This document shows positions 1 through 64,000 of a DNA stretch of 64,000 bases, in pieces. Position numbers and translations under genes: made by a program. Origin of the DNA: Torpedo marmorata (lineage: Eukaryota); NCBI GenBank assembly GCA_977017645.1, contig OZ360219.1:253766001-253830000 (forward strand), in the 5' to 3' direction. The notes below the pieces were generated by a model. It was not told the DNA's origin. It made no database searches and was given only the letters and a program-made list of their open reading frames with translations. Position 1 is the stretch's first letter, and each line of letters begins with the position of its first letter.

Positions 1-958
1 ACCGGCCTCCAATTTTACAAACAATTTTCCACCACTACTCTCTGGCATCTCCTATCCAACCATTGTTGAATCCATTTCACTACTTCGTCGTTAATACCTA
101 ATGCTTGAACCTTCCTAATGAGCCTCTTATGCGGAACCTTATCAAATGACTTACTAAAGTCCATATAGACAACATCAACAGCCTTCCCCTCGTCAACCCT
201 CTTAGTAACCTCATCGAAAAACTCTATGAGATTTGTCAAACATGATCTACCACGAACAAAACCGTGTTGACTACTCCTAATCAATGCTTGTCTTTCCAAA
301 TAACTGTATACACCATCTCTAAGAACACTCTCCATTAATTTACCCACCACCGATGTCAGACTCACAGGCCTATAATTTCCAGGTTTACTTTTGGAGCCCT
401 TCTTAAACAGCGGGACAACATGAGTTACCCTCCAATCCTCCGGCACCTCCCCCGTGGCCAGTGACATTTTAAATATTTCTGTCAGAGCCCCCACTATTTG
501 AACACTAACCTCCCTCAAGGTCCTCGGGAATATCCTGTCAGGACCTGGAGATTTATCTACCTTTATACTCTTTAAAATAGCCAATACTACCTCCTTATTA
601 ATCTTTATATTATCCATGACCTCCCTGCCAGATTGCCTTTCTTCACCTGGCTCAATATTCCTTTCCTTTGTAAATACTGAAGAAAAAAATTCATTTAAAA
701 TCTCCCCCATCTCCTCTGACTTCTCACATAGCCTACCCGTCTGATCCTCAATGGGCCCAATTTTATCCCTCACTATTCTTTTGCTTTTAATGTACCTGTA
801 GAAACCCTTTGGATTTATTTTTACCTTGCCTGCCAAAGCAGCCTCATATCTCCTTTTAGCCTTTCTAATTTCTTTCTTAAGATTTTTTTTACACTCCTTA
901 TATTCCTCAAGGACCTCATCTATTCCCTGCTGTCTATACCTGTTGTACACATCCCTCA
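1..958 (-). mobile_element. CR1 LINE ORF2 fragment (RT N-terminal part)
   Basis: ORF 15..989 has KSPGPDRI, PEDWR, NYRPVSLTSVVGK, QHGF, YMDFSK motifs. Closely similar to 16610-17520. Confidence 0.93.
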
Positions 959-989
959 TGATGTGCTGACCTATGTAAACCCACTCCAC

Positions 990-2255
990 AACAATCTAAT
1001 CCTTCCCTACCTCACACTTAGAACCCTCTATTTTTCTTACATCCATGTGCCTATCTAAGAGTCTTTTAAATGTCCCTATTGTACCAGCCTCCACAACCAC
1101 CCTTAGCAATGCATTCAAGGCACCTGTGTGTAAAAACTTTACCTCACAGCTTCCCTAAACTTTCTTCCACCCACCTTAAACGGATGTCCTCTGGTATTTG
1201 CTATTGTTATCCTAGAGAAAAGATGCTGGCTGTCCACCCTATCTATGCCCCTTGTAATATTATATACAGTAGAAGTCCAAAAATCTGGATGCCAGAAATC
1301 CGGACCAACTGAGAATCCGGACTTTACGAAAACTCTCAAACTTTTAAAATTTAGTGGGCCTTTGTGTATGCATAAGTGCCACAGATGCACAGCGGCAACA
1401 AGCGACAACGCTTGTTGACTTTATTTTTCTTTAAAACTGCTCATTTTGATAAATGAAGCATGCTGTATTTACTAATGAATAAACTATCAAAATTTACATG
1501 TTCATCTCTTCTTTATTCCTCCTTAAATTTGAATTTTAAAAGTACTGTCCAAGAATCCAGAAAATCCAGACCGACCCAATCCCCAAGCAGACCGGATTTT
1601 AGGACCTCTACTGTACCTCAATTAAATCACCTCTCATCCTTTATCCCTCCAAAGAGAAAATTCCTTGTTCTGTCAACCTTGCTTCATAAGACATATTCTT
1701 CAATCCAGACAACATCCTGATAAAGCTCCTCTGCACCCTCTCTAAATCAGTTACATCCTCCCTATAATGAAGCGACCAGAACTGAATGAAATACTCCAAA
1801 CTGTGGTCTAACCAGAGTTTTATAGAGCTGCAACATTACCTCATGGCTCCTGAATTCAATCCCCTGACTAATGAAGGCCAGCAAACCATGTGCCTTCTTA
1901 ACCACTCTGTCAACTTGCGTGGCAACCTTGAGGGATCTATGGACTTAGACCCCATGATCCCTATGTTCCTTCACACTGTTAAGAATCCTGTCATTAACCA
2001 TGCACTCTGCCTTCAAGTTTAACCTTCCAAAGGCATTCACTTCACACTTATCTGGATTGAATTTCATCTGTCACTTTTCCTTCCACTTTGCATCCTGTCT
2101 AACCTAGAAAGTCCTGACAAACTTCTACACTATCCATCACATCAGCAACCTTCGTGTCATCTTCAGTTACTGACCCACCACTCGACTTCTTTGTCCGAGT
2201 CATTTATAAAAATCACAAATAGAAGGGGTCCCAAAACAGATCCTCCAGGCAGAAT
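990..2255 (-). mobile_element. CR1 LINE 3' fragment, degenerate, interrupted by a MITE and a Rex1 copy (resumes ~4075-4135)
   Basis: TRGH(P)FK motif and CR1 RT C-terminal DNA similarity. Continuation WIWNWLACRKQVVV after the Rex1 copy. Confidence 0.8.
1267..1613. mobile_element. Tc1/mariner (pogo/Tigger-like) MITE
   Basis: TIRs CAGTAGAAGTCCAAAAATCTGG and CCGGATTTTAGGACCTCTACTG, flanked by TA on both sides. Confidence 0.85.
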
Positions 2256-2256
2256 A

Positions 2257-4075
2257 TGTCAAGTCAAGTCAAGTTTATTGTCATCTGATTGTACAAGTAT
2301 GACCCGACGAAACAGCATTCTCCGTCCTCAGTGCAAAACATGCAAACATACAACCAGACATAACACACATACAGACAAACAGTACATATGCAGGGCAATT
2401 ATTTCATCTATACAAATAAATAAATAAATAAATAGATATCGTTTTGTACATATGAGAGTTTCGGATGGTTAGTGTGAGCAGTTCCTTTGGTCATTCAGCA
2501 TTCTCACTGCCCGTGTGAAGCAGCTGTTCCTCAGCCTGGTGGTGCTGGCTCTGATACTCCCGTATCTCTTCCCCGACGGGATCAACTGAAAGATGCTGTG
2601 TGCAGGGTGGAAGGGGTCCTCAATGATTTTGCGCGCCTTCTTCAGATAACGATCCCAGTAGATCGCGTCGATGGGGGTGAGGGAGACTCCAGTGATCCTC
2701 TCTGCCACTTTTATGGTCCTGTGGATTGACCTCTGATCCATTTCTCTGCAGCAACCGTACCACACTGTGATGCAGCCAGCCAGGACGCTCTCGATAGAGC
2801 TCCTATAGAAGGTTGACATAATGGTGGCCGGTAGCCTTGCCCGCTTCATTCTTCTCAGGAATGCAGTCGCTGTTGCGCCTTCCTGACAAGTGAGGAGATA
2901 TTAAGTGTCCACGATAGGTCACTAGTTAAGTGAACTCCAAGGAACTTGGTGCTCTTCACTCTCTCTACTTCAGAGTTGTTGATGTGTAGTGGAGGGTGGT
3001 CGTTCCTGGTCCTCCTGAAGTCCACGATCATCTCCTTTGTCTTGTCCATATTGAAACTCAGGTTGTTACTCTCGCACCATTTCACGAGATTTTCCACCTC
3101 TTCTCTGTAGTGCGACTCAATGTTGTTGCTGATGAGGCCAACTACTGTCGTGTCATCTGCAAACCTGATGACACTGTTGGAGCTGGATCTGGCGATGCAG
3201 TCATGGGTCAGTAGCGTGAACAGGAGTGGGCTAAGCACACAGCCCTGAGGTGCGCGAGTGCTCAGTGTGATGGTGCTCAACTTTCTGCTACCGACCCGGA
3301 CAGACTGTGGTCTTTCCGTTAGGAAGTCCAGGATCCAGTTACAGAGAGGGGTGTTGAGTCCCAGCGAGGACAGCTTCTCCACCAGCCTCTGGGGAATGAT
3401 CATATTAAACGCCGAACTGAAGTTAATGAACAGCAGCCTGGCGTATGAAGCGTCGTTCTCCAGGTGGGCTAGGACGGAGTGAAGTGACTGGCTATAGCAT
3501 CGTCTGTGGAACGGTTTTTTCCATAGGTGAATTGAAATGGATCCAGTGTCTCTGGAAGGTGTGCTTTGATGCATTTCAACACCAGATGCTCGAAGCATTT
3601 CATAATGGTGGAGGTCATTGCCACAGGGCGGTAGTCATTGAGGGCTGATATTGTCGCCCTCTTGGGTACCAGGATGATGGTGGTTGTCTTGAACCTTGCG
3701 GGAACTATGGACTTCTGCAATGAGGTGTTGAAGTTGTCCGTGAAGACATCTGTCAATTGGTCTGGGCAGTCCTTCAGTACCCGACCAGGTATGTTGTCTG
3801 GTCTCGCCCTGGTTGTGGAGCATTTGATCTCGGTGACATCCTCAATGTACTTGCTGGTGTAGCCAGTCACTGAGCTCATGTACTCCTCTATGTTTACATG
3901 ACCATTGTAGGTGGCTGCCTCCCTGAAACAGCTCCAGTCCGTGGTCTCAAAACAGTCTTGCAGCCCTGCTGTGGCCCCCACACTCCCCCACACCCCCCCC
4001 CACCCACACTGGCCACGTCCTGATCTCCCTGCGATCTGACCTAGTTTTTTTTGCTAGCGGTCTGTAGGTCTGTAC
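2257..4075 (-). mobile_element. Rex1/Babar-type non-LTR retrotransposon, 5'-truncated and frameshifted
   Basis: ORFs with [43 protein letters not shown] and FYRSSIESVL. 3' tail AATAAA(CTTGA)n at ~2257-2280. Confidence 0.9.
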
Positions 4076-4199
4076 GCCATCCACTACTACCTGCTTTCTG
4101 CAAGCAAGCCAATTCCAAATCCAAGCAGCCAAGGATAAAAAAAAACAATAGTATACATTAAGTTAAAATAGATAATAAATACAAAAGATAGATAGCTAA

Positions 4200-4670
4200 T
4201 AATCACTTCTCAGCCTGCTGCATTCCAATGACAATGCACCCAAACTATCCAATTCCTCCTGATAACTACACTCCTCCATTCCAGGAAACATCCTGGTGAA
4301 TCTCTTCTACAGTCTCTCTATTGCTACTGCATTCCCCTTGTAGTGTGCTGACAAGAACTGTATGCAATACTCTGATTGCAGTTTAACCAATGTGGCGTAA
4401 AAATAATATTCTCAATGCCTTGGCCAATGAAGGCAATCATACCAAGTGGCTTCCTCACTACCCTATACACTTGTGTTACCTTTTTCAGTCAGCTATGGAC
4501 ATGCACCCTTAAGCCCCTCCGTATATCAACACTCTTCATGTCCCAACCATTAATTCCATATATCTTATCAGAACTTGACTTCCAAGATGGCTTTACTATA
4601 CACTTGTTTGGGTTAAGTTCCATCTGCCACCACTCTGCCCAACTTTTCAGCTGATCTGTCCAACTGTATC
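4200..4670 (-). mobile_element. Old CR1 fragment
   Basis: Degenerate DNA similarity to the RT C-terminal region of the CR1 at 15.8-16.4 kb. Confidence 0.65.
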
Positions 4671-4797
4671 TTTAAACTTAATCCTTTGCAGGATGTTTAG
4701 TTCATTCATCCCCTCTCTACTCTCTGACCTACCTTAAATGGTTGAATTTAAAATTCCCATTGTTATGTTTAATTCCCTTCATTGCCTCTCATCTCCA

Positions 4798-5195
4798 CTC
4801 AGATACTCAGATTCTATTTATTGTCATATAATAAAACACAAAATTGCCTTTACTCTGCCATAAGGCAAAGATTCGCCATTAGCATTGCCCATCGCCCCTT
4901 ACAGTCAGAGAAAGAAAAGCAAAAGAGAGTTCCCTCAGAGTCACTGAGTGTCCGTGGATTTGCCTCCAGTTCTCTCACAGCCTCTGCAGCCGCACAAGAC
5001 TCCAGTTTAGTTCAAACTATCGGCAACCCGAACCCAGATCCAATCCTCCAACATGATGAGGAAGCCTTCAGCGCTGAGGGCCCTTCGGGAGCCCTTCTTG
5101 CCCTCAGCATCCTCTCGAATCCCAGTTCTAATACCTGGTTCTCATGAACCAGTCTCCAGTAGCCGGCAGCCTAGTGTGAATCCTTTCACCTCAAA
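4798..5195 (-). mobile_element. 5'-truncated copy of the non-autonomous element at 24780-25625
   Basis: Shares ttacagtcagagaaagagaagcaaaagagagt...cagcctc...gatacctgg with 24880-25150. Confidence 0.75.
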
Positions 5196-5751
5196 TCACC
5201 ATTTTCCAGTCATATAATCTTCTAAACTTTGTACCTTTACAACCCAGGCCTCTGGTCCAACATCTTTATTTCTTTGGCAGTTGTTACTTAGATTCTTACT
5301 CCTCAGTCTTGGAATTTCCCCACCTACCCCCCGCCTTCCCCCCTCTCCCCCCCCCCCCCCACTCCACACTGTCCCTCCCTCTCTTCTTTCAACCTGCCTC
5401 TTGCACTTATTTGAATATTCCATTCTTTGTCTTAGAGACACCTTTTTGTTTGGGTAGCCACACATGATGTACCTTGGAATAGTTACCTTTCTTAAAGCAC
5501 TAGATCATTGCAAACAATTGTTGCAGCAAGTGCATCATCTTTCCTGATCACTGTTTGCACAGTTGTATAGAAGGATGTAAGAAATAAAAGCATTTGACCC
5601 AATGTGACCCAACATTTGGGAAGAGCAAATCTGATCTTATCCCAAGGTGTTGTCCATTGAAATGCTTTCTGTTGCCATTAGATTTCAGTGCTATATTTGT
5701 TTATAAAAACAAAGAGGCCATTCAATACGAGCTGCAGAATTCTATCAATTC

Positions 5752-5991
5752 CATTCCTCCTCCCCACATTTCCCTGCACCCCGTAACCTCTCCCACTCAT
5801 CCTCTCCGTACTTCCCTATATCCCATAACCTCTCCCCTTCCTCCTCTCTGTACTTCTCTGTACCCCGTAACTATCCCATTCCTCCTCTCCATATTTCCCT
5901 TTATCCTGTAACTTCTCCCCTTCCTCCTCTCCCTACTTCCCTGTATCCCATAACCTATCCCATTCCTCCTCTCCACATTTCCCTGTACCCT
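5752..5991. repeat. Pyrimidine-rich minisatellite, ~42 bp unit, ~5.5 copies
   Basis: Unit approximately ttccctgtatcccataacctctccccttcctcctctccgtac, repeated with substitutions. Confidence 0.85.
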
Positions 5992-6059
5992 ATTCTCACT
6001 TTAAAAAATTCTCAGACAGCCTATCCACTCCCAATTTGACTCTTTTGCCACTAACATCA

Positions 6060-6249
6060 ACGTAGGGTGATTCACAGTGGCAATAACCTACCAGCAAATC
6101 TCTGGGATCTGGCAGGAAACTAAAGCACCAAATGGAAACCCATGCAATCATACTGAGAAGGTACAAACTCACGTAGATAGCACCGGAGGTCAGAATCATA
6201 CCTGGTTCCCTGGAGCTGCGAGGCAACAGCACTAACCGCTGCACCACCA
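6060..6249 (-). mobile_element. tRNA-derived V-SINE, old copy
   Basis: Minus strand GGTGGTGCAGCGGTTAGTGCTG head and tgggtttcc...gtttcc V-domain. Confidence 0.7.
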
Positions 6250-6359
6250 GGCAACGATGTTTCTTGGTTGAACTGGAGCATCATGAGCTCCGAACAAAAT
6301 TGTATGGAACAGTGTAGGAAACCCTCATGGAGCTTTTTGCCTTGAGACTGCATGATTTT

Positions 6360-6832
6360 TGTGCCAAGAAAGGAACTACTGGCATTGGAGGAAGCCCAAA
6401 AGAGATTCACCAGCCCATCATGAATGGCTATAGATGTTGGATTTGTATTTTTTGGAGTTGAGAAAAATGAAAAGTGATTTTATGGAAACAAATCAGGGGG
6501 CATGACAAGGTAGATGTTGAGAAGTTTCTGCTAGAGGGAGAATCTCAAACTGTTGGATATAGTTAAAAATTAGGGACAGTCATTTAAAACTAAGATACAT
6601 AGTGTTTTTTTTCCACCAGAAGGAGGTGATCTATAATTTTCCACTGTCGAGGCTTGTAGGGTCAAGACTAATGGAGGTATTTAAAGGGGAAGTAGATATA
6701 TTTTTGGAAGATATGCTAATTGATGGCTATGGGGAACTGGCACAGAAGAAAAGATGAGGCCTAGAGCAGATCAGCCATGCTCACATTGGATAGTGGGGCA
6801 GTCTCGATATGCCTGATGGCCTACTCCTGATC
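6360..6832 (+). mobile_element. Old CR1 3' end
   Basis: gatcagccatg...gatggcctactcctg CR1-type 3'UTR preceded by degenerate ORF2 tail. Confidence 0.7.
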
Positions 6833-7067
6833 CTTACAGTTTTTTGCACTCCCCATTGTGAGATCGAGGGGCGTCAGGGAAATCTTTCAATGATGTGACA
6901 ACTTGGACCATCTCTAAAGATAGAACCACCTTCTGGACTCCAATGCAGTTGTAAATTAATAAAGCCATGCATGAGAAGCTGTTTGCATCTACGTCAGCTG
7001 AATGAGCAGTCAGTGCTGGTGCAAACAGATCCAAAAGAGGCCAAGGATACTTTTTCTTAAACTGTGC

Positions 7068-7073
7068 TTTATT
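7068..7073 (-). terminator. Polyadenylation signal AATAAA (distal)
   Basis: Minus strand CTAAATAAAGCACAG at the end of the transposon-free UTR block. Confidence 0.5.
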
Positions 7074-7573
7074 TAGGGCTAAGCTGAAAAGCGTCATCCA
7101 GTACTTACATGAAGATTACAATTGTTTCTAGGTAACTGAGAGTGAAGAGAGCAGTCTTGTTATAACTGTACACCACATTAGATTAGGTATACAGTACTTC
7201 TTTTTTTAGAAAAAATATTACATAAACTAAAATTATAGAAAAAGAAGATGAATAGAATTTGGAAAAGTTATCAAAATGAATGTGTTTAAAAAAATCTACA
7301 AGCAATAAATAAAAATGATAATAAAACAATGCAGCTGCCAATCATAATGCTGGCATTTGTAAATTAATTTAAAATGTAGCTTCTCTCTGAAACAACAATA
7401 AATATCAGAATAAATAATTCATAAATAAATTGTCTTCAGATTTTACAGCATTCAACACAGTGCTTTTTTCAACTGCTCCATTACATCAGTTACCAAAGAT
7501 AAATACCGTGCTTTCATTAAATAGTTTCCTTTTTTCTCAATCAGTACAGTAAAAGTCCTACAAAATATGCAAA

Positions 7574-7579
7574 TTTATT
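7574..7579 (-). terminator. Polyadenylation signal AATAAA (proximal)
   Basis: Minus strand TGTAAATAAATTTGC within the terminal exon. Confidence 0.5.
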
Positions 7580-8626
7580 TACATAAAACAGAGCCAGAAC
7601 CTTTTCAACATTCTCTGTTTTTTTTACCTCCTGTAAACAGCAGAGATTCTCTCTTATTGTTTTGTTACAGATTCAGTGTTAGATAGTTGGGAGTCAGGAC
7701 TTTGCGCTGGCCCTGAAGTTTGCTTGCTTAGTTTTTGAACATGAGAGAGTACTATCATTTTGGGTGGAGGTTGTTAGGAGTTTTGCTTAGAGCAGGTCTT
7801 GGTGATGTCAAGCAGGTTTTCCAGACGAATGTGTATCTACTCCGAGTCCTCACTAACGCTCGGTAGATATTCAAATCCATGGTTTGCTGCAATGTTTACA
7901 ATAGTTTCCGTTTTTGTGTTTTTTTTAATATATTTTTATTTTTTTTTATTGTAGCTGGAATGATTGCAGTCAAAGAGCTGCCAGTGTGGCTTATCTACTG
8001 TCAGTATTTAACAGCATCAGATTGCTATTGGCAGTATATGAACTTATGCTCATCTAAATTCTACAAAATTACAATTCTACAGGATTTCTTTTTTAGCAGT
8101 AACGCTAACCTCTATTTTTTGCATTTTATGTCTAATTTTTTTTAATATTTTTATATTGGTAATTTAAAAGTTTTATTACTCTGTACACCTATTGAGTTTC
8201 TTTTTTAAGGGAAGGTTAAGAACACAATGAACCATTTTCAAGCAATAATTCTATTTCCAAAATAGTCCTCACTCAGTATTTTTTTTGCTTCCCACAGATC
8301 ACAGTTAAGCCAATCTCAAATGTTCAGTCCTCACGAAAGTTACAGAAAACCATATGAAAACTACTTACTTGAATTAATGATACCAAAGTGCTTCCCAAAG
8401 TATCAAAGAACTACAACCTTGCTTAATTAAAAGCAGTTATGTATGTATTATTATTGTTATTATTAGTTTACTTTTTTACAATTCAAGGTAAACGCTTCAG
8501 ACTGTTTTAGGAACAGTGAGAAAAGGAAAGAAATCCATAATTTACATACGACTACAAGTCTGCAATAAAAAGTTTGGTCCTTTGGTCCCTAAAATACCTA
8601 AGGAATGAAAGATACTTATAGTGATT

Positions 8627-8668
8627 GTTGCCATGTGTGACCATGGCAACTGTATCCATGATGACAAC
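8627..8668. promoter_or_regulatory. RFX X-box-like palindromic cluster
   Basis: GTGACC-AT-GGCAAC (8637-8650) fits GTNRCC(N0-3)RGYAAC and is embedded in the inverted repeat GTTGCCATG-n6-CATGGCAAC. Confidence 0.4.
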
Positions 8669-11600
8669 AGGCACTCCTTATCAACTTGTTGCTCTAAAAG
8701 CTCCTAGTATCTTTTTTTTTACATACTTTCTCCTTTCAGGCGTTCAAAACTCATCCTTCAGCAGAAGTGATACATTTTGAAGAGACTTAACAGTCTAAAC
8801 AATCAGAGCAGTCAAAGATAAAAGTCTGAAGAAGTCTTCAGCTTGATTGGCGTATGCTGATATGTCCAAAGGTTTATTTAACAGTACTTTTATTATTTTT
8901 TTTGTACATGCGGTCCTCTCCAGTTTCCGCCCTGAAAGAGGAAGACAAGAAAAAGCATATCAGAGATGGAGTATGAATGCAGATATCTACACTAATAATG
9001 CTTTAAAGTAAATATTATCTAAAGAAACAGCATCCTGCCTTTTCTGCCTTCAATCTGAAGATGACTTCCGCTAAACATTCTTTTTTGTGACTCTTCAGCC
9101 TTTTCAAAATATCAAACGATTTAAATATTTGCCTGTATGTGTTTGTGCGATGAAAAGAAAACACCTGGATTTTGTACAGAAGTGTCACAAGTTATGTAGG
9201 TAATTACTGACTCCCCCACAAACAACTGAATGCTACTTTTGGTTGGCCACACTTATGTGGAAGTCCTGAAGTTGCAGTCAGATGTTTGTGGTTGCATTCC
9301 AAATGTGATCCAAAGAAGACTTCCCATTGAAAACTCTGAACTCATGCAGCAGGAAACCATGTGGGCACTCTTGTGTCAGACACAGGTCACACTTTTCCAA
9401 TGATGTAATAAAGGCAATATCTGTGAGGGACTTAGGTTATTTTAATGCTGTTTGAGTGTACTAAATGTTATAAATTTAAAAAAAATAAATGTTAATAGAC
9501 TTTGAATATATCTGAATATTTTTGAATGCTTGAAACATTGTGTGTTTGACAGTTTTGAGTCAGCTAAGTTCACTGACTAAAGTGTCTCAATTAATTTTTT
9601 TCCAGACTGGGACTTGTTCTACTGCTACCCCCAAGTGATTAAGCTGAGGATGGCCCATCAATGAGCAGCGTTTTGCTGCCAGAGATCATGGCTGCTGATG
9701 ACTGCAAGTTGGAGGCAATTGCACAAGGCACGCCCAAACTTTGTATAGAAATCAGAGGCAAGTGGAGGTAAGACGCATCTCCCCTGAGATCCCACATCTT
9801 GGGCCATTCAACTTTGTCAGGCAATCTAAGTGTTCAAGTAATTATAGCATCAAGAATAGGCTACATATATTAATGTATTAATCCATCCCATTGGGAATTC
9901 AGGACAAACTTCCATACCAAACAACAGTTAAGAGTGTGGAGCTCATTACAAAAGGAATAGGTGAGAAGAAAAGCAAATATAAATTTAAGGGGATAGACAC
10001 ATGCAGGAAAAAGGTTGGGCCAAAGGTTGATATAAAGAATGGCTGTGTCGAGTAGAAACATCTCCATGAACCAACTGGACAAATAGACTGTTGCTGTGGT
10101 GTAATTAGAAGGTAACTAGGTAATATAAAAAAGTTGACCAAATTCAGCAGCAGCATTTGACAGAAGAAATGACACAGAGAGTCTTGCAGCAAGTACTAAA
10201 CTTGTGCAGGATTAAAGGATTATCATAGGCTACAACCATGGGCAGCCAGCTTGATAAAATCCTATGTGTTGTCTGCGCTGCTGTTGTCAGCTGTAATGAA
10301 ATGGCAATTGCAAGGAATAAAATAGTGGAGAATGTTGCTTAATCTATGGGAGTAAGAATTGTCTGCTTAAACTTCATGAGCCTTTCTTTGCAATGGATTG
10401 TCAGAAGGAATTCAAGCCCTGGTAATAGTGCAACCAAGAGTCAGAAGGTTGAAATCTAGTGTTCGGTGGTGCTTGAGAAGGATCTTCCATATTAGACTAA
10501 ATCTGGAGCATGTGATAAGACAGAAAAGCATAAAATGAATTTAAGAAAATTTATTGAGGCTAGTTTGTAGGTGTGTGTAGATTGATGCCAAGAGAAGAGC
10601 TCACTATCTGTCCTTTCATCAGGAATCAGCCTCAAAAGAGACCTAAAGCTAATGATATATTTAAAAAATAAAAAGCAAAAATAATTGCAGATGCTGGCAA
10701 TTTGAATTCCAAACCAAAAATGCTCAATGAGTCAGGCAGTATTTGTGGACAGAGACAAAGAGTTCATATTTCAAGTCAATGACCCTTATCAAATGAAGAC
10801 AAAATTATAACTCTGTCATTCTCTCCAAAGATGCTGCCTGACCAGTTGAGTATTTTTTAGCAGTTTCTGTTTTTCTTTTACATTTAAAAGTAGCGGCAAG
10901 ACGTAAGAGTGGAGATCAGAAAACATTTTGAGAAGGCTGTAGTATTTGAAAATATATGCTTAAAGAGTTGATTACGGGCACTTTTAGTATTCACCCTTGG
11001 TTGGTCATAGGGATACTGTCTCTTTAAGAAACTCAATTGTATCTTTTAAAAAATGCAATTTTATATTAAATGTTAGAGGTAATATTAATCCAAAGAAAAA
11101 TCTCACATCAGTTCTGTCTACAGCTAGCAGGCAGATTCCGCTTACAGTTTTAATACCATAGATACTAGAACTGCAATGATCCACTTTAGTGGAAGTGACA
11201 TGCAGAATATCAATCCATGCTGGCAGGTTCCCACACTGTTGGTTAAACAAAGAGCAAACCGTACACAGCAATCGAACAATTACAACAGCAAAAATAAAAA
11301 CAATTTCAAAGGACCCTTTTTCAGTTGCACGGAGGAAGCACTATTGTTCTGACTGTTTTACATACTACTGAAAATGAATCTGAAATTGCTGGAATTACTC
11401 AGCCTGATTGGCCATTTTATCTCATTTGTGAAAGTTTGGGTTATGACTGCTAGTGTCCAACTATATATTTTTTTGTCTGAGACACTTCAAATGAAAAAGG
11501 CCCCCTACTCCAAAAAAATAAACAAATCACAATATTTTCAGTGCAAAGAAATCAACCACAAATTTTATTATACAGTTATACCTCGTTTGTATTTTTCTTA

Positions 11601-11936
11601 AAATAAAGGGACTGGGAATCAATGTTTTATGTGACATCTAAATAAGCGAAGAAAGCTGACAGGACTGAAAGAAAATAAAAGAAACCAAAGTAATAATTAT
11701 TATCAAAATAACCACCGCAAACACTAAACTAAAAATGAGCACAGCAAGAATAGTGGCAGCACACAGTTAAAAGGCACATGTGATCATGACTGGCCAATCA
11801 TTAACTGATACAACATCCAAGAAAAATGCTTTCACAGCACCTTCACGAAACTTGACGGCATGTCATGCAACCAATTGTTGAGCTCGTTACATGACGCCAT
11901 CAGATCACACTTTAACTTCTTGTTGACAGAACTTAC

Positions 11937-12010
11937 GCACTGGACCGTTTTCTCCATTTCATTGTTAAGGATACTTTTCTACAGCCTGAGACTGCGGGTT
12001 ATGACTGTCT
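11937..12010 (-). other. CELF4: Candidate non-coding cassette exon within the CELF4 3'UTR intron
   Basis: Pyrimidine tract ttcttttcttcttttgtc, tandem acceptor AAGCAG|AGACAG, consensus donor TGC|gtaagt (11936-11931). Lies in a transposon-free block. Confidence 0.55.
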
Positions 12011-14134
12011 CTGCTTGGTTTGGTTTTTGTTCGAATGACAAAAGAAGAAAAGAATTTTTGTTTTTTGGAGGGGGAACAGTACCAAACACAGCATCAGTCA
12101 AAAGCAATATTTGCAATTGAAAATTAAGAAACCAAACTCAAGGAAATGGATGAAGCCTTGCAACGGCATATAAAATTACAAACACATGATTAACAGTAAC
12201 GTAATGAATTATGCAGTGGATGCTAAAGAAACCATGATTAAATGCATGATAGCAGACAGACATTGGTTACAGTGTAACTATATTTCAATTCTTCACCCAT
12301 TTATTACAGACGTGCATCCCAAATTCAGACTAATACGCTGTTCATCAAATGAGAAAGAAAATAATTGTTCATATAGTTGGAAGCACACCAGAAAATCAAA
12401 TCAAATTAGTGTTACACAGGGAAAGGGAACTTAAAGCCAAAATATCATCACTCCTGAACCAACTCCTTTATAATGAAAGAAGTGGCAATGCCCAGGAATT
12501 CTTAAGTTCTGAGTTGGCTCCAGGAAGGATAAGAGTTGGAGGTGTCCTTTGAACTCCATGGGTTTTGTCTTAAAAGCCCAAATAATTGAAAAAATAAAGA
12601 AATTCTATCATGACCTGACAGCATTTGGAAAACATCGTCATTTACTGTATATCTGCTTAGCAGAACTTTACAAATGTATGAATTACTTGCTTTAAATAAA
12701 CCTTTTAACCATAGGTGCCAATGTTTTTGAGTTCTTTTAGCATTATAATTACTTTTCTCAGATGCACAGATAAAGGAGCTTCCACTTTAACATAAAAACA
12801 GAATTCCGCAAGAATTTAGCTGCTGCACCTGCTGAGTTCTTCCAGCATTATGTTTTGGTTCTAGATTCTGGCATTAGCAGTCTCTTTTTTATTCCATTGG
12901 AGCATGCTTACTTTTTGAAAATACTTTCCCAATGCAGTATCAATACATTGTTATTAAAAAGAAATTGAATAATCTTTTGTAATGGCTCTTCTGCACTGCA
13001 ATGTGTGAAACCAAGATGTGCAGCATTAGTAGGTCCTAGCCAGGCTAGAAGTAGTGATACCAAAATCAGTGACCAGGAAGAAGAAAAAACTATCATGTTA
13101 CTCCAGCCGGAATACTGCTCTGCTAATAATAACCCAAACTGCTCGGAGAAGGGAAAAAAGACTGAGAAATACATTGCTGCCTGTATTCATTAAAAAATGT
13201 CTCAAGTTACTTCATAACTCCACCAGGTAATCAAGCAAATCTCAGGAGGCCACGGTTACTTATTAACATTACTGAAAGAATGTAACCAACAGCCCAACAT
13301 CCTTCTTCCTCAGAAAATCTCAAATCTCTTTGAAATATTTTTTAGCACGTGTCGCTTACCAATTACCAAATATTATAAGGTGCGACAGGCTTCTGCGAAA
13401 TCAATACATTCTGTTTCCTCATTTAATTATTTAGATTCTCATTTTAGTCCCATCTTACTGAATTCTACAAAGAACATCGATAAAGAGTAGCTTAGGTTCT
13501 TGCAGTGATTGCTCCCAGGACCATTGACCAACTTGATGCTGTTCCTCACTGTGCAATGAAGGCCAAAATGAAAAAGGAGAATCTACACACCATGTTTGAA
13601 TAATTTAGAAGCAGCATTTTATACTTGCCAGTTGAAACATTTAAAGTTCTGTTCAGAATGTTATTTTCAAGGAAGAGGATAGATAGAAACAGCCATGATT
13701 ATCCCTTGCAGGAAAAACCAGTGTGCTCCTAACTCATCGGCAGACACAATTTGGATGGCCAAAGGTCCTCATTGACATGTTTATCTAGATATACTTTGAA
13801 GTATTATTAAGTAACTTGTCTCATATTGTCAGTACTAAACAATGCAGCCTATTCACAAAATTCAATCCTTTGACTAAACAAACCAAATTTTCAGAATGTT
13901 GAGCAAAAAGAATAGTGTTTGGCAACACAGACCAGGGTAAAGTTAGAGGCTTCTTCCCTAACACTGGGCCTTTCACAGTCTTTTTAACACTTATGTGGGG
14001 CTGAAGTGAGCTATTCAGTCCTTGGGGCACATTGCAAAGTTTACTCATTCCTATTTACTTAATTATGTTCTAATATCCAAGGATTATCAACAGGGATCTA
14101 CTGTTGTCTATGCTGAAACTTCAAGTAATTTTGA

Positions 14135-14278
14135 TCCTGCATATGTATTGTTTGTCTGTATGTGTGTTATGACTGGTTGTGTGTCTGTGTGTTTTGCACC
14201 GAGGACCGGAGAACGCTGTTTCATCGGGTTGTACTTGTGCAATCAGGTGATAATAAACTTGACTTGACTTGGCTTGAC
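14135..14278 (+). mobile_element. Rex1/Babar 3' terminal fragment
   Basis: Reverse complement of 2257-2395, ending AATAAA(CTTGA)n. Confidence 0.85.
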
Positions 14279-15397
14279 AATACTTTTGGTAGAGGAACTT
14301 CCAAAATTCCACATTACTTGCACATATAAGCATTGCTTCGTTGGTCTAGCCCTAACTTTTATTAACTGTCATAGTCTAGATTTCTTTACCAGAAGAAACA
14401 GTTTTTCAGTGTCCTTTGCTTTAAAAAAAACTGCAGTATTTGTGCAGGTTCTGAATCAAGGGTGTCCTTTTACCACTTAAGTATTGGGTCCAGAAATTGG
14501 ACACATTTGGGTGCATTTTCCATCAACAAATCATGCACAAAAGCAGAGTGCCATTCGTGCACTGACACAAGCAATCAATTCAATGTCATTTAACACCCAT
14601 CAGGATATTGGCCTGTGCACCACTCCCCTTAGTATGACTGACACCATGAGTTCCTCAATGGTTGCAACACCGCTATGTTATGCAGCTCGCTTCAAAACGT
14701 ATACATGACCACTGATCCCACCTTGCAATTATTGGAATACACACACCACACAGATCGATCAGTGCATTTGATTATGTAGGTGGAAGGCTGTGGTGGGATG
14801 GGGAGTGATCTTGGGTGGTGGCCACACACACTGGAGATTGGTGCTCTCCCCTCTCCTCTCCACCTCCATGACATCTGCATCTATTCTATGGTCAGCATGA
14901 AAGGAGTATTTGACTGCCTTCCCAGCAGTCAGTGCACTCATGGCATGAAAGCTGCCAATGTTGTGACTTTTTTTGTGAGCTCTCACATATTTGACAGTTC
15001 AAAATAGTTGAACTCCAATTCATAGGCAGAATTCTGCCTCTTTTTTAAAATTAGCATCCAACTTAAATATTCAAGGTTTAATTTTGGTGAAGTTGCACAT
15101 CTTAAATCTTACTAACTAAATTAAAGAACAGAGTATTAATGGGTAATGGCAGTCATCAGTAGGAAAATGGCCAAAGGACAGTTAAAGGGATGCCTTTGTT
15201 CAACTGAAGGGAAATGCATGGAGATGCCCCCTAGATCGGTAGTTCTCAACAGTGGGCCATGGCCCATTGGATGGCCAAATCGTGTGTCCATGTGGGTCTT
15301 TAAAAATGTTAAATAAAATATTTTAAATTAGATAAAGATGTGTTTCTTACAGAGCTGCCTTTGACTTGAAAATATTGTTCAGTAATTGCCACTAGAT

Positions 15398-18300
15398 CCA
15401 TAGAACCATAGAACAATTACAACACAGAAACAGGCCCCTTCGGCCCTTCTAGTCTGTGTCAAACCATTTTTTTTGGCCTAGTCCCAATGACCTGCACCCA
15501 ATGCATAGTCTTCCATAACTCTCCCATCCATGTACCTGTCCAAATTCTTCTTAAATGTTAACATTGAGCTCACATTCACCACCTCAGCTGGCAGCTCGTT
15601 CCACACTCCCACCACTCTCTGTATGAAGAAGTTCCCCCTCACGTTCCCCTAAACTTTTCTCCTTTCACTCTTAACCCATGTCCTCTGGTTTGTATCTCAC
15701 CTACCCTCAGTGGAAAAAGCCTATCTACATTTACTCTGTCTATCCCCCTCATAATTTTAAATACCTCTATCAAATCTCCCCTCATTCTTCTATGCTCCAG
15801 GGAATAACCTTTCCCTGTAACTCAGTTCCTGAAATCCGGGCAACATCCTAGTAAATCTTCTCTGCTCTCTTTCTATCTTATTGATATCTTTGCTGTAGTT
15901 AGGTGACCAAAACTGCACACAATACTCCAAATTTGGCCTCACCAATGTCTTATACAACTTTACCATAACATTCCAGCTCCTATACTCAATAGATTGATTT
16001 ATGAAGGACAAAATGCCAAAAGCCTGGCTGTTACCGTCCCAGCTTGCTAGGCCGTGGCAGATAAAACCCGAGTGTAAAGGGTGGGGCTAGTACTGCACAC
16101 ACTGCGCTCCACCTAAAAAATCCATTGTGCAGGCTCGAAGGACATGCCCATGTCTACGATCTTTCCTGGATCTTTGTTCGCGAAGCCAAGCCATAAGGAT
16201 GCCAAAAGCTCTCTTTACAACCCTATCCACCTGTGACGCCACTTTCAGAAAATTAAGTATCTGTATTTCCAGATCTCTCTGTTCTACCACACTCCTGTGC
16301 CCTACCATTTACCGTGTATGTCCTTTCTTGGTTTGTCCTTCCAAAATGCAACACCTCACACTTGTCTGCATTAAATTCCATCTGCCATTTTTAAGCCAAT
16401 TTTTCCAACCGGTCCAGATCCCTCTGCAAGCTTTGAAAACCTTCTTTGCTGTCCACAACGCCTCCAATCTTCGTGTCATCTGCAAACTTGCTGATCCAAT
16501 TTACCACATTATCATCCAGATCATTGATATAGATTAGAAACAATAATGATCCCAGCACCGATCCCTGAGGCACACCACTACTCACAGGCCTCCAGTCTGA
16601 GAAGCAATCATCCACCACTACTCTCTGGCTTCTCCCGTCCAGCCATTGTCGAATCCAGTTCACCATGAATACCTAGCGTCTGAACCTTCCTGACTAATCT
16701 CCCATGTGGGACCTTGTGAAAGGCTTTAATAAAGTCCATGTAGACAACATCCACAGCCTTTCCTTTATCAACTTTCCTGGTAGCCTCCTCGAAAAACTCA
16801 ATAAGATTGGTTAAACACGACCTACCACGCACAAAGCCATGTTGACTATCCCTAATCAGTTTCTGGCTATCCAAATAATTGTATATCCGATCTCTTAGAA
16901 CAGCTTCCAATAATTTATCTACTACTGACGTCAGGCTCACCAGTCTATAATTTCCAGGGTTACTTTTGGAGCCATTTTTAAACAACAGAACAACGTGAGC
17001 TACCCTCCAATCCTCCGGCACCACACCTGTGGCTAAGGACATTTTAAATATTTCTGCCAGAGCCCCTGCAATTTCTATACTAGTCTCCCTCAAGGCCCGA
17101 GGGAATATCTTGTCAGGCCCTGGGGATTTATCCACCCTTATTTGCTTTAAGACAGCAAGCACTTCCTCCTCTTTAATCTGTATAGGTTCCATGACCTCAC
17201 TGCTTGTTTTTCTTACTTCCCACGACTCTGTGCCTGTTTCCTGAGTGAATACTGATGAAAAAAACCCATTTAAAATCTTCCCCATCTCTTTTGGCTCCAT
17301 ACAAAGCCGACCACTCTGATCTTCAAGGGGACCAATTTTGTCCCTTACTATCCTTTTGCTCTTAATATACCTGTAGAAACCCTTAGGATTTCCCTTCACA
17401 TTGTCTTCCATAGCAACCTCACGTCTTCTTTTGGCCTTCCTGATTTCTTTCTTGAGGTTTCTCTTGCATTTTTTATACTCCTCAAGTACCTCATTTGCTC
17501 CATGTTGTCTATCTGCTATACACCTCTCTCTTCTTCCGAACCAGATGTCCAATATTCCTCGAAAACCAAGGTTCCCTATACCTGGGAACCTTGCCTTTAA
17601 TCCTGACAGGAACGTACAAACTCTGTACCCTCAAAATTTCACCTTTGAAGGTCTTCCACTTACGTCGCACATCCTTGCCCAAAAACAACTTATCCCAATC
17701 CACGTATTCTATATCCTTTCTCATTTCCTCAAAATTAGCCTTTCTCCAATTTAGAATTTCAACCCGAGGCCCAGTCCTATCTTTCTCCATAATTAACTTG
17801 AAACTAATGGCCTTATGATCACTGGACCCAAAATGTTCCACTACACATACTTCTGTCACCTGTTCTGTCTCGTTCCCTAAAAGGAATTCCAGTATTGCCT
17901 TCTCTCTAGTAGGTGCCTCTCTATATTGATTTAGAAAGCATTCCTGAACACATTTGACAAACTCCAAACCATCCAGCCCTTTTACAATATGGAAGTCCCA
18001 GTCAATAAGTGGAAAATTAAAATACCCTACTATCACAACCTTATGTTTCCTGCAGCTGTCTGCTATCTCTCTACAGATTTTCTCCTCCAATTCTTGTTGA
18101 CTATTGGGCGATCTAATAATACAACCCCATGAGTGTGGTCATTCCTTTCCCGTTCCTCAGCTCCACCCATATAGCCTCAGTAGACGAGCCCTCTAGTCTG
18201 CCATGCCTGAGCACAGCTGCGATATTTTCCCTGAAGAGCAAAGCCACTCCTCCCCCTTTCTTCACCACCCCCTCCCCCCCCCCACCATTCTTTCATGTCT

Positions 18301-18818
18301 AAAGCAATGGAAGCCTGGAACATTGAGCTGCCAGTCCTGCCCCTCCTGCAACCAAGTTTCACTAATGGCCACAATGTCATAATTCCACGTGCCAATCCAC
18401 ACTCTTAGTTTGTCTGCCTTTCCTACAATACTTGTGTTGAAGTAGATGCACCTTAGAAAATTTCCACCACGTACAACCCGTTGACTTCTAATGGTGCATG
18501 CAATTTTCACTTCATCCTTTCCCTCCTCCACTCCTCTATCTGATCTGGCACTCTGGTTCCCACCCCCCTGCAAATCTAGTTTAAACCCACCGGAGCAGCA
18601 CTAGCAAACCTTCCCGCAAGGATATTAGTCCCCCTCCAGTTCAGATGCAAACTGTCCCATTTGAACAGGTCCCATCTTCCCTGGAAGAGAGCCCAATGAT
18701 CCAAAAACTTGAAGCCCTCCCTTCTCCACCATGTCTTTAGCCACGTGTTAAGCTGCATTATCCTTCTATTTCTAACCTCATTAGTACGTGGTACGGGTAG
18801 CAATCCTGAGATCACAAC
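15398..18818 (-). mobile_element. CR1 LINE, ~3.4 kb (ORF1 C-terminus, endonuclease, RT, 3' tail), frameshifted
   Basis: ORF1 esterase-like LHLNWRGTNILAG; endonuclease YDIVAISETW and SDHKAI; RT VPQGSVLG and FADDTKIG; LVRPNLEYCVQFWSP; (TTCTATGG)n-type tail. Confidence 0.95.
16024..16198. mobile_element. 175-bp insertion with 11-bp TSD inside CR1 (family uncertain, possibly an RTE 5' region)
   Basis: ATGCCAAAAGC duplicated at 16013-16023 and 16199-16209. The related CR1 copy near 60260 lacks the insert. Confidence 0.75.
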
Positions 18819-20330
18819 AACTAGTGGGCCATGGCATGTTAGGCCAGAAACCAGGTGGTCCTTTGACTGAAAAAGTTTGAGAACCACTGCCCTAGAGGTT
18901 CATTGCTCATTTGAATTAATGACCTTGAGATGGGTAAACAGGGATGTACAGTAACTGAGAAGAATAGTAAGTGACTCCAGGAGGTTGTAGCTAGGTTGGT
19001 GGAATTGCAGATAACACAAAGCAATGAGCAGTGAAATGGAAGAATAAGGAGACACAATATGAAATAAACGCTACAATTTTAATGTTGGTGTAGGAACAGT
19101 GAAAATAGAGAATTTTTTTTTTCCAGACAGGATGGGTACAAACTGGATGTAAATTGAATGCAGTAAACTAAAAAATCAGGGCTGATATGGAGGAAACAAT
19201 GATGGTTACGCTGTGATGCATTGTCATCCAGAAAGCACTGAATGAAAGGTAGTGGAAGCAGCTTCAATCATAACCTTCAAAAGAGAATTGAAAAACTATT
19301 TGAAGAGGAAATATTTAAAGGGCTATGATGAAAGGGCAGAGGACTGAGATTAAAAGGATTACTCTTTTAAAGAGCTGGTGGTAGAATGACCCCCTTCTGT
19401 GCTAAATCATTCCATAATTCAATATATCTGTTTCTTCAAATCCCTTGATCATTTTAAATACCTCAAATAAATGACCTTAACCTTCCCGCTCAGGAAGTAC
19501 AAACCAAGTTCAGGCAACCTGTCGCAGTCATGTTACCCTGAAGTTGGTATTGTTCTTGTGAATCTGTGTTCTATGCACTTCAGGATCTTCTGAGATGAGG
19601 TGTCCCAAACTGAACACAAAGCTCCAGATAGCTTCTGACCAATCAGAATGGAAAATGTTGCAAATTTTGAAAATCTGAAATAAAACAGTTATTGTTGGGT
19701 CTTTGCCCTAAAAAGTTGACTCTTTTTATCTTTCTCCACAGATGGTGGGTGCCTGACTGAGTATTTCCAGCATTTGCTGTATAAATTTTAATCAAAATTT
19801 TATTTTCTAACTTTTATGTCCTAACTCCCTTGAAATGAATATGAACATAATTTTCATTTTTGATGGATAGTTTTGTACTCTTTCTTTAGTTTCAGTTGTG
19901 CATATATGGAGCCAGCTGTTCCTGTGACAAGCTGTTGCAGCTGAGGACAAAATGAATCATCACAACTGAAGCTCAGAGTCTGGAAGAGCAGTTTGACCAT
20001 TATGCTTTTAAAAATATTGCAATAAAGCATCAAAGATTTTAGGCATGTATCAAATTACCTGTCAACTCTGGGGGAGTACTTTAACCACAAAGATATAGTA
20101 ATTTAAGAAGGAGGCTTTCATCACTTTTTCAGGGATACTAAGGATCTCAGCATGAAATGCTGACCTTCTCAGTGATGCACACATCTCAAAGAGAGGATAA
20201 AAATAGATTGCTGGATGTCGTATCACGCCTGGAAATTACATCCTTCACTCTTCAACTCTACACCACTTTGTACCTTTACAAGTAACCATGTCATTGCTTC
20301 CCTCTAGATAAAATTTTAGTTGGACTTTGT

Positions 20331-20819
20331 ACAGCACCAATAGCCTGAATACAACTGGGATTGTCTGATCTCGGAAGCTAAGCATGCACAGGACTAGTTA
20401 GTACTTGGAGGGGAGACTGCCAAGGAACACCATGGGCTGTAGGTTTCTGTGAGGGGTAAAGGTAAAGGTAAAGGTTCCATTATTGTCACGTAATACTACA
20501 TTTAGAATGTAACATACATGAAATTCTTTAATTTTTGTCTACTGTAAGGCAGACAGAGGGTCGCTACTTTGTCCAGCGCCCCTCACAGAAATATACAGCA
20601 CCTGGTGTTCCTTGGCGGTCTCCCCTCCAAATACTGACCAGTCCTGTGCCTGCTTAGCTTCTGAGATCAGACAATCCCAGTTGTATTCAGGCTATTGGTG
20701 CTGTGCTGGACAAAGTAGTGACCCTCTGTCTGCCTTACAGTAGACAAAAATTAAAGAATTTCATGTATGTTGCATTCTAAAATGTAGTATTACGTGATAA
20801 TAATGGAACCTTTACTTTT
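20331..20819. mobile_element. 5S rRNA-derived SINE (SINE3-like), two interleaved copies in opposite orientation
   Basis: GTCTGATCTCGGAAGCTAAGCA...GTTAGTACTTGGAGGGGAGAC...GCTGTAGG is recognisable 5S (boxes A and C) with a divergent 5' end. It is followed by a non-5S body ending in (CCTTTA)n. Confidence 0.88.
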
Positions 20820-22334
20820 GAAATGAGAGCAATGTGTAGAGAGTACATCCAGAATCCTGATACATTATCTTGGCTCATAGGTTTTGATGCCAGTCTATGG
20901 AAGACAAACACCACACAATGAAACAATATATAAACACTAAAATAAAATAGAAATAGAACTATTTTATGTTGAAAGGTGAAACAATGACACTTTTGCACTT
21001 TACATTCCAGACTGGCACCCTTTTCTCAATTGTAAGAATTATCTATGTTTTGGATCTGAAGATTTATTTCCTACAACAAAGCCGTTCAGTTCATTCCAGC
21101 TGCTAACAGAGCAGTCCCATTCACCTCTCCTGATATCTCCGCAGCTTTGTAAATCATTCTCTCTCACAAGCCCATCAACTCCTCTTTGATTCTTTCGTTA
21201 TTTATACAGCAGCCAGACTGGAATGCGGCTGAAGCCCAGAGGACCCCATTGAAACCCTTGTGGTCAGGGCTGCAACATGCAACCTTCACTCATCATGGTA
21301 TAATGTTGAACGCAGATATGTCTCAAAAATAAAATGGATGGGACTTCAAAAATGTCACATTTGGACTTTTCTGAATCTTAACTTTTCTGGTAAACTACTA
21401 AGTCCTGGGCCATTGGATTGTTCTTAGACTGTAACTCCTCACCTCCTGACACATGTCTTCTCTCTAGGTACATTTCTCTCACTCTATCAGTGTTCTTGCT
21501 TTCTAAATAATGAATATCTGAAATGCTTTACTTTCCAAATCTCAGTTTTGTTAAATGAGGAGGTTTATGGATATTTGACCTATCAGAATCTTTCCCTCTG
21601 TGACCTCTAACATTCTTCTCATGAAAAATATTCTCATTTACAGCTTACAGTCTGAGTTGGGAAGTCAGGAGTCATAACGACATCTCACTGAACCAAAAAT
21701 ATTTCAAGCCTCCATGCTCAAGCATTTCTCATTTTCATGTAAACAGAAATGTGCACAGCAGGAATGGATTTTTCTTTGGGTTTTAAAACGAACACAACAG
21801 CCATTGACTTGACATTTTAAATATAAAGCTTTTAAAAGCCCTTGAGGCCTGCTGTACTGTTAGCATCAATTCCAAAATGAAAGATCAATAACATACGGTT
21901 AATTCCCAGCATACTAAGATTTAAGAAATATGTCTATGTGCATGTCTCAATTTCCATTTTTACTGAATTAATGTTTAGAAGTATGCAGAAAATCATTTAT
22001 TTAGAAAGTTCAATATTTTAGAAACAGAAAATATTTAACAGTTCACTGCACTGCAATTGCTGAAGATGACAAGGCCACCAGTTCTGTTGTGCAGTCCTGT
22101 TGCTAAGACAGCCTGTTGTCTTGGTTTACTTCTTTTGTGTGAAAATATTTACAAGCAGCTGTCAGTCATGAGAACTCTCTGAACCCATTGGTCATTGTTG
22201 AAGCTATGTCCAATTGGCAAGATGTGAAGCTCTAGATTTTAATTTCAATTTGCTGAAGAGAAATCACTCAAATTAGAAATAATGATCAACTTTGATTTTT
22301 GTTGCCTTGAAGGGATGGCACTGACTTGGGGAAA

Positions 22335-22965
22335 AAAAAGTGCTGGAGAAACTCAACGGGTCAGGCAGCATCTGTGGAGGCAAAAGGATAGTCGATGTTT
22401 CAGATGATGACCCTGCATCAGGACATGCAAGCCCTGACCTTACTTACATTGGCCCAGTGACTTGCAAGGATGCGGCCAGGTTCAGCTGGCTGATGCCAAC
22501 TGGCTGTGTTGGGCTGCATCTCCTGAGAAGAACTGCAAGTGTCCCTGGTTGAATGTCTTCAGTGCCATTTCCTTTGGTATACTCGGCAGATGCAAAGCTC
22601 AAATTCTTGACAAAAACTTCAACTAGGGATTCTATAGTAAGTTCCTGATTTTTAAAAAAAATTATCACTGGAAAATGGCAGGCATTTGAGCTGTTTAGTG
22701 GTATGCTACTGGTGAGAGACCAGTGGGTCTGCCATCAGCATTAATGGAGTGATTGGTCCACTGAGTTTGGGTCCATTACTTCCCCATTTTAGAATAATCT
22801 CAGGAAGTGAACGAGAACCCCACATCCTAAATACCTGACGAAGGGCCCAGCTCCGAAACGTTGGTTACCCTTTGCTTCCCATGGATGCTATGTGACCTGC
22901 TGAGTTTCTGCAGCACGTTTGTGTATTGCACTTGACCCCAGCATCTGCAGATTTTCTTGTTTAAC
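22335..22965. mobile_element. Two Penelope-like terminal fragments (~22335-22425 and ~22830-22965)
   Basis: tgctggagaaactca and acctgctgagtttct signature shared with the end of the GIY-YIG element at 42.1-43.5 kb. Hammerhead-like cores present. Confidence 0.7.
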
Positions 22966-23289
22966 CCCACACCCTGAAGTGTGTATTAAGATCTATGTGA
23001 CCAATTTAGTTGGCAGGGAATCCAGAACTATAAGTTTTCTAGAGGTCCTCCCTGATTTAATTACCTGAATCAAATATTTAGGATTTGTTGTCCAGCTTTT
23101 TGTGAGGCTGATTAATTACTATGGATGAAAGCAACCAATGAGCAGCGAAGAGGTACGTTAAATATTGAGTGATAGTAGGCGCATGGTGGAATTAGAATGA
23201 TCAAGAGGGCTGCAGGTGGAAGAAACATCAGGGATTTATTGGGAGAGAAGTCATTTCAACTTTTGGCTTAGGACATTAAAGGTTTGACA

Positions 23290-24180
23290 GTGGGTGAGAG
23301 AGAAGAGGTCTGAAGGAGTCAACCAGTGCATGGAAAGTGGTATGAGTTCCAACTTCATCTTCAAATTTGCTGACAACAGCACAAATTTGCCGAAAACAGC
23401 TGGGTATCAAATAACAATGAGACAGAATACAGGAAGGAGATTGAGAGTCTAGTGGCAAGATAACAACCTCTCTCAACATCAGTGAGACGAAGGAGATGAT
23501 CATTGACTTCAGGAGAGGGGGCAGAGACCACATCAATGGCACTGATGTTGAAAGAGTGGATATCTTCTAGTTCTTTGGAATAAACATTTCCAATGAACTG
23601 ACCTGGACCAATCACATTGACGTGAAAGTCAAGAAATCGCAGCAATGCCAATACCTTCTTAGAAGACTAAGGAAGTTCGGCATGACCCCCTGCCCCTCAA
23701 CAACTTCTACAGGTGCACCATTGAAAGCATACATGGGAGCTGCTCTGCTCAAGGTTGGAAGAAGCTGCAGAGGTGGTGAATGCAGCTCAGTAGATCACGT
23801 AAACCTCGCTCCCCTCCATGGACTCCATCTACATCACTTGCTGCCTGGGAAAGGCAGCCATTATTCTGAGGGACCCATCATAACCTGGACACACTCCCTT
23901 TCCCCTCCTCTCATCAGGGAGAAGGCTCAAAAGTATGAAAGCACTCACCAAGAGACTTGAAGACAGCTTCTTCCCCGCAGGCACCAGGCTCCTGAATGAA
24001 CCCACAACAGTGCTATCTTGCTGCCTTTGCTTGGTACTTATTGATCTTTTGTTTCATTGTAATTCTGTACTCTTTAAATTGTGCTCTTGTTCCTCTACTT
24101 TATATGGCTGTATGTTAGCGTTGTCCTGCTAGACTGCGCACAGAGTACCAGGTGTAATGTGACAATAGACAAACTTAAAT
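23290..24180 (+). mobile_element. Rex1/Babar fragment, degenerate
   Basis: tttgctgacaac (FADD region), aaggagatgatcattgacttcagg (KEMIIDFR), LLRRLRKFGM and RLEDSFFP. Confidence 0.8.
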
Positions 24181-24779
24181 GAGTTGTTGGAAGGAAGTAT
24201 GTGAGCTTATTGAGATGGGAGATTACATACATGATCAACTCAGTTCCCTTCAGCTGTAAGGTTTCTCAGGACCCTGGAAACCTGGTCAGAATACTTCCAT
24301 GAAGGATGCATGACACTGAAACAGATCACTCAGCCCTACCAATCCAAGCTGGCATAATTGCCTCAATCAAGCTTCCTCATGTAATTATTCATCTAAGTGT
24401 TGAACTGAAGGCACAAATATTTTTGCGATGGATCCTTCCCGTAAGAGCAGGATAGTCACCCACTCCTTTAACTGACTACTGTTGACACAGAGGCTGCAAG
24501 CCATGTAGTCATACAGTAGAGAAGGCCATCCACCCACCTCGTCCCAGCTGATCTTTGCTCTCCTGGAGGTGTTGGGTGGAGGCAAGTTGAGGTTGAGTTG
24601 CCAATGTCGGAAATTTTAACCCACTTCACTCCACTTGGTCTAAGGAGTCAAAATTAACCTCACTGTCTTTGATCTTTAGAATCTAGCTTGGAACAATGAG
24701 GAGTTTCCTTTCTCCCGATTGTAAAATCTTATGAAATAAACTGAAGCAATGGCCGTAATAACAAATAGCGCAACATTTA

Positions 24780-25625
24780 AGATTCAAGATTCAATTTATT
24801 GTCATGCAATAACACAGTGTCATATTACACAAAATTCCTTTTGCCTGCTGTAAGGCAGACAGATTCGCCATCGGCAGAAATTGCCTGAAGCGCCTCTTAC
24901 AGTCAGAGAAAGAGAAGCAAAAGAGAGTCCCCCCAGAGTCACCCAGTGTCCGTAGATCGCCTCCAGAGCTTCCGCAGCCTCCGCAGCCACACAGAGTCCA
25001 GACCAAACCATTGGCAACCCGTGCTCCAGATCTGAACTTCCGACATGGTCAAGAACCCTTCAGCGCCTTCGGCACCCCCTCGCATCCCGGTTCCGATACC
25101 TGGTACCCCTTCAGCCAGTTCGAGCCAGTCTCCAGCAGTCCGCAGCCTGGCGCGAGTCTCCCGACAGCAGCCTCCAGCAGCCCACAGCCTCCGCGGTTCC
25201 TCGCCTCGAGTCGCCAGCAGCCCGCCGCATGCATTGGTCTTTCAGCCGCAGAGCCCCCTCACTGGTCCGCCGCCATGGTCACCATCCTGTGGGTCGTCTC
25301 CTCTGCTTCTCCTTCTCAGACGGCGGGTGGTCTCCCCGTTTTCTGGTGCCCTGCGCCAGTCCTCCGCTCCCCTGGAGTCTGCAACCCCTCGTGGCTGCTG
25401 CCGATCAGAGGTGCTGCCATCTTGGGCGCAGACCCCGCGGTCGCGGGGTTTTAAATAAATCTACCGTCGGCTCCTTTAACAGGCCGTTCAAAGCCTGTGT
25501 GGAGCTGACGGCAGTCAACTGGGCGGTTGGACCCCGCAGGAGCGCTGTATCTCCGCTCCTCGCTCCCCGCGGGTCCGCACCAGCGGCAGCACTGCCGTTA
25601 CAGTGGCTCCGGCAGCGCCGCCATC
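24780..25625 (-). mobile_element. CpG-rich non-autonomous retroposon (~850 bp) with LINE-type microsatellite tail
   Basis: Minus strand starts AGATGGCGGCGCTGCC and ends AATAAATTGAATCTTGAATC. Second partial copy at 4798-5195. No coherent protein. Confidence 0.75.
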
Positions 25626-28600
25626 TGATTTCATTCAAATAAATTATAACATGGAAAGTGGAAAAAGTCACAAACAGAAATATGAATGGATTTATTTCCA
25701 ACAGTATTATTGCAGTGTTGTGTGAAACATTAACATTAATGCTGCAACAATGACCAGTAATATATCAGTAATATAATTTATATTATATTACTGATATGCT
25801 AATCAATAAACACTTCAATTGGGAAACCTCTCAAAACACCTCTATTCCAACCATTACAAAAGTTCTTCTATTTAAATTCCTTTCTCCTGCTGTGCCTTTC
25901 TCTGAGATAAAAATAATTAGAGAAGCAAGAATCACCACCTGGGGTATTGACAAGTCTCTCATTTTTAAGGGCTGCAGACAGTTATTATCCATTATGTTGT
26001 AGTACAATGACTGAGACAGAGTAAAATTGTTTCTCAATGTGTGTACTTCAAAAAAAAATAGACACAGCACTCTGGGGGACTCTTACGAGAAACTCGTTCA
26101 TGTTCTTAGCAGTATGTTTCTTTCAAATAGATAACCCTTCACGCCTGACCTCAAAAATAAAATCAATGCCAAAATTCATCTTCACGAGCTTCTTTGGACA
26201 CTGAAGTAGGGAAAAAAGCTATTGTTTTAGATTTCTGAAGCAAAGTTTGCTACTAGAGCTGTGAATTTTTATTTCTCTAGAATAAGAAAAAGATGAATAT
26301 GCACCTTGGAGTATTGATTTAGGAACTGTATAGGCAGGTTTTAAAGCTAAGACGAGTGGGTTCTGCTGATATCTCAGCTGTTCAATATATTGCCCAGTGA
26401 GGAACTGAGCTGTGCAGATTGGGAATGATGCCAGGCTGAATTCTCATTTTATGTTGAATTATTGATTTCAACCAGGTCATTGTTCAGGATACCGGTACTG
26501 TTCCCACTGCCACTGGATGAGGCATGCCTGCTGCTTATGGCTTTTCTGGAACAGATGTGTCATGTCAGTGTTGGGGAAAATCCTGGTGGGCTTGAAATGA
26601 ATGCTCCCAATTGCAGGCTGGAAGGCTCAGGCTTTATTTGCAGTGGTGCGTGCGTGCGCGGTGTGTGTGCGCACTTGTGTCAGGAGGGATAATAGGAACC
26701 AGGAGCAGGGGTGAGGGGCAAAGCACAAATCATTTTTAACTCCTTGGTTATCTCAGTAGCCCATTCTCTCCATCCTTCTATGCCCCATAGTCACACCCCA
26801 CCTGTGCCTGGATCACACTGTTTGTTCCAATGTGATTCCTTGTGGAGTCTTCAGCTGGCAGTAAAAATGGCTTGTGGCTTGTGACTGTGGCCTTGAACAG
26901 AACACTGGCTGTCAAGACACTGGAATCTGGCTACACTCACAGAACAGCTTTCACAGCTGGCAGACCCTGCGTTCCTGATTCCCAGGCACAAAGTGTCAGT
27001 GTGGTCAGGCCCATTGATTTCTTTGTGAACATCTTTGGTGTTAGTGAACTTTCACTACAACTTAGAACATGTAAACAAAATAAAAACACTGTTAAAACTA
27101 TTAAAAGCTTTACATTTTCTTTACACTTATCAAGCTCGCAGACACACACTCTACAAAGCAATTAAATTTATTAAAGCTGATTTAAACAAATAAGAAAGAC
27201 AATGACTTACTTTTACTTAGAGGGGCTGATGCCTCTCTTTCATGTGAACAAAGAGTTTTTCTTGCATCAGGTTTAACCCTACAAGGGCTCCGGGCAGATA
27301 TCCCAGCCAGACAGCTGGGAAATCTGTGGAAGATCTTGCTGCCCTGTTGGATTCCATGTAAAATCCATCTGGCACAGCCAGGCAGGGCAGGCCGAAGGTC
27401 TGGACCAATGCTAGGCTGGCAATGCATAGAAAACCCTGTGCAACTCCTGTGCATTGGCACTGGTGACGGAGATGATGATTTGCACCATTATCAACATTTA
27501 TATTTGCCATCATTTAAAGCAATTGGAAAGGAAGGACATTCAAATTCAGGTTAAACAGGAGGACAATTCAGTTATCCTGGTGGAGCAGAATGGAGCAGTC
27601 AATCAGTGTCTCAGCCTTGTCTGCAACCTGGGGTGTGACTGAGCACCTCATAATTCCTTGCTACTTTATTATTCTCTGTTCACTGGTAATTGTGTGCCTC
27701 GGCAGCAATACACAAAAATAACAGATAAATTATATTCCCAACAAAAGATGAATATTTAAATATTGTAACAAAATCAAAAATTACTGAATATCAACAGCTT
27801 GATTTGGACAATAAAAGACAGACTTTGTTTGGATGGGTCCTTCAGGCAGAAAGACTGCAGTGAAGGATACCATCTAAAATACTGATTGAAATGCTTGGCT
27901 TGGAAAGCATCCTCTTTTTAATTTCTGATTTCCAGCTGTCACAGTTTTACTTTTTATGTTTTAACCCACCAGGTCTTAATTTCCCTCACTTTCAGACAAC
28001 TGATTTCTGGTGTCTTCACAAATGCAACTTGCGATTTGAAGCTACGGAATGCAGGACGTCTGAACTTCGCTCCGACAAACAATTTGTTCATGGGAGACTG
28101 GTGTGCTCCAATTATGTAGGAAGTTGAGCAGAGTAGGTTAAGTACTTCCATCACCAGATGCCTTTGCATAGACTCACAGCATGCTGGCAGGATGTCTGCT
28201 CTGTTTCATGATTGATTTCACTCATACCCACACAAGAGCAGGTGAAACCAATTTCATTCAGCAAAGGTTTTAATCCAATTGTAAGTTTTAAAAAGTTGCT
28301 TGAACTATAAATAAAATCACCAAAATCATTTTCCACAGCTTTTGCTGGTTTCTTATGTTTTCCTGTGCTATTTACTTTCTTGAACCTTATTTAGTCACGG
28401 AAGGCAGGAAGATTTGCTTCTCTAAACTTTCAAATAAATCTGTAAAAGGAGTTTTCAAATGAAGTCATCCAGCAATGATCAGCATCTCTCATCCCAAGGT
28501 AACGAACACCTTTTCACATTTCAGCCGATTAAAAAAATAGTGTTATAGCTAATGGAAGAAAACAATTCTAATGACAGATTGTCTCGAAAACAGATTCCAT

Positions 28601-29319
28601 CACCATTCACCCAGCTCAGATCACATGCATATAAACTGTCTTTGACTGTCTTTTATTCATAATCTCTTAGGTTCCTCTTGGAACTTATATCCGGAAATGT
28701 AGCCACTTTTTTCAACGAACAAGCAGTAAGAAAGTAAAAGTACTGTATTTCTACAACTTATTTAAAATGGATGTAGATAGCTTGGCGAATTGAGAGCGAT
28801 GGGGATCAGGGACAGAGGAGGAGCTGAGTCCTGGAGCAGATCAGCCATTGAATGACAGGGCAGGCTTGAGGGCCAGGACCTGGTCATGTGTTCTTGTATT
28901 TTTTTCACAATCAGGAAGATAATGGAGAGAAAGAGGTGGACGCAGGCAAGCACAAAGTGGTTGAAGTGAGGATCAGAGGACAAGAAAGGTTCTGATGCAG
29001 CTCTAGACAACGGAGAGAAGGTGGAATTACTTTTAAAAGACTGGAGCATGTTGACTGAACAACAGCCCAGCTATGGTGGAGCAGGCTGACCATGGGCAAG
29101 GAGGAAATCTGTGTTATAGTTGAAGGTATGGACGGGTATGTGAGTTCGAGGAGGCTGGGATAGGTAAGAGTTTTGAGTGGGTAAAAAGAAGCCGTGGATA
29201 TTTGAAAGGAATGTAAAGAGTGCAGCGATGAAATGAAACGTATTGAAACAAACATTGATGTGAGAATGGCAAAGGGAAAGAGGTATGGGTTGGATAATTT
29301 AAAAAAAAAAAAAAAAGAT

Positions 29320-30295
29320 TTATAGACCAATACAGCACCGAAACAGGCCCCATGGCCCAACTCATCCACGCTGACCAAGATGCCTGTCTGCTTTAATCCC
29401 ATTTTCTTGGCCCATGTCACTCTAAAATGTTCCTATCGATGCACCCGAACATGCATCCTTCCCCTCTCACTTTAAACCTATGCCCTCTATTTTTAGACTC
29501 CCCTATCCTGGGAAAAAGACTGCGACTATCTACCCAAAGTTTGCCCCTCACAATTTTATAAACCTCAATAAAATCATCCCTTGGTCTCCTTCACTCCAGG
29601 GGAAACTGCCCCAATGTAACCAATCTCCACTTGTAACTCAATCTCTCTAGTTCAGGCAACATTCCTGTGAATCTTTTCTGCACCCTCCCTTGCTTAAGCA
29701 CACCCTTCTAAAGGTGTGGGAACCAGAGATTCACACAACACCCTGAGTGGCTGTGGTAAACCACTTTATATGTATTGTGGCCTGAGGCAGGTATGACCAT
29801 GACCTGTCTGTCTGTCCCGGTGACCCCTCCCCTTTTACCTGGAATAAAGGCCTTGAGCCAGCAACTCCTCCCCCAGTTCCGGGACAATCCAGCAGGGATC
29901 ATCAGGTCAAGTCATAGCTAGCCCTGGCTTGATTCTGCTAATAAAAGCCTGTTAATTCCTGCACTTCTAGACTCGTGTCGGTTATTGATAGGTACGTCAA
30001 TGGCACTTCACCAGCTGCAACATAATATTTTAAACAATGTCCTGACTCCGATTCTCAATGTCTCAGCTGATAAAGCAAGCCATGCACGTTCTTCAGTACT
30101 CTGTCTCCCTGTGTTCTCTCTTTTAGGGAACTATATACTTGCACCCTAAGGTCTCGCTGTAAAATAATACTCCCCAGGCCCTTGCCATTCATTGTGAATA
30201 TCCTGGCCTAGTTTAACTTCCCAAAATGCATCTCTTTACACTTGTCTGAGCTAAGTTCCATCTGCCATTCCCTTGCTTATTTTCCCAGTTGATCT
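29320..30295 (-). mobile_element. CR1 3' portion, degenerate, interrupted by a solo LTR
   Basis: tacagcaccgaaacaggccc 3' end and similarity to 15.4-16.4 kb. Confidence 0.75.
29752..29999 (+). mobile_element. Solo LTR (248 bp)
   Basis: TG...CA termini, internal AATAAA, 5-bp TSD GTGGC/ATGGC, cleanly interrupts CR1 homology. Confidence 0.75.
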
Positions 30296-30299
30296 ACTT

Positions 30300-30650
30300 A
30301 AACATGAACTTTTGCAGATGCTGGGATTTTAGTGCAATACACAAAAGTGCTGGAGAAACTCAGCAGGACACGCAGCATCTATAGGAAGTAAATGGTAACC
30401 AATATTTTGGGCCTGAGCCCTTCAAGGTATAGGCAAAACGCAGGCAGGCACCTGAATAAAAAGGTGGGGGGGGGGAGGAAGGGGCAGGGTGAAGTAAGAG
30501 ATCATAGGTGGGAGGGTGGGCGAGAAAATTGCCCTGACATATCCTTCTGACATTACTCTTTCTGCAGATACTGCCTGACCTGCTGACATTTTCCAACTTT
30601 TTCCTATTTTTAAATTTTTGATTTTCATCATCTGCAGTTTCCCCTGATTT
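30300..30650. mobile_element. Penelope-like terminal fragment with inverted end
   Basis: tgcagatgctgg...tgctggagaaactcagcagg followed by an inverted gacctgctga...catctgcag. Confidence 0.7.
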
Positions 30651-31619
30651 TCATGGGTGGGTCATGTTGTGCGGATATGGATGCGATTAAATAAAAAGAG
30701 TATGTGGGAGTAGAAGATGAGCTTGGGTTTGAGTAAACCATTGAGCTACTGATAGATGCCACATTGAAAAGTATAACCAATTATTCTGTAAATGGATGAT
30801 TACCATTTGGACACAATCAATCACAATGTTTCCTGATCATTAGAAATCCTTGTCTGTTCATTCCTTTCCTGTCTGACTGTGCTGCTGACTTGCTATATTA
30901 CAGTTTGCTTCAACTTAATGAATGCCATTTGTAAAACTCACATCTAGCTCTGGTCCTTCTGCACCTCTGACAGATGTGCTCTTTAATGCAACTTGTTCAG
31001 TAAAATTACATTATCCTGATAGAAATAGATCTCGCATACAATCAAGCACAAACTGATTTAGCAATGGAGCCATGAACATGACAATCCACGTTATCTGGAA
31101 ATTTAAGAAAATAATTCAATGCTTCCATGTATTGTATTGTAAATATATTGGATTTCGTAATTCAAATTCGAATGAAAAATTCAATGCCCAAGACAACACT
31201 GTTTGTCCCAAAAAAAGGATATGTTTATTTGTCATCAGAAAGTCTTTACTGTGGAAATTATAATTCTGATTGGGAATTCATGGCAAAAAACCCTCTTCTT
31301 TTCACTGAATTTAGAGGAACAGCTCAGTTGAAGGTAGAGGCATCGAGTCATACTATGTGGAAACATGCACTCCATCCCCAAATGTTCCACCCAGACTAGT
31401 CCCACCTGCTTGTATTTGACCGATACCCTTCTAAACCTATCTTATCCATGTATCTTACCTGCCTTAACCATCTCCTTTGGCAGCCCATTTCATACTCTCA
31501 CAACCCTCTGTGGAAAGCAGTTACCCCTCAGGTTTCTGTTAAATCTCTCCCCCATCACCTTAACATATGTCCTCTGGTTACCGATTTCCCCTACTTTTGG
31601 CAAAATACTCTATTCCAAC

Positions 31620-32010
31620 TTCTCTGGTTTCTGTTAAACCCCCCCTGTCCCATCCCACCATCTTCTTCCCCCTGTCTCCTTTCCTCTAGCTCTGTCTTTC
31701 TCTCTCTTCCCTTTTCCCTCTGTCTCCTTTCACAGAGCCAAAATCAATTCTCACGGTTCCTCTTATCATATCCAATTAACACCTTTTGTCTACTGGTCTG
31801 TACTCCTCCCCCTCCATTCTTCCCCCTTTCTTTCTCCAACATTTAATTCAGATGCTTGTCTTTTTTCACTCGTACCTTGAGGAAGGGCTCAGGCCCAAAA
31901 CACTGGTAATGTATCTTTATCTCCTATGGATGCTGTGAGGCCTGCTGAGTTCCTCCAGCATTTCTGTATTTTAACTACAATTACAGTGTCTGCAGACTTT
32001 TGTGTATCTC
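31620..32010 (+). mobile_element. Penelope-like 3' fragment
   Basis: Reverse complement of the 42140-42520 terminus, with pyrimidine-rich tract and gaagggctcaggcccaaaac. Confidence 0.75.
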
Positions 32011-32058
32011 TTTTACCCGCCTCTGTCCTGCATAAGCTTCAACCTACCCATATAGCAG

Positions 32059-32312
32059 TAAAACACGAAAATCTGTAGACACCGTGGTTGAAGTAAAAAA
32101 CACAAATGCTGGAGAAACTCAGCAGGTCAAACAGTGTCTTTTATGTAGCAAAGGTAGAAATACATAACTGACGTTTCGGGCTTGAGCCCTTCATCAAAGT
32201 ATGAAATACTTTGATGAAGGGCTCAAGCCCGAAACGTCGGTTATGTATTTCTACCTTTGCTACATAAAAGACACTGTTTGACCTGCTGAGTTTCTCCAGC
32301 ATTTGTGTTTTT
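32059..32312. mobile_element. Fold-back Penelope-end insertion (110-bp arms, 3-nt spacer) with 14-bp TSD
   Basis: Arms 32093-32202 and 32206-32315 with one mismatch. TACCCATATAGCAG at 32045-32058 and 32313-32326. Confidence 0.9.
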
Positions 32313-32326
32313 TACCCATATAGCAG

Positions 32327-33045
32327 ACCTGCCTGCCAGGATATTGGTCCCTCTCTAGTTTAAGTGCAACTCATCCCTCTTGAACATATCCCCTCTCCCT
32401 CAGAAGTAATCCCAATGATCCCTGTAGCAGCTCCTCAGACAAATTCATATGGCCTACCTTCTTATTCATGAGCTCACTAGCACATGGCATCAGTAGTAAT
32501 TCAGAGATCACTACCCTTTTCCTTCTTCTCAATCTATTACCTAATTGCCTCTACTCATTGTGCAGGACCTCATCCCTTACTCTACCTATGTCGTTTGTAC
32601 CAACGTGTACAACAACCTCTGGCTATTCACTCCCTTCCCCCTTGAGAATGTTCCCCAACTGCTCAGTGACATCATTTACGCTGGCACCCAGGAAGCAACA
32701 CACAATCCTGTAATCCCTTCCATGGCCACAGAATCTCCTGTCTGTCCCCCTCACTATCGAATAAACCATCACTGTCACACTGCCTGCCTGCACCCTTACA
32801 TTCTGAGCCTTAGAGCCAAGTCACAGTGCCTCTGACCTCACTGCTTCTGCTAGCCCCTGAAAAGTCATTCCACCAACAGTATCCAAAGTGGCATACCTGT
32901 GTTGAGAGGAATGGCCACAGGAGATCCCTGCACTGACTGCTTACTCCCCTTGCATCTCCTGGTGGTCACCCATCTATCTGCCGGCTGCCCCTTTGGTGTG
33001 ACCATCTCAGTGAAAGTCTCGCCTGTGATGTTCTCAGCATCCTAG
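32327..33045 (-). mobile_element. Old CR1 ORF1 fragment
   Basis: Similar to 18600-18815 (aggatattggtccc...gagatcactacc). Confidence 0.7.
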
Positions 33046-33295
33046 GACTTGGGACAAACCACTCTGCAATAAATCTTAAACGTTGGAGGGGAAACCAATC
33101 AATAACTTGTGAAAAGATTGCTGATAGTTTTTAAAGAAGTCTCTTTGCAAAACGATATGCTTTTTAAAAAAAATATAAAGTAAGATTAGCACAAAACCAC
33201 ATTGAATGATAAATAATCCTAGGATTTCAACCTTTCTTAGTAAATCTCAACTGCTGTATAGTTACCTCAACATGTTGTACACTGTCTCTGAATTA

Positions 33296-33490
33296 CCGTA
33301 TTTGACGGCATATAAGACCCACGGGCATATAAGGACCCCCCCCCCCCCCATTTCAGCAGAGAATATTAAGAATTTTTTTTAGTGTATTTATGGGTAAGTT
33401 GGTGAACGGGTTCCTCCTGCACCACAGCGCTGCTGGCGGGGGCCGCTGTGGTCGGCCTTCTCACTTGGGGGGGGGGGGAAGTGAGCGGTA
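33296..33490. mobile_element. Tc1/mariner-pogo-like terminal fragment
   Basis: TA|CCGTATTT...ATAAGAC...ATAAGGAC terminus. The other end is not convincing. Confidence 0.4.
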
Positions 33491-34569
33491 TGTAAGTCCC
33501 ATAAAACAGATCAGTGTGACCAAAATATCATTCACAGTTCTCACTTCATCAAAATGTCATTCTCTATTTTGCAATGAAATTTCTCGACTGCCTGATAGAG
33601 TTCTTCTGGCTGTTGTTCCAGGTTTTAAAGATCTACAGAAGGACATGCAGCAGGAGCTGAAAGACTTTCATTTGACTTCAATTATTATGCTGAAATCATT
33701 TGCTCTGATGGCATGAGTTGCAACAGACACAGTATAACCAGGAGAATAAGTAGGGGTATGCAGAGTATCAGAAATGTTGGAAGAGGAGATGAAGGAAGGG
33801 AATGGGTCTCAGATCAAGGTCACATTCATCCAAGATCCTCAGGGCCCACTATCTTAACTGCACCTCTACGAAGAATAACGAATGAGGTCTGTACTGCTGC
33901 AGGAATATCTTCATTGAAATCTGCCACTTACTGCAGCCTCAGAGCAGAGCAAGGATTGCATTGCCATTGGTTGCCAAGGTTCACAGTAGCAATAAAATGT
34001 TGCATCCTAGAACCATACAGCATGGACAAGCCACTCAGCCTGGCTAGTGGGCACCCATTCATATGAATCCCATCTTCCAGCATTTGGCCCATAGCCCTCT
34101 ATGCTCCCTGCTTATAAGGAACATAGAACATACAACATCACAGCACAGTACAAGCCCTTCAGCCCACGATGTTGTGCCAAGCTATGAGAATGCCCACATT
34201 CTATGAATAAATAGTAAACAAGCTCCTTGGGAACCCTGCATTCTCTTGATTATGTCAACTCGCCAACTAGCCAAGATATGTCTAAGTGAATGCTAGGAAT
34301 TGTCCCACAATAATGGCATTGTAACTTTGCAGAAGGTGCAATGGGAACTTATTTGAGCAATTAAATGAGGCAATATATTGGCCATTCCTAAAGTTAGAGA
34401 GTTGGAGTGACAGCATATTAACTATAAAAGGCAACTCACTGCTCTGCACAATATTTATGAAGCTCTTTTAAGAAGAAAGAACATTGGATTTGAGGAAGAT
34501 GCAAGTGCCAAAAGGGAGGTTCAGAAGAGTGAATATTTTAATTGTGAGGGATGAAAGTATATTTAATGG

Positions 34570-35015
34570 AGGCAGCACGTTTAGTGTAGTGGTTAGCGCA
34601 ACACTGTTACAGAGCCAGCGTTCTAGGTTTGAATCTGGCGCTGTCTGTAAAGAGTTTCTATGTTCTACCCGAGTCTGCGAGGGTTTCCTCCGGGTGCTCC
34701 AGTGTCAATAGTCTCCACGCGATATAAGCAGCGCATTTGTCTGTTACGTCGGAGGGAGGGGGAAGAGTGACGGCTGCGCACGGAGGAGGTTCATCATGGC
34801 AGGTAGGCACCACCACCATCCCCCCCGCTGAGTGAGTTTTCGAACGTCAGTTTGTGCCCCCCGCGGTTACCCTAATGCCCCCCTTATTAGACTTGTTCTG
34901 ACGCCGACCCTGCACCATTCAAAACGTACCAGGAGTTGTAGGTTAATTGGGTGTCAATGGGCAGCACGGGCTCGTGGGCCAAAAGGGCCTGTTACCGTGC
35001 TGTATGTCTAAATTT
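34570..35015 (+). mobile_element. V-SINE carrying a hAT-MITE fragment (34701-34911)
   Basis: tRNA head GGCAGCACG...GGTTAGCGC and V-domain. Internal block ends CTGACGCCGACCCTG, like 59326. Confidence 0.8.
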
Positions 35016-36498
35016 AATTTCTTTCTGATTTCTAATTAGAAGTTTGCCTCCAGCTTTTCCTAAGTTGATATGAGATCCTCTCTGGGTAGCACTCTTCCCT
35101 CTGATTCAGAAGTCCCATTCTGGTGAACTGAATACAAGATCTAGGTTGACACAAGAGACGGCAGATGCTAAGTTCCTCCGGCAATTTGTTTATTTGTTTG
35201 AGGTGGTTATCCAGCACAACACTGAGCGAGTGCACACAATCACAAGTGCTATCTTCCAGATAAGTTCTTAAACATAAGCCTTGTCTGCCCTTTCAGGTGC
35301 AATGAATGATTTCAGAGAAAACAGGGGAATTCTGTCCTGGCCAACAATTGTCCCTCAATCAAAAACATATGACCTGATCATTATTGTCTTACCAGTTGTG
35401 TGAGTTTGGTGTGCTCTAATTAAGTGTTGTTTCCCACATTGATGACTATATTTCAAAAGGACTTCACTGGACGTAAATTGCTTTAGGGTATTCTGAGGTT
35501 GAAGAAGGCTCTATCAAAATTTAAGCAGTGTTCCTTTTATTTTTATATGTTGGCATATACAGATTCGACTGACTGAAGAGATTTAGAAAGGAAAATTGGG
35601 CATGCTGTGTAATGGTCAGCCATTTCCTTTATTGCCCATTACATGTTCCCAATGTTTCTCAGTTCCACAAGATAAGATATTGCCTCAATGAACTTGCCAT
35701 AGTGTATTTTCCAGCCTTATGTTGGGATTACCACAGAGAATAGTGCCAGTAGGACGTGGTTGTCATGAGAATGACCAACAATAGCTGCACAAAGCAAAGA
35801 TATCCAGTTTCTTTCACAATATTCCAAATAACCTTGTCTGGGGAATTACACCATTCCCAACTTGTTTGCTGCAGAAATCATATCAATGGCACAAGCACAT
35901 TGCTCTTCTGGTAGAATTGGATTAAATTTCTGTGTGAGCCAGTCCAATCTGTAAATTTTTGCAACTCTGTTTCACTCCAGAAGTAAATGACATCATGTTT
36001 GTAGGGTTGAGAAATACAATGTCATGTGCACGGATTTCCAAAGTCATGGGCACAGAATGCAAATAAATTGGATTCATGGATGACATATATTTAAAAATAT
36101 ATAATTTGTTTATTCCACCATTGTAATCTCAAATTGTTGCTTCTTATTACATTCATTAATTGTGCTACACTAATTGCAATTTTCTGGTCCCTGTTCATGA
36201 AATAAAATTCACAGCAATCCTGCACTGTTCCAGAAGAGGAAATCACATATTAGACCTGAGGTTGACTAAAAATATACTTCCTGCTTTAGAAAACGGTGCC
36301 TCTCTAAAAAGATTGAATCACTTTTTAAATCATAAAGAAAAATAATATTATGTCACAGCCACAATCCTATTTATAAAGCATGAAATTACTTTGAGATGAA
36401 GCTCACTAGCTAATGTCACCATCTATACAATACAGTTTAAGCTGAAGACTTCTCAGTGTGCTGTTATTTCTAATCCATCTGATCTTCCACTGGATTTA

Positions 36499-36939
36499 AA
36501 CAAGAAAGTCTGCAGATGCTGTGATTGTAGGTTAATACACAAAAGTGCTGGAGAAACTCAGCAGGTCTCGCAGCGTCCAAAGGAAGCAAAGATATATAAC
36601 CAACATTTCGGGCCTGAGGCCTTTGTCATGGTATAAGCAAAAAGCAGGCAGGTGCCAGAATAAAAAGGCAGGGGAAGGAGGGAAGAAGGGGCAGGGGAGG
36701 AGCACCGGCCAACAGGCAAGACGTCATAGGTGGATATGGATGGGAGGGCAGAAGAGGAAAAAAGCTGAAGTGATAGGAGAAGAGGATTAGCTCTCTGAAT
36801 GGGGGTGGGGAGCTAGAGTAAAGGAGACAGAGGGATAGGGAAAGAGCGAGAGAGAGACAGGAGAGAGGCTTAATGAAAACCTGAGTTGATGTTAATGCTA
36901 TCTGGTTGGAGAGCGCCCAGATGGAATATTAGGTGTTCC
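36499..36939 (-). mobile_element. Penelope-like 3' fragment with 13-bp TSD
   Basis: TCCACTGGATTTA at 36486-36498 and 36940-36952. Homologous to 42140-42580. Confidence 0.85.
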
Positions 36940-38411
36940 TCCACTGGATTTATTTATTTTTGCAAAACATTCAGCAACTGTTCATTGGCCATTAATCAAA
37001 TGAAAGAATGACATTCTGAAATAGTGATGTCTTGAAAAACAAGTCATGACTGAAGGTTTCCACTTTATTAATCTCTTCATTCACAATATTATACTCATTA
37101 TGCACGTTCAGACAATCCATTCAACCATGCTTCGAGATCCTTAAATGCATTTATATCGGTATTTTCCCTATTTAGTTCCACTGTGCTCTCACAGACAAAT
37201 CTTCTACTTAATGATCGACGATGATAAACTAAATATATTATCATATTCAAAATCATCAAAGGGTAAGCATTTATGAAAGCAGTTATATTTGAGCACTTCA
37301 CAGAATTTCTTACTCCAGTCAGTTAGCAAGATTGCATATTACATATTAAAATCCTTTCTGAATTATATGAGGTTCTATGAAGAATATTCAGACTCATGGT
37401 CAATTCAACATGGTGGAGTCTGCTAACATGAACTGAGTACAGAAAGTGATCCAATCTGTTGGCAGGCTGAAGGTCCATTAATATTGGGCCTAATTTGAAT
37501 TTCAGGATCTTGCTGCTATCTCAGGCAAGTCTAGTGGGTTGATAATTACCTTTGCAACTGGTGACACCTTTATCAGATCCACATGCAGATAAGTTAGCCA
37601 TTTGATGGGAGCCATCAAAGTTAAATCTCATGCAGACTTTATACCCTCAATTTTGGGAAGATATCCTGAAAGAGATATCAGGTTCTCTGTTTGCATATGA
37701 AGTTACTAATGCCTGCTTTGGGTGCAGGCATTATGTCCCCATGTGAACACTCTACCAATCTGACAATGATGGGTATTCATATGGAATACATACACAGACT
37801 GAATGCCATAGCAAATAAGTAGGTACCAAAATTATACCTGAAAAACAAAGTAGAATCAACTAATTTTTGGTCCTATAATTTGTTTAGAAATATATGCTGT
37901 TCCATTCAATAGTTCACCTTAGTTACACAATGCCACAGTCCAACTTTAGTAATAATTATCATAACCTGAGCAAATGTTCCCCATTTATTTTTTTAAACCA
38001 CATTAATTATATCAACCACAATTTGTGCAGACTTCTTTTTCCCAGAAGCAATCAAAAGCAACATTCTTGAATGCTTTTGGGAATAAGATGTATGCACAAA
38101 CCTTACAGTTTTAAAAGTCAGTTGATTAATGCCACTGGTAATGCCATACAATTGATATATATTTGAGAATTTTTTAAGATCATGGGAATATTAGGTTAAC
38201 CCCATTGTTCTGTGAAATTCATACATTATCGCAATTCATACAATTGATAGCCATGAATGTATTGATTACACAGGAATAATAGGCACCACAGGTTAAAATG
38301 GTGATAGGAATTGCTAAAGTAGATATCATAATGTACTGTATATAGGATTATATAAGAATATCACAAATTCTGAAGATTACCTGTAATAGCTCTCGGTTGA
38401 GTTGTAGCGGT

Positions 38412-38539
38412 TCAGTAAGGGCGGTTGGCATCTTTCGGCCTCTTGAGCTGTACTTTCAGCCTCTTCATGCCAATTTGAAAACCATTCATTGCCTGGATGG
38501 CAGCCTGGGCACTGGCAGGATTGTCAAAACTCACAAAAC
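38412..38539 (-). CDS. CELF4: CELF4 last coding exon, RRM3 C-terminal part and stop
   Basis: ttttggcag|GT TTT GTG AGT...CGC CCT TAC TGA. Translates (G)[41 protein letters not shown]. Exon continues 31 nt as UTR to donor CAG|gtaatc at 38381/38380. Not present in the supplied ORF track. Confidence 0.97.
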
Positions 38540-39538
38540 CTGCCAAAAACATTGGTTTTACAACTTCGTGGGCCAGGAAGAACTAATACAACAATTCATT
38601 CTTAAGACCTCCGCTCAACCCCTTGTTTTCACCAGACGTCTCCTTCCATTTAAAAGGCACTTGCACATTTAAATGAAAATGTCCTTCAGGGAAATCAAAG
38701 AATTTAAGCTCTGACGAGTTCAAGTCCCACAAATTAAAATATAATTGTTACAATTTCTTTAACAATTTTTACCTGGTTATCACAATATTTTTAAACATAG
38801 GCTGGACCAAGTTAATTTCTGATTTTTTTTCAAGCCATTTGTGTCTCCTGCATGAATATAATTGAGCTCAAAGCAATGTTGCTTGCACCAACATTTGGGT
38901 CAATGTTTTGTGCAAATGTTGGATTTTGACTCATTTTATTGTTTGTATAATTTGATAGGTTATTTTTGATCATGAAAAAAAAGATTAATTACTGATGGAT
39001 AGAGAAGAGTCACATAGCAAAAATGTCCAATTACAAAGCAAAATAAGAAAACATTTACAGAAAAGGAAGAGGAAAACCTCATGTGAAGCAATCTTACCCT
39101 TTGTTGGTAAATTCTGCCAATAGGATCAGAAATCAGTCTGGTCCAACCTTACATGGTTGCAATATAAAATCTTATCGCCTTAAATTGGGGTGTGCAGAGA
39201 TGAAGAATATTTCAGTAGGCTCATTTTGCCAAACTAGACCAATGAAACCAGAGTCCAAGTAAATGGCCTTAGAAATTGAACCAGGTCATACAATTAACAA
39301 AATGGGGACTATTGGTGAATACAATCCCTTCCCAAATTAAACTCCCTCCAGATTTAACTTAATTGATTTTACCTCAAAATATTTGGTGAATTTCAATGTG
39401 TTAGTTTGAAGCAAGACTACCTCACAATGATGATGATGATAATGAACATCATAAACCCAGATTAAGTAACGTTGCATGTCCTATTATGTCAACCCTACCA
39501 ATCTTCTGGTTGCAGATATGATCTGATCACTGATAGAT

Positions 39539-39661
39539 GGGCGGCACGGCTGGCGTAGCGGTTAGCACAATGCTATTACAGTGCCAGCAATCGGGACTGG
39601 GGTTTGAATCCCGCGCGTTCTGTAATGAGTTTGTGCGTTCTCCCCGTGTCTGCGTGGGTTT
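39539..39661 (+). mobile_element. V-SINE, 5' half
   Basis: GGCGTAGCGGTTAGC A box, GGTTTGAATCCC B box and gttctccccgtgtctgcgtgggttt. Confidence 0.85.
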
Positions 39662-42139
39662 AAAACTTTAGAACTATATTTTAAGTGAAAAATCACACTG
39701 CCTTAATCTCAGAGTTAGCTACAGACATAAAGAATGACATTTATGATTTCAGATCAATAGCAAACAAAACAGATAACGTGAAATTTAAAATCTGGCAGAT
39801 GACAATTCCACATTTTGTACTAAACTTTTATCCTCTGTGCATTTTATTTTACTGCAGAATGCTTTTTGTTTGGTCAAGTGGCAAGTATTCACTCTGCAAG
39901 TCTTTTCTCAAATTATATGAGATGAACTAAGGTAACTGGTTCAGGATGCTTGGGAGGTGCATACAGTTTTCTGGATTCATTCAATGAGGACCCAATGAGG
40001 CAATTTGAATTCCAATGTTGTACTCCTCAATATAAATGTTGACATAAAACCAAGTAAAATGAACAAATTAATAATTGACTTGACTTCAATGGGACAGATG
40101 CAGAGTTATGATAATTGTTTGCACAGTTTTAGGGATGTAGGGAGCAAAAAGGAAGTAATGATGTAAAGTAAGTGATGATGCAGAGGAAACAATAATGTAA
40201 TCCATTCTTCCCCTAATTTATTCTGAGTCTTTGTTCCTGCACAGAGGGTCCTGCACGCCTATGCTACCATAAGGTGCGTAGTATACATTTGATGAGTATT
40301 GTAAGCACATATACCACTGAAAGAAAATTGAATCTTCAAATATAAAAAAATACATAATATCAATTAACTTCTAGGTCCAAGTTTTTTGAAAAAAACTTTT
40401 GATGAACTGTCATCTTTATTGACAAATGCTGCCAGACCCTCATTTTCTGCCTTTTCTTCCTTATTTTAAAGCTGTGATCGTTGATCGGTTCTTGGTTTAT
40501 CACCAATGGGAACATTATTCCAATTCCTAATTGTTTTTAAAAGAATGTTGATTATACATGTTTGAAATGGTTTAGTGTAACATATAAAATAATCTTTAGA
40601 AACAACTTTTTGATATTGAAGCAATAGCTTTTGTTTGCTCTACAGTTTATTAGATTATTTTGGCACTGACCTGTTGGAATAAAGAAATAATAGTTTTATT
40701 CTCAATATTCCTAATCAACTAAGGATGTGTTAAGTATATCATAGCAAAGGAACAATGACAAGATGGTTGACATAACTGAATATTCCAAATTTCATCTTAA
40801 TAAATTCTCCAAATAAGTGTGAGATTTGGTTTCTAAAATCTTTGGTTCTTGACATTGTTCACATTTTGACACATCATATATTAAAAAAAGCCAAATAATA
40901 ATTAAGCAGCACTTTTAACGGATATATTGTTGTGAGAAGGCAACTGGATCTTCCAAGGTGTCAAATATAAATGCATTACAATGGTGAGGCATCAGAGAAA
41001 AATAAAAATGAAATTGCCACAATAATGCACAGTATTATATTTCTGAAGGTCAATGAGAATTACCGGTAACTAAACTTTTTGAAACAGAACTCCTCAAATT
41101 TTGCACAGTATTCAAAGTCCTTTCTTTGACATTTCCGGCTTTTCTGTGCTTTTGGTAACTGCAGAAATCTTACTCTGCACACCTTTTTTGTGCACCCGTT
41201 TAGGCCAGTTACATTTACATTACTGAACAGTGCTGCATTCCTGGAAATTTAAGCTGCTAACGTTCTCACTGGGCTGTGTTTGAAACAGAAGAAGGATATG
41301 TGGAGATGAATTGTTTCACTCCAAATTACCACCGTGACATCTGGTAAGGAAGGCCATTTATGAACATTTCATAAATCAATATAATTCTAAAAGGGATAAT
41401 AAGGACAGTTTTAGGTTAGATCAATTTTCTTTTTTTAAAATACAAAATAACTGCAATTATGTTCTGTTGAAATATCATTTATAAGAACTAATGAAAATAA
41501 TTAATTTTCTCCACAATTGGCAGGAATGATTTTTCCTTAATTGCATTTCTAACAGTTATTCCTTATTGTTCCAATCTTGAGATACATTAGATATAAATTA
41601 TTGCCAGTGTTGTTATTCTATAAATGCTTAGCATGCCCATATCAAATTCTTTTCTCTATTAGTTGAAATAAGTCTGTAATATGGCAGCAAAACATTTTAG
41701 CTAAAAAAAGAAGAGCACTTTAAACATTACAAAATAAGCTCTGGTGGCAATTCATTCATTTGTTTACTCCTGAAGAACAAAAATACACAGGAGGTTTTCC
41801 AACATCTGGAATGAAAAGAAAAGTTGACATTTTGTTAATATTACCAGCCTTTTAACTTTCTTGCTCTTTTCTATTTTTGAATACTAAAGAACTATCTGAA
41901 CTTTGGTGGTTATAAATAGAAAATGATAATTGGTCAAAAGATCCAAGATAAAATGAGCTAGTATTTGACACTGTTGATGTAGTATACATCCAACATTCCT
42001 ATTCATCACATTGGTACAGAAAATGATCAAGAATCAGGAAAAAGTGGGTTGTTTATTTGTTTATATAAATCTCTTTGGGATTACTTGAATTATAAATTGT
42101 CTAAGAGCATAGATTGTCATAAAGCTGTATGTTTTTTTG

Positions 42140-43467
42140 AAAAACACAAAAATGTTGGAGGAACTCAGCTGGTCACGCAGCGTCCATAAGAGGTAAAGAT
42201 GTATAACCAAAATTTCGGGCCTGAGCCCATCTTCAAGGTATTAGCAAAAAGAAGGCAGGCATCTGAATAAAAAGGCTGGGGGAGGAGATAAGAAAGGGCA
42301 GTGGGAGGAGCACAGGCAAACAGACCAAGGACCATAATTGGACATGGATAGGAGGACAGGAAAGGAAAGGTGAGAATTGATCGGGGGAGGGGGGTGTGGC
42401 TCTGTGAATGCAGAGTTGGAGGAAAGGAGACAGAGGGAAAGGGAATGAGAGAGAGAGACAGAGCTAGAGGAAAGGAGACATGGGGGGGGGGGGTGGATGG
42501 CTAACGGAAACTGGAGAAGTAAATGTTAATGCCATCTGATTGGAGTGTGCCCAGACAGAATATGAGATGTTGTTCCTCCTATTTGTGGGTGGTCTCAGTC
42601 TGACAGTGCATGAGACCATGGACAGACATGTTGGCAAGGGAATGGGGCGGGGAAATGTAATGGGTTTCCACTGGGATATTCCTGCCATTGCAGCAGACAT
42701 AGCTGAGGTGCTCAACGAAGCGATCTCCTACTCTGCGTCCAGTTTTTTCCGATGTAGAGGAGACCACAACGGGAGCACCGGATGCAGTAGGTGACCCCTG
42801 CAGATTTACAAGTGAAGTGTTGCTTCATTTGGAAGGACTGTTTGGGACCCCAAATGGTGGTGAGGGAGGAGGTGTAGGTGCAAGTGCTGTATTTCTTGTG
42901 GTTGCAGGGGTAAGTACCAAGGGGGCGATTTGTGGGAAGGGAGGAGTGGACGATGGACTCATGGAGAGGTTCCTGTGGAAGACGGAGAGAGGGAGGATAG
43001 GGGAAAATGTGTCTGGTGGTGGGATCACGTAGTAGGTGGTGGAAATGGCGGAGGATGATACATTGGATGTGAAGGCTGGTGGGGTGGTAGGTGAGGACAA
43101 GGGGTATCCTGTCCTTGTTGCGTGTTGGGACAGTGGGGGCCAGGACAGATATGCGGGTAATGGAGGATATGCGGGTGAGGGCTGAGTTGATGGTGGTAGA
43201 GGGGAAGCCATGTTTTTTGAAGATGGAGGATATCTCAGATGATCTAGCATGGAAGACGTTGCCCTGGGAGCAGATGCGATGGAGTCGGAGGAATTGCGAG
43301 AAATGAATGGAAGCCTTACAGGGAACAGGTTGTGAAGAGGTGTAGATGAGGTAGCTGTAGGAGTTGGTGGGTTCGTAAAAAATGTATGTCGAGAGCTTGT
43401 CTCCCGAGATGGAGACAGAGAGATCGACAAAGGAGAGAGTATTGCTGGAGATGAACCATGTTTTCAT
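42140..43467 (-). mobile_element. Penelope-like retroelement 3' part (RT thumb plus GIY-YIG endonuclease), frameshifted
   Basis: SQFLRLHRICS, RIPLVLTYHP, FTCKSAGVTYCIRCSRCGLLYIGK, then TGRRVGDRFVEHL in the next frame. Confidence 0.9.
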
Positions 43468-44259
43468 GGCTCAATTGTTATTAGAATGGTAAATCTGCAT
43501 GCTATTAGAATATCAAATGTATTCTACAAGAGGGTATTGAATTTGAATTAATAACATTTTTGAGGCAATAAACATCAAAATAAAAAAGTGTAGGGCATCA
43601 GCAAAGAGTGGGTAGATGCGATTAAACCAGATAATTCTTATAAAAAGGAAGCACCAATAAAACAAATGTTTGGTGTATGTTAAACGGATCAAAACATTCT
43701 AAATTAAAAGTGAAAAAGTTAATTAATTCCAGTAAAAGTCATTACTATAACCTATACCAACATTACCATGACAGCATATTAGAGAGGAAGTTGATAAATT
43801 TCATTACTCTACCTGATATTTTGATTCTTAACATATCAATGGATTACCAGGAAATAATATATTGTAAAGAATGACAAGAAAACTGTGCAAATAAAGGCAA
43901 ATAAAATTTCTTTCAATAAATGAATATAAACATTTCATAAATACTTTTTTTAAATAAATATGCAAATAAAAGTTGAAAGTTATGTGGGATAGTGCAGCAT
44001 TGAGGGTCAATCTTGATATGCTCATTGAGAGCGCTCAGGGTTATAGTGAACCGAAGAAAATAGAGGAAGGACATTGATTTGCTTTACAGTCAAATAGGAT
44101 AATATCAACTGCACTTTCACTGCTCACCCCTGATCTTAAAGTTCAAAAATATCCTGAGCTCACTCCTTCTGGCTTTGTCAGATGCTGGTTGGGAACAGAT
44201 AATTATTACAATAACAGTAAGCAGGTCAATGGTTAAACCCTTCAATTCACATTGCAGTC

Positions 44260-44440
44260 GAAACTCAACAAGTCACGCAGCATCCATAGAAATTAAAAGG
44301 CAATCACCACCTTGGACCTGTGCCCTTCATCAGGAACAACCGCCTTTTACTTCCTATGGATGCTACGTGACCTGCTGAGTTTCTCTAGCACTTTTGTGAA
44401 CTGCACTAGACCCCATCATCTGCAGATTTTCTTGTTTACC
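44260..44440. mobile_element. Fold-back Penelope-end fragment
   Basis: gaaactca...gcatccatagaaattaaaaggc inverted against gccttttacttcctatggatgc...tgagtttc. Confidence 0.75.
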
Positions 44441-44689
44441 TTCAGTTCAAATTCTTGTGTTTCTCTTAGGAATCAGAATCCTGGATCCCCTACCAGGTGC
44501 TTTTGCTGCACAGCATGTGGGCCAAAAGGAGAAGGATTCTTCACACCAACCTGACCGTTCAAGCACCCAGAATTGGGAGTCAACAGCACACTTTGCCATC
44601 AATGTTCAACCACTCTTCCTCCCCAATCATCTGACGAGTTAGCTGAGAGCAGGGGGATTTTGGAGATAGGTCTTTTTTATATATTTTTA

Positions 44690-44902
44690 AAAATTTAGTG
44701 ATACAGCAAGGTAATAGGCCCCTCCGGCCCATGAGCCCATGCTGCCCAAATACACCAATTAACCCATTTTTGGAGGGTGGAGAAAACCGGAGCACCCGGA
44801 GAAAACCCGAGCAGGTCACAGGGAAAATGTGCAAGCTCCTTACAGACAGCGCCAGATTTGAACCCGGGTTGCTGGTGCTATAATAGCATTGCACTAACCA
44901 CT
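44690..44902 (-). mobile_element. V-SINE
   Basis: Reverse complement of the 45700-45960 family. Confidence 0.85.
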
Positions 44903-45699
44903 CTGAAAACCTTCCACTAAAACAGTCTTTTCCTGCTTTGTTGATTCAGGACATGCAACATCTATCCTATGATGCTTAACTGCCTGGAAAGCACCACAAG
45001 GAATCAACTTACTCTCAGTGCTGAAGGACACTGATAGGGTTTTGCACCTCATCCAATTTAACTTCAATAGAAGGTAAACATGAATCTGGTATAAAATGGT
45101 CATCAGATCATATTTTGTCAACCTGTTTGTCATTGTGGGACACTGATCTGTTGTTACCCACAAGGCTGCAGACTAATAGCAGGGAAGCAGGATTACTTGA
45201 ACTATTTTTGTTTAGCCAGCTTGAATTTGATGGGCGAAAAGGTCTTCTTCCCTATTATAAACTTCTATAATCCTGAGAAATCTTGAAAATTGTACAATTG
45301 TGAAAATATGTACCAACATCGTCACAAAATGTACATCCACTAGGAGAGTCTCCATAAGCTCCCTCCAATACAAATCAAGTGAGGACAATGTGTTTGCCAA
45401 GTGATTATTTGAAAGGTAGACATTATAGCAGAAACAAATAAAGATGGACTCAGTTGTCAAGAATTTAGCTAATAATCTGTTGTCTCTGAAAACAGAATTT
45501 GAGGTGATCCAATCAAACTTACATGATAATTATGAGAATTAATAAAATAGATCTCTACAAACATTACTTCTGTGAAGATAAGATTTAAAACCACAACCTT
45601 AAAAGAGGTCATGGTACTTCAAAACTTTAAGGAAACCGTGGATAACAGGCCACAAAATTGTTTCAAAAATCAATAAGATTAAATATCTTCAGATTACTA

Positions 45700-45960
45700 G
45701 GGGGCAGCACAGTTTGTGTACGGTTAGTGCAACGCTGTTACAGCGCCAGTGATCAGGACCGGAGTTCGAATCCCGCACTGTCTGTAAGGAGTTTGTCCGT
45801 TCTCCCTGTGTCTGTGTGGGTTTTCTCCAGGGGCTCTGGTTTCCTCCCACCGTTTGAAACGTACCAGGGGTTGTAGGTCAATTGGGTGTAATTGGGCGGC
45901 ACGGGCTTGTGGGCCGAAAGGGACTGTTACTGTGCTGTATGTCTAAATTTAAAATGTAAA
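45700..45960 (+). mobile_element. V-SINE, full length
   Basis: tRNA head with GTTCGAATCCC, V-domain and CR1-like tail gggccgaaggg...tgtgctgtatgtctaaa. Confidence 0.9.
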
Positions 45961-48900
45961 ATTTAGTAACAACCCGATCATGATGGAACATTGTCTTTTG
46001 TTTCCAAACAGAGATTACAGTTCTTTTATAAATATAGTGTCATGGAACAGATAGTATGACACATTTTAATGTGGGCAGTGAGCACTCAAACATTCAGTGA
46101 TCAAGTTTCATCATTATATCTGAGATTCATTGCCAAGGCCATTAATTTTCAACCAACATAATGTGGGTGACTGTCCCAAATAACCATTGGCTATGATCCT
46201 ATCCACTTACAGAGCTGACAATGATCCCGTTCCCTCTGCAGGAGTTGCTGAGGTGGTTGCTGTTTACCAGGAGAAGTGAGGCTATTGAGATGATGGAACA
46301 AGAGCTACAATGCAGCACACCACTGAGCTGGAAATAAATGCATAAGACTTGGTAACTTCAGGTGTAATAACTGAGAGAGAAAAAATTACTCCACACCTTC
46401 AACTTCTGGAACAGAACTAATTCAAGTCATTCGTGAAGTGGCAAGTCTTGATTGCAGTTTAGTAATGATATCAGTAAGTTTGGAGGCTGTGATGTTGCCA
46501 ATGAAAAAGGCAAAAAAACTGCCAATGTAAAAAAGATGACGGGTGGAATTGAGAGAGAACTGGGTATTAAAAACCAAATGTTTGCTTGTCTCTTTTCATT
46601 TTTAATGATTTGAGAATGATTTGATTATCTTATGGAGAATTTTAAATGAAAACTTCAGCTCAAAATGTCTATGTGGTGCGGAATGTTTAGTAGATTGCAT
46701 GTGCCTTCTTATTGGAACCTTTCTAACTGCATAGTTCTGTCCTTAATTCTTGCCAGCTGGGACTGCATTGCATATAACATGAAAGCAGGTCTCCACCTTA
46801 CAAGATTTTGATAACTCCACGAGATTAATATCTGCATACTTTTTGTGATAATGACTTTGTGGACACAACCTTTGCCAACACCTGTGTCAACATGAGAGTG
46901 TTCCACCTACCAGCACCATGGTAACCATGGTAGTTTAAACCTTTAATAGTGATTTCTCCACTACTCTGTGGAACTGCATTAATATACTATTCACTAATCA
47001 TTTCCTTGTCGAGGAGTATGTGCAAGCTTGGAAGCAATAAATTTTTAATCACAGAGTCATAGAAAGATAGAGCATGGAAACCAGCCCTTTGGTCCATTGA
47101 GCTTGCTCTCATCAACCACTATTTACTCTTATCCTACATTATTTCCTTTTAAAACTTTTCCTCACATTCTCATCATCTGCCCTAGATTCTACAGTTTACC
47201 CACATACAAGGGACAATTTACAGTGGCCGACTAACTTAACTACTTGCAAGTCTCTGAGATGTGGGAGGAAATTACACTTGGAGGAAAGCCACAGGATGAA
47301 AGGAAAGCAAACACCACACAGACAGCATTTAGGATGTGAGGTAGGGCCTCTGCTACCTGTATCACTGTGCCTACCAAATTTATACGAAATTGTTAAAGTG
47401 TTTGGATTTGACAGCTTGCATAATTTCTCGCAAATCAAAAAAGGTGGCAGTAGGGTACTCTTCCCTAATGAAGCCATGCACTTACAGAATTTAAATCTCA
47501 AAAGTGGTCAGGTTCATGCTGTTAAAGAGACCTGACTATCAACTATATTCTTTTGGCTATATTGAGAGGGGGAGTTCAAGTTGAATACAAATATGAAGTG
47601 CAATTCTTTATTCTGAATTGGAACAGACAATATAATTTACCTCTGCAATTATATCAATGTGGAACCCATAACCCTATGTCCACATTTGTTCAGAACTTTT
47701 ACAAAACTATCTGTCTATCCAACGAGGAACTTACTAATCATAATGGAATAATGTTTTGATTAAAAAGCTGATCTTCTGAGATAATTCAATTCCCAGGCAA
47801 AACAAGTCTTCTCACTATGGCCAGGGAGAATTGGTTTTCAAACCATTCTGAATGAAGTGCCAAAAGCATTTTTATCAGTCTAAATCCACAGAAGTAATGG
47901 CGCAGTAAGGCAGTAAATGCAAAGGAATGCAGACTTTGAAAGCAGATGGACATTAATCTGATGGCCACAAAAATATCCAGGGACCCCTTTATAGGCTTGT
48001 AGAGTCTGGTAATTCCACTTTGAATATGAGTGATTTATACGTGTCTGATAGGAAACTTTCATGCATCCTTATAATCTGAGGAAGCTTGTGTTAACTTTTC
48101 AGGTTTAAGTTTATGTCACTGCACACCCCTACAAGATAAACAGAAAATATCCAGCTGATGTGAAAATTTTAAACTTTATTCTAATTTGTTTTATTTAAGT
48201 TACTCGTTTCAAAATGCTCTCCATATTTCTTTGACACATTAAATGCCAAACATTGGTTTGGAAATTTGTGATAACCCTTTGAGGACTGGAAAAAGAGGTT
48301 TTGAACTTGAAGAATCTGGGTAATTTTGAGATAATTGCAATTTCAGCATGACTAGGCTTTTATAAAATTGAGGGTTGTATTAAATATTTCTGTTCCTTCA
48401 TTTATTGATCATTTCTGTTTTGCAGCAATTCAATAGAAATCCTTAAAGGGTTAAAAGTACTGTTTTAAAATTTAGGGAACTCAGAAAGGTTAACAATTAG
48501 ATGTGTAAATTACTTTAACTGTTTTGCAAACTCAAAAGGAGAAAAATAATAAATTGACCAAAATGCACTTTAGTTACAGAATCTTGTCACTTTTACACAC
48601 AGGAAAAACCAAATGCTCACTGAGTGACATAGTATGGACACATTCTGAAGGTCTTTCTTGCAAATAATGGTAATCAGCATAGAATAAAGCTTCAAAGAAC
48701 AAAAGCCAGATATTTCCTTTAGTTTTTGTCTGGTTACAGTTGTTCATAGACAGGTCTTGTAGCATACACCAATAGAGCATTTACTTTGTTAGAAATAACT
48801 TTAGTACTTTGTATTATTTTTATTAGTGACACGTGCACCATATGATGATATACAACAAAGGTGTGGCAATCCCACTTTACAGAAAAACACATTTTGAGAA

Positions 48901-49232
48901 CCTCTTCCTCAATTAAACAAACATACATCTTGCAATGTGAAGGAAACCACTGACTACTGAAGGAATAGTTTCCTTTAGAAATCAACTGATTTAATGACAC
49001 AGTATAAATTATGAAATATTTTGATGTTATCTTTTATTTATATTCCTCTCTGCAATAAATATGTATAAACAGCATACTAGGTCATTCAAATATGCTAGAT
49101 TTTCATTAATTTGGCCATCTAGTCAATAGAGTTGTTTACAGTGGAACCCACTTACAACTTTTGATCCTGTTTGAGATTTTTGTGTGGAAATTTCAAACAT
49201 TATTTTAATCAACTGATTATAATCTTCAACAA

Positions 49233-49386
49233 GGTAAAAACACAATGCTGGAGAAACTCAGCAGGTCGCACAGTGTACTTTAAATAGTATACTCCATATA
49301 AAGTACACTGTGTGACCTGAATGAGTTTCTCCGGCACTGTGTTTTTACTACAATCACAGCATCTGCAGACTTTTGTGTTTCACTCA
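49233..49386. mobile_element. Fold-back Penelope-end insertion with 14-bp TSD
   Basis: ATAATCTTCAACAA at 49219-49232 and 49387-49400, with ~50-bp inverted arms. Confidence 0.85.
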
Positions 49387-50424
49387 ATAATCTTCAACAA
49401 AATGAGTTTGTATTTTAAGGTTATTCCACTGTGTACAGGTTAATTTAATAAATATCTTATTTCCTTGAATACAACCAACTTACTATATTTTACAGAACAG
49501 AAGTTAATCTCATGGTATTAATTAGATTGTTAAATATCACACAAGAAAATATGACAAAAACATAGAGTTGCTTTATGCAAGATAAGCTTCAGTGGTGACT
49601 TGGGATTCAATTTTTTAATTTGAAAAATTGACCAATCTTGGAACCATTAATTTCTTAGATTTTAACCCTCACATGTGCTTTAAAAAAATGGTAGGAATAC
49701 TATTAATGACCTGGGAGCTGCTTAAGTGTGAACAGTTCACACCATACATCTTAGAACAGTAACTTGCATTATCAATGGCAATCAAATATTCTCCTGTCAA
49801 ATTTATGCTAAATCCAAATGATCATTTTCATTATTCCTTCTTACAGCTCAGTAGCCAAAGTGATTGAATCAGCTAGAACATTTTGCTTCACTTTTTGATC
49901 AACTGCAAGCCAAATGTAAAAGAAAGAGCTGTGTACATTCAGGTCCTGAGGCGGCAAAACCCAACATTTTAATTTGTTCAGGAAACCACTCAAATTTAAC
50001 CACATCTCAGTTTCAGGTCAGGATTTGTGCTTGTTCCAAAATAGTTTTGTTAGTTGGAAGATCATTGATTTTCATCGTTCTGTTTAGGTTAGCACACCAT
50101 TACTCTATATACAAGGACTTTTTTCTATTGAAGGAAATACAGTATTCTGCACATATACGTACAAGGGTTTCTGGTAATCTAAAAGCAAAGCAAGAATATT
50201 TTAATGTTAACTATAATTCAAACCTTTTCCCTCAGCAAAATATATTGTTGGATAAAGCCCCATCTGGGTTGATGAGGGGAAAGGTTAAACAATTAACTAC
50301 AGAAGAGCAGAGTCCAATTATGCAATGACCCATATTTTAGACATAATTATTTCAGAGTATTGACACAAAATATAGTTTTTAAAACCATGTCTGACAGAAT
50401 TGAACTTTTTTTATCTGTACCCAC

Positions 50425-50568
50425 CAAAGCATTTACTTTGGTTTGTTGCTCGGTCCACAAACACTTTTGAGGAGATGACATTACCAAAAGGCAGGAACAT
50501 TTGCATGAGCTCAGCATCTCCAAACTCCTGAGGAAGGTGATAGATAAAAAGGTTGCACCCCTCTGGAC
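50425..50568 (-). CDS. CELF4: CELF4 coding exon, RRM3 N-terminal part
   Basis: ttctctgcag|GT CCA GAG GGG TGC...AAA TGC TTT G|gtgggt. Translates [48 protein letters not shown](G), containing RNP2 LFIYHL. 144 nt, phase 1/1, in frame with both neighbouring exons. Confidence 0.97.
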
Positions 50569-52260
50569 CTGCAGAGAAATGAATGCACTGCATTGAAAAG
50601 GTGGACACATTGCACAAGAAATGGAACAGTAAAATTAACAGCCTGTTTTAAAGAAGAGTGCAAAGAACACAATATCAACCTCGTCGAACATCACTGGAAG
50701 ATTTAGTATGATATTCCTAATCCTCAATTCCAATTATAAGACAAAACAGGCCTTAAAATCATTTCATAAATTGATAGGATTTTATTGTGGTCTCATACTT
50801 CTATTAAAATTTTGGTCTCCTGGTTTCTCAGCAGCTGTTCAAAGTATGTGGTATGTCTTAAATATTTGTTTTTTAATCAGTTTGTATGTACCTGTTTTTA
50901 CATCAAACATTCTTACAAAATGCACAGCAGGGATTCAGTGCAGAGAAACATTCCATTTTCCGCCTCATCAGCACTTTGGCAACAGCATTCAAAGACATGG
51001 CTCAGCTGCTTTCTATTCTTCTCTGTACTGCTGCTGTGCTGTTGTGTTTGTGTTTCATCGGTTTATCTGTCACAGAGGGATCTGTCCATGATAGAGTTAT
51101 TGATAGTTCTGACCAATATATAGTCCTTTTAGGGATGACGTCCCATCTTTACTTTGAGGACACCCTCTATTGTGTTGTGTGGGATGACCATTGTGCTAAA
51201 TGGGACAGATTCAGAACAAATCAATTAAAAACTGAGAATGCATGAGGCATTCTGCAGCAACAATGTTCTACTGCCATCTTTAACCTCATGCCCAGTATAC
51301 ATTTTACTCTAACCATCCAGCCACAGAACCAAGCCTTCTCCAATGGAAATTGCTCAGGTCCATGTTGGGAATGTACCTAAAAATGAATGCCAACCTGATA
51401 AAATTATCACACAAGATTCCATGCCTCAAATGCACAACCTTTTCCTTTTTATCTCCAACCTCTCCTCATGCTTGTTTGTACCACTCAATCCTGATCATTA
51501 ATCATGCCTTGGTTGCCTCTATCCAATGCAATTCTGTCTGCCTTCCCTCAGCCAACTGAATATAAACGAGACCATCTACAAGTCATCTATTTAGGTCCTA
51601 ACTCATACCAGTTTCACTTCACCTATTCTCCATGTTGACCTTCAAAGTCAAGCTAAGACCTCGATGTTGAACTTCAAATATTGTTTTCAAATTCCATGGC
51701 TCTTAAACATTCCCAAATTTAATCTTTCTACCATTGGTATAGTGCCTCAGCTCCTAAACTTTGGAATTTCTGCCCTTAACCTTTCTATCTTTCTCTCTCC
51801 TTCAAGATGCTTTTTAAAACTTTCACCAAGGTTTTGATTATTTGCATTCTTATCTTCTTATTGAATGATGTCAATGTTTATTTGATAACTATCCTGAGCA
51901 ATGCTTTGAAAAGTTTCACTGTGTTAAAGGTGCTTTGCCAGTTGCTGCTATTGGTTGTTTAGCTGAAAAGTTGGGCACCTGTGGTACATGAACAAATTGG
52001 GGAAGGTAAGAATGGTAAGTAACATTGTACAGTTGGTTTTAACAATTATTTCTAATGGTATCCAATAATGCTGAACACTTTTTTCTTCCAAAATGCAGCT
52101 CATAATCAATTAGAGTGAAGTTTTTCAAGTGACTCCACAAATAAGTTGAGCATGTGCCATTTTCACATTCAAATCAGTGACAAAACATTAGCCAAACTTG
52201 TCCATCTTGGAGCAGAGTAGCTCATTTATACTTCATGGAAATGCATTGGGCTTCGGGTTA

Positions 52261-53045
52261 CACTGGACAACAATTTTTTTCAAAAGGTTTGCTTCCTGAC
52301 AAAAAAATGGGGATTATGATAGACAACTTCAAGCTGAACACAAAGATAATTTCAGATTTGCTGTATCACTTAGGAACTTGGAGAAACATTAAATTAACTT
52401 TTATTGAATTTAGCATGTTTAATCGCATAATGATGCTGGCACATTGCGTTAGTTGAACTGACCTAAAAATGTTTTGCCACTGATTTTTGTTTGTACTCAG
52501 ATCTGATGCCTCTCGTGTCAGTGTCCAACAATAGTCGGCCAGCATAGATGGATTCCAGTTGCCCTGATACCGCTTTTCTATGGTTGCAATGTCCTGGTGA
52601 AACCTTTCACCATGTTCGTCATTGACTGCACCAAGATGAGCAGGGAAGAAGTCCAAGTGCGAAAGAAAGAAAATGAATTTTCAATGACATGTTTCACTTC
52701 ATGGTTTTGTATGCTTGAAGCATGTTGTCAATCAGCTGGATGTAGTTTGGTGCTCTGTAGTTGCCAAGAGTGAGCTGCTTTTATAGCTTGTCTGCATCTA
52801 TCCTGACTAAGCATGCCCAGGTCTAAGAAAACATTTGCATAGCACCTGCACTGAGTGACTAAAACTGTTTGCTTTGTGGGCAATATACTAGTAGACTTAA
52901 AATATGACAGGAAATCACAAAAATAGGTTATATATCGAAAATGGTACGTGATAGGAAAATTTTAAGTGATTTTCGTGATCAGCAGCCCAAAATCCATTAA
53001 ATACACCCAAAAGTGTTCGGGAAGCAAAATCTTCGTTGTCCAGTG
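52261..53045 (-). mobile_element. Chapaev3-like (CMC superfamily) DNA transposon, internally deleted
   Basis: TIR CACTGGACAAC at both ends and TTA TSD. Transposase C-terminus MSLKIHF...DFFPAHLGAVNDEHGERFHQDIATIEKRYQGNWNPSMLADYCW. Confidence 0.8.
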
Positions 53046-53486
53046 TTATTTGCATGATAGGATCTTATAATTTCTTATTTTAAATAGTAAACTGAATGTT
53101 AATGAATATTTGCTAACCAGTCTCTCAAATATGTTATCACACTTGCTAAGCATGAATTTCCAGTATGAATGCAGCTTTTCAGATAGAGCAGTGGTCTCTA
53201 TGGCATTTCTCTGAAAATAAAGATGTGAAAGCACAAGTGACATTGTTTGAAAAAATATCTTTAGTTCCACCCATTAGGCTATAATTGATCCTTTTGTATG
53301 ATTATAACATCTTGTAGCATACTAACACTTTGTACAGGATCTCGCATTTTCAAGATGAATTATTTTCCTGAGAACGTTTGCATTGAAATACAGTTAAACT
53401 TGTATCACAAAAAGCACTGCAGCCAATGAAACATTAGACTAGCCACTGTTTCAATTTAGAAAATACAACTGAATTGTCATGTAACA

Positions 53487-53706
53487 GGGTGATACGGTTA
53501 GCGTAGTGGTTAGCACAACGCCGTTACAGCGCCAGCGATTGGGACCGGGGCTCGAATCCCACGCTGAATGTAAGGAGTATGTCTGCGTGGTTTTCCTCCG
53601 GAGGCTCCGGTTTCCTCCCACCGTTCAAAACATACCTGGGGTTGTAGGTTTATTGGGTGTAATTGGGCAGCACGGGCTTGTGTTACTGCGCTGTATGTCT
53701 AAATTT
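53487..53706 (+). mobile_element. V-SINE, internally deleted
   Basis: Same head and tail as the 45700 copy. Confidence 0.85.
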
Positions 53707-54479
53707 TAAAAAAAATTAATAAAGCTATATACACCTTTAACATGATGTGTGAATAGTAATCAAGGCTGAAATCACAGTTTTTGACTTAAATATGTTAAAT
53801 TATCTCAATTCATTTTGGTACTGATGGCTAAACATACCTTAAAATCAATAATAGTTATGTTCTTGAATTATTGAAGGGAAGTACAGTAATAAACATGGAG
53901 ATTATCATTAATTCCATTCATTTCTAAAGTATGAGATCTCCCTTGGCTTTTATAAGCAACGAATCAAAACTGTAAATGCTGGAAAGACTTATATCCTGAG
54001 AAGGGACAGACACCCACCAATGCCTGAACTATAGATCCTTTCCAAAATGATGCCAGGTATCCTGTTCATTTTGGGCAGCAAACTATGTTTATTTTTCATA
54101 TATTTTTGTTTCATGTTTGAATAGCAATGCTGAAGTTAATAAGATGGGATGACTGATTGTATGAAAAATTACGTCCAAATTCAGGGGGAGGGTGTTGTGG
54201 GGAAGCTGGACTCTTGTAAGTAACTAAATATGGCATTCAATAACATTCTGAACACAATTAGTCAAACTGCATGATTCACAAGGGTATATTGGAATTATTT
54301 TCTCAGTATTTGCAACCATTCAATGTTTACTGCTGACCTCAATGCACTTACCTTCTACAGAATCCCTCTGTAGCTCAGCCAGTTGTCAAATTTTTCTAAA
54401 TAGTATGAATATTTCTGACATTCAGAAACATTCAAAAACATTACAAAACCATTAAAAATTAAACTATTTTAAAAAAAAT

Positions 54480-55790
54480 TTAAAAAATATTTTATTTAAA
54501 AATTTTAATCACACGATAATACATGTTTATAAAATACAAAATTATCAAAATACATGTGATATATTTTCACCCTCCCCTCCCTAACCCACCCACCCCCTCT
54601 ACTCTACTAAAAAAATAAAGAAAATAAAGAAAAAAAGAATAGAGTGTGGAGAATGTTGTTCTAAAAGAAACAACTATAATTTTATTGTGGAACACAGGTT
54701 CACCAGTCAGACTCGATATCAAGAGGTCTTAAATCCTTAAACCCACAGTTTTTATATATGGGCTCCATACCTTCAAAAAAAAAAAAATTATTATGTAAAT
54801 TATAAGTAATTTTTTCAAGTGGTATGCATGAACGAAGTTCTGCATGCCATCTTTCTAACCCTAAATCTACATCAGATTTCCATGTAATAGCAATTCATTT
54901 CTTTGAAACAGCTAAAGCAATTCGCAAAAATTCTATTTGGTACATATTTAATCTCATTTTAATACTAATTCTTTTAATATCTCCAAACAAAAATATCATA
55001 GGATCCATTGGGAGTATAATTCTCAATACTTTATCAAAATTTTTTAAACTTTCAACCAAAAATCATATATCTTTGAACAAAACCACGTAGAATGCACAAA
55101 AGAACCTTCCTCTTTATTACATCTAAAACATAAACCTAATAATGTCGGATTAAATTTTTTTAGTTTCTTAGGCGTTAAATATAACTGATGCAAAAAGTTA
55201 TATTGCACTAACCTATATCTAACATTAATAATCTTTGTCATACTTTGTTTACATATTTCTTTCCAACGTTCCTCATCTATTATTACATTCAGATCTAATT
55301 CCTATTTTAACCTTGATTTATGAATTCCTGGTTTAGGCATTTTTTTCTGTAACAATCTATACATTTGAGAAATAAATGTATTTATACCCCAATTAATAAC
55401 TAATAGCTCCAATTCACTTTGTCTTGGTAAGATTAAGCTATGCCCTAACTTTTCAACCAAAAATGCTCTTATTTGATAATAAGCAAAGAGTGTATTATTT
55501 AATACATTAAACTTCTCTTTCATTCTTTGAAAAGTGATACATTTACCAGCTTCAAAACAGTTATTTACTTTTTTAATCCCTTTTTGAAACCAAATTTTAA
55601 ACAATTGATTATCAATAGTAAATGGGATAAGTTTATTTTGATATAAAGGCATTTTACAAGAAATTAACCCTTTCCCTCCTATCTCCCTATCCAGTTTATT
55701 CCATATTTCTAACAAATGCCTTAAAATAGGAGAGTTTTTACCTCCTCTTAATAATAATTTAGAATTCCATTTATAAATAACTTCTTTCAA
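54480..55790 (-). mobile_element. L1-clade LINE 3' fragment (ORF2 C-terminus with CCHC knuckle)
   Basis: QYNFLHQLYLTP...CFRCNKEEGSFVHSTWFC, G-rich 3'UTR tract and AATAAA near 54490. Confidence 0.85.
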
Positions 55791-56359
55791 ATCTTGTAAA
55801 AATTAAAAACTTTAAAAATAATAAATTAGAATACTTAAAAACATAAAATATTTAAATAAACAGAGCCAACTAAAAGAATCTAATAAAAACTTGCCTGAAA
55901 CCCTTGCAGCCGTTCACCATCACCAGGATTGGAGGAGAGAATTCCTTGTGCCAAGACTTCCCCAGCACAGGATCTTCAAGTGGAATCCCCAGTGTAAGTG
56001 GCTGGGATTGTTGCAACTTCACCCTCCACTGCTGGGCTCTGTGAATCCAGCTTCCAGCAAGCACAGGGTTTCTGTGTTCATGCTCATTTGCATGGAAATC
56101 CCAAATGTGCCAACACGTCCATGTGGAATTCCTGTCATTTCTCTGCAAGATCCGGCCCATTACCACCAGACTCACAAAAGAAGTAAATCGGCAGTAGGTG
56201 GCAGGATTATTTATGATAGCAGTGAATGCAATATGCAAATTTTATTGTAATGCACCCATTTAATATGGAACCTCCTACCCAATTAAACAGTTGAATGTTT
56301 GGTTGTGGTTATATCATAGAATTGTGGAATCATGGAGGAATTACAACACAGAAGGAGAT

Positions 56360-56751
56360 TCACAAGTTCACAAGATCTAGGAGCAGAAGTAGGGCCATTG
56401 GCCCATCTGTCTGCTCCACCATTCTAATCATGAGCTGATCCATCCTCCCACTCAGCCCCACTCCCTGGCTTTCTCCCTGTATCCCTTGATGCCCTGACTA
56501 ATAAAATACCTGTCAATCTCTGCCTTGAATACACCCAATGACCTCGCTTCCACAGCTGTCTGTGGCAACAAGTTCCACAGACTCATGACCCTCTGACTGA
56601 AGAAATTTTTCCACATATCTGTTTTAAATTGATGCACTTTTATCCTGAAGTTATACCCTCTTGTCCTAGAATCCACTACCATGGGAAACATCGGGGAAAC
56701 ATCCTTGCCACATCTAAACATCCTTGCCACATCTAAACATTCTTGCCACAT
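56360..56751 (-). mobile_element. CR1 3' end with a 19-bp triplication at its 5' junction
   Basis: SRTRGYNFRI...KNFFSQRVMSLWNLLP. (AAACATCCTTGCCACATCT)x3 at 56697-56751. Confidence 0.85.
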
Positions 56752-57100
56752 TGGTTATTCTGATCTCATGTCCACACCAGTCAAAAACAAATGGCCCAGT
56801 CCAGCATTATCATCCAATGGTGATCTGCAAAACCAGCCATCAGATAACTTGGACTGAATGGACCAAGTTCTGATTAAGCAGCTACAAAATGTAGGATCTA
56901 TACCAATATGAATGTGATAAGTACAATGGCACTGCTTCAGTGTCCTGATTCCAGCATCATCTCCATAATGGTGGACCAAAATGAGGTGCTAAAGTGTATG
57001 GAACTGAGGAACATTCTAAATACAATACTTTTGGTGCAAAATATTCTGATTTTTTTTTCTGTTTTTCCATTGTATGTAATGAATATAGTGAATTACTTAC

Positions 57101-57181
57101 CTTCTCTCTGTTGCTGGGGTATCATTGGAGGTGGCTGTGGAAAGGCTTGACTAATCTGACCGTAAGCAGCAGGATAGGCAG
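57101..57181 (-). CDS. CELF4: CELF4 coding exon (end of divergent linker)
   Basis: Minus strand: ttacag|CT GCC TAT CCT GCT GCT TAC GGT CAG...CAG AGA GAA G|gtaagt. Translates [26 protein letters not shown], which I recall as the CELF4 segment before RRM3. 81 nt, phase 1/1, canonical AG/GT. Confidence 0.95.
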
Positions 57182-58307
57182 CTGTAATGCAGAAATGATG
57201 TGTCATGTTAGTATTTTGTAGAGTCACTATACATGCAAAATGTACAAAAGTGAGAAACCATTTAAAATGTATTTAATATTTATCAAGTGTCCCTCACATA
57301 TTATTCCTTTATTTGAAAACCATGAATGTATTTTATCGATCAGCTAGCTACTTTATGTTCTCTGATGAAGGTGATAATAAGCAATACTGGTGATTCATTA
57401 CTACATGTCAGCAAGCGAGAATGCAACTAATTTCTATTGCTTTTGCGTCCAAGTGGAAATCGTCTAACTCAAAATATTTGAGTTAGGCCAATAGCAACAA
57501 CGCAGGTTCTTGATAATCTCCAAACAAAAGCACTTCTCGCAGATAGGCAGTAACTTCTTTGCTAACACAAATTTGAACAGCTCAATAAAACCTCTTTTAT
57601 ATCAGGGAAGTGATGTGATTTTTCCACAATGCAAATGGAAATCAATTCAAAATAAATGGCAGCAGACAGTGACATTTCAATATATTGATATTTCCCTCAT
57701 GTGGAATTATTATAATCATTAAAGGTCTGGGGGTAAAATTATGGTTGTTACAAAACTTAAAACATCAAGCAGATTGTGGAGATCAATATGGTTATCTATG
57801 ACTTTTTGCAATTGGTTTGGAAATGCCTGTGTTTCTCTTTCCATGAGGCTTCTGTAAGTAGCCACAACTTTTATTAAATATTGCTGAAAACAGATGATAT
57901 CTGATTGTCCAAAATATACGATACCTAACTTTCCTTTGCATTAAAACCAAATCAGTCAAATAATAATTGCTGATTGTAATATGGTATTGACTGTAGTATG
58001 CCACCTGAGGAAAGTTAAATTATCCCTCTGCAGTGTTTAATCTGCAGGCAATCTCTTTGAATGTTATTATTGTTGCTCTATTTGTCAGAGGTAAAGATAA
58101 CCAGATTGGGAAGGACTTCTTTTCACAGGACTTCTTTAGCTCCTATTTTATATGTTTCAGATACTGTAGCTACAATTAGCAAACAGTATTACAATATAGA
58201 TCAAAATATCAAAGCACTTGTGTTGCTCACATTAAAAATACTTGATTTCACAGGTGGGGCAGAGTTGATTGATTCACTTTTAAGTAAATCTTAGATTTGG
58301 TTCAAAT

Positions 58308-58905
58308 GGCGGCATGGTTAGCATTGTAGTTAGCGCAATGGTTTTTCCCTGGATACTCCAGTTTCCTCCCACCCTCCAAAACGTACAGGGCTGGAACGTT
58401 AATTGGGAAGGATGAGTTTCATGGGCCGGAAGGGCCTTCTACTGTGCTCTATTGGTTCTTATTCAGCGATATGGAGAGGATACAATTTCCTAGAAAGCTC
58501 CATATCTAAAGAATTAGAGTTCAGTTGAAGGTCAACCAGCCACTTTCTCCAACTGGTTCTTTGAAGAAGCTATTCAGTCAGTCCCTATCCTTTCCCCAAA
58601 ACCTTGCAAACTTTCTTTATTTCAAATGAAAATCAAATTCCCTTCAAATTTATCTAATTTAGACATACAGCATGGTATCAGGCCCTTTCAGCCCATGAGC
58701 CCGTGCCACCCAATTACACCCATTTGACCTACACCCCGGTATGTTTTTGAAGCATGGGAGGAAACCGAAGCCCCCGGGGAAAACCCACGCAGACACGGGG
58801 AAAATGTACAATCTCCTTACAGACAGTGTGGGATTTGAACCCCCGGTTCCGATCGCTGGCGCTGTAACAGTGTTGCACTAACCGCTATGTTAACTGTGCC
58901 GCCCC
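58308..58905. mobile_element. Two V-SINEs: deleted copy on + (58308-58450) and full copy on - (58655-58905)
   Basis: Family head, V-domain and tail as in the other copies. Confidence 0.85.
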
Positions 58906-58975
58906 AGTATAGTCATAAACTTCCTGGTAACTACAATCAGATTTAATTTATATCTGAAATTCGAAGAAAATAACT

Positions 58976-59326
58976 CAGGGTTGGCGCCAAGGGGAGGCCT
59001 TCGCGGGCATTGCCCCCCCAAGTGAGGTGCTGTGCCCCCCATCGCTTGCCATCAGACCCGCCCCCGCCCGCGACACTAGCGTGCGTCAAGCATCACTAGC
59101 GTCTAGCTTGACGCACGCTAGAGACTCTCCACCTGCCCCCGTCACTATCGTGCGTCAAGCATCACTAGCGCAGACTCTCGACGCAATAAAAGCTACCGTC
59201 GGAGGATGTTTACGTCCGTTCGGATCGGATGGTAGTCCACCAGCACCCCCCCCCGCTGAGTGAGTGCCCCCCCCACCCTGGTTACCCTAATGCCCCCCTC
59301 TAACACTCGTTCTGGCGCCGACCCTG
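58976..59326. mobile_element. hAT-type MITE, CpG-rich
   Basis: 14-bp TIR CAGGGTTGGCGCCA and TGGCGCCGACCCTG. 8-bp TSD AAATAACT/TAATAACT. Confidence 0.85.
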
Positions 59327-59627
59327 TAATAACTTAAATTTGTTCCATTTTGATAGATGCCCCTGAATTTCAGATTTCTTTCAAGGGTGAGCAGAGTAGT
59401 TAATCCACCTTGAATTATGGTGAGATAAAAACAGAAACAAATGATAAACATTACTAAAGCAAAAATCGTGATAAAAAGTTATTAAAGCAGACAATCATGG
59501 TAAATAGCTGTATTTGGTAGACATAGTACACCCCTGGGATAAGCATGAGGATCATTGCTTTTTTTGTTATCCTTTTAATGTCTTAGATATGAGTGAATTG
59601 AGCAAAATGATAAAGCATGTGAAAGAT

Positions 59628-60542
59628 AGAACCATAGAACCATAGAACATTACAGCACAGAAAACAGACCCTTCGGCCCTTCTAGTCTGTTCCGAACTAT
59701 TATTCTGCCTAGTCCCACTGACCTGCACCCATTCCTTATCCCTCCATCACCCTCCCATCTATGTACCTGTCCAAATTTTTATTAAATGTTAAAATTGAGC
59801 CCGCATTCACCACTTCAGTTGACAGCTCGTTCCATACTCCCACCACTCTCTGTGTGAAGAAATTCCTCCTAATGTTCTCCCTAAACTTTTCCCCTTCCAC
59901 TCTTAACCCTTGTCCTCTGGTTTGCATCTCACCTAACCTCAGTGGAAAAGCCTACTTGCATTTATTCTATGCATACCCATCATAATTTTGTATGCCTCAA
60001 TCAAATCTCCCCATTATTCTCCTATGCTCCAGGGAATAAAGTCCTAACCTGTTTACATTTCCCTGTAACTCAGTTTCTCAAGTACTAGCAACATCCCAGT
60101 AAATCTTCTCTGCACTCTTTCAATTTTATTGATATCTTTCCTATAGTTAGGTGACCAAAACTGCACACAATACTCCAAATTTGGCCTCAATAATGTCTTA
60201 TACAATTTTACCATAACATCCCAACTCCTTTACTCAATATTTTGATTTATCAAGACTAATGTGCCGAAAGCTCTTTTTACGACCCTATTGGCCCGTGATG
60301 CCACTTTTAGGGAATTATGTATCTGTATTCCCAGATCCCTCTGATCTACAACAATCGTCAGTGCCCTACCATTTACCACGTATGTCCTATCTTGGTTTGT
60401 CCTTTCAAATTGCAACTCCTCACACTTGTCTGCATTAAATTCCATCCACCATTTTGCAGCCCATTTTTCTAGCTGGTCCAGATCTCTCTGCAAGCCTTGA
60501 AAGACTTCCTCGCTGTTCACTACATCTTCAATCTATGTATCA
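59628..60542 (-). mobile_element. CR1 3' portion, same subfamily as 15398-18818
   Basis: (ATAGAACC)n tail, RRNFFTQRVVGVWNEL and LQRDLDQLEKWA. Confidence 0.92.
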
Positions 60543-60819
60543 AATGGAGGTGTGGTAAACAGTGAGGATGTCAGTAATAAATCCAAGGAGATGTAGATAG
60601 GTTAAGAAAAAAATCATAAATTGCAGGTAAAATTAAATATAGTAAAATTGGAAGTGTTACACTTTGGAAGAAAGAAAATGGAGTAAGGATATTGACTAAA
60701 TGGCACAGTTCTAAAGGATGTGCAGGAGTAGAGGGACCAGGGCATATATGTGTGAGATCCTTGATGGTGACGGCATTTTGAGAGACCAGTTAGGAAAACA
60801 GATGGAATCTGAGGTCTCA

Positions 60820-61695
60820 CAAATGGAGGACTACCAGACCTATGCATAAGGTCTTCAACTGACAACAACCCTGCCCTCAATAACACCAAAATATGGAGCT
60901 GATTGTAGACTTCAGGAAGGGAAAACCAGACGTGTGTGATCTAGTGATCATTGGGGGATCAGAGGTGGTGAGAAAATTTAAGTTCTTGGGAGTCACTATC
61001 TCAGAGGATCTTTCCTGGATCCAACACACTAATGGCATTGTGAAGAAAGCACGTCAGTGCCTCTACTGCCTCAGGAGTTTACGGAGGTTTGGTATGACAC
61101 AAGAAACCCTGGCAAATTTATACAGGTGTGTGGTGGAAAGTGTGCTGACCGGCTGCATCACGTTCTGGTATGGGGATACCAATACCCCTGAGTGTAAAGC
61201 CCTGCAAAAGGTAATGGACACAGCCCAGGACATCACAGGCAAAACCCTCTCCACTATCGAGAACATCTACAGGATCGTTGCCGTCGGAGAGCAGCAGCAA
61301 TCATCAAGGATCCACACCACCCAGCACATGCTCTATTCTCGCTGCTGCCATCAGGAAAGCGGTATAGGTGCCACAAGACTCACACCATCAGGTTCAGGAA
61401 TAGCTGCTACCCCTCCACCATCAGACTCCTCAACAACAAACTCAATCAGGGACTCATTTAAGGACTTTTACTTGTGTACTTTATTGATTTTTTTTATTCT
61501 CTCTGTATTGCACAGTCAGTTTGTTTACATTCGTTATCTGTTTACAGTTCTTTATTTGTTTACATGTATATGCTGTGTACAGTTTTTTTTTACTACCAAT
61601 AAGTGGTAATCCTGCCTCGCCCGCAGAAAAAAGAATCTCAGGGTTGTATGTGATGTCATGTATGTACTCTGGCAATAAATCTGAAATCTGAATCT
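60820..61695 (+). mobile_element. Rex1/Babar 3' portion
   Basis: ELIVDFRK...FKFLGVTISEDLSW...VESVLTGCITFWYG, tail AATAAATCTGAAATCTGAA. Confidence 0.9.
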
Positions 61696-61734
61696 GAGGT
61701 GCATTCTGCTCTCACAGCCAGATGTGAAAGGTCA

Positions 61735-63015
61735 CATGAACTATCACTACAACAGATCAATAGCAGATGCCATCTCGCTTGCCATCCACTCTGCATTAGG
61801 TCATCTGGACCACAAAAACACCTACGACAGGCTGTTCATTGACTTTAGCTCGGTGTTCAACACCATCATACCAGCAAAACTCATGACCAAGCTAAAGGAC
61901 CAGGGACTCTGTCCATCTGCAGCTGGATTCTTGACTTCCTCATCATCAGACTCCAATCAGTGTGGATCTGCAGCATCACCTCCTCCATGCTATCAACACA
62001 GGGGCACCCTAAGGCTGCGTACTTAGTCCCCTAGTCTACTCCCAGTACACCCATGACTGCGCAGACAAGTTCATCACCATCTCAATCTCCAAATTCGCTG
62101 ATGACACCATCATTGTTGGCTGAATAACTGGATATGATAAGTCAGAATATAGGATGATTGGAGATTTAAAACCTGGTTGCGTGGTGCCAGAACAACAATT
62201 TTGGTCTCAATGTCACCAAGATCAAGGATCTTATTTGTAATTTTAGGAAGGAGAGGCTGAGGGACTACACACCTGACTACATTGATGTGACAGACGTGGA
62301 GAGGGTTAGAACCTACAAGTTCCTGGAATTCGATATTTCAAAAATCCTCTCCTGGAGTCAGCACATAGAGGCAACCACGAAGAAGGCACACCAGTGTCTT
62401 ACATTCTAAGAAGTCTAGGAAATTTGGCATGTCGTTGTATCCTGTGATAAACTTCTACAGGTGCACTGTGGAAAGCAAACTGACTGAACGCATTACAGCC
62501 TAGTTTGGGAATTTAAGTGTCCAGGAACGCAGAAAGCTGCAGAAGGTAGCAAACATAGCCAGGCCCGTCACAGGCTCCAACCTCCCATCCATTGTAGACA
62601 TCTACATGAGGCGCTGCTTCAAGAAGGCAGCCAACATCATAAAGGACCCCCATCACCCTGGTCACAACATCATCTCACTGCTAACTTCATACGGAAGGTA
62701 TAGAATCCTGAAAACCAGCACCTCTAGGTTCAAGAATAGTTTCTTTCCAACAGCTATCAAGCTCTTGTATCTCCCCTTTTACACTAATTGTGGACTGGTC
62801 CGACAGCAAAAAGGACTATCTGTACTATTTGCAAGTCACTTTTTTTTCCACTGTGAATATTGATAATCTATATGTCTAATGCACTTATTGTCTCTTTTAA
62901 TTCAATTAGTTTGCTAGTTTTTCTTTACAAGTACCTGTTCACCTGCAGCAAGTAAGAATTTTAGTGCATATGTACATTGTACAATATATATGACAATAAG
63001 CTTACTATCATCATT
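61735..63015 (+). mobile_element. Rex1/Babar RT fragment, older
   Basis: NRSIADAI...RLFIDFSSVFNTIIP, ttcgctgatgacacc (FADDT) and RFKNSFFP. Confidence 0.88.
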
Positions 63016-63029
63016 ATTTTGAAGAATAT

Positions 63030-64000
63030 CCCTGGAGTAATTCCTGCTATCCTGCCAATACTTCTTGATGAATCCAAGTCTGAAGAATTATTTGTTCATG
63101 ATTAAATAGCAAAAACAACTCCTTTATTCAGAAAGAAAGAGGGAGACAGAAGCAGAGAACTTCACAATGAGTTTAACATCTGTTAGAGGGAAAATGCTAG
63201 AAGCTATTGTTGAACATGTTACAGTGGTGCACTTCAACAAATAAAATCAAGATAATCAGCCAAGTTAAAATGGTTTTCTGAAAGAGAAATTGTCAATTTT
63301 CACAGGAAAAATAGAGAAAGCATGTTATCTCAATGAGAACTTGCACAGCTCAGAAGCAGAGGGATGATTTGCAAAAGGCTAGTTTGTAGCTAGCTACTGT
63401 AAGTAATTAAGGAAGCTATCAGAACGTTATTGATGGAGGAATTGAACACAAAAATAGGGAGGTTATGCTTTAATTAGAAAGGGCATTGGTGAGATTATAT
63501 CTGAGGCACAGTGTACAGTACTGGTGTCCATATTTATGGAAGGATGTTAATGCACTCTAAACAGTTAAGGATAAGTTAACGAGACTTCTACCTGATACGA
63601 AAAGGTTATCTTATGTGGTAAGGATAGACATGTATCAACTGGAGTTCAGAAAAATGAGCAGGATCTTCATTGAAATGTGTACAATCCTCAGGTGTCTTGT
63701 CAGGGTGAATGTGGAGAGGATATTTACATTTGTGCAAGAATTTAGAATGGGACATAGATGAGGGTGGTTTGTCCATTTAAGACAGACATAAGATGATTTT
63801 TTTTCTCTCAGAGGCCTGTATATTTTTCAAACCTTCTTCAAAGGAAATGTGTTGAGTAGATAACCAAGAAGAATGATGAAAGCAAAGTGGCAGATGATAG
63901 ATATTGTCTATATGGACATTAGTAAGGTTTTTGAGAAGGTCCCAGATGGTAGGCTGGCCTGGAAGGTTAAGGCATAAGGGATCCAAAGCATGATGGTGAA
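63030..64000 (+). mobile_element. Old CR1 fragments
   Basis: Degenerate RT DNA, e.g. tagatattgtctatatggac...aaggtccca (VDIVYMD..KVP). Confidence 0.65.

Follow-up and report, generated by a model that had tools for sequence, protein, structure and literature searches.

The last intron of CELF4 in Torpedo marmorata appears to carry a non-coding cassette exon of old origin that is skipped most of the time, inclusion of which likely sends the mRNA to NMD and leaves the protein unchanged; we put the probability of this reading, in which the decay is predicted, at about two in three. The exon itself is very likely real and old. It lies on the minus strand of the window, the whole 64,000-nt stretch of DNA that was analysed, and its features are collected in Table 1. 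That the exon is spliced in Torpedo marmorata we infer, and the included form would presumably be degraded.

Table 1. Features of CELF4 and of its candidate 3'UTR exon, in window positions (a slash marks an exon boundary)
Feature	Position	Strand	Remarks
CELF4 coding exon, paralog-diagnostic, 28 residues	57099..57182	(-)	28/28 identical to named shark/ray CELF4; 23/28 against named CELF6
CELF4 coding exon, RRM3 first half	50425..50568	(-)	100% to named CELF4; best PDB matches CELF1/CELF2 RRM3
CELF4 last coding exon	38381..38539	(-)	TGA 38414-38412, 31 nt of 3'UTR, donor CAG/GTAATC
Seven YCAY motifs in UGU-rich stretch, possible NOVA silencer	12146..12249	(-)	without counterpart in CELF6
AG-free zone, 123 nt	12016..12136	(-)	branch-point-like words at about 12101-12093, pyrimidine tract 12054-12040, A/C-rich spacer
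Candidate non-coding cassette exon	11937..12013	(-)	77 nt from first AG (12013), 74 nt from second AG (12010); donor TGC/GTAAGT
Predicted RNA hairpin	11853..11902	(-)	core 10-bp stem 11895-11886 with 11871-11862, outer stem to 11902/11853
Second TGCATG	11199..11204	(-)	733 nt downstream of donor; none near CELF6 exon; may be chance
CELF4 terminal 3'UTR exon	7073..8931	(-)	start 8931; poly(A)-type hexamers from 8894 to 7073, 3' end provisional

The host gene is CELF4, on the minus strand. Three of its exons match named shark and ray CELF4 at 100% identity, each of them scoring lower against named CELF6, and the match of the paralog-diagnostic exon bears out the gene identity given in the original prediction. 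A junction more than 50-55 nt past a stop codon triggers EJC-dependent NMD. The CELF4 stop ends at 38412 and the last-intron donor (38381/38380) lies 31 nt beyond it, so that a transcript from which the exon is skipped would have its last junction within the limit and be stable; inclusion moves the last junction to 105 or 108 nt after the stop, and NMD would then be the likely outcome. The shift from 31 to 105 nt that was originally calculated is correct by the computed coordinates. From the candidate exon to the CELF4 terminal acceptor is 3,005 nt.

The local motifs first reported, namely the acceptor, donor, TGCATG and YCAY, were all confirmed in place. The tandem acceptor reads AAG/CAG, the GTAAGT donor is at 11936, and AG-to-AG gaps as long as the 123 nt upstream of the exon number 6 among approximately 2,086 in the CELF4 last intron. 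GTRAGT occurs 11 times and TGCATG 18 times in this 29.4-kb intron, and each motif is therefore weak when taken singly. At the level of sequence, it is mainly the CELF6 counterpart described below, and not the single motifs, that sets the exon apart from chance. A coding role was considered and appears unlikely: 104 of 120 homologs end in PKDANRPY, and the lengths of 74/77 nt in CELF4 and 97/101 nt in CELF6 share no frame. A search of Rfam at E values up to 1 over 6500-14000 gave a single match, to U6atac, which is weak, under the cut-off and located away from the feature, and a tandem-repeat scan found nothing bearing on the candidate exon. Of 24 sequencing runs listed in 11 studies, none is recorded as RNA; contigs of four of them gave no match to 11910-12110 (0/4), a result that is uninformative because contigs drop minor isoforms and some were filtered. 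A repeat library built locally from 264 kb covers 27% of the CELF4 last intron and leaves 8608-14135 free; a genome search of 8900-14100, in which 40 of 323 candidates were scored, found short old repeats only at approximately 10670-10890 and 12825-12895. The exon had been placed in a special 1.3-kb transposon-free block, which does not hold: the repeat-poor stretch is about 5 kb, wider and less specific.

The last intron of CELF6 in the same genome contains a homologous 97-nt element in which an acceptor, a GTAAGT donor and a UGCAUG line up with those of CELF4. Window positions 11795-11955 align to it at 62% over 167 nt on the same strand (E 1.3e-5), and the local score is 75, about 14 SD over the background mean, whereas none of 419 background windows exceeds 36. 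The pyrimidine tract, A/C spacer, tandem AG, GTAAGT and TTGCATGAC are all in register between the two genes. Splice signals are more conserved than the exon body, as would be expected of a non-coding exon. The CELF6 element is 3,387 nt from its inferred terminal acceptor and would lengthen the stop-to-junction distance from 21 nt to 118 or 122 nt; a block of the CELF4 terminal-exon UTR (8541-8608) is also 81% alike in CELF6. All five CELF genes found in the genome, among which CELF3 is not represented, have a donor-like site 21-44 nt past the stop, and any exon added there would consequently pass the 50-55-nt limit. No counterpart of the exon was found in the 80 kb downstream of the stop of the likely CELF5, the last intron of which measures about 2.6 kb; the first 30 kb downstream of the stops of two CELF1/2-like genes likewise gave none, but their introns may run longer. 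The CELF6 counterpart would date the exon to before the CELF4/CELF6 split, which argues for selection on it.

Cassettes in the same intron are recorded in mammals. Human CELF4 has a skipped exon of 85 nt (chr18:37247185-37247270, hg38) between the last coding and last exons, flagged NMD_in, UCSC cassette 1, Cons.mouse.NMD 1 and predicted NMD (PMC13078869 Table S4a), and from the table coordinates its inclusion would put a junction approximately 129 nt after the stop. It is listed among exons that are dynamic in brain development, and its inclusion in human iNeurons was unchanged by cycloheximide (dPSI -0.002, P 0.80, FDR 1; the baseline PSI is not visible) (PMC13078869). Mouse Celf4 has an 85-nt cassette in the same place, CA-108013-270190-275129-275214-277272, tagged [1/33] (PMC5989265 Dataset S9), which we take to mean that mouse transcripts very rarely include it; the tag [DNT] we read as a terminal downstream exon. 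The mammalian cassettes are like the window's exon in intron, size (85 versus 74/77 nt) and predicted NMD outcome but lie about 2.0 kb before the terminal exon, compared with 3.0 kb here. By position and size, the window's exon is probably their ortholog. Together with the CELF6 counterpart, these cassettes make the originally proposed exon very likely real. The three Celf4 rows of mouse table S2a in PMC13078869 do not include the 3'UTR cassette, Celf4 does not figure in the supplement of PMC11188260 (12 of its 13 files) or in the unproductive-splicing tables of PMC10123112, and no 3'UTR cassette is present in the human and mouse CELF6 rows examined in splicing tables. One definition of poison exons leaves out UTR exons (bioRxiv 10.1101/2025.06.26.661736). 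The human and mouse cassettes are known from table rows, in which neither a CELF6 counterpart nor a hairpin is noted, and the main text of PMC13078869 is silent on CELF; a literature search, mostly of titles and abstracts outside subscription papers, returned nothing on the CELF4 exon or hairpin. The mammalian exon is already catalogued, and what is added here is the predicted hairpin over UGCAUG in both paralogs.

How might inclusion be controlled? A UGCAUG downstream of an exon usually promotes inclusion, and upstream YCAY clusters repress it. The first TGCATG (11869-11864) is at +68 from the CELF4 donor and its CELF6 equivalent at +67, and both copies of the motif fall within the 3' arm of a predicted hairpin, which in CELF4 is the only stem of at least 10 bp within 8932-14100. 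The CELF4 fold has a z of -3.16, with 0 of 200 shuffles equally good, and the CELF6 fold, with a z of -1.09, is not significant. All 14 consensus stem pairs are kept in CELF6; none has changed on both sides, and the two differences between the paralogs both preserve pairing via G-U. The predicted unpaired probability of the UGCAUG is 0.00 in CELF4, where it ranks lowest among the 18 copies in the intron; for CELF6 the value is 0.23, second lowest of 11. A stem pattern occurs in 6.2 Gb only at the CELF4 and CELF6 loci, although it was built from these two and a reversed control gave 1 match. The same pattern scanned against metagenome contigs gave 115 loci, among which a two-sequence profile detected no homolog, the best E of 7.6e-5 covering the searched words only. 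Activation by RBFOX, as first suggested, is questionable: the motif is present and conserved in position, but it is predicted to be paired in both paralogs, and the mouse Celf4 cassette scores Rbfox 0 in a splicing network (PMC5989265 Dataset S9), albeit one that rests on C2C12 and HeLa knockdowns. If paired as predicted, the UGCAUG would favour inclusion only once the stem is opened. We advance, tentatively and as a possibility that we do not favour, a CELF4/CELF6 structural switch dating from the early vertebrate genome duplications, in which a hairpin immediately downstream of a 3'UTR poison exon keeps an RBFOX site hidden, and the level of RBFOX or of stem-opening proteins would set the threshold for inclusion and so for mRNA destruction.

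Upstream of the exon, seven YCAY motifs start in 12140-12250, a density matched by 0.65% of intron windows in a window picked post hoc; in a fixed 300 nt upstream of the exon there are 8, reached by 15.6% of intron windows. The mouse cassette is scored Mbnl -1, Nova -1 and Ptbp 0 (PMC5989265 Dataset S9). If the sign is read as repression, the mouse score agrees with the NOVA repression originally proposed, but CELF6 lacks the YCAY cluster. NOVA and MBNL would, in the proposed mechanism, repress the exon in neurons and so keep CELF4 high where it is needed. UGU is frequent upstream in both paralogs, with 12 per 300 nt in CELF4 (top 5% of intron windows) and 15 in CELF6 (top 1.5%); CELF4 favours (A/U)UGU but showed little splicing role in vivo (PMC3510034).

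A first alternative accepts a genuine, ancient exon but gives it a main role other than decay: it could act as a decoy that delays or detains splicing of the last intron, or yield a minor 3'UTR variant out of reach of NMD. This fits the unresponsiveness to cycloheximide in human iNeurons, the very low mouse inclusion as we read the tag, the absence of the exon from the two NMD-focused supplements (PMC11188260, 12/13 files; PMC10123112) and the stability of many transcripts with 3'UTR introns described in PMC13223760 and PMC7310861. The latter reports that distal 3'UTR introns differ in NMD sensitivity and that some proximal ones are sensitive. Low steady-state inclusion would, however, also result from decay, the human event is developmentally dynamic, the stop-proximal intron is kept in 5/5 paralogs, and the exon is long enough to pass the limit in CELF4, CELF6, human and mouse; we regard this alternative as unlikely. 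Considerably less probable is that the block is mainly a DNA enhancer retained after genome duplication, its inverted repeat being two transcription-factor sites and the exon incidental. The best-kept words of the CELF4/CELF6 block resemble motifs of CRE-like, E-box/M-box-like and RFX-like kinds, their pairing as words recurs in the 115 unrelated metagenome stretches, and neither a two-sided pair change nor a significant CELF6 fold speaks for the stem. An enhancer would not readily account for an acceptor, tract and GTAAGT donor in register on the sense strand of both paralogs, for stem differences that retain pairing, or for the splicing of an exon in the same intron in mammalian tables.

The remaining alternatives concern the exon's identity. 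An AATAAA at 11569, approximately 370 nt past the donor, raises the idea that the acceptor opens an alternative last exon with intronic poly(A) and a short NMD-free 3'UTR, an escape known in general (PMC13187750); the GTAAGT donor is nevertheless kept in CELF6, no such hexamer is found in the 1 kb after the CELF6 exon, and the human and mouse events are internal cassettes, making this highly improbable. A pseudo-exon assembled from chance splice-like motifs in an AT-rich intron would suit the frequency of the single motifs but hardly merits credence against a paralog match at the same gene position, so far above background, and a stem pattern confined to the two loci, with the reservation already given on how that pattern was built.

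The preferred reading, a cassette exon whose inclusion leads to decay, has a close parallel in hnRNP D and hnRNP DL, which, like CELF4 and CELF6, are paralogous RNA-binding genes each with a non-coding 3'UTR cassette. There, inclusion produces an NMD target, and decay as well as auto- and cross-regulation were established by experiment (PMC5824352), whereas decay is predicted for CELF4 and the mouse network points to NOVA and MBNL as regulators instead of the host protein. Judged by sequence, the CELF4 exon shares several hallmarks of that type: it follows the normal stop codon, from which its host intron is separated by less than 50 nt, its inclusion would place a junction more than 50-55 nt downstream, and its splice sites and flanks are conserved in CELF6. 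The NOVA-regulated cryptic NMD exons of PMC3552424 likewise control neuronal mRNA levels through exons that NOVA represses or promotes; unlike these, the CELF4 exon follows the normal stop and adds no premature one, and a term search of that paper's text found neither Celf nor Brunol. Conserved intronic pairing adjoins an NMD exon in BRD2/BRD3 (PMC10789245) and with concealed branch sites (PMC11162794), as it does in CELF4. Compared with what these two sources describe, the CELF4 stem is short, local, downstream and common to paralogs by descent, and it would hide an RBFOX motif and not a branch site.

An exon able to lower CELF4 mRNA while the protein stays as it is would offer a natural dial and might serve as a target for splice switching. 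Mechanisms of this class are familiar, however, and with inclusion this low there may be little mRNA to regain. Human CELF4 is strongly dosage-sensitive (pLI 0.998, SFARI score 1; PMC13078869 tables), and mice that lack Celf4 are epileptic (PMC3510034). The predicted hairpin lets gating of an RBFOX site by RNA structure be probed sharply and, if the switch is true, CELF4, an epilepsy and autism gene sensitive to dosage, would rise on blocking of the exon or clamping of the stem.

What role might a non-coding cassette exon play in the last intron of a CELF gene? The window is part of contig C1 in a 6.2-Gb genome, that of a jawed vertebrate and probably a cartilaginous fish. Its three coding exons show 100% identity to named shark and ray CELF4 and lower identity to named CELF6, so that by sequence identity the gene is CELF4. 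The CELF4 stop ends at 38412, the donor lies 31 nt further on, and the last intron extends over 29.4 kb to the terminal exon at 8931. Two AATAAA words at 8894 and 8878, at most 60 nt from the terminal exon start, make a very short 3'UTR isoform possible. A TGCATG pair (37634 and 37587, 47 nt apart) occupies a repeat-free stretch about 750-800 nt past the last coding exon donor, and 15400-16000 is a high-copy repeat: among 15,150 candidates, many copies in the genome share 88-93% identity with it.

Features of the CELF4 locus in the window and of the CELF6 candidate exon
Feature	Position	Strand	Details
CELF4 coding exons (three in window)	57182-57099, 50568-50425, 38539-38381	minus	
Pyrimidine tract	12054-12040	minus	A/C-rich spacer after; sequence check
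Candidate CELF4 exon	12010 (or 12013) to 11937	minus	tandem AAG/CAG acceptor, GTAAGT donor at 11936
TGCATG motifs	11869 and 11204	minus	sequence check
YCAY, seven	within 12140-12250	minus	sequence check
Candidate CELF6 exon	C76:24,742,743-24,742,647		97 nt (101 from first AG); CELF4 alignment

Direct checking of the sequence bore out all motif positions of the original prediction. Taken singly, these motifs are weak: the 29.4-kb intron holds 11 GTRAGT and 18 TGCATG words, the seven YCAY per 110 nt fall in the top 0.65% of intron windows in a window picked post hoc, but a fixed stretch of 300 nt before the exon has an ordinary YCAY count (15.6% of windows). An AG-free zone of 123 nt precedes the exon, a length found in 6 of about 2,086 intron AG gaps. 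The surrounding block, thought to be transposon-free over about 1.3 kb, is indeed repeat-poor and is wider than claimed, 8608-14135 being free of local-library repeats; a genome search (40 of 323 candidates scored) detected old, short repeats near 10670-10890 and near 12825-12895. The best branch-point-like words (12101-12093) fall within the AG-free zone, some 85-90 nt ahead of the acceptor, whereas CELF6 has CTAAC at -23, and branch point positions may differ between the two genes. A second tract plus AG at about 12338, 325 nt upstream of the exon and with no evident counterpart in the CELF6 alignment, could yield a 400-nt exon form.

Searching with the last coding exon recovered five CELF genes among 31 candidates scored, and in all five a donor-like site follows 21-44 nt past the stop, always below the 50-nt NMD limit (CELF4, 31; CELF6, 21; the genes on contigs C54, C57, and C50, 38, about 44, and 40 nt). 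Only three are of the CELF3-6 type: CELF4, CELF6, and the C54 gene, by elimination likely CELF5; CELF3 had no match among the 31 candidates, through either gene loss or an assembly gap. Sequence was compared downstream of the four other stops over 60, 80, 30, and 30 kb. The gene on contig C76, identified from its sequence as CELF6, matches window 11795-11955 on the same strand with 62% identity over 167 nt (E 1.3e-5) and a local score of 75, against a background mean of 22.5 (SD 3.6, maximum 36, 419 windows). The alignment holds in register the tract, A/C spacer, tandem AG, GTAAGT, a 17-nt word, and GTTGCATGAC, while the exon body is poorly kept. The candidate exon lies 3,387 nt from the terminal acceptor in CELF6 versus 3,005 nt in CELF4, the CELF6 acceptor being placed by a tract and AG that precede a UTR block shared with CELF4. 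Inclusion of the CELF6 exon would move the junction from 21 to 118 nt past the stop. No exon counterpart was found in the likely CELF5 gene, whose last intron is 2.6 kb and repeat-filled, or within 30 kb past the stops of the two CELF1/2-like genes. We consider it highly probable that the CELF4 exon is real. Four contig sets examined for RNA of this species gave no match on the exon, a blank that does not count as evidence. An old paralog-wide UTR element, marked by a doubled GGACCAAA word, occurs in the 3'UTR at window 8541-8608, at L011:6780-6844 in the CELF6 stretch (81% identity over 68 nt), and about 3.15 kb past the stop of the likely CELF5 gene.

Rows of published tables place a cassette in the same intron in mammals. 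Human chr18:37247185-37247270 is a skipped exon that follows the last coding exon (172 nt) and precedes the last exon (PMC13078869 Table S4a), flagged NMD_in, UCSC cassette 1, and Cons.mouse.NMD 1, with an NMD score of 0.36 and a pLI of 0.998, and belongs to a set of 6,861 exons with inclusion that changes as the brain develops; if it starts as in CELF4 here, the junction would lie 44 nt past the stop when skipped and 129 nt when included. In that paper, mouse table S2a has three Celf4 rows, all of them coding, and CELF is not named anywhere in the main text. The mouse Celf4 cassette, tagged [1/33], measures 85 nt and lies 2,058 nt ahead of the terminal exon (PMC5989265 Dataset S9). Across 12 of the 13 supplementary files of PMC11188260, and in the tables of PMC10123112, the exon is not listed; the CELF6 rows examined in the human and mouse table excerpts hold no 3'UTR cassette, and a term search of a CELF review (PMC13326565) gave no mention of an exon of this kind. 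Matched by position and size, the candidate exon is probably the ortholog of the mammalian cassette.

In the EJC model, a terminating ribosome clears a junction complex that lies close past the stop, and the mRNA is stable. The model is also described in PMC7310861, where the 50-nt rule proves loose in both directions and the strongest effect falls on proximal introns at distances of at least 36 nt; the 31 nt of CELF4 falls below that range. By default, the last intron would be removed whole, leaving the junction 31 nt past the stop and the mRNA stable, and inclusion of the cassette would place it 105 or 108 nt past the stop and lead to NMD. That such NMD-coupled dosage control is the main role of the exon, as originally predicted, has a probability of about two in three. 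Cycloheximide treatment of iNeurons gave a dPSI of -0.002 (P 0.80) for the human exon in the table excerpt of PMC13078869. The mouse network scores are Mbnl -1, Rbfox 0, Nova -1, and Ptbp 0 (PMC5989265); we take -1 to mean repression and [1/33] to count the transcripts that include and that lack the exon. NOVA and MBNL would thus likely hold the exon out in neurons, a step suggested by this network and by the YCAY cluster present in CELF4, not CELF6. The Rbfox score of 0 is weak evidence because the Rbfox network was built on C2C12 and HeLa knockdowns, in which a neuronal gene was probably unmeasured. CELF-protein feedback is possible because the 300 nt upstream are UGU-rich in both genes (top 5% in CELF4, top 1.5% in CELF6); the available part of PMC3510034 assigns CELF4 little splicing role in vivo.

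How RBFOX might act is complicated by a predicted hairpin. The best-kept words downstream of the exon are mutually complementary, and CELF4 11902-11853 is predicted to form a 17-pair stem that contains a single bulge and carries UGCAUG in its 3' arm. The 76-nt CELF4 piece folds at -25.9 kcal/mol (z -3.16, 0 of 200 shuffles as good), the stem core is the sole stem of at least 10 bp across 8932-14100, and a fold this good is reached by 2.3% of 773 windows of the intron. For CELF6 the same stem is predicted in an 81-nt piece, not significantly (z -1.09), and a 146-nt piece prefers another fold. The two-sequence consensus keeps 14 of 14 pairs, with two one-sided changes, no two-sided ones, and a diverged loop. 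UGCAUG has a predicted unpaired probability of 0.00 in CELF4, the lowest among 18 intron TGCATG words, and of 0.23 in CELF6, the second lowest among 11. The stem arm pattern, derived from these two loci, matches the genome only there. UGCAUG would then promote inclusion only once the stem opens; two sequences are too few to prove that an RNA structure exists, a pair of DNA-binding sites would leave much the same picture, and we regard such a structural gate as unlikely to be real.

The mechanism class is already known, with hnRNP D/DL the closest worked-out system in the accessible text of PMC5824352, and the mammalian exon is already catalogued in supplements; our literature search found no paper devoted to the CELF4 exon or hairpin. 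This analysis adds the tie between the exon in this window and the table rows for human and mouse, the evidence counter to a simple NMD or RBFOX account, and the predicted hairpin.
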